From contig CP120462.1 in assembly GCA_034226945.1 (NCBI GenBank), forward strand, positions 124,001 through 188,000: DNA of 64,000 nucleotides. Reading direction: 5' to 3'. Of the stretch, positions 1 to 64,000 are shown one piece after another. The notes beneath the pieces were generated by a model. The model saw nothing but the letters and a program-made list of their open reading frames with translations, made no database searches and had not been told where the DNA came from. The DNA is from Picochlorum sp. SENEW3. Its lineage: Eukaryota. Made by a program: the position numbers and the translations under genes. Positions within the stretch are counted from its first letter, which is position 1, and each line of letters begins with the position of its first letter.

Positions 1-152
1 TCTCCACCGGCAGCGTGTGGTATTCCCATTATTAATCCATCACGATATGATCTTCTTTGATAGGTTACCAAATACTTCTGTAGATGCACGAAGGATCCTC
101 GAGTCCCAAGGCATGGTTTTTCACCACTGAGACATGTCCACATGCCATGCAT
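1..152 (-). CDS. Possible 5' end of a gene running off the window edge (MHGMWTCLSGEKPCLGTRG...)
   Basis: Stop-free frame from ATG 152 to position 1, starting 84 nt beyond the sulfotransferase stop. No recognisable motif. Confidence 0.25.
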   Translation of the reverse strand, partial: MHGMWTCLSGEKPCLGTRGSFVHLQKYLVTYQRRSYRDGLIMGIPHAAGG

Positions 153-236
153 ACTTCTTCTTACTTCTTCTTGTCGTTACAACGCATTCTAGTACTATAG
201 TATAAAATGGTTCCCAAAAACATGAATTAAAGTGAA

Positions 237-1400
237 TTAAATGGCAGTTGCTGATCTGGGTTGGGTATTGTTGTTGGCATTCACCTCCTGCATCATTGCC
301 TCAAGGCGAGCTGTTGAATCTTCAAAATACGCATTCAACTGCTCTCGGAATGCAGGGTCCACTGTTCTACCCTTCCTCTCCCCGGACCACATCTTCCACG
401 GCGTAAATGTATACGAGTCTGTATCAGCTCCAATAAACTCTAATGTACTCTTGACAGTATCTTCCACTCTGTCCTTGCTCATCTCGCTCAATGAAATAAA
501 CCTGATATTCTTTGGGGGGAATCTGTCCAGGAATGGCTGCACTCTGTCTGCAAATGTACTGAAATACAGCGCGGCTTCAGCAGAGTAATACACATGATGT
601 GGCAAGTCTTCTGGTAAAGGCTCATCCATGGATAAATGCTCCAGCTTTCTAAAGTACGCTGCTGCATCGACAGACAAGGATGGGTGCTTGGCAGTCTCTG
701 TTTCCTCCGCCAGGGTCCATGGGAGATCTACCCCTGCATTACGGAGCATGATTTCTCCGCTGAACATGGCATCCACGGGATCTCGAACCATAAATATGAG
801 TTTCGCATCCGGCGTCCACTGCTTGATGCGCTCCGCTGTGTATGGTAGGCAGGCATTCAAAGGACAGGCATCCAGGCAGAGCATCCGTTCTGCCCGCTTC
901 AGCACCTTTTCCTTCCACCACAGCTCGATATATGTCGGGAAAAATGATGCATACCATCTCTTTGATCCAGTCGTGTCTCGACCCAAGATTCCCATGAAGA
1001 AATGCGATTCTTTGCTCAATGTTGCATCCCACGGCAGGCCATCCAGACCAACAACACCCTGGTGTCGCAGCAGATAGGTGGCAAGCGCTGTTGTGCCGCA
1101 CTTGGGAAACCCTAAGATGTAGACATCTGGAAGACGCTTTCGCATTGGCAAGGTCAGATATCGTCGAATGACATTCATGCAGTATGTTGCTTCAAAGCCA
1201 ATCCTCATGAAGAATCCTCGTGGCTGTTTCTCAGTGGAGAAGATGGACTTGGCAAACGGAATGCATTTGTAAAATGTGGACGCAGTCATCAAGCTAGGAA
1301 CTATGAAGAAGGGAGCTATGAATGATACAATCCTTGCTATCAATAGCCATATGCACGCAAATGGCAAAGAAAGCAGAATACCTGCGTCGGATGACGCCAT
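237..1400 (-). CDS. Sulfotransferase (PAPS-dependent, Sulfotransfer_1/3 type) with N-terminal hydrophobic anchor
   Basis: 5'-PSB motif GFPKCGTTAL, KESHFF, and 3'-PB motif LIFMVRDPVDAMFS. Hydrophobic N-terminus. Single exon, 387 aa. Confidence 0.85.
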   Translation of the reverse strand: MASSDAGILLSLPFACIWLLIARIVSFIAPFFIVPSLMTASTFYKCIPFAKSIFSTEKQPRGFFMRIGFEATYCMNVIRRYLTLPMRKRLPDVYILGFPKCGTTALATYLLRHQGVVGLDGLPWDATLSKESHFFMGILGRDTTGSKRWYASFFPTYIELWWKEKVLKRAERMLCLDACPLNACLPYTAERIKQWTPDAKLIFMVRDPVDAMFSGEIMLRNAGVDLPWTLAEETETAKHPSLSVDAAAYFRKLEHLSMDEPLPEDLPHHVYYSAEAALYFSTFADRVQPFLDRFPPKNIRFISLSEMSKDRVEDTVKSTLEFIGADTDSYTFTPWKMWSGERKGRTVDPAFREQLNAYFEDSTARLEAMMQEVNANNNTQPRSATAI

Positions 1401-1794
1401 GGCTATTCCACACTGAAGGCTCTCTGCGCTCGCTCACTCTAGACAAAAAAAGTACAATGTATATCACTCCAGATAGATATATAGACAGTGCAGTCTCTAC
1501 GCATGGGAAAAGAACATGTCTTGATGCGATGACAACGTGTGTGTCGTCTCGTCTAAGAATTCGTACGTCCGAGGAGATCACAAGACCAAGCCTACACCAT
1601 CATTAGGAGGCTTGTCCCAAAAAAAAACTGGCGGGAACAGGATGAGGATCTATGTTCCTGTCGAATGACATGGTTGATGGGAATGCAAGGAATAGGATGC
1701 CATCATCCGAATCTTCTTTGTCATATACGCCTTACACATGGTGCATTGTCATGTACAATTTCATGTATTCCTTGATCGAATAGCATTTGTAGCC

Positions 1795-2963
1795 ATGGCC
1801 TCTGTAGTCGCTCGTTTGAGACCAATGCTTGGACGCTCCGTCTTTGCGCCATCACAAGGCGCTGCTGGAGCGTCCAAATTCGCGATGATGCAGCCAATGA
1901 CTTCCTTCTCATCCATGAGATGGAAGGTTATGGCATCTGCAAAGACTGCCTACGTCAGCGAGACCAAGGTACGCTGCCATTCGTTCCATCTTCTTGTCCA
2001 GGCAAGGACTGTGCGCTCTTTTTGGATTGATTGTTACGATTACGAGTATATATGGATGCAGGGAAGTCCAGATACTTTTGAATTCCGTATTTTCAACTAC
2101 ACTGCCGACAAGGACACTGTCCTGTCTGCCTGGCATGACATTCCCTTGTATGCTGGACAAGGACTTTTGAACTTTTTGTGCGAAATTCCAAAAGAAACAT
2201 CTGCAAAGATGGAATTGGCAACAGATGAGACTCGAACACCAATCAAGCAGGACACGAAAAAAGGCAAACTTCGTCACTACCCATACAACATCAACTGGAA
2301 TTATGGCATGTTGCCTCAGACCTGGGAAGATCCAGGGCATGTGGATGCAGAGCTCAAGGCAGGGGTGCGTTGTTGTTGTTGTTCTGACAAATTCAAGTCC
2401 AATGAAAGAAACGCCATTCACACACACTTTTGTCTTATAGCAGCACATGTGCTGCGATGACGACTGTACGGCATTCTGCAATTTTGAGGACATTCACGTG
2501 TATACTTTCTATAGGGCACCAATGGCACCTGACCATATACACTATATATATGACTCACATGGTAATGCAGGGAGATAATGACCCAGTGGATGTTGTCGAG
2601 ATTGGTTCTTCACCATGCGAGATGGGAGGTATCTACACTGTCAAACCACTCGGTGTCTATGCCATGCTTGACGATGGAGAGGTGGACTGGAAAGTGATCG
2701 TCATTCGCTCCGATGATCCAAAAGCGGACGCTGTCAATGATGTTGACGATGTAGAGAGAGAGTTCCCTGGAGAACTCCAAAAGATTATGGAGTGGTTTAG
2801 AGACTACAAGATTCCAGATGGAAAGCCAGCCAATGCCTTTGGGTATGACTCTGCATGCCTGAATAAAGAATTTGCCATGAATGTTATCCGTGAGACACAC
2901 TCATTCTATTGCAAGCTCAAGTCTGGCGAGAGGGATAACACTGAGGAATTATCCTTGATTTAG
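1795..2963 (+). CDS. PPA: Soluble inorganic pyrophosphatase, plastid-targeted (3 exons)
   Basis: Exons 1795-1968, 2062-2364, 2571-2963 with GT-AG introns. Motifs SAWHDIPL, WNYGMLPQTWEDP, GDNDPVDVVEIG, DDGEVDWKVI, WFRDYKIPDGKP. Transit-peptide-like N-terminus. Confidence 0.95.
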
Positions 2964-3129
2964 TACAGGTGTAAGAAATTTGATTTGCATTTCCATCGCG
3001 CGCAACCATACAAGAATGAAACTCTGCATGCCATCGTCAACAGAATTTAATAAATATAGAGTTATAGTACATCCATACGTGTATCAGAGGGAGGAAATCT
3101 CGGATAGTCGTCGTTGTGGAAACATTTCA

Positions 3130-4700
3130 ATGATGGCGACAAACACGGGAACCCCGGCAGAGACCAGTGCCTGGGCTCGATTATCGTACGTAATTTACCC
3201 TGATCATAATCTGTCTGATACATGGGAACTGAGGATGCGATGATTGCAGACGGCAAGGTGGTGGACTAGACCTGCACAGTGTGTCCTTACAGGAGGCTCA
3301 GCAACTTCAACGACGTGTGCATGAATTGGAACGCAAGGTATGTGTGTATGTCAAGAGAGATAGACATCATATATATATATATATACGCAAGCTGAAAGTA
3401 AAAGAAGAAGAAGAAGAAGAGAGTCCACGTTGACAGAAAAAAATAACAGTGCATATATATATATATCCATGTGTGTGTGTTGCAGTTGGAAGAGAGTGAA
3501 AACATGTATGCTGATATTCACAAGGCATGGACAGAGGCATCAGCGTTCTATGAAAAAGTAGAGAAAGAAGTACAATCAGCGCATGAGCGATATCTACAGG
3601 AGAAGGATGCGTATGACAGCAATGTGGCAGAATTCAACGCAAGGATTCAAACGTTGCAAGATGCTTTGAGGGATGCCGAGAGTAGCGTGGCATCGGCGGC
3701 CAATGAAAAAGATGCAATGACCCAAAGAATATCTAATTATGAGAAAGAGTTGAAAACGCATCGGAAGGCTTCTGAAGAGTCGAGGGAAAAGGTTCAGCAG
3801 TTGGAGCAAAAAGTGGTGGCGTTGGAGAAGGAATTGGAAGATGCTCGGAACGAAAAGAGATCGTGCATGGCACAAGCTTTGCAGAAAGAACACGATGCGT
3901 CTCGATCTTTGGCCAAGGCTGAATCCTCCATGGTGATTGTTACGCGCAAGGAGGCACAGTTGGTACGACGAGAGACAGAACTGATACAGCAGCACCAACA
4001 GCATCAGGAGGAATATGAAGCATTACATAATGCGCTGGAAGAGAGGGAGCGTGCGTTGGAAGAAAAGGAAGCATCCCTTGCTATACTTGAAAAGACGTTG
4101 GCTGGGAATACGGCAAAGAGGGTAGAAAAAGATGCCAGTACAAAGGCATCTCCAGCCAAGAAAAAAAAGAGCACAGCACAGAATGATACGAAAACAGCAA
4201 GCACTGCCGGTACACCACGCCGTAAGACGGCAGACACTGTGGAACAGAAGGTGTCAGCAAGCACAAAGGGGAAGACAAAGACTCCTGCTGCTGCTGCTGC
4301 TACTACCAAAACAACAAAGAAGGCGACACGTAGTACTCCGACAAAGGCAAAGAAGAAGACAACAACGAGTACGACGACTTCCAAGACTCCGACAAAAGCC
4401 AAGGCCACACCAACAAAGACAAAGAAGACAACAACAACCAGTACTAGTAGCAGTGCAAAAGCCAAGGCAACAACCAAAAAGGCGACACAGAAGAAAAAGA
4501 CTAGTAGTAGCGCTAACACTACCAAATCAAAGGTGACAGGAGTGAAAAAGACCACCCAGACCAAGAAGAAGGCAAAACCCACCCCATCAACATCTCCTGT
4601 ACAGCAGCAGCAAAAGCAAGCTGAGACGTCATCCGATGTCACAACAACCAGGTCGGGTAGAATCTCCAAGAGAAGAGCCTTCGCCGATGAAGTATTATAA
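3130..4700 (+). CDS. Long coiled-coil protein with Lys/Thr/Ala-rich H1-like tail; NMCP/CRWN-like N-terminus (3 exons, 452 aa)
   Basis: Exons 3130-3185, 3250-3337, 3486-4700 join in frame via gtacgt..tgcag and gtatgt..tgcag introns. Heptad E/K/Q-rich rod, then a basic tail with TPTK/SPAK motifs. Confidence 0.75.
3368..3481 (+). repeat. Intronic microsatellites (AT)n, (GAA)n, (GT)n
   Basis: atatatatat, aagaagaagaagaag and gtgtgtgt runs inside intron 3338-3485. Confidence 0.8.
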
Positions 4701-4714
4701 AATTAAATGTAATA

Positions 4715-6060
4715 ATGAATCAGACAATAGCCAATCGAGAAGGTTCTTATGACGACCTGGTTCAATGCAGCATTCAAAATTGGTACTCTGCCTTTCAGAA
4801 GCACACATTTAAGACACATATTATAGAATTATCTGATACCATAGTTACATGGCTAATTGCTGATGGGATTGTTTTACGAAACATAGAGGATGCTGTACGT
4901 TTTAGCCTTGTCATCTCTCTTCTCACGCATGGCTGAATTATCATACCTATACACGCAGTTTCCTACCCGTGAGAAGGATCCATACGATACAAATGATTCA
5001 TGGAGCACGGAATCCTCCTCTTCTTCTGCAGAGACAGGCGGGGCTCCTCCAGAAGAGCTGGCAGAGGTGTATGCCAGGGTGAAGGATGCCATTGACGATT
5101 TGGGTGGCCGTGTGATTCCAAAACTTCAGTGGAGCTGTCCTAAAGATGCCTCATGGATGATGCCTAATAATACGATACAGTGCTCTACGGCGGATGACGT
5201 GTTTCTGCTTCTCAAGAGTTCTGATAGGATTGCTCATGATGTAGAGGTGTTGCAACAGATTTGTCACCAGTCATCTCCACGCAGTCCTCTGGTATCTACG
5301 ATGACACACAATCATCATCATCATCATGATGAAGAAGATGAAGAAGATGAAGAGATAGTAAAATTACCGGAAAAAGCTCACGTCTTGGCACTACGACGAT
5401 GGTATGATTTGAAACCTGGCAGGGAATTCCGTTGCTTTGTCAAGAACAACAGACTGATCGGTATGTATACTATGCTTCCGTTTCTTCTTACGAAAAAAGA
5501 CTCGTATCTCGTATACGAATAAAATCCTGACTCTTCTTTTTCTGTTGTATTCTGCAGCAATCAGCCAGAGAGATGTTTCCTGCAAGTACCAGCACATTAT
5601 TAACCATGTGGATGCCATCAAACAGCGAATCCAACACATGTATGACACTGTCATTCACACTCGATTCAGCTTGGTCAACTTTTCCTTTGACTGCTATGTC
5701 CCAGAGGCAGAACATGCGTCGGTACGCATCATTGATTTCAACCCTTTCCACGATCAGGAGGAAGAAGAACTAGTAGAGGAGGAAGACCAACAACAAGAAC
5801 AAGAGCATGCCATGGTCTCTGCTGTGACAAATCCATTGCTCTTCACCTGGGAGGACATTCACGCATTATCCAACACCCAAGATGAACGTGTCGAATTTCG
5901 ATACATTGACCAGGATGTTCCAGTACAACCAGAATCCGCCCTCTATGGCGTCCCATTTGATTTCGTCGACACCAGGCAAGGCAGCGCCCTCACCAATCTG
6001 CTCGACCAGACCAATGCATCATGGAAGGAATTCGAATCTACCTACTCTCCACAAAAATAA
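4715..6060 (+). CDS. CDC123: Cell division cycle protein 123 (eIF2 assembly factor, D123 family; 3 exons)
   Basis: Exons 4715-4894, 4959-5460, 5558-6060. Motifs CSIQNWY, IPKLQWSCPKDASW, DVFLLLKSSDRIAHD, LRRWYDL..GREFRCFV, AISQRD, IIDFNPF, NPLLFTWED. Confidence 0.92.
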
Positions 6061-6101
6061 TCTATTATTAATAATGACAAAGTAATTGTTGGGAATTGCT
6101 C

Positions 6102-6638
6102 ATGCTTCGTTCGACATGGACACGCGGGTGTTCTTTTCACATGTCGACAGCAGCAGCAGTGTCGTATTCAACCTTTACAGAACGTGGTCGCTTTTCCAAG
6201 GATGACATAGAGAAATTTATACATATAACAGGGGATACCAATCCCATCCATGTGGATCACACAGCAGCCACAGATGCTGGTTTCCCTGGAACTATTGTTC
6301 CAGGCATACTGACTGCCTCATTGTTTCCATCCGTGATTAGCAAGCATTTCCCCGGAGCCATCTACATGAGTCAGACGCTGAAATTCAGAAACTATGGATT
6401 GGTATGGTGGTACAATACTGCTGTTGATTGTTGACATTCGAATCAATTCAATATTATAATATGTGTTATATAGGTGGGAGAGACATTTGAGGCAGTGGTG
6501 GATATCGAGTCGCGGAGGAGGCATCACGTGATATTTAAAACACAATGCCGGATAGCACAGTCCGACCATGATACAGATCGTATCGGACTGGTGCTTGTCG
6601 ATGGGACTGCCATGGCCAGAGTGCCATCATCACCCTGA
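6102..6638 (+). CDS. MaoC-like (hotdog-fold) hydroxyacyl-thioester dehydratase, probably organellar (2 exons)
   Basis: Exons 6102-6401, 6474-6638. Motif F..ITGDTNPIHVD...GFPGTIVPGIL, GAIYMSQTLKF, second exon VGETFEAVV...VLVDGTAMA. Confidence 0.85.
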
Positions 6639-6677
6639 TCTAGAATTTGATATAGAATTCTTTACACAATAAGAACA

Positions 6678-7337
6678 TCACTCATCGTCTTCCGTATCCA
6701 ATCCTGGAACATACAACAACTGCACATCAAACACCACGGGAGAATTGGGAGCAACCCTGGGCCTACCTGGCCCAGCAGGAAGCCCCTTTGGGAATGACAG
6801 CTCCCCTGGCACATACACTCGCCGAATCCCTCCCACTCGCATCGTCTTCAACCCCTCATCCAACCCAGCCACAACCTGTCCAGTACCCACACGAATATCA
6901 TATGGGTTTCCATTCTCCAAACTATTCGAAATCACACGCCCATCTTGATTCATCAGGATGTAATGAAGCACCACCTGGTATCCTACTGGTGGAGCTGGAC
7001 CAGTCCCCACCTTGATATCCTGAAATGCCAGCCCCGATGGAAGCGTCACCTTTTCCTTGGTAGCCAACTCGGATGCACAGGCATCATCGCACAAGAGTTT
7101 TGCGCCATCCTCCTCCCCCTCCGCCAAAGTTGCTCGAGAGCCAAGCGTCGATAATACCAATGTCGATCCGAGCATGAGCGCTGTGCGTCGCGTTGCGTGA
7201 GACAATGATGATGCATCAGATGGTTGATATGACGCAGCGATTCTGGTGCTCTGTGCTGGCCTTCCGGAAACAGATACTCTGATCCCTGCTGCACTCATGG
7301 TCTGTCCTGTTGCTCCAACCATACGGTACGATGCCAT
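6678..7337 (-). CDS. Thylakoid-lumen FKBP-type peptidyl-prolyl isomerase (FKBP16-3-like)
   Basis: Twin-arginine TRRTAL bipartite transit peptide. FKBP domain LPSGLAFQDIKVGTG...GLDEGLKTMRVGGIRRVYVP...VVFDVQL. Confidence 0.9.
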   Translation of the reverse strand: MASYRMVGATGQTMSAAGIRVSVSGRPAQSTRIAASYQPSDASSLSHATRRTALMLGSTLVLSTLGSRATLAEGEEDGAKLLCDDACASELATKEKVTLPSGLAFQDIKVGTGPAPPVGYQVVLHYILMNQDGRVISNSLENGNPYDIRVGTGQVVAGLDEGLKTMRVGGIRRVYVPGELSFPKGLPAGPGRPRVAPNSPVVFDVQLLYVPGLDTEDDE

Positions 7338-7666
7338 GCTGATTTGTCGATACTACAATATAATGGGAAAATCGATACACTAGTGCATCCATCTCTTGTG
7401 ATGGATGTACCAACGGTGGTGGGGCGTATATTTTTATTGTATTCATTTACGGTGAAATCGCTCCGTCATGGACAGGTACCGTCCTTGTCTCGGACAACCG
7501 GAGCAGTGGAATTTTTGAATATATTTGTGGTTTGGTCCCACCTGCGGAGAAGAACGCGACCAGTGTAGTGTCGTGGGGGGACTTTGACCAGGTTCCGAGA
7601 GGCACACAGACGGAACAACCATATGTTGCCCATTGTTGATTGATTTGACATTTATGATATATAAAA

Positions 7667-8482
7667 ATGTCTCCAGTGCTACCAAAAAGTGTATTGTTGT
7701 ATGAGGATGGGGATGTGGGTGTGAACGAGACAGTAACCACGGGGCACGTGCATAAGAAGAATAAAAAGCATCATACGAGTGTGGAATATCCGACATTGTG
7801 TCGACAAAGGTTGCAACAGTTGTTATTGGCTGAGATACGAGCGTTTGATAGGTATAGTATGTTGCGGGAGACGGAGACTGTGGTGACGAATTTGGTTGGG
7901 GAGAGATGCACGCTGAACCTGAGGAGGATGAGTTTGGAGCAGCGTTCGAAGCAGGATGAAGTTGAAGAAGAGATGAGGTTGAGGATACATGCGGAGCAGA
8001 AGGCGGCGTTGTTGAGGCGGTGGAGCGGGGAGGATACTGTTCCGAGTGCGTCTGTGTGTGGGTTGCCCTTGTATGTGGGGTCGAGTATGGCAGCGAAGAA
8101 TGCAGCGGCGTTGCGAGAGAAACAGGTGACCCATGTGGTGAATGCGAGTCCAATTGTACCGTGTTACTACATGGGGAAGGGTGGTTGGTGTTTGGAGTAT
8201 CTGAAGATTCCTGTATTTGATGATGGGAGTATCAATATTCGTTGCTACTTTGATCAGGTGTTTGAATTTATTGATCAGGGATGTCGAGAGGGTGGAGTTT
8301 TGGTTCATTGTTCTGCTGGACAGAGTCGGAGTGTTGCTTTTGTGGTTGGATACCTTGTGAGTCGGCATGGGTTGAGCGTGGATGATGCACTGCGTGCAGT
8401 CCAGCGCGTTCGACCATGTGCACTACCAAATGATGGATTTATGGAGCAGTTGAAAGAGTATGAGAACGAGATAAATCAATGA
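7667..8482 (+). CDS. Dual-specificity protein phosphatase
   Basis: Catalytic VLVHCSAGQSRS (HCx5R), LYVGS, THVVNA, and RPCALPNDGFMEQL. Confidence 0.92.
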   Translation: MSPVLPKSVLLYEDGDVGVNETVTTGHVHKKNKKHHTSVEYPTLCRQRLQQLLLAEIRAFDRYSMLRETETVVTNLVGERCTLNLRRMSLEQRSKQDEVEEEMRLRIHAEQKAALLRRWSGEDTVPSASVCGLPLYVGSSMAAKNAAALREKQVTHVVNASPIVPCYYMGKGGWCLEYLKIPVFDDGSINIRCYFDQVFEFIDQGCREGGVLVHCSAGQSRSVAFVVGYLVSRHGLSVDDALRAVQRVRPCALPNDGFMEQLKEYENEINQ

Positions 8483-8549
8483 TATTACATTATTATTATT
8501 ATGTTGTTGTACATTATACGGTAAAAAACCTTTTTGATATAGGTATGCA

Positions 8550-11500
8550 TCACGTGCCAGGATTGAGCTGCTGTTCCATCATTCTCCTGTATGCCTCTCT
8601 CCTCTTTTCTTCTTGTCTCGCTACTTGCTGTCGACGGAGGGCACGTAATTCAGCACATCGAGGGACTGGACAGTTTGATTGGGTGCACATTTTGGCATGG
8701 AGTTGCAAAAACTGCCACAGTTTTCTGCAATATTGGCATCCCCCTGTCAGCCTTGTTCTGCAATCATTTGCATGTCGGAAGAGGTTTTTAAACTTCAAGC
8801 ACAGTGCACTCTTGCACTCGCGATCTCTGCATTGTGATGAATGCAATAAAACTCTCAACATTTCCTTTAATGCATTTTCTCTCTTGCGCTGTTCCTCTTG
8901 CGTGAGGCGCATACATGTCTCATCAAACTTTTTCTTTTCTGGGGCAGTGAGCGGATGTTGATGCGTGACGAGAGGATTTTGGTAGCATGTGCTGCACATG
9001 TCAAAATCAGGGCACTGTGAGCAGCGGTAGCCCTGTCCTGGTTGCACTTCACCCTGGCACACATTGCATGTTGCTGAAAATGCTGGTTCGCTTGGGTTGT
9101 GCAAATGATACAGCGCCATCATCGACGAGTGCCTTGCCCTTCTCAAGGTATCGAATTGATAATGATTTCCTTGACAAAGGGATAGGAATTGCTGTCTTGT
9201 GTCGAAAAATTCGCTGTCCATCGTAGGGTCATCATCCTGATTTGATGGGATGATGGGACACTGCTCTTCGACTAAATCTGACAAGGAAATGCCATTGGGC
9301 AGACCCAGAGGCTTTTCATCCTCGAGCTGGTTACCTTCTCGTAAGTAGCATTTTTCGCACAACTGGAACCGCGTCAATGAGACCGATTTGGATGAACTTG
9401 TCCCTGGCTTGTCCAATGATATACCATCAAACACCTTCTCACTCTTTATTGTAACCTTTTGTGGCGGGTTTGGATGATAGTATCTCGCACTTCCATTGAT
9501 ATATACTCGACAGTGAGAGCAAGATTCGTAAAGATGGGCTACGATAAAATCCTCCTTCATCTTTTGCATGTCAGCGTATTCTGCGAGCTGAGCAAGAAGA
9601 ATCTGACCCGGTCCAGCACCGTCTGGCAGCCTCAGCCGTTTCTCTTTCTTTCCCTTCATAGAGCCACTAGAAATTCCAGCATCGCCTTGTGCCAAGAGCC
9701 TTTCAGCCTCACCCGGCCAATAGTCCCCTGCTAGATATGGCAGATCTGCTACAGATGGCTTTTCTAGACGGTGATCTCGTCCACCTTCAAAAAAGGTGTC
9801 TACCAAATTTGAAATGTACACAACCGTATTTTCGCTTTTAGATTTGTTGAGCATACTCAGATACCATTCTCGTAGTCTATCTGAACGAGGCACCTTCTGC
9901 TTTCCGGGATGGCAGTAGAAAATGTAATCATCTCCCTGCATTGGCGGACAAGCCCATATGTACATTGCACAGAACCCTCTCTCTTTGACATCCTGTAGGT
10001 ACCCCATCAGCAACTCATGATAGGCCAGGGTGCGCAGAGCAATGCCCAGTCCCATCGCCTGAGTGCCTTCTGGTTGGAAGTACTTGACCGAATCCAAGTA
10101 TGATAGATAGACGGTTCTGTTGTTTGGGGCAGGACAGTCATCCCCATACTCCTGAACATACATACAAAACAGACACATGTCTACACCCTCCACTCTTTGA
10201 AACAGCAGAATGACCTTTTGCTTGTACATGTATGCATCTGGCCGTCCATCCTGACAAAATTCCTTTGCAAAAAGCGGCGTTACCTCCAATTTCTTCTCAA
10301 CATTGTTGACAACCCTGACAAATAGCGGAAAGTCTTCTGTATCTTTAGGGTCTACTCCCTCCTTAATTCTCTGCTCTTTGTCCTTCTCTATCACTTTGTT
10401 GAGACGTGATTCCAAGACATCAGACAAGCGACACCTGGCCAAGTCTTTTGCAGTCAACATGGCCTGGGGGCGTGTCTCCGGTATGGACCTTGTGCCCGCC
10501 TTTAAACTCGCCAGCAAACATTCTGGACAAAAGAATCCTCTACTATCATCGTTTCTACCCTTGTTGAACATTCCACAAATCTGATGTACCCATCCTTCAC
10601 AGTAATCACACTGCACCCATGCCTCTTCTGCTACAAACGTATTCTTGTTTTTCACTAGCTGCTCCTTTTTAATCGTAAACGATTCTAACATCAGCTTCTC
10701 CTTTGAATTCCTCACGCAATTCGAGCACCAAGTAGCCCTAATGTCACAATCAGGGGGAGATGCATAATATAGTTGATTGCGGCTGATTTTGACTCCACAA
10801 CTATAGCAATACAATGCCTGAGGCTCAAAAAGCAGCTTGTTATGATTGCATAACTTGCACTGCGACTCTTCCTCAATTAAAGCAGGAAGGTCAACCAGAT
10901 TTGATGCCGAGCTTGATTTCTTGGCTGGCACCGCAGGTTTGGCTGGCACATCTGATATCCTCAACATGGATAAATGCTTCTCAATTTCTTCCACTGTGAA
11001 GAATTCTATGAGAGACGTTCCCATATTGGACTTCAAGTTCAACTTGGGCTTTGTCTCTGTATTTACGATTGGCACAGACAAGTCTCCTGTTGAATTGGCC
11101 TGCGCAATCACATGTTTGCGCTGCAACTCTGCTCTCCTAGCCTTGGCCATTTCAATCTGTTTCTTCTGCTCCGCCTCCGTAAGACCACTCCTCGCTAGCT
11201 TGTCATTTTGCACCGACTCGCGCTGTCTTGCAACATACTGCTTTACAGGAATGCAGACGGGACAGTCTCTGCTCTTGCACTGCTGATGATGCATGAGCAA
11301 CGCCCTTGATGGCTCGCACCTGGGATACTTGCAATTTTTCTCTTTGCAACGTATGAGATGCTCCCATAGCTTTTTCGTCGTAGCACACGAATTCTTGTAC
11401 TGACACTGGTCAGGAGACAGTGTGCATTTGGCACAGTGCCTTAGGAAAAGCAGCCATTTCTGTTGAGTCAATATTTGAGCTTTCCTTTCAGCTGTATTGC

Positions 11501-12820
11501 CACTCTTGGGCACTTCAGACCTCAAAGTAGCATCGAAACTTTGTTTTCGTGACTCAGCAGCTTGATCAGTCACTGGAACCATTGGTTGTGGAGCCCCTCC
11601 AGCATCAGTAATTGGAATCATCTGCTGTTGGTTATTATCTGGTCGCTGCTCAGACCTAATAAAATAGGATTGGGACGCCGCAGTTCCACTAGTCGATGGC
11701 TGTGGTGGAGCGACGGCAACGCCATGACCGGGTTGCATCTGACCAGCTGGGGTCGATCCACGCAGAAGCACTGGTGCACCATTACTCATATACTGAGCTT
11801 GAGATGTATTCTGCTGCACTCCCTGAGTTTGGTACACACTTGTTTGCATCATCGGCTGCATGGGTACTTGTCCCTGATACTGATACGTCCCCGGCAGCAC
11901 CTGAGACGAATATGGCATGTTCTGATTCACCACTTGTGTACTCATCATTGGATATCCAGACTGCTGGGGCACACTATATCCAACATTTGAACCACTCTGA
12001 TGCATATACTGCCCATGCGTGCTCATATACTCATTGCCACTCGGCCTTGCAGCATTGCTCACTCCAAAACCAGTGTTCTGCCTCATTTCTCCTGCAACCT
12101 GGTGTGCCATTCTCTGCTGCATTCCCTGTGCAGGGCCTATATGAGACGTATCCTCACGAGGCCTCTTCTTCGCAAGTTTCGCAATCATAGTCTGAAAATT
12201 TCTAGACATCAACGAATGGTCCAAATATTGCTCCTACAACCAAACACCAACACACATTAGAATCCATGCCCTGCCATGGAAGCAGTCAAATAACACACCT
12301 TTGTCTGTGCTCGAGCAAACCATGCGTCTTCAACTCTTCTAGCCAAACCTAACAGAACCCTGTCATCGGCGTTGATATTATTCTTTGATTTGAAGACATT
12401 AACCAAATCAATCACAATTTTCCTTCGCTGTTCAACTGTTATAGTATCTTGCCACCTAGTCACAGCCATGGTCTGGATAACATTGACATCTTCCGCCTTT
12501 TGAGGAGCTGGAGGCTGCTGATTCGCATGTATCGACGTCGGCATATCCTGCCGACTGCCGTCTACACCTGTCGTCTGCACGACAGCTGTACCAGAGCCTG
12601 GTGCAATCGTTTGCTCCATGGATGGAACCATGGTCACCCCAAAGGAGGGTAATTCTCCCATCATTGAGGCAGCATCATGGTCCTCCGGCTGTTCCACCTT
12701 GATCTCTGGCCTCTCCGTCTTCACTTCTATATGTTGAACGGCATCAGAGCAGTGTGGGTTATTCCCAGTCAATTCAGCAGGCCCCTGCTCTTGTTTCACC
12801 TCATGGATCCCAGAATCCAT
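8550..12820 (-). CDS. HAC1: CBP/p300-family histone acetyltransferase (HAC1-like; KIX-like, TAZ, PHD, HAT, ZZ, TAZ; 2 exons)
   Basis: Exons 12820-12299, 12233-8550 (65-nt intron). TAZ (WLLFLRHCAKC), PHD (WVQCDYCEGWVHQIC), HAT (VYLSYLDSVKYF, YIWACPP..GDDYIF), [22 protein letters not shown], ZZ and TAZ2. Confidence 0.95.
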
Positions 12821-13384
12821 GATAAATGTATATGCGCTGTTTCAATCCCTCCAGGCACAAGTCTGTACGCACCGGCGACGCAACGAGTAGTTCACACCAA
12901 AATCGACCTCCGTCTCCGGACCTGAAACCTTCCTACTGCAACTCTACCCTCGCCTAGAGATTATTAAATGAATCCTTTAAAATCAGGGAGAGAAAGCGGC
13001 CAGATATGGACAGAGAACAAAACCACCGTTTGGCCGTGCAAGACCTTGACTTCGTATCTCTACCGTTCCCTATTCGTTTCCTGCATTGATGGACACATGT
13101 ATTAAGAATCTTTCATGTAATAAAACCACCTCATGGACCAACCACACGTTGGCTGTGTGTGGTTCCTTGACTTGGCGTGAGGACCTTCGTACCGTTCTCG
13201 TCGTGGAGGATCATGGCATCTCCCTATTCTCAACTACAACTCGTCAAAAAACTACGATACAATATTCAAGAGATTAGCGGGACAGAGAAGGGGTTGGACG
13301 GAATATGAATACTCTCCCATCGCAGTATGACCTGGAATTTTTTTTTACAGAATTCAGAAAGAGCTCCAACCCATTCTACTTGAA

Positions 13385-16300
13385 TCATGCATGCAATCCA
13401 TGTTGTCGTCGAATTTTGGCCAACTGTCTTTCTAAATCTTCTGCTCGTGCCTGTGCGGCAACGAGTTCTTGGACTTGTTGGGCAGCATCTGTCACTTCCA
13501 TGGCCATTTGATTTCGAACAGTTGCCAAAGTCTCATCTCTGGATTTGATCTGTGTCTTCAGAGATGCCACTTCTTGCGTCAGATGGAGTATTGTATCTTC
13601 TGCGTCTTGAAGTTTTTGTGATAACGTCCTGGCACGAGCCTCTTTGCCCAACGGTCCTGTGCCCTCAACCGATTCCATGTGGTCTTGGGCTCGGGCTTCT
13701 GCATCCTCTAGCTTCTCTTGCAGGTCTTTTACCTTGTGGACAAGATACTTCCGCTCTTCTGCCCATCCGTGATTTGATTGATCTTGTAACTTTTCGTACT
13801 TGTGTTTGGATGTCTCCAACTCCTTCTCTAATGTTTGAATGTGGAGCTGAGATGCCTCCAAATCTTGTGTCAACTCACGAATTTCTGAATCCATCGCCTT
13901 TTGTGATTCCTCCATCTTTTTCTGCAATTCTATGACTGTACCACGCAAAGAAGTCTCCGATTCATCAAGTTCAGATATCTGTCTGGATTTCTCCTTGAGC
14001 TTTGCTTGAGCCATCTGTGCGTCCATGTCAGCAGCAGCAAGTGCAGCTTGCAGGGAATATACTTCCTTTTCCCTCGCTTTCGACGCTTGGTTCATGCAAT
14101 CGTACGCGGTCTGCAACTCCTGGAGTTTCATATTGGTTTCTTCAACCAATCTTGTCTGTTCTATAACGTGTGTACGTGATGCCTCAAGGGCTGTTCTTGT
14201 CTCGGCCAGCATCTCCCCTCGTTCTTCATTTTCCTGTGTGATGCGTTGTGCATCACTCTCCGCTGTCAACATACGATTTTGTAATGTTTGCTTTTCTGAC
14301 ACAAGCATATCTATAGACTCTTGCTGTTCCCCGATCCTGGCATCCTTGAGCTGCAATTCCTTGTTCAGCAGGGATGCTGTCTTCAGCGCCTCCTCAACCC
14401 TTTGCTTTGCTTTTTCGTGCTGGCTTGTGTGTACATCCTTCTCTCTCGCGAATGATTCTTGCATATCATTGATCTTTTTAAGGAGAGTTGCTCGCTCATC
14501 CCATCCTTCAACAAGTGTTTGGAGAATGAGGGGATATGAATCACACCAATCATCTCGTTCCCGTCTCAACTGACTGCATCGTATGGTCAGTGTCTCAACG
14601 ACTGCGTCTAACTCTGCAGCGTGTGTACAAAGTCTTTCATACTCACACTGTTGTGCGGAATTTTTATCTGCAAGCATCTGCAAATTGTCGAGCTGCATTT
14701 CCAATTCTGCTATTCGCCCTGCATTCTCGACATGTGCTATTCTAGTTGGGGAGGGGCTCAGAGGCTCGCGCATCTTCTTTTCAGCCGTCCGTAAAACTTC
14801 CTTTGCTGCAGATGCTTCAGCACGGAGGGTTTGGACTTCCTCCATGGCCTGTTCAGCCACCGTTGACATGGCAAGCAGCTCCTTCCTGAGTTGCTGAAAC
14901 TCCTCCTCTGGAACCATGGCAGGGGAGGCCTCATGATCTTGTGCATGGTCTTCAATATGGCGTCGCAAGCGAATGTTTTCCAATGCAAATTTCTTCACTT
15001 CTGGATGTGCTTCAACCTTTTGTTTCAGCAGAATTATTTCCTCCTGCAAGGCAGCAACCTTGTGACTCTCAGCATGCGTGGCCTGTGATCTCGTAATCCT
15101 ACTCTCTTTCAATCGAAGCATCATTTTTGTCCGCTGTAAATCAGCTTCTTTCGCATCCACGAGTTCTTGTAGAAGAACAAGCTCCTCTTGGATCGACGCA
15201 ACCTTCCTACACATGTCTTCCTCACGCCGTAATGCTGCCACTAATGCCTTTCTAGACCCATCCTCCTCTACTGATTCTTCCTTCAGGCACACGTCACCAG
15301 GAATTTCTTGCTGAATAGCCTGCCCGCCACGTGCTCTTGATAATTCTTCCCTCAAATGGAGAACTTCTTTCTTCAACGATTCAACATCCCCTTCAACAGC
15401 CTGATTCACAACAGCCTTATTCCGTATTCTCTTGACATTATCAGCAAAACGGAGTGTACTGAGCGTCTCTGAAGCGTTAGACACTGATGGACTGATTGTG
15501 GCGAGAAGCACTGTTTTTGAGGTTCCTCCAAGGGCATCTTGGAGCAAGTACGTAAGCTTTGAATCCCTGTATGGTATATGTCGCTGCTTCCCTTGTTGGA
15601 GATCTACAAGACTCATAATCACGTGTCCCAGAGCTGATAGGGACTTGTTAATATTAGAAGCTTCCCTGAGGCGCTCTCCAGCAGCTCCAGATGCCTTTTG
15701 CCTCTCTGATCCTGCCAGATCAACAAGGTGCAACCTGGAACGGAGAATGACTGGTGCTACATGCCCTGGCTCCTCAATCGTCTGTTCCACCGTAGCGGTG
15801 AATACAGAATGTGATCGAGACGATCGATCGTTTGCTAGAGTTTCAGCAACCTTTCTATTAGACATACCCAGGCAAAGAAGCTCTTCGACATCCTCCACTG
15901 AAGACACAGCATGCTGTTGAACACCTTCCACATAGACTCCCTTGACAGGATCATCCCGAATGCTCAGGCCTACACCCTCTGGGTACGTTAAATCGGTAAT
16001 AGATTCGTTATAAATCTCAATAAATGAGCAGGCAACCTTGTATCGCATGCTTCCACCCTCGCGAGCCTTCTCCTGGCGCTGCACCACACAACCAATCATC
16101 ATACATGCATCATCGCGACAGCACACCCACAAAAGAAACGACACATACCCGACGCTCCATTTTTCGAAACAGATCTTCAAAAGACCTCTGAATCACTCCT
16201 CTATCAGGGTCATCACGCGACCTGACAACTGATGCACGCTCAGGAACACCCATCATAGAATACGTCTTTCCAGAACCAGTTTGCCCGTACGCCAACAAGC

Positions 16301-16844
16301 AACCATGAAACCCTTTCAAACAATTATCAATAACAGAGTTTCCTGCACTCTCGTACACGTCTGTCTGGCTCATCTTCTCATCCAGCACTGTGTCAAAAGC
16401 AAACGAATACCGCTCTCCCAACCCACTCTGTAAATGAATAGTTCCTTCACGAGATTCCACTGCTCCAGTTCGTCGATCCTTTTGACTCGTTGGACGAATT
16501 CTCACAACCACCTGTATCGACGAATCGTCCCGTTGAGAGCCACCATTCGCCTCTGAAACAACCTTACCTCGTGACGCAGGAATCAACTCTCCCTCGTGCT
16601 CCTGAACCACACACCGCATGGCTCCACTCTTCTGTGTCGACTGCTGTCGACTCGGACTCTTCACCCCATTTGCCGATTTCGGAATCCTAGATGGGGAAAA
16701 TGGGAACAACTTTCTAACCGTCCCTCGCCCATGCCCCTCTTCGGCCTTCGCAGGGGTCTTCTTCTTCGAAGATCCATGCATTTTACCAAACATATTCCCT
16801 AAAAACGTGTGCTTCTTCGCATCACTGTGTGCGGAACCCCCCAT
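13385..16844 (-). CDS. Kinesin-12 family motor protein (N-terminal motor, long coiled-coil tail; 2 exons)
   Basis: Exons 16844-16149, 16078-13385. P-loop AYGQTGSGKTYSM, NDRSSRSHSVF, LVDLAGSERQK, HIPYRDSKLTYLLQDALGG. PEVKKFALENIRL resembles plant kinesin-12. Confidence 0.9.
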
Positions 16845-17122
16845 GGCGGGAACGATCGCAAGAGCGGTTGACACCCGATACACGCCCTATACGCCTATGC
16901 GTTGGATAATACTACAATTTGTTCATATAATACAAATACATGTATCATATTACTTGTTATAGACGACTGCAGAAGTATCAGGCCCTTGTATACCGGTACT
17001 TTCCGAGCCCTCGATCGAGGGCGCCATGCATGGCTTTACAGCCGCTCAATGCCCAGAAAAAAAGACTGCCCTATCTATCTATCTATCGATTGTTACACAA
17101 TAAAAACCTATTACTATCTGTA

Positions 17123-17449
17123 TTACACTCTGCTAGGATAGAGCATCACACGGATCTTGCTTCCAATAGCCTGTGGTGGCAAGTTCTTTCTGAACTTGGC
17201 CCTGACGACACCTACACTGCCATGGGCACGGGTGACCTTGCCCCAGACTACGCGATACAAGCTACCCTTCTTCATGGTCTTTGCCTTGTAAATATATGCC
17301 AATCTCTTTCCGAGGTAGAAGTCAGTCTCCCCCTTGGACTCCACGCCAGCAATCTTGATCAGAGCAGTGTGGTTGTACTGGTTGGTCTTTCCACGCTTGT
17401 AGCCCAGGAACTGTCCTGTGACGTAAAGTCTAACACGCTCTCCTCCCAT
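17123..17449 (-). CDS. RPL35A: 60S ribosomal protein L35a (eL33)
   Basis: [21 protein letters not shown]...[13 protein letters not shown]...[24 protein letters not shown]...RVMLYPSRV. 108 aa from ATG 17449. Confidence 0.96.
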
Positions 17450-17464
17450 TGTGGCGATAAATAT

Positions 17465-18007
17465 CTGCAGCAAATGATGAACAAGATCGTCAGATGTATC
17501 GCTCAAAGAGAAAGATGAAGAAGAAGCAAAAGAGAAGAGAGGAGGATATATGTATATAAAACAGACGTCGATCGAGAGGTGCATCTTCCCATCCCGTGGT
17601 GCATGCGATCGGGCAGTTAGCGTCGCTGTGTATGTCCCTTGTGCAAGAACGGCGCACCAGCATGCCGCAGGTTCGCAATATCTGCACGGAATGCCCTTCC
17701 AAAATATGCAACATGGTAATCATGCCCATCATCGTGATCCATGTCCCTGGATTCCGACGAGAGAAACATGTCCAGTGCAGTGCCGCCGCTTCCATGATTG
17801 AATCCTTCGGCGTTCTTTGCTATGTCGTGGTTTTTCGAAGCAATTATTGGATGTCAATGGAATCTATATACTTCTCTTTAATCTAATCACTGCTCTGAAG
17901 ATACTATACAAGCACCACCACGGCGCCGCACCACTGGCGTCAATGGGACAAACAGCACCTCGTCTTCGAGCGTCGTCTCCTTCCTTGAGTATCAGAATGA
18001 ATCGTAC
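17465..18007 (-). other. Putative 543-nt 5'-UTR intron of RPL35A
   Basis: Minus-strand donor aag|GTACGA at 18007, pyrimidine tract and CTGAC branch-like site, acceptor TTGCTGCAG ending at 17465, 15 nt before the ATG. Confidence 0.5.
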
Positions 18008-18141
18008 CTTTCTACTAGTAAAATACAAATTAATGATTGATGAATGTTTTAGGAGGGAGGGAGGAGAAGGATGTATGCCTGCAAACGTCGGTGGGAATGG
18101 GTCGCCTACTGGAATCTCGGTCAGGAGGTGCCTTGGATGGG

Positions 18142-18195
18142 CGACGGCATGCTATGCCGTCGGGTCCCTCGCGAGGGGTGACCAAGCTTGGTCAC
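18142..18195. repeat. Three near-abutting inverted repeats/palindromes
   Basis: CGACGGCAT-gct-ATGCCGTCG (18142-18162), CCCTCGCGAGGG (18166-18177), GTGACCAAGCTTGGTCAC (18178-18195). Confidence 0.9.
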
Positions 18196-18279
18196 GATGT
18201 GTTATAATACAAAGAACCGTGATGATGGCGATACCGCCACCGGCAACTGCGTTATGACAGTGTTGTTTGTTACAAAAAA

Positions 18280-19443
18280 TCATGAATGAAGCATGTCTGG
18301 GTGTGACCCATTGACCAAAATCTTGTCTAAAAAGTTGCAAATGACAGTCTCGCTGCTGGGTAATTTTTCCACGCCTGGATAGTAGTTGATGTCTATCAAA
18401 TGAACAAGTCCTGTGGCAGTGTTTTCCTCTTCCTGTTTCATACGCAACATACCGTCCATACCAGGTATTGGTTGGAGTGGTACGATGATGTCAAAATTGA
18501 ACAGGGTCAGACCAGTTTCTTTCTGGACAAACTTTGCTAGCCCAGTAAAGACCCACTCGGGAGGCTTGGGGACGCCGTGCCCCTGCGGTGCAAGGTCCTC
18601 ATTGCCCCACGAGCTGGTCCTAGGATATGCTGAAACCCTATGAATCATCTGAATCCCGTGCTCACACGTGCTGCCAGCACTCAGAGCCTGCTGATCCAAG
18701 TGCAATGATGGCCTCGTGACAATAACATGCTGATCTCCCAGCACATAGACCTTGAATAAACACTCTCCATGATTCACATATTGTTCCAGTAATACTGGAG
18801 CTTTCATCCTGGTCGCATCCTTCGATACTCTCATCTCGTTGTTTTCCTGATTGCTGGGGCACAGGAGTTGCTCCAACCCTTGGTTTGACCAAATGACTGC
18901 TATATCGTGAGATCCCGGGCGCCCATCCGCCCATAACGATTTCGCTATCACCGGATACGTCAATCCGTGAGATTCTATCAGTCCAACAGCATCTGTGAAA
19001 CTTCTATCCTCATCCAAGACGACGTGGACAGGCACCTCGCACAGAACTTTTGCAGGCTCGCCAGTACCTCGTTCCGGAGGCGACAGAATCACATGACCCC
19101 TATTGGGAATCACGTTCAACATCGAGTTTCTATTTCGAAGAAGCATTGTCTTCTTTGGTGGATCACACAGACGAACCTTGGGATGCTGTTTCACGTACGC
19201 CTCCAGTTGACGTTCAAAGTCTGGACGACGGATCTTTTGCAGGATGACATCAAAAGGCCCTTGCTCTTCGAGGGGCAACGTCTCATCTATCACAACTATT
19301 TCTATACCTCTAGATTTAGCACATTCGATGAGCTCGTCTCGAATATGCTTCCGGGCTTTTTCCTTTTTCAATGCAAACCCGACTCTGAAAGGGGTGGTTC
19401 TATCAGCACCACCCTCTTCTCTGTCATACTGCTCCATATCCAT
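18280..19443 (-). CDS. ITPK: Inositol-tetrakisphosphate 1-kinase (ATP-grasp)
   Basis: RVGFALKKEK, PLEEQGPFDVILQK, YPVIAKSLWADG..GSHDIA, LEQYVNHGECLFKVYVLG, LFNFDII, IDINYYPG. First ATG at 19443. Confidence 0.92.
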   Translation of the reverse strand: MDMEQYDREEGGADRTTPFRVGFALKKEKARKHIRDELIECAKSRGIEIVVIDETLPLEEQGPFDVILQKIRRPDFERQLEAYVKQHPKVRLCDPPKKTMLLRNRNSMLNVIPNRGHVILSPPERGTGEPAKVLCEVPVHVVLDEDRSFTDAVGLIESHGLTYPVIAKSLWADGRPGSHDIAVIWSNQGLEQLLCPSNQENNEMRVSKDATRMKAPVLLEQYVNHGECLFKVYVLGDQHVIVTRPSLHLDQQALSAGSTCEHGIQMIHRVSAYPRTSSWGNEDLAPQGHGVPKPPEWVFTGLAKFVQKETGLTLFNFDIIVPLQPIPGMDGMLRMKQEEENTATGLVHLIDINYYPGVEKLPSSETVICNFLDKILVNGSHPDMLHS

Positions 19444-19900
19444 ACCCGACCATGTATAACTTTTATATTTTACGAGTACGCAGAGCGTGTGGTGGGTCTG
19501 TTGAGCTGGCACTTGGCACGGGACTCTCTTTTTTAAAATGCATTCGGTCAATCTGCACCCTGGACCGGTAGGTTGGATGTGTCTGATGCTGAAGTATTAC
19601 TAATTCCGATTTCTGTGCGTCGGCGGAATAAAGAATACGTTGCAGTGTTCTTTTTTTTTACGACATGCATGGCAGCCTATATTGTATTGGACAGCGTCGA
19701 CCCTTCCTACGAGTATGAAAAATCTAACATAAGAGAAGAAGAATTGAACAGTGGGTTGTTATTGCTGAATCCACGTATTGCCCGAATACCTCTTTGTGTT
19801 CTGTGGCATGTGACCTTTTTCATTGACAAATACAGTTGACTGCCCAGTATTGAATTGAAATAGTAATAGCAGTATACAATAATAATGTTGTATCCATGAC

Positions 19901-20977
19901 ATGGATGATACATCGTACATTTCTCGTGTATTGGATGGAGAGGAAGTGACACTGGGTAGGTGGAGGGTTGCTAGGCCTTTGAGGCGTTCTAGGAATCGTC
20001 TACATAGTCATCGCCATGATGGACGGGATGATTCAGATGGTCGTCGAGGGCAGAGACGACACCCCGCTTCTAGAGGCAGTAGTAGACGAAGGAGAGATCC
20101 AGAGGTGCCCAATAGTCGAGAAAGGAACACTCCGCAGAGAGGTGGGAGGCGACATGATGTGTTGAGGGAGTGGGAGCAGCAAAGGGGGGTTGTTACTTTT
20201 GAAGAAAACCCCCTTCTTCAGAATGAAGAGTTTCAATCGTTTCTCACTGTTGTGAGGTCCCAATGTTTGATGATGTTTGGTGACACTAGGGAATATGCAT
20301 GCTGTCTGGACGTTTTGCGTCCTGCTCAGCTTGCGAGATCTACAATGGACGTGACAAATTTAAAACAACATCTGTATCGGCGAGCAACAGATGTGGCAGC
20401 GTTGTCTTGGTTGCTTCTAACGCCAGGCTTTACTGGGTTTCTGCCAAGAGAATGGACCATTGATATGGCTCCTGAGGGAGGGTTTGAATCTACAGGGCAT
20501 CTAGCTGCGTGGTTTGTGTCGCTTGTAATTTTGCTAAAGAGTTTGGAGGAAGTTGACGGAGGTCGTTGTATTCGACGGGTGACCATCAGGATTCAATTGG
20601 ATGTGCATGATCGGCATCTACACGTCATGTCGCAGGGGTTCGAACATGTATCTATTGCTTTGAAGCAGATGGCTCAGGCAGAGGAGCCGCTGCTCATATC
20701 CTTTGAATGGGTCAGGCTTGGTAGTGAGCCATTGAGTGATGCTGCATGCAGCCTGCGTGATGTGTTCTCAGCACGTGTGCTACAAGGGGTGACAGAGTAC
20801 AAACAGGTGACGGATGGACAGAAACTCGCCTTCCTTATGGGGCTTCATGCCCGGGTAGGAAGGCGATCTTTAGTACAGGCATTAAGTCAAGATGTCATAG
20901 AAAAGATATTTTCAACGTATGAGGACAATGGCCTCATGGTGGAATTTTTCAGTCAGAGTAATAAAACATCATCATGA
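19901..20977 (+). CDS. Hypothetical protein with Arg-rich N-terminus and C-terminal LAFLMGLHxRxG motif
   Basis: 358-aa ATG-initiated ORF filling the gap between neighbouring genes. No confident family. Confidence 0.7.
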   Translation: MDDTSYISRVLDGEEVTLGRWRVARPLRRSRNRLHSHRHDGRDDSDGRRGQRRHPASRGSSRRRRDPEVPNSRERNTPQRGGRRHDVLREWEQQRGVVTFEENPLLQNEEFQSFLTVVRSQCLMMFGDTREYACCLDVLRPAQLARSTMDVTNLKQHLYRRATDVAALSWLLLTPGFTGFLPREWTIDMAPEGGFESTGHLAAWFVSLVILLKSLEEVDGGRCIRRVTIRIQLDVHDRHLHVMSQGFEHVSIALKQMAQAEEPLLISFEWVRLGSEPLSDAACSLRDVFSARVLQGVTEYKQVTDGQKLAFLMGLHARVGRRSLVQALSQDVIEKIFSTYEDNGLMVEFFSQSNKTSS

Positions 20978-20993
20978 TATCACTTTGTCAATA

Positions 20994-23324
20994 TCATATT
21001 GCTTTCATTTTTCGCAATTCCCGCTTTACTTTTCCAACCTCTCGCTGTAGATCGTCAAGTCGATTTTCCACAAGACGTCGCCGTCGTCGCTGTGCTACTG
21101 TTCTCCCAGCAGATGTTGCAGGCATGTGTGACAATTCCATGTCCAGCTTTTCCTTTTCCATATTGAGCTCCAAGAGCTGTTTGTCGAGTTCAGCAGTTCG
21201 TTTCAATTTCATTTCTTTGGATGTGTCTTCTGATGGCTGCTGTTGTTGACGATCAGGTGGAGGAGGCACTGTTGTGTTTGATGCTGTCAATGGTTTTCGA
21301 TGATCTCCGACATTCTTCTTATCGGTTGCAAGATCGCCTTGCGCTGGATCCACATGCGCGTCGTCTTTATTGGAAGTCACCGAGAGATGTTTCATGTGCT
21401 CTGCCATGTCATCCTCCGTACCAGGTACCTTGAATGCCTGATCGTCCCCTGCCTGCTGATGAAGTGCATCCCACACAAGTTCCTCATTCTGCTTTGCTGA
21501 CGAATCTGCTGACATGATTGTGTGAAGAATCGATGTGAGCTGCCTCGTATGATGTTCCATACTTGCTTTCTCTCGTATTAATCTCGTATTTTCGCGAGAT
21601 AAATTCTGTATTTCTTCATGCAATCTGTCAAATGTGGACGACCGCATGTGCATGGATGACTTTTGCATCTGCAATTCTTGCACGGCTTCGCTCGCCTTCT
21701 TCTCGGCAATTTTGACTCGTGAATACAGGAGAGCAAGCTGATTTGCTAAGGAAGTAGACGTGTTTTCGACCACCTCTTTTTGTCGCAATGCATCAGATAG
21801 CTGTCCCTCCAAGTCAGTCTTTATACTCAGTACGTGCTGGTTGTGCTGCTGAGTCAGATTGTCGATCATCGCTGCATGTCTCTTTTCTAACTTGGACATC
21901 TCTTGCTCATGTATCCGCAAAGAAACCATGGGATCCTGTAGGTGAGACTCTAAAGACTGTTTCTTCAACCTCTCAAGCTCATCCTCAGGGAACAATGCCT
22001 TGGAGATTCCCAGTTTTGCATGGGATGTTTCATCGTTTTGCAACCCTCCATTATCTACTTGAACTCGAACTACGACATTGTTAGAGTCTTCAACAGTATC
22101 ACGACGGTCAATATGGTGAGGCACATCCTCTGTCATGCAATTCTTAGGAGGATCTTGATGAACAATTTTTGTGGCAGAGGGCACTGGGGGCTGTACAGGA
22201 GAGGCCGGTGCTACTTTTTTGATACTCGACATTCTCTGAACCTCTCTTGGAGAAGCTGTTATTCTGGGTGACATGTATGAGTCCACTCGTGCAGCTCCAC
22301 TACTCAATGTAGAACCAGCAATGGTGGCTTCCAGTCTCTGATCTCTTCTTGAATCATCAGGATTATTATTGTTAAATGACACTTCACATTCTTGCACTTG
22401 CTCCATTTTCTCTACATCTCTCATGGCTGTTGCAAACTCTTCGCCCAAAAGACCGCCGCACGATAGCCCTGGGCTCGTCACCATCAATGGAGAAAGACAC
22501 TTTTCCTGAGAGATGGACCTGTGATGACCACCAGGCTGATCATATTTCATGCCTCGAACAGATAGCGCAGGCGGTCTCTGCAATTTATACACCGCGTCTT
22601 TCACATCTTCCCCAAAGTCCACATTGGGTTTGGCCATCGGGGGGAGGACCATTCGTGGACCTGCTTGGTGTCGTATTGGAGATGGTGTTCCATGGGGTGA
22701 TGATGTTGAAGAAAACAGCTGTCCTAGAAATTTTGGCACAAATTTTCGACCTTTCTTCTTGCCCTTTCGCTTCCGCCCCTTTTTTCTGACCGGCGTCTTC
22801 CGTATCGCCTCCTCTTCCATACCATGGCTTTTTGAATTCTGGCACTGCTCCTCCCCTTGATGCATTATTTCCTTCATGTCGTTTGCTCTTTGAATCGTAT
22901 GTCGGCGTATCACATCTTCAACTTTTGCCTCTCTTTCACGACTTTGATGTCGTGAGACGGTCCCATGAGAGGGCATCGGGAAATCACGTTTCCCAGAGGA
23001 CACACCTGGAGTCTCAGCTGGAGGGCTTTGGATTCGCATCCAGGACTCTTGCTCTCCCTCAACAACGGGTTCGACGTCATGATGAATTTCTATAGAACTT
23101 CCTTCTTCCTCTGGTTCCATTACCGTGCGGCTTTTGCCAGTCGTTGGTTGATCCGACTGACAGGTGAAAAACGACTCCTCAACGGCATTGTCATCTTGCG
23201 TCCAACTGCACCCTGCCTCCATCGAACCATCTCTTTCCTCCTTTCTGCGATTTATTTTCTTTGCTGATAATATACGCTCCCTTTCCACCGCATCCTGTTC
23301 GTTATCTTTTACCATGAGCACCAT
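20994..23324 (-). CDS. Disordered/coiled-coil protein with MPHOSPH9-like C-terminal domain
   Basis: 776-aa ORF. C-terminal EKEKLDMELSHMP...GRT.AQR....LVENRLDDLQREVGKVKRELRKM resembles the MPHOSPH9 C-terminus as I recall it. Confidence 0.7.
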   Translation of the reverse strand: MVLMVKDNEQDAVERERILSAKKINRRKEERDGSMEAGCSWTQDDNAVEESFFTCQSDQPTTGKSRTVMEPEEEGSSIEIHHDVEPVVEGEQESWMRIQSPPAETPGVSSGKRDFPMPSHGTVSRHQSREREAKVEDVIRRHTIQRANDMKEIMHQGEEQCQNSKSHGMEEEAIRKTPVRKKGRKRKGKKKGRKFVPKFLGQLFSSTSSPHGTPSPIRHQAGPRMVLPPMAKPNVDFGEDVKDAVYKLQRPPALSVRGMKYDQPGGHHRSISQEKCLSPLMVTSPGLSCGGLLGEEFATAMRDVEKMEQVQECEVSFNNNNPDDSRRDQRLEATIAGSTLSSGAARVDSYMSPRITASPREVQRMSSIKKVAPASPVQPPVPSATKIVHQDPPKNCMTEDVPHHIDRRDTVEDSNNVVVRVQVDNGGLQNDETSHAKLGISKALFPEDELERLKKQSLESHLQDPMVSLRIHEQEMSKLEKRHAAMIDNLTQQHNQHVLSIKTDLEGQLSDALRQKEVVENTSTSLANQLALLYSRVKIAEKKASEAVQELQMQKSSMHMRSSTFDRLHEEIQNLSRENTRLIREKASMEHHTRQLTSILHTIMSADSSAKQNEELVWDALHQQAGDDQAFKVPGTEDDMAEHMKHLSVTSNKDDAHVDPAQGDLATDKKNVGDHRKPLTASNTTVPPPPDRQQQQPSEDTSKEMKLKRTAELDKQLLELNMEKEKLDMELSHMPATSAGRTVAQRRRRRLVENRLDDLQREVGKVKRELRKMKAI

Positions 23325-23455
23325 GGCGGTTGTTACGACTCAAAATATTGCAACACAGCACAAAATACAATCGTATTACCCATTAAATAATACAACATTT
23401 ACATTTTGAGAGAATATATGAATCGGTTGCAATCTATGGAATGGCATTGGCCAAC

Positions 23456-25762
23456 TCAATCAAGTCGTACTGTTAGAAACCTCAGACTTGCTGCCCTATG
23501 TGGTGTGTCCTCGAAAAGAGCGCAGATCAAGCGTCGCAACTCTTCTCTCGTGAACCCAGCTGCAGCAAGAGTTCCATCTTCCCACCACTGCGCAATCTCT
23601 CTGGATGGAACCTTCATCATATCACATAGCTTGGTGAGCTTGAGCCATTCAGGCACAGCTTCCATGAGTTCCTGTCCCAATGCAGCATGTGAATCCGATG
23701 TCTCCTTTCCTAATCTTCCTATGACAATACAGTCCAAGAGACCGTTGGAATCGCTGGACGGGACGAGATCCTCTAGAATATGTGGGATGTTCTCAGATAG
23801 CTCCTCACTGATGTCATGCAGCTGCAGAATCGAATGCATCACGCTGTTTAGCACGCCAAGCAACAGAATAGAGGATACTCGTATGAATACATGGTTTGGA
23901 ATGTCTTGTTCTGGTAAACTCGCACCGAGACGCTGAAATATATGTCGCAGTCTCTGGACAGACTTTTTCTTTGCAATCATATCCTTCACATCAACATCCT
24001 GACTCCATGTGCATAGATGCATCGTCTCATTGTCTAATTCCGCTTTTTGCGACGCCAACATACATTGAAGAATCGTCTCTCCAAGCTGACGGATGTCCTC
24101 TCCATATTGATGACTGGAATTCCCTTGGCCACCTGACAATTGCCGCGGTCCAGCAAAACTCATCAAACTAAAGCATCTCGAAACATACGTGCAGGACATG
24201 TACCTCAAACATGCTGGATACATAGGCATTGATTGGCCTTGATGCATGTCTAAACCAGCCAAAGCAACAATCAGTGATGAAATATCCCGCAACAGTGTGG
24301 TCATAAAATGGCCATACTGGGCATCAGACAACTCTGCAGTCTGTTCCAATGATTCGAATACAAAATCTATAGATACCTTGTACCCTTCCAACACTGATAA
24401 GGGGGCCTCACAGTGTCCGAGAGGGTATTCTCGCTGCAACTCTCGGAATGCATTTGAATCAATGATGATCTCATCATCATCTACTGCTGGTAGTGACCCA
24501 GTATCAATGGACACAGACACCTGGGTATCTGCATGATGCGATATCAAAGACTCGCCGACCGAAAATCTATGAATACCTTGTTCCTGAAACGGAAGTATTA
24601 ATGCATCCCTGACTTTGGCGAGCACGTGTGCTCTCTTTGTCTTCAAAATCTCCCTGACATATTCCATGGATGCCACAGCTATTGGGCCCTTTGCATTGAC
24701 ATCTATATAGCCCAGCTTTGCTGCTTTCGTCTCCAATTTCTTGGCAAAATTAACCTGTTTCATAAACGACTCGGCAACCTGATCATCCAGTCCATCCCTG
24801 GCCAACAGGTTCATGTACAATTCTGTCAGTCTCCCCCACAGTGTCTTTCCAAGACACGCAATCAGCTCCGAGTCCTCACATAGAATACTCTCGGCGGTAG
24901 ATTTGAGTATCTTGTACAAGATTTTTTCTCGATACCCGATCGGATGTTTGCCTACATCCGAGAACTTGATCATCGCCGGATGGATGGACCCCTGAAAGAG
25001 TTCTTCAGACACAGCATTCATCACCTCATCAACAATACCTACACCCCTACAGCAACTCCACAGCAACCTTAGATATTCTTCGCTTGACAGAGATGAAGTA
25101 TCATTTGATTCCTTCACAACAACTATGGGCAGACACGCCTGGAACCCTATGCAGGAGAGAACCTCCTGCAACAACATACTCTGCAACTGTCCAGACACCA
25201 TCCTCAGCCTCTCCTTCATGTCATCATCCATCTCACCCATATTCTCCATCACATGAAGATGATCAACACACGCCTTCAAGTCCTTCTGTTGCATCGCACG
25301 TTCCATCTCCCCAATACTATGGGAGAAGGCCTGTGACAATGATTCACGATGCAGCTCCTCCAAAGCCCTCATCAACATGCCTCCAACATGCGCGTGATCC
25401 CACGCAATACGACAAAACCCGTATAAATCCGTCTCCTGATTCGAGATGAGCTGATCTGAGAGCATTTTGGACAAGGCTTGGCTACACTCCACGTCCTTCT
25501 CCAAGACAGTTGAACCATACACCACTTCTGCATTCTGAGAGTACGTATGAGCCGAATGGCGCACTAGCCCCTCAATCTTTGCATTTCTTTCTTCACGTAA
25601 ACGCAGTATGGCCTGCTGTATCGACTCAACTGACGCTGTATCCTACAGTTGGGAATTCAAATCACGCAAATAGTATCACAATCGAACCATATACTCTCAA
25701 TTCAGGCATACACGTACATCTATAGTCTCTATAATATTCCTCACGCGCGACTGAGTGTCCAT
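23456..25762 (-). CDS. ZW10: Centromere/kinetochore and NRZ-tethering protein ZW10 homolog (2 exons)
   Basis: Exons 25762-25718 (MDTQSRVRNIIETID) and 25642-23456. C-terminal ILQLHDISEELS...EWLKLTKL...WWEDGTL..AGFTREELRRLICALFEDTPHR matches ZW10. Confidence 0.82.
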
Positions 25763-25894
25763 CTGTGCTTGTTTAAATGTCCTCACATTCACAACCAGCA
25801 AATATGAATTCTTCTTTCCATCTGAGACCCATGATTACATTCCATTGGTATAGATCAATTAAAAATAAATATTTTTAAATAGTTTGCGGACACA

Positions 25895-27352
25895 TCAGGG
25901 GTCCTGGCTCTTGTCTGCTCCAGCTTCTTCTTGCTGTTGTTGGAAGAAGACAAGAGATTCTTGGACAGCAGCATCAATGGCAGCCTGTTCGGCTGCATCC
26001 TCATCTCGATGGGTTTCTTGATCCTGAAGAGATAATTCCAATACACGCTGCAACACGTCTGCATCATCATCACCATCATCATCACCTTTGACAAAGTCTT
26101 GTACTCTGTCTGTGTTGTCAAGTTGTGTTTCATCCACCTGTCTTCCACGAGCAACAAAAGGACTTGAGTCGTGGACGGCACGAGTATCCCATGGAGCATT
26201 CGTCTGATGATGCTGTGGAGATGGTGGTGTCAGTATCTGAGAGGACTGCGAATCAATAGAATTCTTCCTGCTTGTGGTCCTCTCGCTCAACTCTTGCTCA
26301 TCGTCAAGCAGTAATGTACTCAAAAGAAACGTGAGTCCATTTTCATACCAATAGTCTGGTCTTGGGGAATTATGATCTCCCTCAAATGCTACAAAGTTTT
26401 TTGAATCCGCTCCATGGGCCAGGAAGAGTTTCTCACTGTGGTGCAGACCAATAAAGGTATCCTCCTTGCCATGGCCAAAAAGGGTGGGAACAAACGTCTC
26501 TGGCATGACATCACACGGAGATACATCATCTATACTAAACCCAGCTCGTTTTCTGACAGAGCGTCTCATCAATCCCATGGCAACTTTCACTAATGGCTTT
26601 GGTATCGACATGCCATGTTCTTTATTTGACGCAATCTCAAACATCAAATCCACCAGTTTTGAGAATGGGCTATCAGCAACTACTCCAGCGACAGATGGAT
26701 CTCTATGAGAATATAATAGCGCGGTGACGGCACCCATGGACCTTCCCCACAGTCCAATTGTGGATGTACTCCCTTGGTCCCTCAAGTATGATACAGCAAC
26801 CTCCAAATCATCCACCTCGTGGGCTCCGAGGCTCACCCAGGATCCTTCACTCAACCCTGACCCAGAAAAATCTAGAGCAAATACAGTGCATCCGTATGGA
26901 AGCAGAGAGAATACGATTTCTTCGGCATCCCTCCGACTCCCACTGTTTGTATGACAGTAGATGACACACGGCAGCTTGCCATCCTGGGACTCAACCACAC
27001 ACGGCCTATAATGACTACACATGAGCTTTTGAGCCTTCTTATTCCTCTGCACAAATATATGCATACAATGGAAGAAAGATGGTATTGCTGTGTGATGCAA
27101 CCAAACGTACCAACTCCACATCCTCCCTGTAGTATTTTTTCACCTTTACCCTTCTATGTGGCGCGAAAGCAAACGTCGCTCGCATCCCCCCTACCAACTG
27201 ATTATCTGTATACACATCCCTTGGAGGACGGCATATCGCATCGACCAACTGCAGTAAAAATACTCGTTCTGATATCAGTCACTCTGGCAGGTAGAAGGAA
27301 ACCAACTGCTTGTCTCTGGCAACAGCAGACGTACCTGATCCCATAAATCCAT
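25895..27352 (-). CDS. Alpha/beta-hydrolase (YqkD-like serine hydrolase) with two C-terminal UIM-like motifs (3 exons)
   Basis: Spliced start MDLWDQ|LVDAICRPPR. Motifs PCVIYCHTNSGSR, DFSGSGLSEG, nucleophile GRSMG, HGKEDTFI, EGDHNSPR. Confidence 0.88.
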
Positions 27353-27683
27353 CCTAAATGAGCTATTATGAGCACAGAATTCTACACACTGGGCATAGTC
27401 TCGAATAGTTGAACAGAATTGACCTTTTGTGATGAACACCAACTGTATATGAACCACCCCTTCAAACCCCCTGGAGTCGGTTGAAATGGAACATAAAATA
27501 AGAAAATGTATATGGGCCTATCCCAGAGCCTGAACAGATGGCATGAATACCGCCTGGGACAGATCTTCCCCATGTCGACAGTTACATCGTGGTTATTTTT
27601 CAAGATGCCGATGTATCACCTGCATTCCATACTATAAAGTTTTAAATATATCTGATAAGCATTAAGTAGGCATAGATAATACC

Positions 27684-28520
27684 ATGGGTCGGGAATCTGA
27701 TAGAGAAAGAGACGATGACATGCCAGACTTGGACCATGGTGGGGTCTCATACGAGGATGTGGAGGATATTCAGCCTATAGAAGATGAAACTATGACTCAG
27801 AATAAAAGTGAGATTGATGAAAAGGCACAGGGAGGTGAGGAAGAAGACTTGGAAGACATGTTGCTGGAAACCATGTTTGACGATGAACAGGATCAAGATG
27901 GAGAAGAGCAGGGTCAACGGACGGAAGATGATGAACGTAATAAAAAGCAAATTGATGTGCCTGAGGAGGATGAGAGGCCGACAGGTGTCATGGCCGAGAA
28001 GCAGCAGGAAGATGAACCAAGTACTGCACAAAGAAATGTCATGTTTACGTTTGAGTCTTTACCTCGACTGCCTGATGGCAGTATTGATGTAGACGCGTTG
28101 ACAATGGAGGAAAGGAAATTGTATAATGCACAGGTCATGTCGCTGTTGACTGAAAATCAGATGGATAGGTATGAGTGCTTCCGGCGCTCGTCACTGAAGG
28201 AGCCCATGAGAAAGGTACGAATTCGTGTGCGCGTGTGGATGATGATGGGACGATTATCATATGATGGTGTGTTGCTGCAGTTGATTCAGATGATTGTCGG
28301 AGGTGGTAATCCAAAGAGTACAGACAAGATTGTGATTGCAATGGCAGGCGTGACCAAAGTGTATGTTGGGGAGATTATAGAGCATGCTCGGAAGATTGCC
28401 GAGTCAAGGGGAGAGCATGGACCATTGACTCCAGAGATGATCTATGAAGCGTATACGATTGTATCACCAAAGTCTCGGTTGGAGAGTTCCAAGCCAAAGA
28501 CCCGCACCATGCGTCTGTAA
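27684..28520 (+). CDS. TAF11: TFIID subunit TAF11 (histone fold), acidic N-terminus (2 exons)
   Basis: Intron 28215-28280. QMDRYECFRRSSL...IVIAMAGVTKVYVGEIIEHAR...GPLTPEMIYEAY. Confidence 0.88.
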   Translation: MGRESDRERDDDMPDLDHGGVSYEDVEDIQPIEDETMTQNKSEIDEKAQGGEEEDLEDMLLETMFDDEQDQDGEEQGQRTEDDERNKKQIDVPEEDERPTGVMAEKQQEDEPSTAQRNVMFTFESLPRLPDGSIDVDALTMEERKLYNAQVMSLLTENQMDRYECFRRSSLKEPMRKVRIRVRVWMMMGRLSYDGVLLQLIQMIVGGGNPKSTDKIVIAMAGVTKVYVGEIIEHARKIAESRGEHGPLTPEMIYEAYTIVSPKSRLESSKPKTRTMRL

Positions 28521-28906
28521 ATAAAACATTACATACATACATAGTTGTTTGGGACACATCTTTCATTCCAAGTCTCCAGCCCCTGCTCATATATAAATTA
28601 TATAAAATTACTACGTGTATGCGTCTCTGCTCTTGTGGCGGTTCCCTGCGTTCAACACCTCGTGGTTTCGTCGTTCGAGTTTTAAATCCAAACGACCTCG
28701 AGTAGCATATTTGCAGTCTATTAGCGAATCCTTGGCTCTTTATATTCAGATATTTGTACTTGGTACCCACAAGGCAGCTATAAACAAGCAACAGCAAGGT
28801 ACCCGGTCGTGTCTCCGTGAGTAACAACAGCAACGACCTACGACGAGCGTGGTGCATCGTCAGTCTATCAGGCTTCATATAGTTTTCAGAGTAGAAGATA
28901 TTGATT

Positions 28907-29525
28907 ATGACGGCGATAAACGTGACGAGTGTCAACGTGCTGGACAATCCCAGCAAGGTGACGAATCCCCTCCAGTTTGAAATTCAATATGACTGTTTAT
29001 ACGATTTGGCGGACGGTGCGTGTGGGATCTCATGGTGATGTTAAGTAATCTATATGTATATATAATAATAACGAGGATGACGATGGTGGTGCAGATTTGG
29101 AATGGAAGCTGACGTATGTAGGCTCAGCAGAGAGTGAAAAGTATGATCAAGTGTTAGACTCTGTGTTTGTGGGGCCTGTGGCTCCAGGACAGTACAGATT
29201 TGTATTCCAAGCGGACCCTCCTAATTTTTCAATGCTTCCGTCTCAAGATATTGTCGGCGTGACGATTATACTGCTGACATGCTCGTATAGAAACCAAGAA
29301 TTTCTGAGGGTGGGATATTATGTCAATAATGAATACGAGGAGGAAGCATTGCGAGAAGAACCGCCATCAACTCCCATTATCGATAAATTAATGAGAAATA
29401 TTCTCGCTGACAAGCCTCGTGTGACCAAGTTTCCAATAGACTGGGAAGGACAGGGGAGCGGTGGACAGGAGCCGCAACAGCAGCAGCAAGAGGCACCGAA
29501 TGATGTTGCCGCCATGGAGCAATAG
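28907..29525 (+). CDS. ASF1: Histone H3-H4 chaperone ASF1 (2 exons)
   Basis: Exons 28907-29015 (MTAINVTSVNVLDNP...) and 29095-29525 (DLEWKLTYVGSAESEKYDQVLDSV...EFLRVGYYVNNEY...KPRVTKFPIDW). Confidence 0.96.
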
Positions 29526-29538
29526 AGGTATATATATG

Positions 29539-29548
29539 TTACATGTAA
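29539..29548. terminator. Palindromic bidirectional poly(A) signal TTACATGTAA shared by ASF1 and the FHA gene
   Basis: TGTAA, the chlorophyte poly(A) signal, occurs on both strands. The minus-strand copy includes the FHA stop codon. Confidence 0.6.
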
Positions 29549-30051
29549 GTATTATTTGTTGCGTTTCCTGCTATCCCGTCTAAAAATGCGTTTAAAAATG
29601 ATGATGGGGGTGGTCCTGGTGGAGGAGGAGCAGCATCCTGGAGCTGTGCATCATCTGCTTTCCTCTTCCTCTTGCAGTTGAACACCCGCGAGAGCTTCTT
29701 TGGCAGCAGAAAATGCAGAGATACGTCATTACCTATTTGAATACGACTCTGTGATCGCAGTCGGATGGGCTCTGACTGAGGACCATAGGGTATACTGTCT
29801 ACCAACACGCCATTCTTGCCCAGCACCAAGAGGAAAAAGCCCTTCTTCTCAAAATCATAGAATATCCTGGCATGCTGTCTGGATACACTCTTCACGTCCC
29901 CTAAAGAAACATCAACACTTCTATTTTTGTTCTGTCGACCCAGAACAATGTCATATTTGTTCACCACGTAGTCAATGTCCTTTCCAATAATCTTGGCAAA
30001 GCCAACTTTGCTCACTCTCGCATCCTCTTCCAGGGGAGTAGACTCGTTCAT
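29539..30051 (-). CDS. Small FHA-domain protein (plant FHA2/forkhead-type FHA)
   Basis: GFAKIIG..IVLGR...SVSRQHARIFYDF...GKNGVLVD, followed by a basic NLS (KRKRK). Confidence 0.85.
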   Translation of the reverse strand: MNESTPLEEDARVSKVGFAKIIGKDIDYVVNKYDIVLGRQNKNRSVDVSLGDVKSVSRQHARIFYDFEKKGFFLLVLGKNGVLVDSIPYGPQSEPIRLRSQSRIQIGNDVSLHFLLPKKLSRVFNCKRKRKADDAQLQDAAPPPPGPPPSSFLNAFLDGIAGNATNNTYM

Positions 30052-30303
30052 GGATTATTTAACTCTTTTTATATAAATAATGGTATTATTATTGCATTCT
30101 GTTTCTGTCCAGCACAATAGTTTTCTGAACTGAAACGAAGTTGTCTTAAATCGATCTTTTCAGGATTTGAACCAATCACTGCAGTGATTGTCTAAAGACA
30201 CCAGCATGTCGCTCCAATGGTATAGACACTGAGTGCAATCGAACAAGACGCAAGAAATCACAAGATGGGAAACACATGTTACATCAAGACGGACAAACAA
30301 TGA

Positions 30304-31608
30304 TTACTTCCACAATTTCTTCAAACTCATATTCTTGTCACTGTCCTTCTTCATGACCTTGGTCACGGCCATTTCAAAATCTTCCTGGGTGACATGAATT
30401 CGCCGCTCTCGCAGGGCAAACATACCAGCTTCTGTACAGCAGGCCTTGAGCTCTGCGCCACTGGCGCCATTCATCTGATCAGCAATCTTCTTCAGATCAA
30501 TACCTCTCATCAGATTCATCTTCCTAGAATGAATTTTCAAAATTTCTAATCGAGACTCTTCATTCGGATTTGGAAACTCAATCTTTCTATCAATACGTCC
30601 TGGACGCAGCAACGCAGCATCCAGGATATCAATACGATTGGTTGCCATGAGCACCTTGATCTTATTCGTGGCTTCAAAACCATCCAACTGATTCAAAAGC
30701 TCAAGCATTGTACGCTGTACCTCGGAATCACCTCCGGAAGATCCCCCCTCTGACCTGGCAGATCCAATAGAATCCACTTCATCCATGAAAATAATGGAAG
30801 GGGCATGCTCACGAGCCATCACAAACAGTTCACGAACCATCCTTGATCCCTCACCGATATACTTCTGAACAAGCTCACCTCCTGATACTCGGATAAAAGT
30901 ACATTCCGTATGATGCGCCACCGCCCTCGCCAACAGCGTCTTTCCAGTACCAGGTGGACCATACAAGAGGACTCCCTTGGGCTGCGCAATACCCAGCGAA
31001 TCAAACAACTCTGGATGCTTCAATGGAAGCTCTATAACCTCTTTAATCTCCTTAATCTGCTGATCCAATCCTCCAACCAAATCATACGTCGAATCGGGTA
31101 CCTTTTCCACCTTCATCAGACTCACCAAAGGATCCACCTTGGTCGGCAGCACAAAGTGCAACGCATACGAATCATTCCTCAGCGCCACTCTCGCCCCCGG
31201 TTTAAGAGACCCCACGTCAATACTTTCTTCAATATCTACTACATACTTCCCCTCTGGATTCACCTTGACGAGAGCCTTGCGTTTTCCCATGAGCTTGATC
31301 ACCTCTCCAACGTAGGACCCTGGCTCTTGCAACAGCTGCAATTCCTCTCTCAATAATCTCACTGCATTATGTGAATGACATGTATCACATCTCTTGTGAG
31401 AAAACACGCACACAAAAGACAAATACCTACCTTTCGAATTGAGGTCATTTCGTTGGGCTTCCATCCGACGAAGATCCGACTGTTTCTCACGTATTTGCAT
31501 CTCCAATCCCTCTATTTTACCTTTGTAATAAGTACGAAGACCCTGACCTACAGAAGGCTCGCCATGCTTGGAACCTTGCTGTTCCAACGCCATTGCCGTG
31601 GCACCCAT
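30304..31608 (-). CDS. RPT6: 26S proteasome AAA-ATPase subunit RPT6 (PSMC5; 2 exons)
   Basis: Intron 31362-31430. [18 protein letters not shown], Walker A GPPGTGKT, Walker [10 protein letters not shown]-terminal MSLKKLWK. Confidence 0.97.
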
Positions 31609-31801
31609 GATGTCCCTTGTTTTTGTTCTTCTTTCTATTCGACTCTCTATAGTATACACGGATATTATTATTACTCTTTATAATTATTAATTGCTATTAA
31701 TCATAGGAGTACGAGCAAATCAGTAATATGGGGTGGGATGGATGTTTCATTTCACTCATGAAGGATCATTCATTCTTCATTCTTCGACGTCAACATAAAG
31801 A

Positions 31802-32857
31802 TTACTGCTCTTGTTCCTGCTGCTCACGGACGGAGAATACAATCTTTCCTTTGGAATTCAGCCCACGATCCATTTCATCATGCGCGTCCATGACACCAGA
31901 CAGTGGCACTACTTTGGAGGTGACTGGCCTGACTTTCTTGTCTTCCAACAGCAATGCCACCTCTTGAAGGATTCCCTGGTTTGGACTCACCATAATGACA
32001 TGATAAGCTGGGCCAAATCCCAAGGCATGCTGTAGTTTGTGCAGAAATAGCCTGGCAAATGTCCCCAGCGGGTGGCCATGCATGATGCAGACATAGACAC
32101 CATGCCTATCAAGCATTTGCAGGCTATGTGTTTCCACCTCCCCTCCAATCGGATCGATAATGGCGTCAAATTCCCCCTTCCCATACATCTCCCAGAATTT
32201 ACTTGTTTTATAGTTGATGACGTGATCAGCGCCGAGGTCGGCGCAGAATTCTTCGTGACTCGAGGTGGTGTACACCTCATATCCTCTCTGCTTTGCCAAC
32301 TGGATACACATGGATCCCACGCCACCAGCACCAGCATGAATCAAAATCTTCTTCTTCTTCTTCTTGTGTTGATCTAATGATGTATTATTATCATCGTGCT
32401 GAGCATCACTCGACTCAGAAGGACAAATGGCATTCAAGGCCATGGATGCTGTGACAGACACCAATGGCACACCTGCTGCCTCCACCAGGTCCACATCGGA
32501 GGGCACCATCACCAGATGGCCCTCGGGCACAGAGACATATTCACAATAACATCCCCATGGCACCCACATCTGAAATCCCTCCGTCAGAGCCATCACTCGA
32601 GCACCCACAGGGAATGCATCACTGTCACTCTCAACAACAATGCCAGACACATCTCCACCCAACACTTTGGGCAGCGAGACCAGGAATTTGGGCATCTCAC
32701 CCCGCCTTGTTTTACAGTCTATAGGATTAAGTGACGTTCCATGCACCTGTATGAGCACCTCACCTTTGCCTCGTTTGGGTTTAGGGTGGTCCGTGACGAG
32801 TTCCAATGCCTCCTGGGCAGACGACCCAAACCGTCGCATAACCACAGCCCTCTGCAT
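31802..32857 (-). CDS. Medium-chain dehydrogenase/reductase (NADPH:quinone oxidoreductase, RTN4IP1-like)
   Basis: SLNPIDCK, VLGGDVSGIV, Rossmann ILIHAGAGGVG, LGADHVINY, KGKIVF. Confidence 0.9.
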   Translation of the reverse strand: MQRAVVMRRFGSSAQEALELVTDHPKPKRGKGEVLIQVHGTSLNPIDCKTRRGEMPKFLVSLPKVLGGDVSGIVVESDSDAFPVGARVMALTEGFQMWVPWGCYCEYVSVPEGHLVMVPSDVDLVEAAGVPLVSVTASMALNAICPSESSDAQHDDNNTSLDQHKKKKKKILIHAGAGGVGSMCIQLAKQRGYEVYTTSSHEEFCADLGADHVINYKTSKFWEMYGKGEFDAIIDPIGGEVETHSLQMLDRHGVYVCIMHGHPLGTFARLFLHKLQHALGFGPAYHVIMVSPNQGILQEVALLLEDKKVRPVTSKVVPLSGVMDAHDEMDRGLNSKGKIVFSVREQQEQEQ

Positions 32858-33150
32858 CGTGTCCTTGAAATTTCTTCCCCTGAACTGCTCTATATACGTA
32901 TATAGATGAGAAGCCGTATACAGCTGAACAGATCCCTGGGATCTGCCCTTGAGAAATGGCGAGCGTGCCCTCCTGTATTTAATTAGTGTGGGTTGCAGTT
33001 ACATGTGATATGTATGGTCAACCTTTGAACGCTGTGGTTTGATGGGGAGAGGGAGACAAATGGGCTGGAATGGAAGGATGGGGTCAGATGCATCCGTATT
33101 TTGGATGATACGACCATGGAATCGCTTCTAATAAATTCTTTCAATAAAGT

Positions 33151-35172
33151 ATGTCTTTGACACGCCGTGAAAGTTCCGATGGTGTCAAAAATGATGTGAG
33201 CGATGGCGTTGTGCTCTCCCACGAGAGTCCTGCTGCTGCCGTCTCGCAAGGGCAGCACGACGCCGAGCCCATCAAATATCATCATGATGATGATGATGAA
33301 ACGAATAAAATCTTTGTGGCTCGGAACGGTTCCATTGGTGTACCCAATGGGAAAAAAGGTGCGCTATCTGCCAAGGAAAACACACAGCCCTCTTTTTGTG
33401 ACCATCATCATCATGCTCATGCAGGCACGGTCTTGTCTACATCGCTGCATGTGTATACTGCCATCGTCGGAGCATCGATTCTTGCGTTACCAGCGACATT
33501 TGCGTGGCTGGGTTGGGTAGCAGGGCCCATTCTGATGTGGGTGTTTTTTGGTATCTCCATGTTGGCGTCTCGAATGCTTGCGTGCTGTTATGAAGCAAAT
33601 GGCATCGAGCATGCAAGGTATCATCACGCAGTGAGGCATTTAATGGGACGAAATAGTGCTATTGTTGTGTCAGTATTTCAGATTGTGAATTTGTGCTTCT
33701 TTTCGTTGATTTACACAATCACAGCGAGCAATGCCATGGTGCAGATTGCAAACTTGGCATGCTCCTATCAGGGGAAGACACAGGAGGAGATTGCGGTGAC
33801 TCCTTCGTGTTTGAGTCCAGAGACTGGAGGTGATTGGAAAATGTCGCTGGCGTTTGGAGGGTTTGAAATGGTGTTCTCTCAGATTAAAAACCTGGAAGAT
33901 GCATGGTGGTCATCGCTGCTCGGAGCAATATCTGGCGTGATATACGTGCTCATCATCGTCATCATCAGCTTTGCTAATATCAGTAATGGGTATGGTACCG
34001 TGGCTGGTGTGACAACTGCGACTGTGTGTCCAAGCGGACAAGTCATCTCTGCGGCTGACAAAGTGTTTGGTGTTCTGAACGGCTTGGGGACCATTGCATT
34101 CTGTTTCAACTTTAGTCTCATATTGTTTGAGGTTCAAGATACATTGAAACAGCCACCGAGCGCCGTGAAACAGATGAAAAGAACATGTATATGGTCTATC
34201 GGATCCGCTTTTCTGTGCTATTTCATGGTTGCAGTGACAGGGTATGCTGCAGAGGGTGACTGTGTGGATTCTGTTGTGATCAATTCATTCATCACGTCCA
34301 ATGCTGGTCCAAAATGGGCTCTTATAATTTGTTATGCGACTGTGTTGATCAATATGATAACGTCGTATCAAGTATTTGGCCAAGCCATGTTCGATACGCT
34401 TGAATCTCAGGCAAAATGGTATTTGATAAAGAGAAAGATGATGAAGAATAAGAGTTTGCCGCCGGTGAGGGAAGAGGATGAAGGCGAGGATGCATACACA
34501 AGTATTCCTCGGGTCTCCAAAGGTAGAAATAAGTCGGGTTCTCGAGGTGGATCCCTTAAAAATACACCATTTGATCGAAGAACGACAGACCCAGAGGTGG
34601 CCACTATCCCTTCACATGGTGATATTGAACCCCTAGAGCTCCATGGCTCTTGTGGCTTTGATCACACGTGTCTAAATCCTGTCTCCGACAGATTAGCAGC
34701 CGTGTGTTCTGCTCAGATTGATGATCCATACCTCTCTGCAGCTATCAGTGGTATTATCTCCGAGCCTGAAGTAGCATCACCCCAGGACTCTGGATTGCAT
34801 GCCATGTTCACTCATGCCACTGGGTTTGCGAACGAAGAGGTACCCTTAAACCACGAAGGGTACCTCCTTCCATTCAAGTATAGAGCAGTTATCCGCGTCA
34901 CATATGTCGCCATTATGACAATCTTGGCATGCGTCCTTCCATTCTTTGAGAGTGTTGTTGGAATATCAGGGGCAATCAGCTTCTTCCCCATCTCCATCTA
35001 CTATCCATTCGCCATGTACAGAAAGATGTACGGCCACACAATAAGCAAAAAATTCAATCTCTTACTGAACATGATATCTGTATTCACGCTGAGTGTCGGG
35101 GCGGCAGCCACAGTAGGAGCTTTTCGAAACATGATTACTGGATGGACAGACTTTCAAATTTTCAATACATAA
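33151..35172 (+). CDS. Amino-acid transporter (AAAP/Aa_trans family)
   Basis: LHVYTAIVGASILALP..FAWLGWVAGP, LGTIAFCF...EVQDTLKQPP, SYQVFGQ, LPFFESVVGISGAISFFPISIYYP. Multiple TM segments. Confidence 0.92.
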   Translation: MSLTRRESSDGVKNDVSDGVVLSHESPAAAVSQGQHDAEPIKYHHDDDDETNKIFVARNGSIGVPNGKKGALSAKENTQPSFCDHHHHAHAGTVLSTSLHVYTAIVGASILALPATFAWLGWVAGPILMWVFFGISMLASRMLACCYEANGIEHARYHHAVRHLMGRNSAIVVSVFQIVNLCFFSLIYTITASNAMVQIANLACSYQGKTQEEIAVTPSCLSPETGGDWKMSLAFGGFEMVFSQIKNLEDAWWSSLLGAISGVIYVLIIVIISFANISNGYGTVAGVTTATVCPSGQVISAADKVFGVLNGLGTIAFCFNFSLILFEVQDTLKQPPSAVKQMKRTCIWSIGSAFLCYFMVAVTGYAAEGDCVDSVVINSFITSNAGPKWALIICYATVLINMITSYQVFGQAMFDTLESQAKWYLIKRKMMKNKSLPPVREEDEGEDAYTSIPRVSKGRNKSGSRGGSLKNTPFDRRTTDPEVATIPSHGDIEPLELHGSCGFDHTCLNPVSDRLAAVCSAQIDDPYLSAAISGIISEPEVASPQDSGLHAMFTHATGFANEEVPLNHEGYLLPFKYRAVIRVTYVAIMTILACVLPFFESVVGISGAISFFPISIYYPFAMYRKMYGHTISKKFNLLLNMISVFTLSVGAAATVGAFRNMITGWTDFQIFNT

Positions 35173-35427
35173 TTGTTTGATAGCGTTTCTTGAGACTTTT
35201 CCTTGTAGACAACGCCTGAAGGAGAACCATCATATTCCATACATGCCTGAGTATCAAACCATCATTGAGTAATAATTAATCGTCACCATATATATGGTGC
35301 TTGTCTGTGCATGGGACCTCTTCCCCACTGCTGCAGCTGTGTCGGATCATCATGTCCCCAATATCTTTCACGAATCCCTTGGGTGAATGTCCTAATGCAA
35401 TATACTAGTATTATTTAATTGTGATAG

Positions 35428-37944
35428 ATGAGGCGGAATACGGCAGCTTTGTTCGTTTATCGAACAATTGGTGCGCCAGAACTTGCCTCGTCTGTTTTTA
35501 AAGAACTTCTGTCCATTTCTCAGACTGTGTTGGATACTGAGCCCTTGTATCGATTACATGGGAGAAATTTACATACGAATAGATATGGAACGGAGGATGG
35601 TTTCAAATCTGCCAGATGGCTGTGCCTGCTGCTGGGAACAGGAAAAGAACAGATATCTAGTGATGCAACGGCATTCGTGGGTTTGTCATGCATTCGAGCA
35701 GCTTCGACACAACGCAGTGACCATAGTCTCGTCAAAGTGAAGAATCTCGTGCAGTCTATGAAAGGGATGATACGGCGTCATGAGAATGAGCAGGCTGTTG
35801 AATTGTTTGATTCGAGCGGGAGCCTGTTGGCATCATGTGCAGCAAAGAACCCATATTCTGTGGCTGATGCGTATGATTTTGCGCTTCAAGCGTATGCAGC
35901 TACAGGAGATGCGAGGAAAGCGGAGAAATTGGTGTCGACGATGTGGAAGTCCAACATCCCAGTGGGGCGAGTGGCAAACAGCAGTGTTGTCAAGGCACTC
36001 TGTGCAGCAGGGAGGCGAGGGGATGCTCTGAAATATATTAAGTCCATCTCGGCACAGAGATCTAGTATAGTAGGGTATAATATACTTTTGAATGAGTGTG
36101 TGGAATCGAAGGATTATGATGTAGGGTTGAAGGCGTGGAATGTTCTTCGGAAAAAGGGGTGTACCCCTGATGCCATCACATGGTCTGCAGTGGTTCGTTT
36201 GCATGGGCGTCCTGGTATGCGGCAGAGTTTGTATACGTTATGGAAGGAATGGTTGGATGTGTCTGAAGGTTTCTCGGAGGCGGATGTGACGTCCATTGGG
36301 GCATCGTATGTTTCTGCCTTGTGTGCAGCTCAAGACTATGAGGAGGCTTTTCGAGAGTGTGAGCGTCTTTTAGAAGCGATTTCGGCGCACCTTCCAGTAG
36401 AATTGAATATTTCTGAAACAACACATCATACATCATATGATGGCAGTCATGAACATCAGGGTGATGATCAGAAGAAGGAGAAGAGTAAGGCACACATGCA
36501 TGCATCGTCAGTGGACAATGTCAGGGTAGCCTGCAACACGCTGCTTCATGCATCTGTTGCATCATCACACGATGGGAATATGGATGCTCTTATTAAAACG
36601 ATGACGTCGAAAGGTCTCACTCCGGATACGGCCACATATAATGCACTGCTGCGCCGATCACTTCGTCGTCGTGAGGGATCTCTGGCCATCAAGGAAGGGT
36701 TGGGAGAAATGCAGCGTATAGGGCTCCTTCCGGATCAAACATCGATTGAAATACTTATTCAATCATATGCGCTACAGGGCCAAATCAAAGAGGCTGAAAA
36801 TGCAGTGGATATTATTATACAAGAGTTTGGATGCCCACCTTGTCATGCATGGGGGACCCTGATGACTGCATGTGGTAAAGCTGGGGATGTAGAGCATGTG
36901 TCCCACGTATTCCACAGATCCATAGAGTACCTTTCATTGCATACTGCAGATGATGCGTCATTCCATGCGATTGTTGTCACATGCCTTCAATCGCTCTATC
37001 ATGCATTGGGGAAAGATTTTTGGAGGCGAACGCTCCACAAAGGACAGGCAAAACACGCACCAGAAGATCATTTCCACTACATTGAAGAATTCGGTACATC
37101 CTTATTAAAAAATATTGATACGATAGTCGATTCTCATGGTATGAGAAACAATCACAAGGTGTGGATCAACAGACTGAAATGTCTTGGGGCTCTGGGTAGA
37201 ACAGAATCTGTGGATGCATGCATGAGAGATTTGAAGGCGGAAAGCATTGATCACTGCCGCACGATTGAAGACTATTTGGCCATTCTCGACCGACCGCAGT
37301 CCTCTCGACGACAGCAACGGCAGCACAATGCAAACAGGAAGCTTGTCCTTTCCCAAGAGGATTATAGCAATCTGTTGCAAGTTGTCGCGAGGTTGGGAAG
37401 AATAGATGATTGTTTCGATCTCATATCCCATATGAAGAATTCAGGGATCCGTCTCTCTGCCAAAGACTATGTATCCTTGATGGAAGCATGCGCCCAATGT
37501 TCTCCTCCAATGGAAGAACTGTCAAGACAACTGCTCCGCCATGCCAGGGAATCAGCCAATATTACCATTGATACGAGGTTTTACAATGCCCTTATACTCG
37601 TCAAAGCACGACTGTATGGTGTACAAGGTGTTCACGAAGGTATGGATGAAATGATCATGAGAGGTATCCAACCAAATGTGTTTACATACTTTGTTCTGAG
37701 AGAAACGGCTCTCATGTCTAATGATAAGCGGACAGCAACGAGCACATGGCAGACGATTCAAAACCTTGTTCAGGGCCACGAGCACGGCCCCTCCCATCAT
37801 CGTAAAGATGACGATGCAGAAGAAGAAGCTGTGAATGACAAGGGAAGCATGATGCACACGCTGTTTGAAGACCCAGACAGCACACATCAAAAAGAACACC
37901 ATCATTGGAAGGGATATTATGCGTCAGATGATGATGAATGGTAA
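35428..37944 (+). CDS. Pentatricopeptide repeat (PPR) protein, probably organellar
   Basis: PPR-like motifs VGYNILLNEC, PDAITWSAVV, PDTATYNALL, AWGTLMTACGKAG, RFYNALI, IQPNVFTY. Confidence 0.82.
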   Translation: MRRNTAALFVYRTIGAPELASSVFKELLSISQTVLDTEPLYRLHGRNLHTNRYGTEDGFKSARWLCLLLGTGKEQISSDATAFVGLSCIRAASTQRSDHSLVKVKNLVQSMKGMIRRHENEQAVELFDSSGSLLASCAAKNPYSVADAYDFALQAYAATGDARKAEKLVSTMWKSNIPVGRVANSSVVKALCAAGRRGDALKYIKSISAQRSSIVGYNILLNECVESKDYDVGLKAWNVLRKKGCTPDAITWSAVVRLHGRPGMRQSLYTLWKEWLDVSEGFSEADVTSIGASYVSALCAAQDYEEAFRECERLLEAISAHLPVELNISETTHHTSYDGSHEHQGDDQKKEKSKAHMHASSVDNVRVACNTLLHASVASSHDGNMDALIKTMTSKGLTPDTATYNALLRRSLRRREGSLAIKEGLGEMQRIGLLPDQTSIEILIQSYALQGQIKEAENAVDIIIQEFGCPPCHAWGTLMTACGKAGDVEHVSHVFHRSIEYLSLHTADDASFHAIVVTCLQSLYHALGKDFWRRTLHKGQAKHAPEDHFHYIEEFGTSLLKNIDTIVDSHGMRNNHKVWINRLKCLGALGRTESVDACMRDLKAESIDHCRTIEDYLAILDRPQSSRRQQRQHNANRKLVLSQEDYSNLLQVVARLGRIDDCFDLISHMKNSGIRLSAKDYVSLMEACAQCSPPMEELSRQLLRHARESANITIDTRFYNALILVKARLYGVQGVHEGMDEMIMRGIQPNVFTYFVLRETALMSNDKRTATSTWQTIQNLVQGHEHGPSHHRKDDDAEEEAVNDKGSMMHTLFEDPDSTHQKEHHHWKGYYASDDDEW

Positions 37945-38007
37945 CCACGCAGTCGTTACATCATATAGTATAGAAGAATACTCGAAATTAAAAAAAATGT
38001 CATTCTT

Positions 38008-38760
38008 TTACACATCACCAGTGGTATCCGTTGAGGCCATATCCATCTCCTTCTTTGCCTGAGACAACAACTCCTGAGCCTCTCCTGGCCTCAACTCCCC
38101 ATGCTGCATCTTCTGCACCAACGCAGTCGCCTCAGGACGCCTCAACAACCCTCTCACATTCCTCAACCCAGTTCCAAAGCACACACCACACACTCTCACA
38201 CCCCTTCCATAACACTGAGGACATTCTGTAAACTCGTATGTATCCTTTGCCCTCTTCCTGCTCAACGCCCTCCATTTTCCAGTTCCTCCACACATATCAC
38301 ACGCCACAACACCAGTTCCAGCACACTCCCGACACCCTTCATCCGCCGCGTCCGCCTTCCCAGAAGACAAGGACATGGCTGCCACAAGTCCCCCACAAGC
38401 AGACACCATCAATCGTCTCCTCGACCCAGACACCAGCGCGAGGCGCCCCTCAGATCCAGACCCAACATCCTTGGAATTTTCATATTCTCTATCCCCCCCA
38501 TCCGGTGCTGCTGAGCAGCAGCACACTCGACCTCCTTCCTTTGTTGTGGGTATCATTATTCCCTTGGAACGAACCTTCCCCGCTGTATGCTGCACATCAT
38601 ACCTTCCAGGGTTAGAATAGTAATCAAAGATTACTATGCAATGAAAAACACGCACCGATGGTTGAGCAGTCCTGCCCAATCCAGAAAAAGGACATGACAT
38701 GTCACTACTACGACCACGACCACCACAGGTCGTCGCGGAACTTCTTACGATCGGATTCAT
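38008..38760 (-). CDS. PSA2: Photosystem I assembly factor PSA2-like DnaJ-type zinc-finger protein, thylakoid lumen
   Basis: Likely intron 38590-38655. SRRRL..AxA lumen signal. Four CxxCxGxG repeats with [26 protein letters not shown] and GLLRRP. Confidence 0.85.
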
Positions 38761-38987
38761 CCTGAATAATTAATACAATTACATTTATTTTCATCCAATG
38801 ATGAGCGTGGCATGACTTAATGCCCTGGCAATCCATGCTCTTTTTCCTTGCTTATCCAGATGAGACATGAGTATATATTCTGCCATCATGATATTGGCAT
38901 CTCATACGAGGCAGATCTACCTATTACAACACGAATAACAATGGTATACAGAGGGTATGTATGAAAAAAGCCACAGAAAAAGATCAA

Positions 38988-39861
38988 TCAAAGCATCATC
39001 AATCCCTTTTGAGACTGCACATGTTATATGTATGTACACCATCAGCATCAACAATTATTTGTATTATATACAAACAGACGGGCAGCACAAGAACCAATAA
39101 TATGTAAAAGCAATGCGCACCTTTTTAAACATGAGCCGAATCACCAAAATCTGAGACACAGATGCCAAACAAATAGCCCCATACACTGCTGTATAATACC
39201 AATACGTCCTAGACAATGTCGAAGACGCCGTCTTCAAATGCCGCACCGTCCGTGCATACAAAAACCTCTGCTCATTCGTCACGTTCACCAGATATCTATC
39301 CAATCGCGCCAACCCTGATGAAATATCCACAATCTGATCGTGCCTGGCCAAACCACTCTTGTCCACATCAGCATCCTCATGCCCATCATCCTCATCCTCC
39401 CAATCAAACCCTTCATCCACGTCATCAAAGTTGACTGAGAAGTATGTGATATCCACAATAACAGAAGGACGTAATAATTTCCCACCAGACACCCTGACAC
39501 AGAATTTCCATGGACCAATCCCATCCGCCTGAGCGGTAAAATCTAATTCTCCCTCTGTCACTCCATTCTGGTTCTTCAGCAGCGTATTCGTTGGAGAATA
39601 AAGTCCAAAATCTACATTTGCCTTGGCATCCTCCACATCATGCTTTGTTGTCACAAGAAAACCAATGTCAACCTGAACTTGAGCTTTCCTCGTGTCTTTT
39701 GGATACTTTCCTTGGATATGCTTCCAATGCTTGGCTGGAAGATACTCTGACACACATTCCTCTCTTCCAGCGAAGAGTCTCCAGGCAAATCCATGAGTTG
39801 TGCCAAAACATGTCGCCGACAGGACCATCAGCGTCATGATCGCCACCAGAGATAGACTCAT
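38988..39861 (-). CDS. p24/emp24/gp25L GOLD-domain membrane protein (2 exons)
   Basis: Signal peptide, EECVSE, WKFC, coiled coil VTNEQRFLYAR, C-terminal TM. Intron 39015-39120 gives the tail FKKSQKGLMML*. Confidence 0.85.
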
Positions 39862-40079
39862 ATTTGTATTCTACGCTGTATCAGTGCTTTACAAGGACAT
39901 ATAATTCAATAATATTCAATTGGATTGGCCTGGCGATGCTGCCAGAGTGGCAGTTGATGGACCACAGCCATGAGGCAGGTAACCACAGTATGATGATGGT
40001 CTCTTACTCCTCTAGTTGCATATCATCACCATCTATACACGTGTGTTACTCTTACATGCGTCTCAATGTATTCGATGCA

Positions 40080-40805
40080 TCATCTACCCATATGTGTATA
40101 CACCAGAGTGAAATTATTTGCAGGCATGGGAATCATACCAGTCCTGATCAAGCCCACCTCCTGTGCCAGGCTGTCCAGATCTGAGACATCTCGCAGTCCC
40201 CATTCTGGATTTCTACCTCGCAGGGATGCATCAAATGCTGCATTGCTATCTGTCGTCGGTTTTCCATCGACTGTAAAAGGACCATAGATGATGAGGGTGC
40301 CATGGGGTTTCTGCAGTATTGTAGAGGCCCCATGGAAGAGGCCCACAGTGGACTGCCACGGAGATATATGCGTCATGTTGACGCATACTATTGCATCGCA
40401 TCGTAATGATGTACCATTGCCCCATTGGGTTATATCCTGACTACAATCAATCCTCAGGGGGGGTTGCAACACATTGGGACACTCTCGTGTCCATGCCTGA
40501 ATACTTGCCATGAGATTTGGTTCTACTGATGGGTGCTCACTCGGCTGTATCTGTAGCTCGGGGAATTCAAGAGCAATCGCTGCCGCGTGCTGTCCCGTCC
40601 CACTGGCAACCTCCAACATGAAGCCTTTTCTTACAGGCAGATGCTTCTGTAACATGTCCAGGATGGGGCGTGTATTTCTCTCTGCAGCGGCTGCTGAGCA
40701 TTTATTATTGCTGTCATCTCCTTTATGTGTATCGAATGATCTATGTGTCGCTTGCATTGTCATTTGAAATTGTCGTACTGAAAACTTGAATGTGGTTGAC
40801 AGCAT
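40080..40805 (-). CDS. METTL26: DUF938/METTL26-like SAM-dependent methyltransferase
   Basis: AAERNTRPIL, LEVASGTGQHA, QPSE, NMTHISPW, YGPF, SNAAFDASLRGRNPEWGLRD, MPANN. Confidence 0.9.
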   Translation of the reverse strand: MLSTTFKFSVRQFQMTMQATHRSFDTHKGDDSNNKCSAAAAERNTRPILDMLQKHLPVRKGFMLEVASGTGQHAAAIALEFPELQIQPSEHPSVEPNLMASIQAWTRECPNVLQPPLRIDCSQDITQWGNGTSLRCDAIVCVNMTHISPWQSTVGLFHGASTILQKPHGTLIIYGPFTVDGKPTTDSNAAFDASLRGRNPEWGLRDVSDLDSLAQEVGLIRTGMIPMPANNFTLVYTHMGR

Positions 40806-41015
40806 TGACGCCTGCTCTTTTAGTTGTTTTCTTGTTGTATCCACCCAAAGAGAGAGTTAGAGAGACTATGGATATTTGGAAATGAATTTTTTTGATGTCC
40901 GATCGCGAGAGCCTCGTCATACATTGATAGTGACCAAAAAGCCATTGGGAATGGGTGGATGTCAATCATGATGATGATTACATGCGCATGTAGTTGTATA
41001 ATGTACTCATGAGTG

Positions 41016-44000
41016 CTATATTGTATACCTGGGGATGCCCCACCATTGCCATACTTTGCAATATTCTGGATTCCACCCGTCGGCGCCTTCCCTCAGAGGT
41101 GGTGGTGTCCAGATGGAGGGATCCACCGAATCTACTCTGCCTGCCTTGTGGACTGCCATGAGAGGAACTTGTGCTACCACGGCGTCATATCTGTTGCTAA
41201 TGTACATGTCGAATCTGAGCAAGTAGAGGGGGAGGGAGATGAGCATCAGGACTGCTTGTGTGTATGCTTCCTTGAGGATGAGCACAACAGAGGTGAAGAG
41301 GACGCAGATGAAGAGGCATCCCACGACACGGTGCGCCACAAGGGGCCAAAACTGTCCACCAGACTCATACTGTCTCTGATACACGTAGAGCATTTGATAC
41401 CTCCATACGGCCCAGAGGAGAACGAAATACAACAGTCCGAATGGCAGAATGAGGGGAGACACGACACAGTATGCCAGTACCATGACAAAGTTCATGAGGA
41501 CTGGGACGCCAATGTCTCTGCCATACCTGCAATTTCTAATGGGTGATTCCAAAGCTTTCTCTCGAGCGGATTTGGCCCAAGGAAGTATGTGCGCCCATTT
41601 CAAAAATGATACTGTGGTTCCCATGTGAGGGTACACCAATCGGAACCATGCCATGACCAGAGCCCTGTAGGAAACGTAATTGATGAAAAAATTGGATGAT
41701 GCTGGGATGGCGGCTGACAGAGCATCCCAAATTGATGATGGATTTTGAATGTAGGTTGGAAGTTCGGCAATGACCGAACCTCCAAGCATAGCACCAAGGA
41801 ATACATTGAATACATCCCAGTAGTAGAAGAGCGAGCAGCAACGGCGATCCAGTCCAGACAAGCTAAAGTGCTGGCCTTCAGCCTGTGCTGCATAGTATAC
41901 CAGCACAGGAAGGATGCACATGTGATATATTGACAGCAGCAGTGTTGGCGCCAGCGATGTCACCAGATTTCTGAAAAAGTTGGCCCATGGATCATCTGAG
42001 CAATACCACGAGTCAGTGAATGCATTGTCATCATCAGGGTTTCCACACACTGCAATGGTCAACTGCGCAAAGGCTCCAGTGAATGCACCAATCGGTAAAA
42101 GCATGATGAATAGAATGAGAGGTAGAGTCAGGACTGGCCTTGACTGCCTCTGCCACCAACTTCGAGTGAGGGATGGCCAATTGACATCATCTGGAGAGGG
42201 TGCTGGTTGCACATTTAACAGGCGCTGTTTGATTGGATTCAGATTCGCCTGTGCAGCTATTGCTGCAGCTTCCTGACTTTTGAAAGTTGCGAAAAAGCAC
42301 GTCGATGGCAGATCTGAAAGAATAGCCTCGCGCTCATCTGCAATCATTTCCTGAAGCTCAACTGTCTCAGTTTTTAGGGCAGCAATCTTCTTCTTCAGCT
42401 GAGAAATCTTCTTTTTACGCCTTTTATCTCTCTCAGCACGACTAATGGATAGGCATGAGTTATTTCCTGATGCATCTTCTATGTCTTGTTCGCCTTGCTG
42501 ATTCTGCAGGCGCTGCTCCTCCTTGTCTACAACGCATTGCAAGTCATACTGTGCTCTCTCTAGTCGAGCACACACCTTGTCCCATTTCTTAATCAATTTA
42601 TCCACGCTCTTGGCAGGATAAATTGGAACCAGACCATCGAAATCATCTCCAAATAACTCTGTAAACATTTTTGTCGCGATGCGAGCACGTCGATGGAACA
42701 TGGCCCATCTGACATCTCGTCGCCATTCTTTGTATCGTCCACGATGGCGCCACCACTCCCGCAGGTTTGTAATGGTGGAGCCCCATCCTGCAGTTATTCC
42801 CATCCCTCGTTCTGACACATTCTGGGATAGAGCTTCTCTCTGTTCTGACTCTCCTGCTGCTATTGAGTCCTCATCTTTTGTGCCACACCCTTGTTCAATG
42901 TCATCAGGGACACTGACCGAACTGGCCAGAACATTTGTGGACTTTTTCTCGCATGCAATTTTCCTCGCAACGTCTTCACTCTCTTCATACGTTTCATCAG
43001 AGACTTTTGTTTGACTCTTGGTCAAATTGATACCCCAAAACTCCCTCGTCTTGAGGGGCCTGCAACAGTATATTTAAAAAAGTAAAACATGATTTCTTTG
43101 ACATACATGCACTGCATCAATCATCGTACTTTTTAAGCCTCAGTTTTTCAATCGGCTCATCCGTCACCAGCACTGTATACAAACACGCATTCACTGGAAC
43201 AGACGTGCTCGTCTCCCTCATGGAATCACTCCTCCTCGTCTGCAGCACAGTCACATTTGGATCCACAAATGCCTTTTTGAGATCACTCTCGTTATTGAGT
43301 TTCCCACTCCCAGCTTCAGCCATATAGCTCCACCAGTGATGCGATATACCCAACTGCCCAATTGGATCACATAGTTCAGGATTCAGGGCAACACATGTTG
43401 CCAACTCTGTCTCCCCATGGAATGCTTCAGGTCTATCCTTCTCTTCTGCAACAACCGTGATGATTTCTGATAATCCATTCGGTGTTTTCTTTTCTAAAAT
43501 TTGATCCAACGATGGTGATTCAGCTGCTCGTGGTGTGTCACATGGAGTTTTTGAGTTTGGTGTGGCAGATGCTGCAGACAAGCTGGATGCACCAGACACG
43601 GCCCTATGATGCCGAATCTTGGCCAAAGCCGTTGCAGCAGAACTTTTATCCGTCGCGAGCGCTGCCATAACAGCCGCAGATTTGGCCCTCCTATGCGATG
43701 GCAGACCCGACTGTTCCACAGAGGCTACAGGCTGCTCTGCCACATCAAACATGCCTGGAAACACAGCTGGCTTTCTCGCAACTGGAGTATCCTGCGGCGG
43801 TTCCTCCATCACATCCAAACTAAAATCATGGTTTGTCCACGATTCTTCTTTTGTAGGTGATGCATCACCCTGCTGTGCCTCACGAGAGGTGCCTGCACTC
43901 TGGACATCTTCAGACACTGACCCACTCATTGTCGTACACCCAGACAGAGACGACACATTCTGAGTCGAATCATCCACATCCCTCCCAGACACGGACTCAT

Positions 44001-45166
44001 TTTGAAAATTAAATGACAGAGACCCAGCTCCAATCGAATCATTCCTTGGAGAACCCACTCCATGCAAAATCCTCAAAGGCGTGTGATGCTCCATCAAACT
44101 CTGAGTCCTCGTTCGTTCAATAAACTCCAAAGACTTTCTCCTCGGAGTAACCCCAGCATCATCCTTCCCCGCCACCGACGGCCGCGTTGCAATCAATGGC
44201 TGTCTCTCCCGTTCAAACGCCTCTGCACTACCACCAATCGCTGACGCAGGAACCTCTGTACTCCGAACAACGTACGCCTGCCTCAAACTAATATACTCTT
44301 TATACTGCTCTGTAATCAACCAGCATGTCCAAAACACCGCAGCATACACAAACACAAAGTGAACCCACAGCACTGAACTCCCTGGTGTTATATTACTCAT
44401 CGTCAATCTAATAAACACCGTACTATATTCATCCTCCAAACCCGCCTGCTGCGACGATTTCTTATAGTAATTATCAGTGTAATTGATCGGAATCAAAATC
44501 GCCATCGCGGCAATCGTAATTGGCAAAAGCACCAGAATACCAAATGATAAAATCCTCACAGCAATCAGTGCATCCATGCCAGCACTCTTGAGCAATTCTT
44601 CATCCGACACTCGAAACACCGGTATAATCCAGGACCACCATCGATACAACCCTTTCAATTTCAATGCCGGAGGCTTGTGCGTCACAGTTGGCATGGATAA
44701 CCGTGCTTGATACAACCGAAACTTGCCTCGAAACAGTACAAATGACAAGTAACAAATCAGACCTAAAATCGAACTAAACCACAGATTCGTGATAATATTA
44801 GCCCCACTAATTGATGTGTTGTAGCATATGGGTGACGACGAATTCGCACATGATGACACAAACTCATCCCCAGATGGAAATGCCTGCACATTATTATTAT
44901 TATTGCATGTCATGAGGTGACCTTGTCAGCATCCACCATTGCATCATCCATGTATAATAATACCATACCAATAAAGAAGGCGGCGGCTCTGGTGCTTCTA
45001 GAACCGGAGCAAGAGCTCCTTCTACCACTGGCTCTGGAGCAGGAGCGGGCCCACCCATCATGCCAACTTCTGGACCTGGAGCAGGCCAAGGAATCCCTTC
45101 AGAGACATCCACATCCCCCACAGGCACTCTATATAAATAATTCTCCTCCTCCACTGGCGCTGCCAT
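41016..45166 (-). CDS. OSCA/TMEM63/ERD4 (CSC1-like) mechanosensitive Ca-permeable channel (3 exons)
   Basis: Exons 45166-44969, 44883-43130, 43059-41016. GMDALIAVR, RLTMSNI...LWVH, PAPSPDDVNW, SNFFINYV, PLILPFGLLYF, YQMLYVYQRQYESGGQFWP. Confidence 0.92.
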
Positions 45167-45801
45167 GAATCCTTCCAGCTTCTAGCTTAGGAAAACGTTG
45201 CGTTGGGCTCCATACTGGTACTCTCGCCACACCGTGCTCAACCCTGCACACAGAATAGCCATGTTAGAATATAATTATGATACATAATAATGCTATAATC
45301 GCTACATAAATGAAGAAAACACCAGACATGAGATGGTGGGTGACTGTCGACTCGGGCGGTCAACTACCGACTCCCAAACGACCGACGCATCCTAGGCGCC
45401 CCATCAATTCACAGAATTAGCCACCTACCAGTGTATAAATATTCACAAATATTAATTTTTACTAAAAAATAGTGAATCTTTCAGTCACGTGCCCATTCTG
45501 AAACTGTCAGAACCAGATGTATCACAAAAGTAATCAACACCCATCCAAGGCACTCTTTGATCGGAATACAAGCGTATTGAATATTCGTTGAAACGAGGGG
45601 TACAGACAGATGGGCACCGCCGATCCATACCTATTTTAAATTTTAAAAACTACTCCTGTGAGAGAGGGTAAGAGAAAACTCTGTTTTGTTCATAGAGACA
45701 CACAGCGAGCTGCAGCGTTTTCACTGAAACATAATTGCACAATTGAATCACATTGGCGCATAACGATACCGTCTCTTTCAATACAATTGATTGATACGAC
45801 A

Positions 45802-47092
45802 ATGGAGGATACTACCAAATCAAAGATAAAGAAGCAGGTATGGGGGATGATCCTGGTGTTTTTTCTCTTGTCTAACGAATTGTCATGGCATGCCATTGCT
45901 CAATTGCAATTGACTGGCATCATGCTGGCGATGCTTTTCTTTTCTGTACATCCTGATGTGATTTATGTCTTCTCTGCGTGTGTAGATGGAGTTTTACTTC
46001 TCTGATTCGAATCTCTACAGAGATTCGTTTCTGCATGAGAAAATGAGCAACGATTCGGACGGATTTGTGGATATTTCTCTGGTCTGTACCTTTAATAGGA
46101 TGAAAAAGTTGTTGAAAAAGGTGTCTGATGATGATGATGAGGCGGGCAAGGTCAAGGCTGTGTCGGAGGCGGTGGGTGGGTCTTCATCGCTGGTGTTGAG
46201 TGAGGATGGCACGAGGGTGAAGCGGGCGACGCCGTTGGATAAGGATCCAAAAGAGATTGCGGAGGAGATTGATGCGAGATCCTTGTTGGTTGGTCCGTTT
46301 AGATTTGATGTGACGTTGGAGGAGTTGGAAGAGTATTTTCAGTCATCTGTGGGGAAGACAAATGCTGTGAGGATGAGGAGGCATGTGAGTAGTAAGGACT
46401 TTCGAGGGTCTGTGTTTGCCGAGTTTGAGAGTGTTGAGGAGGCGGAGAGGGTGTTGAAGGCGTCTGAAGGTGGTGGATTTGTGTTTGATGGGGCTCCTCT
46501 TACAATGGAGAAGAAGGCAGAGTTTGTCAAGAGGAAGGAGGAGGAGCGGCATGCGAGGAAGAATTCTCCGTATAATAATGACACTGCTTTAAAAACTGAT
46601 AATGATGCCGATGCGAGTGAGAAGAAGGAAGAGGTGATTGAGGTTGGTGAGAAGGAGATTGAAGAGTTTGGTGCTGTGCCTGGGACGTTTGTCAAGTTTG
46701 ATTTTGATGGTGCTGATCTGAAAGATGGAGTGACGTTTGGTCTTGTGAAGGACTCGTTTGGTGGGAAGGATAGTGGGTTGATGTTTGTAGAGTATAAGCA
46801 GGGTGAGCAAACTGGGTGTGCGAGGTTCTCAACGAAAGAAACAGCACAAGCTGCGCTTGATGCGTGTACGGATGGAAAGAGACTGTTGGCAGGGTTTGAG
46901 GCGTCGCTGACGATTCTCGAGGGAGAGGAAGAGAAGGAATACATCAAAAAGGTTATTATAATGAGAAAGAAGGCGGCTATAGAGAGGGCAAAGAAAGAAA
47001 AGCAGGGCGGTGGTGGAAAAGGTCGTGGTGGGAAGAGAGCTGGTGGACGAGGTGGAGGACGGGGAGGCGGCAAGCGCCGTAAGACTCGATAA
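45802..47092 (+). CDS. La: La protein (La motif, two RRMs, basic Gly-rich tail; 2 exons)
   Basis: Exons 45802-45837 and 45986-47092 give KIKKQMEFYFSDSNLYRDSFL...TFNRMK. RRM DFRGSVFAEF. GGRGGKR tail. Confidence 0.92.
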
Positions 47093-47136
47093 TTATTCGG
47101 CCATGTTTACCATACATCATATGTGTTTAATACATG

Positions 47137-47727
47137 TCAATTCAAAAGTAAGGATTTTATGGCGGGCAGGAGAGGGTAGTCTGCAGGAGGCATATCGTAT
47201 GAATCCAACTCGTGTGCTGTTGCCCATACCAACTTTTGTTGCTCTCTTCCTTCTGGGACCCCTTGCCAGCGTGAGCACGAGAAAACTGGCATTAGAAGAT
47301 GGAATCCTTTTTCACTGTAACCATGACTGGCAAATGTCAGCGGATGCAAATCATTCGCATCCACAGAGATGCCTAATTCCTCCTCCAGTTCTCTGACCAG
47401 TGCAAGCTCTGGAGACTCGTGTGGCTCTACCTTGCCCCCAGGGAATTCATACAGTCCCTCCAAATGTTTTCTTGATGGCCTTTCAGCCAACAGTACCTGT
47501 CGCCCTTGGGATGTCTCGCTCACGAGTGCCACAGCCACCACCAACAATGTGTAAGGATTCTTCTTATTGATCGTTTGAACGTCTTCTGTGGACATGCTTC
47601 TCAATCGGAATTCTCTTTTGATCGGATTGATTTTTTCTTGATGATATACTATCTTTCTAGAGTGATGTAACCTCGAAAGTGTGTTTGAAATCCTGCAGGC
47701 TTTTTGAATTGAGAGCATTGAGGACAT
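47137..47727 (-). CDS. Nudix hydrolase, MutT-like (start uncertain; frame stays open to 48138)
   Basis: Nudix box GGKVEPHESPELALVRELEEELG, HLEGLYEFPGG, FHLLMP, MPPADYPL. Confidence 0.85.
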   Translation of the reverse strand: MSSMLSIQKACRISNTLSRLHHSRKIVYHQEKINPIKREFRLRSMSTEDVQTINKKNPYTLLVVAVALVSETSQGRQVLLAERPSRKHLEGLYEFPGGKVEPHESPELALVRELEEELGISVDANDLHPLTFASHGYSEKGFHLLMPVFSCSRWQGVPEGREQQKLVWATAHELDSYDMPPADYPLLPAIKSLLLN

Positions 47728-48140
47728 GCCTGCCTTTGCCCAAACAAATGACTCGATCAATCCTTCTGCTGATGAAACTACTGGCCTACCGTCAATATCA
47801 TGTAATGTGTTATTAAATGAGTCGTCGCCGAGATGCATCATTGCTGTTCTGGTGTGAGGTGGTCCCTTGAGATCTCCATCATCATGGCTTGGATGGCAGC
47901 CTAGGAACGCTCGGTCAAACTGGGGATGATTTCCTCGATAATGCCTTGATTTGAATGCCACAACGGCCTGGATTCTCCCACAACGATACATGAATAATAT
48001 ATTTAATGCCTCTTGAAGTGATGTTGTCGTGGAATTCTGTTGTGGGTCACGTTGTGTAAGATTGACGAGTGGAGAGACGTTCTTACAGTAAAGGTTTCGT
48101 TCCTTGGTTCTGATCCATCTGGAGGGGATCAGAGGCAATT

Positions 48141-48875
48141 ATGTTTCGATCAACGTATCAAACAGGGTTTATTTCCGTCTTCTATTCCATTGGGAGTGAT
48201 CCTCTGCAATTGTGGGACTCAAAGAGTGAGATCGTGTGTTTGTCCGTGTGAGTGTCTCAAGGCACTGAACTGACTTCTCTCGATGATTGCTGTCTGTAGG
48301 CGAGGATGGCAGTGTTGAGCGCCTCCTGGATGAGGATCTGAAAAGTACAGTGTTAGAATTAAAAGGAGCGAGTGTCGTAACGACCAGTATTCAGTGCCCC
48401 AGACAGAAGCTTGGTCCCTTGAGGTCCCTTGGCATCACCCTCCCATATATGGTGTTCTTGGTCAAGAATATGGAGCAGCCGTGTAGTTTTGAAGTGCAAG
48501 TTCTCGATAGTAAAAATGAGAGGAGAAGATTTCGAGCATCAACGTTTCAGGTGTGTGCTGGGCATTGATGCATGAGTGTTGTATTTCCTCCTCTTCTTTT
48601 TATTGTCCATGATGCTACTACAACTATGATTGCAGAAAAAGGTCAAAACGAATGAAGCGATTACGGCCATGCCGTTAAAATTGTCACCAGGATGGAACCA
48701 TGTTCAGTTTAATTTGGATGAATTTTTGCATACATGGTACTCGACGAGGTACAAGGAGACTGTGCACATACAGGTGCACGCAACATGTCGACTGCGAAGA
48801 ATTTATTTTACTGATGTTGCTCGTCCTGAATCAGACTTGCCACCAGAGTTTAGATTATTTGTTCCTGAGAAATGA
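48141..48875 (+). CDS. CFAP20: CFAP20/BUG22 (DUF667) homolog, divergent (3 exons)
   Basis: Exons 48141-48225 ([26 protein letters not shown]), 48300-48550 ([23 protein letters not shown]) and 48636-48875 ([28 protein letters not shown]). Confidence 0.92.
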
Positions 48876-48906
48876 TATTATTACATAAGTATTGTCTTGT
48901 AACGCA

Positions 48907-51900
48907 TTAGACATAGCCATATGGTTGCTGTCCGTAGGCACCTGGAACAGCTGGTCTCATCATTTGCTGTGGTTCTCTAGATGGCATCTGCTGCTGATAG
49001 CCTCTTGGGTTTTTCTTAAACTGCACTAGCATGTGTTCCACTGTGCCATAAATCTTTTTTCTGAAATAGAATCCGTCTGGGAGGACGATGAAATATTCTC
49101 TTCGAGGAGAAGAGCCGATAAAATGTCCGAGGAAGAAAGCACCAGGTCGATGCACATCTGCTGCAAGGCAGTAGGCTGCTTGATTCGGGGCTCTTTCCTT
49201 TTGCATACGTAATTCCTCTTGTATATCCTCCCAGGATTTAGCCGGGCCTAATTCTGGCCCACCATTCCATTTTCTGTGGGAGGAGAGAGCTCTCATGGCT
49301 GCTGCCACAGGATCAATAAACCTCACAACCAACTCATCCAGATCTTCGTATTCAAATTTGTGTCCAGGAATTGGCTCTACCTCAAGAGGCGTAGAGAGAC
49401 GCAAATTTGCTGCAGTTGGTCCCAGTTCTTTGATTCCAATGTTCCAAATCAAACCACCAGGCATGCACATGGTAATATACAGTCTCCTGAAGGACTTTGC
49501 AGCTGGACGGATGACTGCCACTCCAATTGGGCCAGCAAGAACTTCTGCTGAAGCTTCACCTGCAGTGATGTTCTTAAAGTATGGGTGGCGAATAGGTCTA
49601 ATAGTTATCTTCGACGTCTGCTTTGCCCCTTTCCTCTGGGCTTCCTCCTCCTGAAGGGTTTCCTTGTCAGGAATTGCATAGTACTCCTCTTGCTGAGCAA
49701 GATATTGATTCTCGTATTCCAAGTCGCTGTTCAGCTGATTGGAGGCCGTGGATAAATAAATGACACCATTGTCCGAGTCAATTGAAATTATTGCACCAAT
49801 GACCGTGTCTCCTGGTTTGAAGTAGTCTCGGCAATTGAGGACATTTTGTCTACTGCTCACCGAAGGAGCCTCAATGACTGCCTCTGTTCCATTCAATTCT
49901 GGGATGTTGCAAACAGCTGCCTCTTCGCTAACATAGCGGACTCTAGCCTCTACCTTTCTTCCAATTTTCACGCTGTATCTGTCCTCCCCAGCGACAAGCC
50001 AGAATATTTCCTCATTGCCTAGTTCCTTGAAATTTGGCCGAATTTCTCCGTATGGAGAGATCAATTCCATCTGGATATCAATCAACTTTGATAATGACAC
50101 AGATTCTTCTGATTGGGATGCATACTTTCTCATAAATTCTGCGAGATTTGTCTTATCCACCTTGTCAGGATGCTCCAACGCATACTCAACAAGAGAATCA
50201 TCAACCACATCAGCATTTGAAACTTCTCCTGCCAGAGCCATGGCTAAGTTGTAATCTTCAGGATGTATTCTTGTGTTGTCGATATAATTTGTTCCTAAAT
50301 TGCGGGATGCGTCAGATGAGGGACGAATGCTGAGGAAAGGAGCAGCGTTATGGAAAACACGAGGTCCCAAAAATCCAGACTCGACAAGATCATTCCTCTC
50401 CTCAACTGCTCCGTTATTTTTCAGGATCGTCTTCAATAGAGCTGCTGCCTTCCTGAATCCAAGACCTGGGACAAATGGAAGTACAGAAGATCTCCAATTA
50501 ATGCTCGCAGCCATGTTCAAATCAACCCCAAGTTGGGCGACAACTGAACAAATAACTTCTTCGAGATACCTTCCTTTCACCTCGTTTGGAATATATTTCT
50601 CCAACTGGTGCAACCTTACGGTCATTATCTCTTTATATTGCCCACAAATAGATGCAAGGACAGCGATGGGATCCAATGCCTCCCTTGCCAGTGCCACTGC
50701 TCTTCTAATTATTGGTGGGGAAGTTGGCAGCTCCATTTCTGCAGCATTGGAATTCTCCCAAGCCATTGCTATGGACTCGTCTGCAGGAAACTGTAAGATA
50801 GTACCCGTTTCAAGCGATGTCATCGCAATAGGATTGTCGGCCAGAATTTTCTCCAGGATTAGAGATAGATCTGCACGGAGAGACTTTGCCTCTGGATGGC
50901 CCATTCCTATGATGATGGCATGTGGTAGATGGGCTTCTATGAAATCTTTTAGTCTATTTGCATCTCTTGACTTTTTAGGATCGTCAAAAATAGAATACGC
51001 CTGGCCCTGAACGGTTCTTCGTTTAGGGATGAATCCTGAGAGCTGTGGGCAGTGCAAAAAGTCAATCAAAGAGCCATGGCCGTCAATGATCACAAGAGTA
51101 GAGGGGGGGCCGGCTTTATCACCAGCGCCATATACCGCAGCCATAATGCGCTTATCGTATACTTCTTCTCCGTCCTGGTCAAGTAGTGGCACCGGCGCCT
51201 TGACTGCATAGTTCCACAGGTTGTCTGCTGTTTCCTGAAGGACAACTTCCATGGCATCTGCTGCTAACCGCCTTCTGACTTCACTCTTGATAGATGGCAA
51301 AATATATTTTTCCACAGCCATATTGAGAGCCTCTCTTCTCAAATCATTCCATGTCTGAGACTGTTCAGTGAGGCCAGAGGACACGTACAGGTCCTGCAGT
51401 GGAGCAATCGCTGCTTGCAAATCTTCCTGAGGGTCTGCAAAATCGATTTCAAGTCTGACATACCCTTCCTGCTCTGCTGCGCTTAGTCTAAGAAACGTAT
51501 CTCTCCTTTTGAAAGATCGCAATGGCTTATTTCGTATTCTTTTTGCAACCCCTAGAGGATGGAAGGCATTCAATGCTGTCAGACCGGGTTGCAGAACATG
51601 GGTTGATACTGCTCCCTTGTTCCAAAATTGCTCCCTGATAGCCTTTCTCACAGCAGGCTCAGCACTAAGCGAGTGTGCCATCATCTTAATCGCACATTTG
51701 ATAACAAAATCCACATGAACAAATGCCGGATTCTCAGGGTTAACAAAATGCTCTAAAAATTCTGAGGGTTCTGACGATGGGTCTCCAGGTTCATTCACCT
51801 TGTATCCAGATTCTACATTCTCTGCAAATTCTCCAGGACTTATAGCAAATGACTCGATTGCTGTGTACAAACCACACTGTACCGCTAGCTTGAAGAGGCG

Positions 51901-53899
51901 ATTTCTCTCCACCTTTTTCGCCTTTCCCAGTGTTGGCTGATTTTCCTCATTCAGGTTGGACACTGTCAAAGCAGCCTTGAATTTGGATTCAATGTCATCG
52001 AGTGCTTCCATGGATGTAGAGTTTTCCAGAGCCTCGCCACAAGCTAAAGCAGCGGCGCTTTTTGCATCGTACTCTCCAGATTCAGCGGCAATCTGATTGT
52101 AAATGCCCCTCCTCTTCATTTTTCTATTTGTCATACTAGAGTATTTCAAGGCCAGCCTGTTCACCATGTATAAAATATCCCATCTTCGTATTCTCCTACA
52201 TTGAGCTTTGATAGCTCCTTGAGGCTCGGCAGCAGGATCATCCAGTGGCTCGTCAGCTGATCGAAGACACAAGAGTTCACCCAATTCATCCTTTCTGTAC
52301 ATGGCAATAAACGGTATGTCTTCATGGTCTTTGAATTTTCTCACAAGCAGGGCTTTAATAGATGTCTTGAGAGCTTTCTGTGCCTCCTCATTCTCCAACC
52401 ATGCCTCGAAATCATTCCCAAACCTTCCCATAAAAAGGCCTCTGTTTGACGAGGTCTCAGAAAACCCATTTCGCAAAGATTCGCTTGGCCAGTTCTCTCC
52501 CAACCACTGCAATGATACAATCAGGTAAGATGATATTCAACACATGTGTGCCATCAATAGATGTCACATACCTGCGGTGGATCTCCTTCCACTTCCCTCA
52601 CACCATCCTCGATTATGGTCCTTGCCTTGGACTCTGACTCAAAAATCAACTGCCTCCAAATCCACTCCGCACACGCATCACTTGTGAGAACGTCAACAGG
52701 GGCGAGAATGGACAATTGAATCTGTTCTCGCTCTGGAATATCAGTTTCTCTGATAATATCATCAGAAGGAAGCATAAAATGTCTTGCAGCTGCATCCGGA
52801 TCCATGCTGAGAAGCATGGCAGTATCTTTTTTCTTTGATTTCTTTTTCGATGCTCGCTGTGCCCTCATCTCCTCTGCTGCCTCTTCATCATCCAAATCAG
52901 AGGGCTGCAAGTCCCCGTATTCATCCGCCTCCTCTTCTTCCTCCTCCTCCTCAACCTCACCTTCTCGCTCCCTCCGTGCCATCTCATACCTTTCAAGATA
53001 CTCATCAACATCTCCAAAAATGGCATGAGCTTCTTCTAAAGCATTAATATCCACTCCGGGTATATTCGCCAATGCTGCTTGTTGCTTCCTTCTCCGCGCC
53101 TTTCGAGCAGCCTTGGCTGCCTCCTCACCCCCTTCAGCAGCAGCAGCCTCCTCAAACTCATCCACAATCCAGTCGTCTTCATCATCATCAAAGATATCAT
53201 CATCATCCCCACCATGTGCATCCTTTGCTGCATGCATCTCCTTGCCCCCTTCTCTATCCCCTCCAGTACCTGTGTCAGTCTTTCCAACGCCCTCCTCCCC
53301 AACATCATCCTCCAAATCCTCCTGGTCTGGCCCAAACAAATCTGCTTGCAAATCCTCTGGAGCCGCAAATTGATGCTGCGCTTCACCATCAATATCCCTC
53401 GCCTTCTTCAGGCGCCTATGCTGGGCTGGTCTCTGTCGACGAATCCCAGTATTCTCTTCCAACAGGTCGTAATCATCCTCTTCCAACACCAGCTCCCGAT
53501 GACGCTTGATTTTCTTCTTCTTCTTCTTCTCCTCCTCCTCCTCGCCACCTTCTTCTTCTTCATCTTCTTCCTCGCCACCTTCTTCGCCTTCCTTTGCTAT
53601 AAAATCGTCATTGAAATCAAAGTCGTCATCATCATCATCGTCGTCGTCCTCTTCGTCATCATCCTTCTCACCTCCCTACACACACAACAAAGATGTGAGA
53701 AAATTGTCCCCACCAAGCACCACGCCCACCTCAACCCGACAACAACACACACCTCGCCATCTCCACCATCAGAATCAGAAAATGAAGCATCTTCCTCCTC
53801 CTCTGGCAAACCATCCCCGCCAACCTCGTCGACGGCAACTGCCTGGCCAGACTCTTCCTCCTCCACCGCAGCCTTATCTTCAACAAACTGATCAGCCAT
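48907..53899 (-). CDS. SPT6: Transcription elongation factor/histone chaperone SPT6 (3 exons)
   Basis: Exons 53899-53753, 53675-52572, 52506-48907. Acidic N-terminus (LEEDDYDLLEEN), IRETDIPER, IPFIAMYRK, FVPGLGFRKA, DNTRIHPEDY, S1 and tandem SH2 (RPIRHPYFKN). Confidence 0.94.
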
Positions 53900-54064
53900 A
53901 CGTTCCTAATAAATTACTCTATCCAAATACAACGTCATACGCGGGTACTCTTCAAAAGACAAAACAACCTCAAAAAGAAGGTCTGATGTTGAGTGTCCCT
54001 TCGCCAGCACAACGACGCATCCACTCTTACACAAATAACTAGGTATTTAAATTAATTTTGTATC

Positions 54065-54550
54065 TTAGGATGGAGAGGAATCCTTCAATATGGCTTCTAC
54101 GATGGTCCCATGCATCCTGCCAAGCTTGTCAATGGCATTCTGAGCAGACTCTATAGCCTGTGCCATCTCACCATCCAACGCATCATTCTCCCGCATAAGC
54201 CTCTCTAATTCACCATCATCATCTCGAGTACCCGGACGACTGGTGACATCATCCGGGAGGGCATCTATACACGCCTTCACTGCAGCAAGAGACTGGCTGA
54301 CATTCTTTCCCAAGGCAGCAGCTGAAGCATCCACATCACCAGGAGCAGGTTGTCCTTGTACTGCTACCACATCCTCTCCTTGCAATGATCGAGGGGGTGC
54401 ATCCCGTTGAAGAGAACCAATCCCAACAAAGAGGTTCTCGCAGAGCAGTGCTAGTTCGTCCTGCAGTTTCGTCACTATGTCAAACGTGTCTTCTTCCAGA
54501 GCAACACCATCATGCCCTGCATCCTGTTGAGAGGGCTCTGCGTCATCCAT
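54065..54550 (-). CDS. MED21: Mediator subunit 21 (SRB7)
   Basis: DIVTKLQDEL..LFVGIGSLQRDAPP, IDALP, and C-terminal coiled coil LERLMRENDAL. Confidence 0.85.
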   Translation of the reverse strand: MDDAEPSQQDAGHDGVALEEDTFDIVTKLQDELALLCENLFVGIGSLQRDAPPRSLQGEDVVAVQGQPAPGDVDASAAALGKNVSQSLAAVKACIDALPDDVTSRPGTRDDDGELERLMRENDALDGEMAQAIESAQNAIDKLGRMHGTIVEAILKDSSPS

Positions 54551-54881
54551 CACGTTCAAACATTGAAAACTAATATCCTTTTGTCTATTTCTAACGATGG
54601 TTTGGACAGAGGATGATGGATGTATCTGTTCAAACATGTCCGTTTTTATACTTTTTATTCATGGAATTTGAGGAGGACAGCAGTTCATGCTGCTAGATAC
54701 CGCATGGTTGAGGCATATCAAGCAATAGTATTTATCCCTAGTTGTATTATAGTTGGTAAAAACTAGGCGCTGCTGGGATATGAGCATGTGTATGGTTCAG
54801 TTCTTCTCACACACGTAATTCTTCAGTCTGCTTTGGGTGTGGTTTGTAGTGATTGAACTAGAGAATATTCCAGTGTCGTAT

Positions 54882-56084
54882 ATGCATATTTCTTCATTTT
54901 GTTGGCATCAATTGTCTTTCGGTCGTGGGCGTGTGAGGGTATCACCGAATCAGTCGTCAAGGGCCCACGAGAGGTGGTCAGCAGCTGCTCAGGTACAGAG
55001 TGGCATAATGAGTAGCGGTGGTGGTGCACGAATGGGTGGTGGTGGTGGCGGGAGACAAGGGGGGATGTGGGCGCGTACATTGAAGCACATGATGCGGCGA
55101 CATGCGTACATGTCTCCTCCATATCTTGCTGTAGGGTTGGCAGTTGGTGCGACTGCTATTTGTGGGAGTGCGTGCATGTGGACGAGCTGTCATAAAGCAA
55201 CGAGCCCTTCTGGATATAATAGGTCTACTGTGGCATCAGATGGTATGGTTGGGCGATCGTATGCATCATCATCATCAGGTGAGGCACAGCAAGCATCATC
55301 AAAGACTATGAGGTTTGCGGCAGGAGCGTCCATGCTGCCGCATCCAGATAAAGAGCATCGTGGAGGAGAAGATGCATACTTTATTCATTCCAGCGAATAC
55401 TGCCTTGGGGTGGCAGATGGTGTTGGTGGGTGGGCAGAGGTTGGTGTTGATCCAGGATTGTACAGTCGGGAATTGATGAATCACAGCGTGTCTTTGTTGG
55501 ATGCGTTGGATTCAGAGATTGGTATACATTCTGGAACGCCACAGGACGTGTTGGAAGGGGCGCATGCAAAGACAAAGGCCAGAGGTTCGTGTACAGCATG
55601 TATCCTGTGCTTGTTTGAAGGTCGCGTGCATGCTGCCAATCTGGGAGATTCAGGGTTTTTAATTGCGCGACAAGGAGTTGTGGAATATGTATCGCCTCAG
55701 CAACAGCATGAGTTTAATTTCCCATATCAAATCGGAAGCCCGGATTCCATGTCTGACCTGCCATCTGCAGCAAATAGGCACGTGGTGGATGTGCAGCATG
55801 GGGATGTGTTGGTTGCAGCCACGGACGGTCTTTTTGATAATGTGTTCCCTGATGAAGCTGCTGCAATAGTTGGTATGTCGAAGGAGAAGGGGCATAGTCC
55901 AAAAGAAGCAGCTGATTTGCTGGCAAAGTTTGCGAGAACCAGGGCAGCAGATCCCAAGCATCTCTCTCCATTTGCATATGGAGCACAACAGCTTGGATAT
56001 AGATATCTAGGGGGTAAGATGGATGATATAACTGTTGTTGTCGCGTATATCCAGGAAGATGAGGAAGAAAAGAATGCAGAATGA
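54882..56084 (+). CDS. PP2C-family phosphatase, PTC7-like (start uncertain)
   Basis: LPHPDKEHRGGEDAYF, GVADGVGGW, GSCTAC, ANLGDSGF, QQHEFNFPYQI, ATDGLFDN, GGKMDDITVVVA. Confidence 0.93.
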   Translation: MHISSFCWHQLSFGRGRVRVSPNQSSRAHERWSAAAQVQSGIMSSGGGARMGGGGGGRQGGMWARTLKHMMRRHAYMSPPYLAVGLAVGATAICGSACMWTSCHKATSPSGYNRSTVASDGMVGRSYASSSSGEAQQASSKTMRFAAGASMLPHPDKEHRGGEDAYFIHSSEYCLGVADGVGGWAEVGVDPGLYSRELMNHSVSLLDALDSEIGIHSGTPQDVLEGAHAKTKARGSCTACILCLFEGRVHAANLGDSGFLIARQGVVEYVSPQQQHEFNFPYQIGSPDSMSDLPSAANRHVVDVQHGDVLVAATDGLFDNVFPDEAAAIVGMSKEKGHSPKEAADLLAKFARTRAADPKHLSPFAYGAQQLGYRYLGGKMDDITVVVAYIQEDEEEKNAE

Positions 56085-56493
56085 GTGACGGGTGTGTATG
56101 AAAATGTGCTTACATGACGAAAATACAAGCGTATGGTTGTTATCCTCTATGAATTGAATCTAGAAATGGTGACATGGTGCTAGATATCCGCAGCTAGAAC
56201 ACTAAATGATTATTTGTCACTAGTCACCACACTACAACAATCACTGCAATCCTCATAGCACAGTATGCATGTATCATGATCGTCAATTTCTCTCAGTATA
56301 TAACCCACACCGAGATGTAAAAAGTTCGCCATTCGATTCTGAAACTGTCTGTAAAATGCTATTTATCGCATATCGCCCCGGCTGCCGTCATCCTGCCTGA
56401 AACCTCACATCGCTGCTGTGCTCTATTGTTGTACTACCGTGACAATATTTCTATCACAACAGACGTGCTTGGCTGCAGGCATGACTCCTGCAA

Positions 56494-57290
56494 TTACTGG
56501 GGATCTACCCAATCAACTGGGACATCCCACTGCGTTTCGTCGGTATTAGAATTGTGATAATACTTTTCTCCACTAGGTGTTGAGTACTGGGTCCAGCCAT
56601 TCGGACCAGGAACAGGACATCCCGATTGCACCCAAAGCTGGTGTTCGGCACTACCTTCTCTATATCCTCCTTGGTGATGATGGTGACCACGCCCTCTACC
56701 TCCACCATACCCATCATCTCTAGAATTATGATAGTCTCCATATCGCCCTCTACCACGTCCCCTACCAGGGCCAGCATCATGCCTTGGAGGCAGCTGCCTC
56801 AATTCGTCATCACCGTGAGCAAAATTACATCTGTCTCCGAATCTACATTCTCCATTTTGCCATCTACACACGCGAAACAAACCCATCAGCCCACATGAGA
56901 TCACAGCAACTCAGTCCCCATCAGGGACCCCAGGCAATCGCCGGTCCTTCCCCCTCTTCCGAGGAACGCCGTTTCTGTCGACTTTGAAACCACCCTCCCC
57001 GACAGAATCCCAACCCCCATCGCGTGAATTATTCCAAATAGTCGATTTCTGAATGATGCAAAACCAATTCAACCCGGGCGACCGAGCGCCTGTCAGTGAT
57101 TGTCCCGACCAGTCGATCCGACGAACTCGAGGACTCTATCCTCTTCGACACAGCCACTCCATACAGTATACAAATGGTCTCCATACCTCATACAAATTTT
57201 TGTCTTGGCATTCTCAGCCGTTCCTCGGAAACCTCGCCTCTGCGGACGGTCTCTATTCCCGCTGTGATGGTCCATCTTCTGCTCCGTCAA
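56494..57290 (-). CDS. Small CCCH zinc-finger + RGG + WW-domain protein (2 exons)
   Basis: Exons 57290-57187 and 56863-56494 join KTKICMR|WQNGECRFGDRCNFAHG. GRGRGRGR tracts. WW domain GWTQYSTPSGEKYYHNSNTDETQWDVP. Confidence 0.88.
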
Positions 57291-57559
57291 GCACTAGGTC
57301 AATGGGTACAGTACAACTATATCCTAATCCTTTAACAGATGATATCCGTTATTATTTTGCGAATCATAGGAAGCTTGCCCGCCTCTAGAAGCCTGATAAG
57401 GACACAAAAGTATCAGATCAGCCCACAATACGGTCAAATGCTTCATTTGATCGGACCAAGTCTATCTCGCTTCTCTCTACCATGGAGCGCATGCGCTGTA
57501 CACAACGTTTCGATACTAGTCCACTGGGAGGCCATTCCATGTAATCTAAATTTACTCCT

Positions 57560-58768
57560 ATGAACAGTATACGGTTTTCTATGGCACATGTGCCACGTGT
57601 GGAGAGAATAGGTGGACATCCTTCTCTGCATTGGGGATGCCTTGACCATGCGCATATGATTCAGAGATGCTCCTCGATCTGCACTCGTGCCCAAAAGCAG
57701 GACGTATCTATTGTTCCAACGAGAAGATTGGGGACTCAGGAAGCAATGGAGGCATGGCAGCGGGCGAATTCTGCTGGCATGGAGACGAATCGAGTGCAGT
57801 CTTTGTATTCTTCTCAATTAGGTGGCATTGTGACCGATGCATGTATGATGGGGGTTAATGTGGATGAAAGTTTGGTGTTGCATGGTCATGGCGTGTATGA
57901 GCATGTGCGCGTTGTGGGTGGGTATGTGTATCAGCTGGACGACAGGGTTGACAGGCTGATGACGATGAGCGATAGAGCGAATATCCGATTGCCAAAGAAA
58001 TGGCATAAAGATCAATTGAAGAGGACTATTCTGGAGACGGTTGCCGCGGGGAAATGCATGGATGGGACTGTGACTGTTCTCTTGTCTTTGGGACGCAGCC
58101 ATGGTGTGGCCTATGGACTTGGTGCTCCAGACAATGCTCGTGATAGAGCGATGGAGGCAAACCTGTACATCATTGTGACCAAAGAACATCCTAGCAGAGC
58201 AGCATCAGATGAATACCTCAGGGGGTATCGGGTGAAGACGTCTCCCATCCCATGCAAGTATGGCTATTTTGCTCGCTTAAAATCCATGGATCGTTTCCAG
58301 GATACCATGGTGATGCTGGATGCGCAAGCGGATGGGTGTAATAGTGGGGTGTATGTTGACGAGCAAGGTCATGTAGCTGGGGTCCCTGAAGGAAATGTGG
58401 CATTTGTGATGAAGGGAGGTGTTTTGGTGATTCCTGAAACAGAGCATACGGTGGCCACATTGACAATGTCTAGGTTGATCGAGCTGGTGAACGATCATCA
58501 TCCTGAGGTCGATATTTCCAGAATTGAAAAGAGGCAGGTGTCGGTGGATGAGGCAAAGTCTAGCGAAGAGATGATGATTGTTGGTAGTCAATACCCTGTC
58601 ATGCCTGTGGTTGCATGGGACGGAGAGCCGATTGGAGACGGTGAAGCGGGCATTGTATCTCTGCAAATTCGTACACTACTGCAGACGGATGCATGTCCTC
58701 CAAAAGAGGGCGGCACAGACCTTCACACTGAGATTCCATATGGGTATATGACTGGCATGATGCAATAA
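57560..58768 (+). CDS. Class-IV PLP aminotransferase homolog (D-amino-acid transaminase/ADC lyase-like), plastid-targeted, degenerate active site
   Basis: LYSSQLGGIVTD, HGHGVYE, VKTSPIP..FARLKS, NVAFV, EEMMIVGS..VMPVVAWDGEPIGDGEAG. Confidence 0.85.
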   Translation: MNSIRFSMAHVPRVERIGGHPSLHWGCLDHAHMIQRCSSICTRAQKQDVSIVPTRRLGTQEAMEAWQRANSAGMETNRVQSLYSSQLGGIVTDACMMGVNVDESLVLHGHGVYEHVRVVGGYVYQLDDRVDRLMTMSDRANIRLPKKWHKDQLKRTILETVAAGKCMDGTVTVLLSLGRSHGVAYGLGAPDNARDRAMEANLYIIVTKEHPSRAASDEYLRGYRVKTSPIPCKYGYFARLKSMDRFQDTMVMLDAQADGCNSGVYVDEQGHVAGVPEGNVAFVMKGGVLVIPETEHTVATLTMSRLIELVNDHHPEVDISRIEKRQVSVDEAKSSEEMMIVGSQYPVMPVVAWDGEPIGDGEAGIVSLQIRTLLQTDACPPKEGGTDLHTEIPYGYMTGMMQ

Positions 58769-58824
58769 CAATATACAGTTTTTTTCTTACATAGTAAGTA
58801 AGATGATGTGTAATATATATAGGA

Positions 58825-60136
58825 CTATATAGGCCGTGATTTTGCTGCCTGCAGCACATCGAATTTGGAGTGTCGCTCTAAGGACACTGCTCCTGCCATG
58901 GTTGCAGCCAGGGCAGCAGTCAAAAGGGATATCTTCTGCTCCTCTGATCTCGAATCTGATATCCCTCGCATTGTCTTATGCAATTGGGGGAGTCTATCAG
59001 CGAAAGCAGCAATAGACTGCGCCATCTCTGGATCGTATGGAATCTTCCCTTGTTTCATAGAGATGAGAATATGCTGCAAATGTGTGACTCTCTCGATGAG
59101 AGCCTGTACAGAGCTATGCAATGCCAGCTGATGTGATTTCACTGCAATCATATTCAATCGCAATAGTACGGGCGTGCTATCAACTCTACTCGTCAAAAAA
59201 TCAACGTACTCATACTGCTTGATCTGGCTTTTCTATGTGATGCTTCCAAATTGCTAAATTGATTGACGACTATTCTTTCCATCTCTGATGATACAATATC
59301 GAACTTTGACACCGTAAAGACAGTGCTCTTACATCCATGCACCCCGTGATCTTCTGCATACACAGTGTCACAATAACATACTCACATTACAATGGTCTGA
59401 TACCATGTCTACGAAAGAATTACCACGTACGACTCTCATATAATGCCAAAGAAGACAATACATCTTCTTCATTCTCTTTCCCAGATACCGATGGATTATA
59501 GAGTAAGAATGCAGACGAGGCGTTCAAACGTAAAAATGTGCCATGGATATTCATGTCTTCATCAGAGACCTCAGACCCTGTCCTGTACCATCCCAACACA
59601 TCTGCACCTGGATGGACTTCTCTATCTGCACGGACACGTGTATTTGTATTATGAATCTTTCTATGCGATACACCATCTTGCAACCCGAGACCCATTCACA
59701 CATATGTAATACAGGGAATGAAGAATGCAGACGCACAAAGTTCTATTCTATTGTTCAAAAGGTCCATATCAATGCCTCTCGCTCCAGATCCATCCAGCTG
59801 CATCTCAAACGAACTCTGTACATCCACAGTACGCCCATGCTGCTCGCCCAACAGACACCCAATCGCAGCATGTACGGTATTCTTGGTATTGGGTGATTGG
59901 CCCTGTGCTTCTGTCAAGTTCAACTGGGCAGCTACTTTCACTCGCGTATAGTGATCTCCAATACGAAATAAGACCCTCTGTACAAAATATTGAATTAAAA
60001 GTCACCGTGATTACAACTATAGCCACGCGTTTGGACGTACCGGATGAATGTGAAACTCAAGTCCACTGGAGGACTGGGGAAACTCCTCAGCACCACCAGA
60101 TGGCGCTGTATCGATCTCCATCATGGTAGAACCCAT
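58825..60136 (-). CDS. CSN6: COP9 signalosome subunit 6 (MPN domain; 5 exons)
   Basis: Splicing gives GLEFHIHP|RVLFRIGDHYTRVK..IGCLLGEQHGRTVDVQSSFE..Y REVHPGADVLGWYRTG..SSEMERIVV..LHSSVQALIERV..RLP. Four GT-AG introns. Confidence 0.85.
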
Positions 60137-60358
60137 TTCTTGAATAGAAAATCGATTAAAATTGAGATGCGATATACCGTCATACCCATAATGTCGCTGG
60201 TTCTGTAAATTCAATAGGTCCGTAGTAATGTGTTCCCATTAAAAACATGCCTTGACCGATCGATTTGTAAACAGAGCGATCGCTCGGGTACATGAAAAAC
60301 TGTACCACACGCCTCGTGTGGAACTGAAACAACATAAAACGATTTCTGGAATTCATCA

Positions 60359-61180
60359 ATGCAATCAATCTCCTATAGACTCAGGATAGGCAGTGCTGCT
60401 CATAGAAGCACTGTGCCACCAGCACCTGCCCTGCAGCACAACCTTGTGGTTGTGCCAGGCTGTGCTCATCATGGATGCGGGGGACATTTGAAGACCAATG
60501 CGGGACTCGCTCATGCCGGTAGGAGAGAATCCATCTCCGCATCGGTGGAGCCGGAGGGAGGGCAACATTCAATGGATGTGTCCATGAAGCTCACAAAGAG
60601 GGGTTTACTGGTGTCTTCCTTGATCAGTTTTCTTACATCACGTGGTTCTGAATGCCGTGCTGCGGAGAATCCTGCTGTTACTCGAGGTCTGAGTAAGTAT
60701 GTGAAGAAGAAGAAACTGGACAAGATTGATTCATATTTGCCACCATTGTTCTTAGCACGAGACCAGTTGATTCGGGTGGGCCGAGTCATGTTGCAGAGTC
60801 CTTCGGACGCTCGTCAACAATTACGGTCTGGCGCATTTTCTGGATTACGAGAGAATGTGAGATCTGTTGGAGATTACGTATCTAGAGAAAAGAACGACGA
60901 GGCAGTGGGAAATGCCTTGGTGTCTAATGTGTTTAAAGAACTGGAAGCAGTAGATTTTGGCCTTCTGAGTGCATCCAGAATGTCAGAGCCAGTGGTAGAT
61001 GATGAGACCAAAAAGCATGTAGATGGGACAATCAAAGCAATTGATGCGCTGGTGGATCAGTTGCCAGGGGACATTGTCAGCAAAGCAAAGGAGATTGCTT
61101 CTGCTGTGAATGCCTTTGACACAGAAGCTGGGCAAGAGGAGTTGGATAATGATGTGAAAACATTACAGCGATTATTGTGA
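60359..61180 (+). CDS. Conserved green-lineage chloroplast/thylakoid protein of unknown function
   Basis: Transit peptide with TKRGLL..CRA. KYVKKKKLD..SYLPP..ARDQL..ARQQLRSG..GLRENVRSV resembles a conserved plant plastid protein I recall. Confidence 0.75.
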   Translation: MQSISYRLRIGSAAHRSTVPPAPALQHNLVVVPGCAHHGCGGHLKTNAGLAHAGRRESISASVEPEGGQHSMDVSMKLTKRGLLVSSLISFLTSRGSECRAAENPAVTRGLSKYVKKKKLDKIDSYLPPLFLARDQLIRVGRVMLQSPSDARQQLRSGAFSGLRENVRSVGDYVSREKNDEAVGNALVSNVFKELEAVDFGLLSASRMSEPVVDDETKKHVDGTIKAIDALVDQLPGDIVSKAKEIASAVNAFDTEAGQEELDNDVKTLQRLL

Positions 61181-61233
61181 CAATGATATTACATGCTGTA
61201 ACAAGAGTCGAAATCACGAGAGTGTGTCATTGT

Positions 61234-62789
61234 TTATTGTTGCATAGGCCTTGTGTTGACACTAGAAGGATCAGCCATCTGCACTGGAGGATGGTGGTGA
61301 TGATATGGAGGGATTTTCCCATGTGGAGAACTCATCAAAGAATTTGGATAGTAACCAACGACTTGTGTCGGTGATGGCACTGATACCATGTGTATTGGAT
61401 GCATCACCATGCAACTGTAATCAGCAAATGCAGTTGGATTTCCATGTCTCGCACACAGTGGGCTCATCATATATCCAGCTTGATCATGTACAGAGGTGTG
61501 TGGACCGTTTCCGTGTGTATTCTCTTCAGGATGACGACGCGCTTCTCCTCCTTGTCTAAACTCATCCAAGACTTTCCAGGCCCTCTCCTGAGACCTCCTC
61601 AGCGTTCTCCTCTGCCTCGCATTCAATTTGAACAGGCCCTGTGTGAACTTTTCAGTTCTCGTGCCGCTCTTCTTTGGACTGCTGAATTGGCTAGCCGGGC
61701 AGGTTGCCAATTCTAATGGTATGTCCAGGGATATAAGCAAGGTGGCCAAATCAATCAACTCTTGTGGGATTTGAGATTCATCATCAATTATACCAACACC
61801 TTCCGCAGAACATATATGCAATGCAAGGCTTCGTGCCTTGTCCATATCGATCGATCTTGCAGCTTTTGATCTTGTAAAACTCTTGTCACTCTTGGATGGT
61901 TCACCCTTGACTCTCACAGCATTGTCACACGAATCAGTTCCACTATTCCTGACATCATACGTTGTAGTCACTGTTTTCAAATTTCTTTCAAATGTAGAAG
62001 TATTAGTTTTGGATGGATAGGGAGATTGCTGCCTGGATGAAAATCGAGAAGGCGTAGATTGTGGCCCACCAGCTGGTGATGCCAACACATCTTTGCGAGC
62101 CTGGTGCATCATCGTTCGGTTTCCACCCTGATACACTGCCTGAATCAAATTATTATCCTCACTGTGCTCGCGCATCGCGAGGTGCTGGCTTGCATCCTGT
62201 CTGTATGACTGAGACTGTGCTGCAGCCCTGCCAGCAGCAACACCTGCCAGAAACGCATTATTCACCTGTGGCGATGTCATATCACTCGAACATACCACAT
62301 GGTGGTGATGATGATGATGCTCTATCAATAAGGCAGTGGCCATATTGTTTGGACTCGGCGTACAGACCCCCTGACTTGGTGTGAAAGGCACCTGGTCCAA
62401 GCCTTCAAGCAACGTGCGGGTCTTCGGCCCAAACTGGGCATGCGATGGCATCTCGTTACCATAAACTCCATTGAAAGATGATTTCTGTATCAATAAAGGG
62501 CACTGTCAGCGACAGGTGTCGGAATAACTGAGGGGTTCGACGACCCACTGGCCAACCAACCCCCAACCGCTCCAGCACAAGCGCCTCGAACGATATGCAG
62601 ATACGATATCCATACAGCACGTACCATTACTGAAGAACGTGGAGTTTTATATTGATTACCAGTCTCATCACCCTCATCATCTCCATCTATCACAAGGGCA
62701 CTCGGGCGAAACGGTTTGGCACTCGCAGAGAGCCGATCGTCCTTTCTGCTCCCCTCCGCATCGCCTGAGATGGTCTGCCCTTCTACCAT
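61234..62789 (-). CDS. Low-complexity protein with N-terminal PAM2 motif (2 exons)
   Basis: Exons 62789-62625 and 62484-61234 (intron gtacgt..gctgac..tacag). RLSASAKPFRP fits the PAM2 consensus. Confidence 0.7.
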
Positions 62790-63066
62790 AGTCAATGCTA
62801 ATCTACACTAATTTAAAGTACATAAATAATAATAGAATCGCTCTGTAACGACGATGAGGCAGATTGGGCGAAAACACTCTGGTGCGATCCACCCATATAT
62901 GGTACTGCGTTTTGAACAGTATGGTACTGCGAAAACGGTATGCACCTAGATATCCATGTGTTACAGACTGTTGTCGGAGTATTCTGATTATTGCTGATAT
63001 GAAGGAGCACTCAGTCAAGACTGTATGGTCCGAGTCGGATGGTCTTGACGTGATTTGGACAAGCAC

Positions 63067-63699
63067 TTATAGCACAAGTAAAAGCATGAGGGCAGCTGAC
63101 ATGGAGAGAGCTGCGCTCTGTACAGTGAACAGTGCACCAGTGCTGGATGGTGGCGCTGGGGATGGTTGTTCTGGAGATGGTGGCGCTGGGGATGGTTGTT
63201 CTGGAGATGGTGGCGCTGGGGATGGTTGTTCTGGAGATGGTGGCGCTGGGGATGGTTGTTCTGGAGATGGTGGCGCTGGGGATGGTTGTTCTGGAGATGG
63301 TGGTGCTGGGGATGGTGGTGCTGGAGATGGTGGTTCTGGAGAGTCCTTCTTCACCTCACCGTTCCAGTTTGTGCACATATTGCACTCGAAATCAACCTTT
63401 TTGGCATTCTTGCCGTACAAGGAGCACCCAGACCCGAACCGGGACCCAGTGCACTGATAGTAGTAGCAGTCATCCTGTTCTTCACAAACCTTGCAGGCGG
63501 TTTCAGGGGAGATGAACTTCTCTCCCACGTCATCCTCGGTGATCTCACCGACTTCGTCACCTTCCCACTGCCAGGAGTTATCCTGGATGGCAGTGCACGA
63601 ACCATACGTTCTTCGATCCTCCTCTTGCGCAAACCCGGTACAGAGAGAGGAGATCCCGAGCAGGGTCAAAAGCAACACGCGTGACCCGAAAGCACCCAT
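63067..63699 (-). CDS. Secreted, probably GPI-anchored cell-surface protein: Cys-rich (PAN/apple-like) domain plus Ser-Pro repeat stalk
   Basis: Signal peptide [24 protein letters not shown], 8-Cys domain, ([10 protein letters not shown])n stalk, and C-terminal SSTGA followed by a hydrophobic tail. Confidence 0.82.
63151..63340. repeat. 30-bp coding tandem repeat: 5 perfect copies plus degenerate copies
   Basis: Unit tggcgctggggatggttgttctggagatgg repeated exactly over 63151-63300, then diverged 15-bp half units. Confidence 0.95.
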
Positions 63700-64000
63700 C
63701 TTTAATAGTCAATAGCCCTTGATTTCGTGATGAAACGAGTATTATCTCGTGTATGTCTGGTCTCAGTGGGATGAACCCAGTCCCTAGATACGCGTATCAA
63801 CCATGGGACGCGCTTGGTCACAGCAGTGCATTGTTCCGGATAGATCATACGATGCTCTTCTCCCATCAAAGAGACTGCTCCAAAGGCACAGAGAAATGAA
63901 TCGGTGGATATGGCCAAGCGATTGCCATCTCCTCCATATATGGACAGATGTACCATGAAATTGCACTACTATAATCTGATCAAATTATATATTGCGTGCA

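Follow-up and report, generated by a model that had tools for sequence, protein, structure and literature searches.

The green alga Picochlorum sp. SENEW3 carries, in a 64,000-nucleotide stretch of contig CP120462.1 (positions 124,001 to 188,000; hereafter the window, whose own numbering is used throughout), a gene that the original prediction, made from the letters alone, read as a candidate NMCP/CRWN-like nuclear-lamina protein at 3130..4120. As that prediction stated, and in agreement with the available passages of PMC6506774 and PMC11604088, NMCPs are described from streptophytes; these passages report chlorophytes as lacking them and place the origin of the family within streptophytes, tied to open mitosis. 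Does this chlorophyte locus encode an NMCP, a relative that shares part of one, or an unrelated coiled-coil protein?

The gene is real and spliced. Its spliced coding sequence of 1359 nt encodes 452 aa plus the stop (Table 1), and the protein letters originally given for the spliced exons are identical to this translation. The two small upstream exons had been expected to splice in frame and do so: both introns are GT..AG, a single 988-nt contig from run X17 joins 3185 to 3250 and 3335 to 3484 (both GT..AG), and the homologues P0005 and P0007 align continuously across both exon joins, with P0003 continuous across the second. With its cut shifted by +2, the X17 join 3335 to 3484 becomes 3337 to 3486. 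The gene is expressed as judged from this transcript-like contig, which comes from a strain about 98% identical to the window and whose RNA label is a guess ('RNA?'). The DNA-like run X11 retains intron sequence wherever covered. Of the true RNA libraries X19 and X20, in which only 5-6% of words were present, X19 gave two short contigs, both within exon 3 and uninformative on splicing. Exon 1 ends in phase 2, within codon 19. Exon 3 was originally implied to start at 3485 and actually starts at 3486, since the frame from 3485 is full of stops, whereas 3486-4697 encodes 404 aa without interruption. Translation is unlikely to begin at a further in-frame ATG, near 3016, because the ATG at 3130 is where P0005 and P0007 have their N-termini in the alignment. 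The gene extends to 4700, so that the earlier end at 4120 is that of the rod alone.

Table 1. Features of the three-exon gene (exons 3130-3185, 3250-3337 and 3486-4700, + strand) in window coordinates.
Feature	Position	Strand	Description
Exon 1	3130..3185	+	ATG at 3130, T8-P9 site, SAWARL(S) opening the head module; from translation
Intron 1	3186..3249	+	64 nt, GT..AG
Exon 2	3250..3337	+	RQGGGLDLHSVSLQEAQQLQRRVHELERK; G.LD part of the motif-11-like head module and first rod turns; phase 0 end
Intron 2	3338..3485	+	148 nt, GT..AG, phase 0; many (TA)n, (GAA)n and (TG)n repeats
Exon 3, rod part	3486..4103	+	Residues 49-254, unbroken heptad-periodic alpha-helix
Exon 3, basic disordered tail	4104..4646	+	K/T/S/A/P-rich; KKKK/KKK clusters
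C-terminal block	4647..4682	+	TRSGRISKRRAF; [TR]RS[GA]R motif, then KR and an aromatic residue
Final five codons and stop	4683..4700	+	ADEVL, then TAA; from sequence and translation

The read-through fragments P0010 and P0013-P0015 of relatives are interrupted at the place of intron 1. Within intron 2, strain X11 has an additional TGTGTGTGTG after 3469.

Translation, composition and periodicity bore out the expected layout of a short head with a TP site, a rod and a basic tail. The head is 30 aa long, and head and rod together have a pI of 5.3, the whole protein one of 9.83. Residues 33-254 are free of Pro and Gly, and 0 of 2000 shuffles matched the hydrophobic periodicity of 3.5 residues that they show. 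AlphaFold2 predicted for the homologue P0005 one helix at 36-227 (pLDDT above 90) followed by a disordered tail (pLDDT below 50). In the window protein, the coiled coil of about 200 aa proposed to follow the upstream exons is a predicted heptad-periodic helix with a length of about 220 aa, compared with 192 aa in the P0005 model and 190-220 aa in Picochlorum-type members. A Pfam search with exon 3 returned only ATG16, which we rejected as coiled-coil noise (18.8 bits, under the Pfam cut-off of 33.7), and a PDB profile search gave 13 rows (E 0.02-1) of generic coiled coils only, including a keratin row (E 0.055) that was likewise discarded as noise. Lamins and intermediate filaments are alike in the head-rod-tail layout and in CDK sites flanking the rod, but the window protein has no Pfam Filament or lamin-tail hit (E<=1) and no CaaX, ending in ..ADEVL.

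The tail of 198 aa (26% T, 22% K, 14% A, 12% S; pI 11.1) holds 43 lysines and 8 arginines, four of the latter within the last 17 residues, together with basic NLS-like clusters (KKKK and KRR among them) and five [ST]P.[KR] CDK-consensus sites at residues 270-359 (about 4149-4418). Strains differ in it by in-frame indels at 4203, 4284, 4294, 4386, 4456, 4601 and 4608. Its sole invariant residues in alignment A1 are the T, R, S, G, R, K and R of the C-terminal block, which the window protein, P0003-P0007 and P0016 carry 13-16 residues before the C-end; in Picochlorum-type members TRSGR..KR is invariant. The block reads TRSGRIS in the window protein and RRSARLTK in P0016. HMGN (RRSARLSA) and Dsup (RRSSR) use an arginine anchor to bind the acidic patch, according to the available text of PMC12487698. 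In an unscored comparison with the HMGN core, TRSGRIS has R, S, R and S in common and replaces A by G and L by I. The likeness to HMGN and Dsup consists of an R-S-[AGS]-R core followed by an aliphatic residue and S/T in a disordered lysine-rich protein; the window protein, being a coiled-coil protein, differs in carrying the motif at its extreme C-terminus, with T for the first R and G for A, and has no further similarity to either. We dropped the idea that the block is shugoshin-like or belongs to a centromere protein, because there was no Pfam hit.

The tail is also like those of linker histone H1 and AT-hook proteins, being K/T/S/A/P-rich with repeated [ST]P.[KR] sites, and the Nannochloris-type members P0009 and P0011 contain the canonical AT-hook RGRGRPRK. 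Unlike H1, the window protein has no H15 winged-helix or other Pfam domain, and a coiled coil would dimerise it instead; the AlphaFold2 model of P0005 contains only helix and disorder. Of the window's 123 long ORFs, 54 were scanned, and none of these contains a histone gene.

An exhaustive profile search of 1.84 billion representatives returned 14 matches at E<=1e-3, ten of which are members or fragments of the family (P0003, P0008-P0011, P0013-P0016 and P0018); P0012, P0017, P0019 and P0020 were rejected as repeat or TPR noise. There was no NMCP among the 14. Word-indexed homologue searches recovered 1, 5 and 2 proteins, all from the close family, and ESM Atlas look-ups gave neither a named relative nor an NMCP (scores <=0.92 and <=0.86). 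The P0009 cluster is named as a hypothetical protein of Nannochloris sp. 'desiccata'. The label of P0007 is Picochlorum (EukProt) and also names a Chlorella protein, which the word-indexed searches did not recover; we found no literature on Picochlorum and 'nuclear lamina' or on the Chlorella locus tag. Alignment A4, in which MAFFT put exon-1 fragments in the wrong place, was excluded. As far as the databases show, the family is a small orphan group of Picochlorum/Nannochloris-type trebouxiophyte green algae. One source calls P0010 a 'chromosome segregation ATPase', a generic coiled-coil label.

The NMCP likeness resides in the head. The family head module spans 40 residues, W.R[LF]...G.LD..S[IL]....[DE]..L...[IV]..LE..L, and aligns in a single constant register (W, G.LD, S[IL], L..[KQ][IV]..LE..L) with NMCP head motif 11, GGLDEESLERKDRAALJAYI (Ciska 2019, PMC6506774), and its flanks. 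The motif match given in the original prediction stood in part: the positions just listed do align, whereas its NM and K-W matches lie 1 and 3 residues out of register and lack conservation among family members. The motif-11 consensus scored 41 in P0011 and 34 in P0009, with 0 of 1000 shuffles equalling either, 26 in P0016 (40/1000) and 24 in the window protein (36/1000), and all four matches fell in the same family column. A first scan of three members had appeared negative (window protein 24, with 92/2000 shuffles; motif 1 nil), and the signal emerged only after Nannochloris-type members joined the scan.

An HMM of the NMCP N-terminus built from 6 sequences scored six family N-termini at 20.6, 16.4, 15.8, 12.7, 8.0 and 5.0 bits, compared with a maximum of 10.7 for 1800 shuffles, <=0.6 for reversed sequences and <=8.9 for 545 natural coiled-coil windows; the six took ranks 1-6 against 1275 six-frame window ORFs and 4 decoy proteins. 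Aligned with hhalign, the N-termini scored 32.6 (E 1.1e-4; controls <=19.6), or 34.7 (E 4.6e-5) with 12 NMCPs. The head-against-head comparison scored 31.7 (E 6.7e-6, Prob 85%; 150 shuffles <=19.3). Overall, controls scored 9-20 and true comparisons 28-35. The signal was present in both subfamilies taken separately (27.1 and 33.2), and unspliced natural sequences reproduced the register at 33.1 (E 6e-4) and 28.2 (E 2e-3). In these last two comparisons, which had the full-length family as query, the probability was only 28% and 14%. For the window protein alone the hhalign E of 1.6e-3 is marginal, and the motif 11 match holds at the family level. The family HMM scored NMCPs at 16.6 to 6.8 bits in HMMER, with one decoy at 13.5 (P0012, itself picked by the family profile). 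A 12-sequence NMCP HMM placed only the window protein (12.0) above the decoy maximum of 9.5, and head-only HMMER models were noisy, with decoys interleaved with family members. The head similarity is short (about 40 columns) and comes from small alignments (Neff 1.6-2.6); the NMCP set consists of angiosperm-like sequences from metagenomes and one cDNA-like ORF from an unidentified plant, and we spliced the majority in silico. The rod showed no similarity to the NMCP rod (hhalign 13.0; shuffles mean 9.9, maximum 17.3).

Gene structure adds to the head alignment. The phase-0 intron at K48|L49 of the window protein sits on the column boundary that also holds the intron between NMCP exons 1 and 2, in 5 of 5 genomic loci and with both HMMs, and an AG directly precedes that L codon in 35 of 35 NMCP loci. 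Since introns of this sort, in phase 0 and following a K/E/Q codon, are the commonest, we put the value of the coincidence at perhaps 1 in 25 to 1 in 150. The sequence comparison suggests that the head module is the NMCP/CRWN head motif 11 module, probably by common descent because this intron is common to both at the end of the module.

The likeness of head and intron could instead be chance or convergence. The protein would then have no relation to NMCPs and would act on chromatin or mitotic chromosomes in a lineage-specific way, for instance as a dimeric compactor of the linker-histone type or as a factor of the centromere or the chromosome periphery. This explanation, which we judge to have an appreciable but minority chance, accommodates the orphan distribution and asks for no lamina, as the H1-like tail, CDK sites, AT-hooks and HMGN-like anchor require none; it also gains from an NMCP likeness confined to 40 residues, from the 14-28% probability of the full-length query and from the HMMER comparisons that fail to clear decoys. 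Against it, the same register recurs in every comparison and in both subfamilies, about 10 standard deviations over column-shuffled controls and with nothing from reversed profiles; the matching stretch is partly non-coiled-coil (W...G.LD); and the intron is common in position as well as in phase.

If descent is common, a further reading is that the protein is a genuine NMCP/CRWN orthologue, though drastically shortened, which makes up or anchors a chlorophyte lamina beneath the inner nuclear membrane; filaments would assemble through the head, and the tail would hold chromatin at the periphery. The evidence from head module and intron all counts in its favour. Like NMCPs, of which the NMCP2-type streptophyte head is the closest, the window protein has an S/T-P head site, a 40-residue module running into a coiled coil, a phase-0 intron at that position and a long disordered tail with basic clusters in a tripartite layout (PMC6506774); TP stands 1-5 residues ahead of SAW in 5 of 6 full heads, P0016 being without it, and motif 11 lies beside the rod at the family level. 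Motif 1 (MGLL core) at the rod start is given in the available text of PMC6506774 and PMC11604088 as 'conserved in all NMCPs' except a few algal ones, and its best scores in 7 members were 7-15, in scattered places and matched by 107-894 of 1000 shuffles. Tail motifs 5 (SWLRKCASKIF), 14 (..RYNLRR..) and 4 and the acidic stretch were likewise absent in the 7 members, in all of which the best tail-motif scores were matched by 194-958 of 1000 shuffles. NMCPs are acidic with rods of several hundred aa, 292-730 aa in basal forms (Ciska 2019, PMC6506774), whereas the window protein is basic (pI 9.8) with a rod of about 220 aa (190-220 aa in Picochlorum-type members) that lacks similarity to theirs, and its host is a chlorophyte. 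In favour of the orthologue, 'a few algal sequences' among the accepted NMCPs also lack motif 1 (Fig. 3 legend, PMC6506774), and spikemoss NMCPs as short as 348 aa are reported (PMC6506774). The 2024 chlorophyte screen selected proteins of >800 aa and pI 4-6 before a BLAST of an MGLL 50-mer (PMC11604088), limits that would exclude the window protein with its 452 aa and pI of 9.83; published screens needed large acidic proteins or the MGLL block and were therefore blind to a basic 452-aa protein with nothing but the head in common. Given the absent motifs, the dissimilar rod, the basic pI and the exhaustive search that returned no NMCP, we consider a shortened orthologue unlikely.

The explanation that we place first, and hold with about even confidence, is that the gene encodes a nuclear, chromatin-tethering coiled-coil protein with a motif-11 head, probably by common descent. 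What is described here is an NMCP-head-like, probably chromatin-tethering coiled-coil protein and at most a putative NMCP. Of the two halves of the original suggestion of a shortened lamina or chromatin-tethering protein, the chromatin half is the better supported because of the conserved C-terminal HMGN-like motif, which that suggestion had not mentioned, and the lamina half keeps the smaller chance just given. In such a chromatin tether, the single helix of about 220 residues (about 30 nm) would pair into a dimer, and the lysine-rich, H1-like disordered tail of each chain would bind DNA, with an AT-hook added in Nannochloris-type members. The [TR]RS[GA]R block may dock on the H2A-H2B acidic patch as the HMGN/Dsup motif does. 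A cyclin-dependent kinase acting on the head TP and the five tail [ST]P.[KR] sites could loosen these contacts in mitosis. The head would form a short helix around W, a G-G-L-D turn and the start of the rod, and might serve self-assembly or docking at the nuclear envelope, as in NMCP. That the protein is instead a non-nuclear cytoskeletal, basal-body or plastid-nucleoid coiled coil whose tail binds another polyanion such as RNA, organelle DNA or microtubules is very improbable. In its favour, Pfam (ATG16), PDB (best E 0.02), the Atlas and the generic P0010 label offer coiled-coil look-alikes only; against it, the N-terminus is a conserved motif unlike a transit-peptide leader, the [TR]RS[GA]R block, AT-hooks and S/TPxK repeats are chromatin-type features, and the KKKK and KRR clusters fit nuclear import.

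A bolder and rather doubtful proposition is that chlorophytes have in this family their equivalent of the NMCP/CRWN lamina proteins, or an ancestral form of them that has survived. In that case, the head module of NMCPs and its intron would be older than the chlorophyte/streptophyte split, green algae with closed mitosis would not be NMCP-free, and a primitive NMCP-type rod would have held chromatin by an HMGN-like arginine anchor on the acidic patch. If the head module is truly common to both, the origin of the plant nucleoskeleton would move back, and the family would be a candidate scaffold of nuclear periphery or chromatin in chlorophytes. Apart from this, the family would be an instance, outside animals, of a protein whose nucleosome-binding motif is HMGN-like. 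The authors of PMC12487698 expect, in its available text, an as yet unexplored field of proteins that carry such a motif, and P0016 has RRSARLT outright.

The gene under study, read from the sequence as three exons on the + strand at 3130-4700 (see table), has a spliced coding sequence of 1359 nt that encodes a predicted protein of 452 aa. We compared the region 2400-5400 with four public sequencing runs. In one of them (X17), from a strain about 98% identical and whose RNA nature is a software guess, a single 988-nt contig omits 3186-3249 and 3338-3485, both with GT..AG borders, and a second contig omits 4895-4958, an intron of the next gene. Intron sequence is retained in the DNA-like run X11 wherever covered. 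Both exon joins are read through in the homologues P0005 and P0007, and the second also in P0003, which, judged from sequence, supports the joins independently of the run contigs. The in-frame splicing of two upstream exons to the rod, as originally predicted, is thus borne out by the X17 contig, presumed to be RNA, and by the homologues. The first 63 residues of the prediction are identical to the translation of the joined coding sequence, and the start that it implied for exon 3 had to be moved one base downstream. P0005 and P0007 have N-termini that align with the ATG of exon 1, and the homologues lend no support to an alternative start at the in-frame ATG near 3016.

Features of the gene, its variable tail and its neighbourhood (window coordinates)
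Feature	Position	Strand	Remark
Exon 1	3130-3185	+	begins with ATG; GTACGT directly after
Exon 2	3250-3337	+	TTGCAG acceptor before, GTATGT after
Exon 3	3486 to TAA at 4698-4700	+	open throughout
Tail indel sites	4203, 4284, 4294, 4386, 4456, 4601, 4608	+	close-strain comparison
Neighbour	8553-12233	-	ordinary nuclear gene
Neighbour	13388-16886	-	ordinary nuclear gene
Neighbour	23459-25642	-	ordinary nuclear gene
Neighbour	29049-29522	+	ordinary nuclear gene
Neighbour	48910-53675	-	ordinary nuclear gene

The spliced X17 contig begins within the last exon of an upstream pyrophosphatase gene (region 2864-3185; stop 2961-2963). In a very compact genome, adjacent transcripts joined in assembly, UTRs that overlap, or read-through could each explain this. 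Intron 2 (region 3360-3480) is dominated by the microsatellites (TA)n, (GAA)n and (TG)n; strains differ there by 10 nt of TG inserted behind 3469, and contigs of several runs break off in it.

The head (residues 1-30) carries a TP site (T8-P9), an SAWARLS stretch and a GGGLD turn. Residues 33-254 are devoid of proline and glycine and show a 3.5-residue hydrophobic periodicity equalled in none of 2000 shuffles. An AlphaFold2 model of P0005, built on a 6-row alignment, predicts a short helix (18-25), a loop, a single helix (36-227) at pLDDT >90 and a disordered tail with a slight rise in confidence over the last motif. The pI of head plus rod is 5.3 and that of the 198-residue tail 11.1. The tail (26% T, 22% K, 14% A, 12% S) contains five [ST]P.[KR] sites in addition to KKKK/KKK clusters. 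Its only invariant residues form a TRSGR..KR block 16 residues from the end; four of its eight arginines lie within the last 17 residues, and outside this C-terminal end its basic character is that of lysine (43 in the tail). Point changes aside, the tail (4200-4610) differs between close strains only by indels of 3, 6 or 9 nt that preserve the frame, as expected of a disordered region selected for frame, with its length left free.

Word-indexed homologue searches returned close relatives only. Searching all 1.84 billion cluster representatives with a six-row profile gave 14 matches at E<=1e-3, ten of which are family members or fragments and four repeat or TPR noise; single-exon read-through fragments among the ten break precisely at the two intron positions of our gene. 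According to source names, P0007 derives from a Picochlorum proteome and the P0009 cluster from Nannochloris sp. 'desiccata'. In P0009 and P0011, which are of the Nannochloris type, the rod is longer and a canonical AT-hook (RGRGRPRK) is present; P0016 carries RRSARLTK at its C-terminus.

Ciska et al. (2019, PMC6506774) list as conserved NMCP motifs a head motif 11 (GGLDEESLERKDRAALJAYI), a 20-residue rod motif 1 with an MGLL core, and tail motifs 5, 14 and 4. An 11-residue stretch of motif 1 was back-translated into a degenerate pattern, with which we scanned metagenome contigs and recovered 35 plant NMCP loci, all 35 with an AG acceptor directly before L[FYH][DE]YQ..MGLL. An upstream exon 1 could be identified for 23 of the loci. 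Among the 12 distinct N-termini that these yielded, six have an NMCP2-type head (W[RK].F...GL[LM]DE); the alignments are small and this set is angiosperm-heavy. The contiguous cDNA-like ORF L022 proves the exon-1 to exon-2 join. Exon 1 of L002, L004, L006, L007, L009, L011, L015, L020, L022, L024 and L031 starts with M[FS]TP, mostly with a W a few residues on. This start recalls the ..TP..SAW of the algal family, and the hhalign match described below is independent of that stretch. The CRWN1-like ORF L032 has RRTRS in a basic cluster of its tail (~836-858), and P0011 ends in ..RRTRSTGHV; RRTRS or the RYNLRR block would be a candidate for an arginine-anchor-type nucleosome motif belonging to NMCP tails themselves.

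In four members the motif-11 consensus matched at one and the same column of the family alignment, scoring 41 and 34 (0/1000 shuffles each), 26 and 24. An HMM of six NMCP sequences scored six family N-termini at 20.6 to 5.0 bits, with control maxima of 10.7 (1800 shuffles), 0.6 (reversed) and 8.9 (545 natural coiled-coil windows). The family N-termini took ranks 1-6 against 1275 six-frame window ORFs and four decoy proteins. Alignment of N-termini by hhalign scored 32.6 (E 1.1e-4), or 34.7 (E 4.6e-5) with 12 NMCPs, compared to <=19.6 for reversed and heptad-preserving shuffled controls. When the alignments were split, the entire signal lay in 40 head columns (31.7, E 6.7e-6, Prob 85%; shuffles <=19.3), and each subfamily alone retained it (27.1 and 33.2). 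With full-length family alignments against unspliced natural NMCP sequences the register was unchanged, and hhalign scored 33.1 (E 6e-4, Prob 28%) and 28.2 (E 2e-3, Prob 14%). With both HMMs, the column boundary at which our gene has its phase-0 intron (K48/L49) is also that of the NMCP exon 1/exon 2 intron in 5/5 genomic loci.

Of the NMCP-like N-terminus originally proposed, the motif-11 head module aligns in one register, but motif 1 has no counterpart in the family, rod against rod scored 13.0 in hhalign, not above shuffles, and the NMCP tail motifs found no match. The NM and K-W of the prediction miss the register by 1 and 3 residues and are variable within the family. The rod is one third of the usual NMCP length, and the protein is basic whereas NMCPs are acidic. 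In some HMMER comparisons family scores were not clear of decoys, and the exhaustive profile search of 1.84 billion representatives retrieved no NMCP at E 1e-3. Given this mixed evidence for and against, we do not file the protein as an NMCP; the odds that its family's head module and that of NMCPs share common descent are roughly even.

Chlorophytes are stated to be without NMCPs in PMC6506774 and PMC11604088. The 2024 screen, as described in the latter, required >800 aa and pI 4-6 followed by BLAST with an MGLL 50-mer, and reported zero Chlamydomonas candidates; the protein described here would fail every one of those filters. Searches of a literature library on Picochlorum with 'nuclear lamina', or on the Chlorella locus tag in the label of P0007, returned nothing. 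What is new is that an NMCP-type head on a short rod is combined with a tail like that of linker histones and a putative HMGN-like anchor; no lamina component is known from this lineage.

Cryo-EM, as reported in PMC12487698, shows that an arginine anchors both the HMGN core RRSARLSA and the RRSSR segment of Dsup to the acidic patch of the nucleosome. The C-terminal block of the family is similar (RRSARLT in P0016, TRSGRIS in our protein). This block, the arginines gathered at the end of the tail, the H1-like S/TPxK sites and the AT-hooks found in relatives jointly point to a rod, presumably dimeric, whose C-terminal ends would hold chromatin. The head may serve in self-assembly or dock at the nuclear envelope, and these contacts could be regulated through the CDK sites at either end.

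Next downstream (~4740-6060, + strand) lies a gene homologous to D123/CDC123, in which at least one intron (4895-4958) is confirmed. Three public gene models of Nannochloris sp. 'desiccata' (P0024-P0026) annotate the coiled-coil protein of this family (residues 1-551) as fused to CDC123. The coiled-coil gene is thus followed by CDC123 in both, indicating conserved gene order, and the fusion models are probably mis-joined. A 262-aa S/P/T-rich open frame (7446-8231, - strand), antisense to a dual-specificity phosphatase gene (7658-8479, + strand) and without a Pfam match, probably does not represent a gene. A scan of 54 of the window's 123 long ORFs revealed no histone gene. The neighbours listed in the table, a CBP/p300-type acetyltransferase (KAT11, TAZ, ZZ), a kinesin, ZW10, ASF1 and SPT6, include no histone and have no bearing on the finding; together with a GC content of 45-48%, the neighbouring genes suit a compact green-algal genome.
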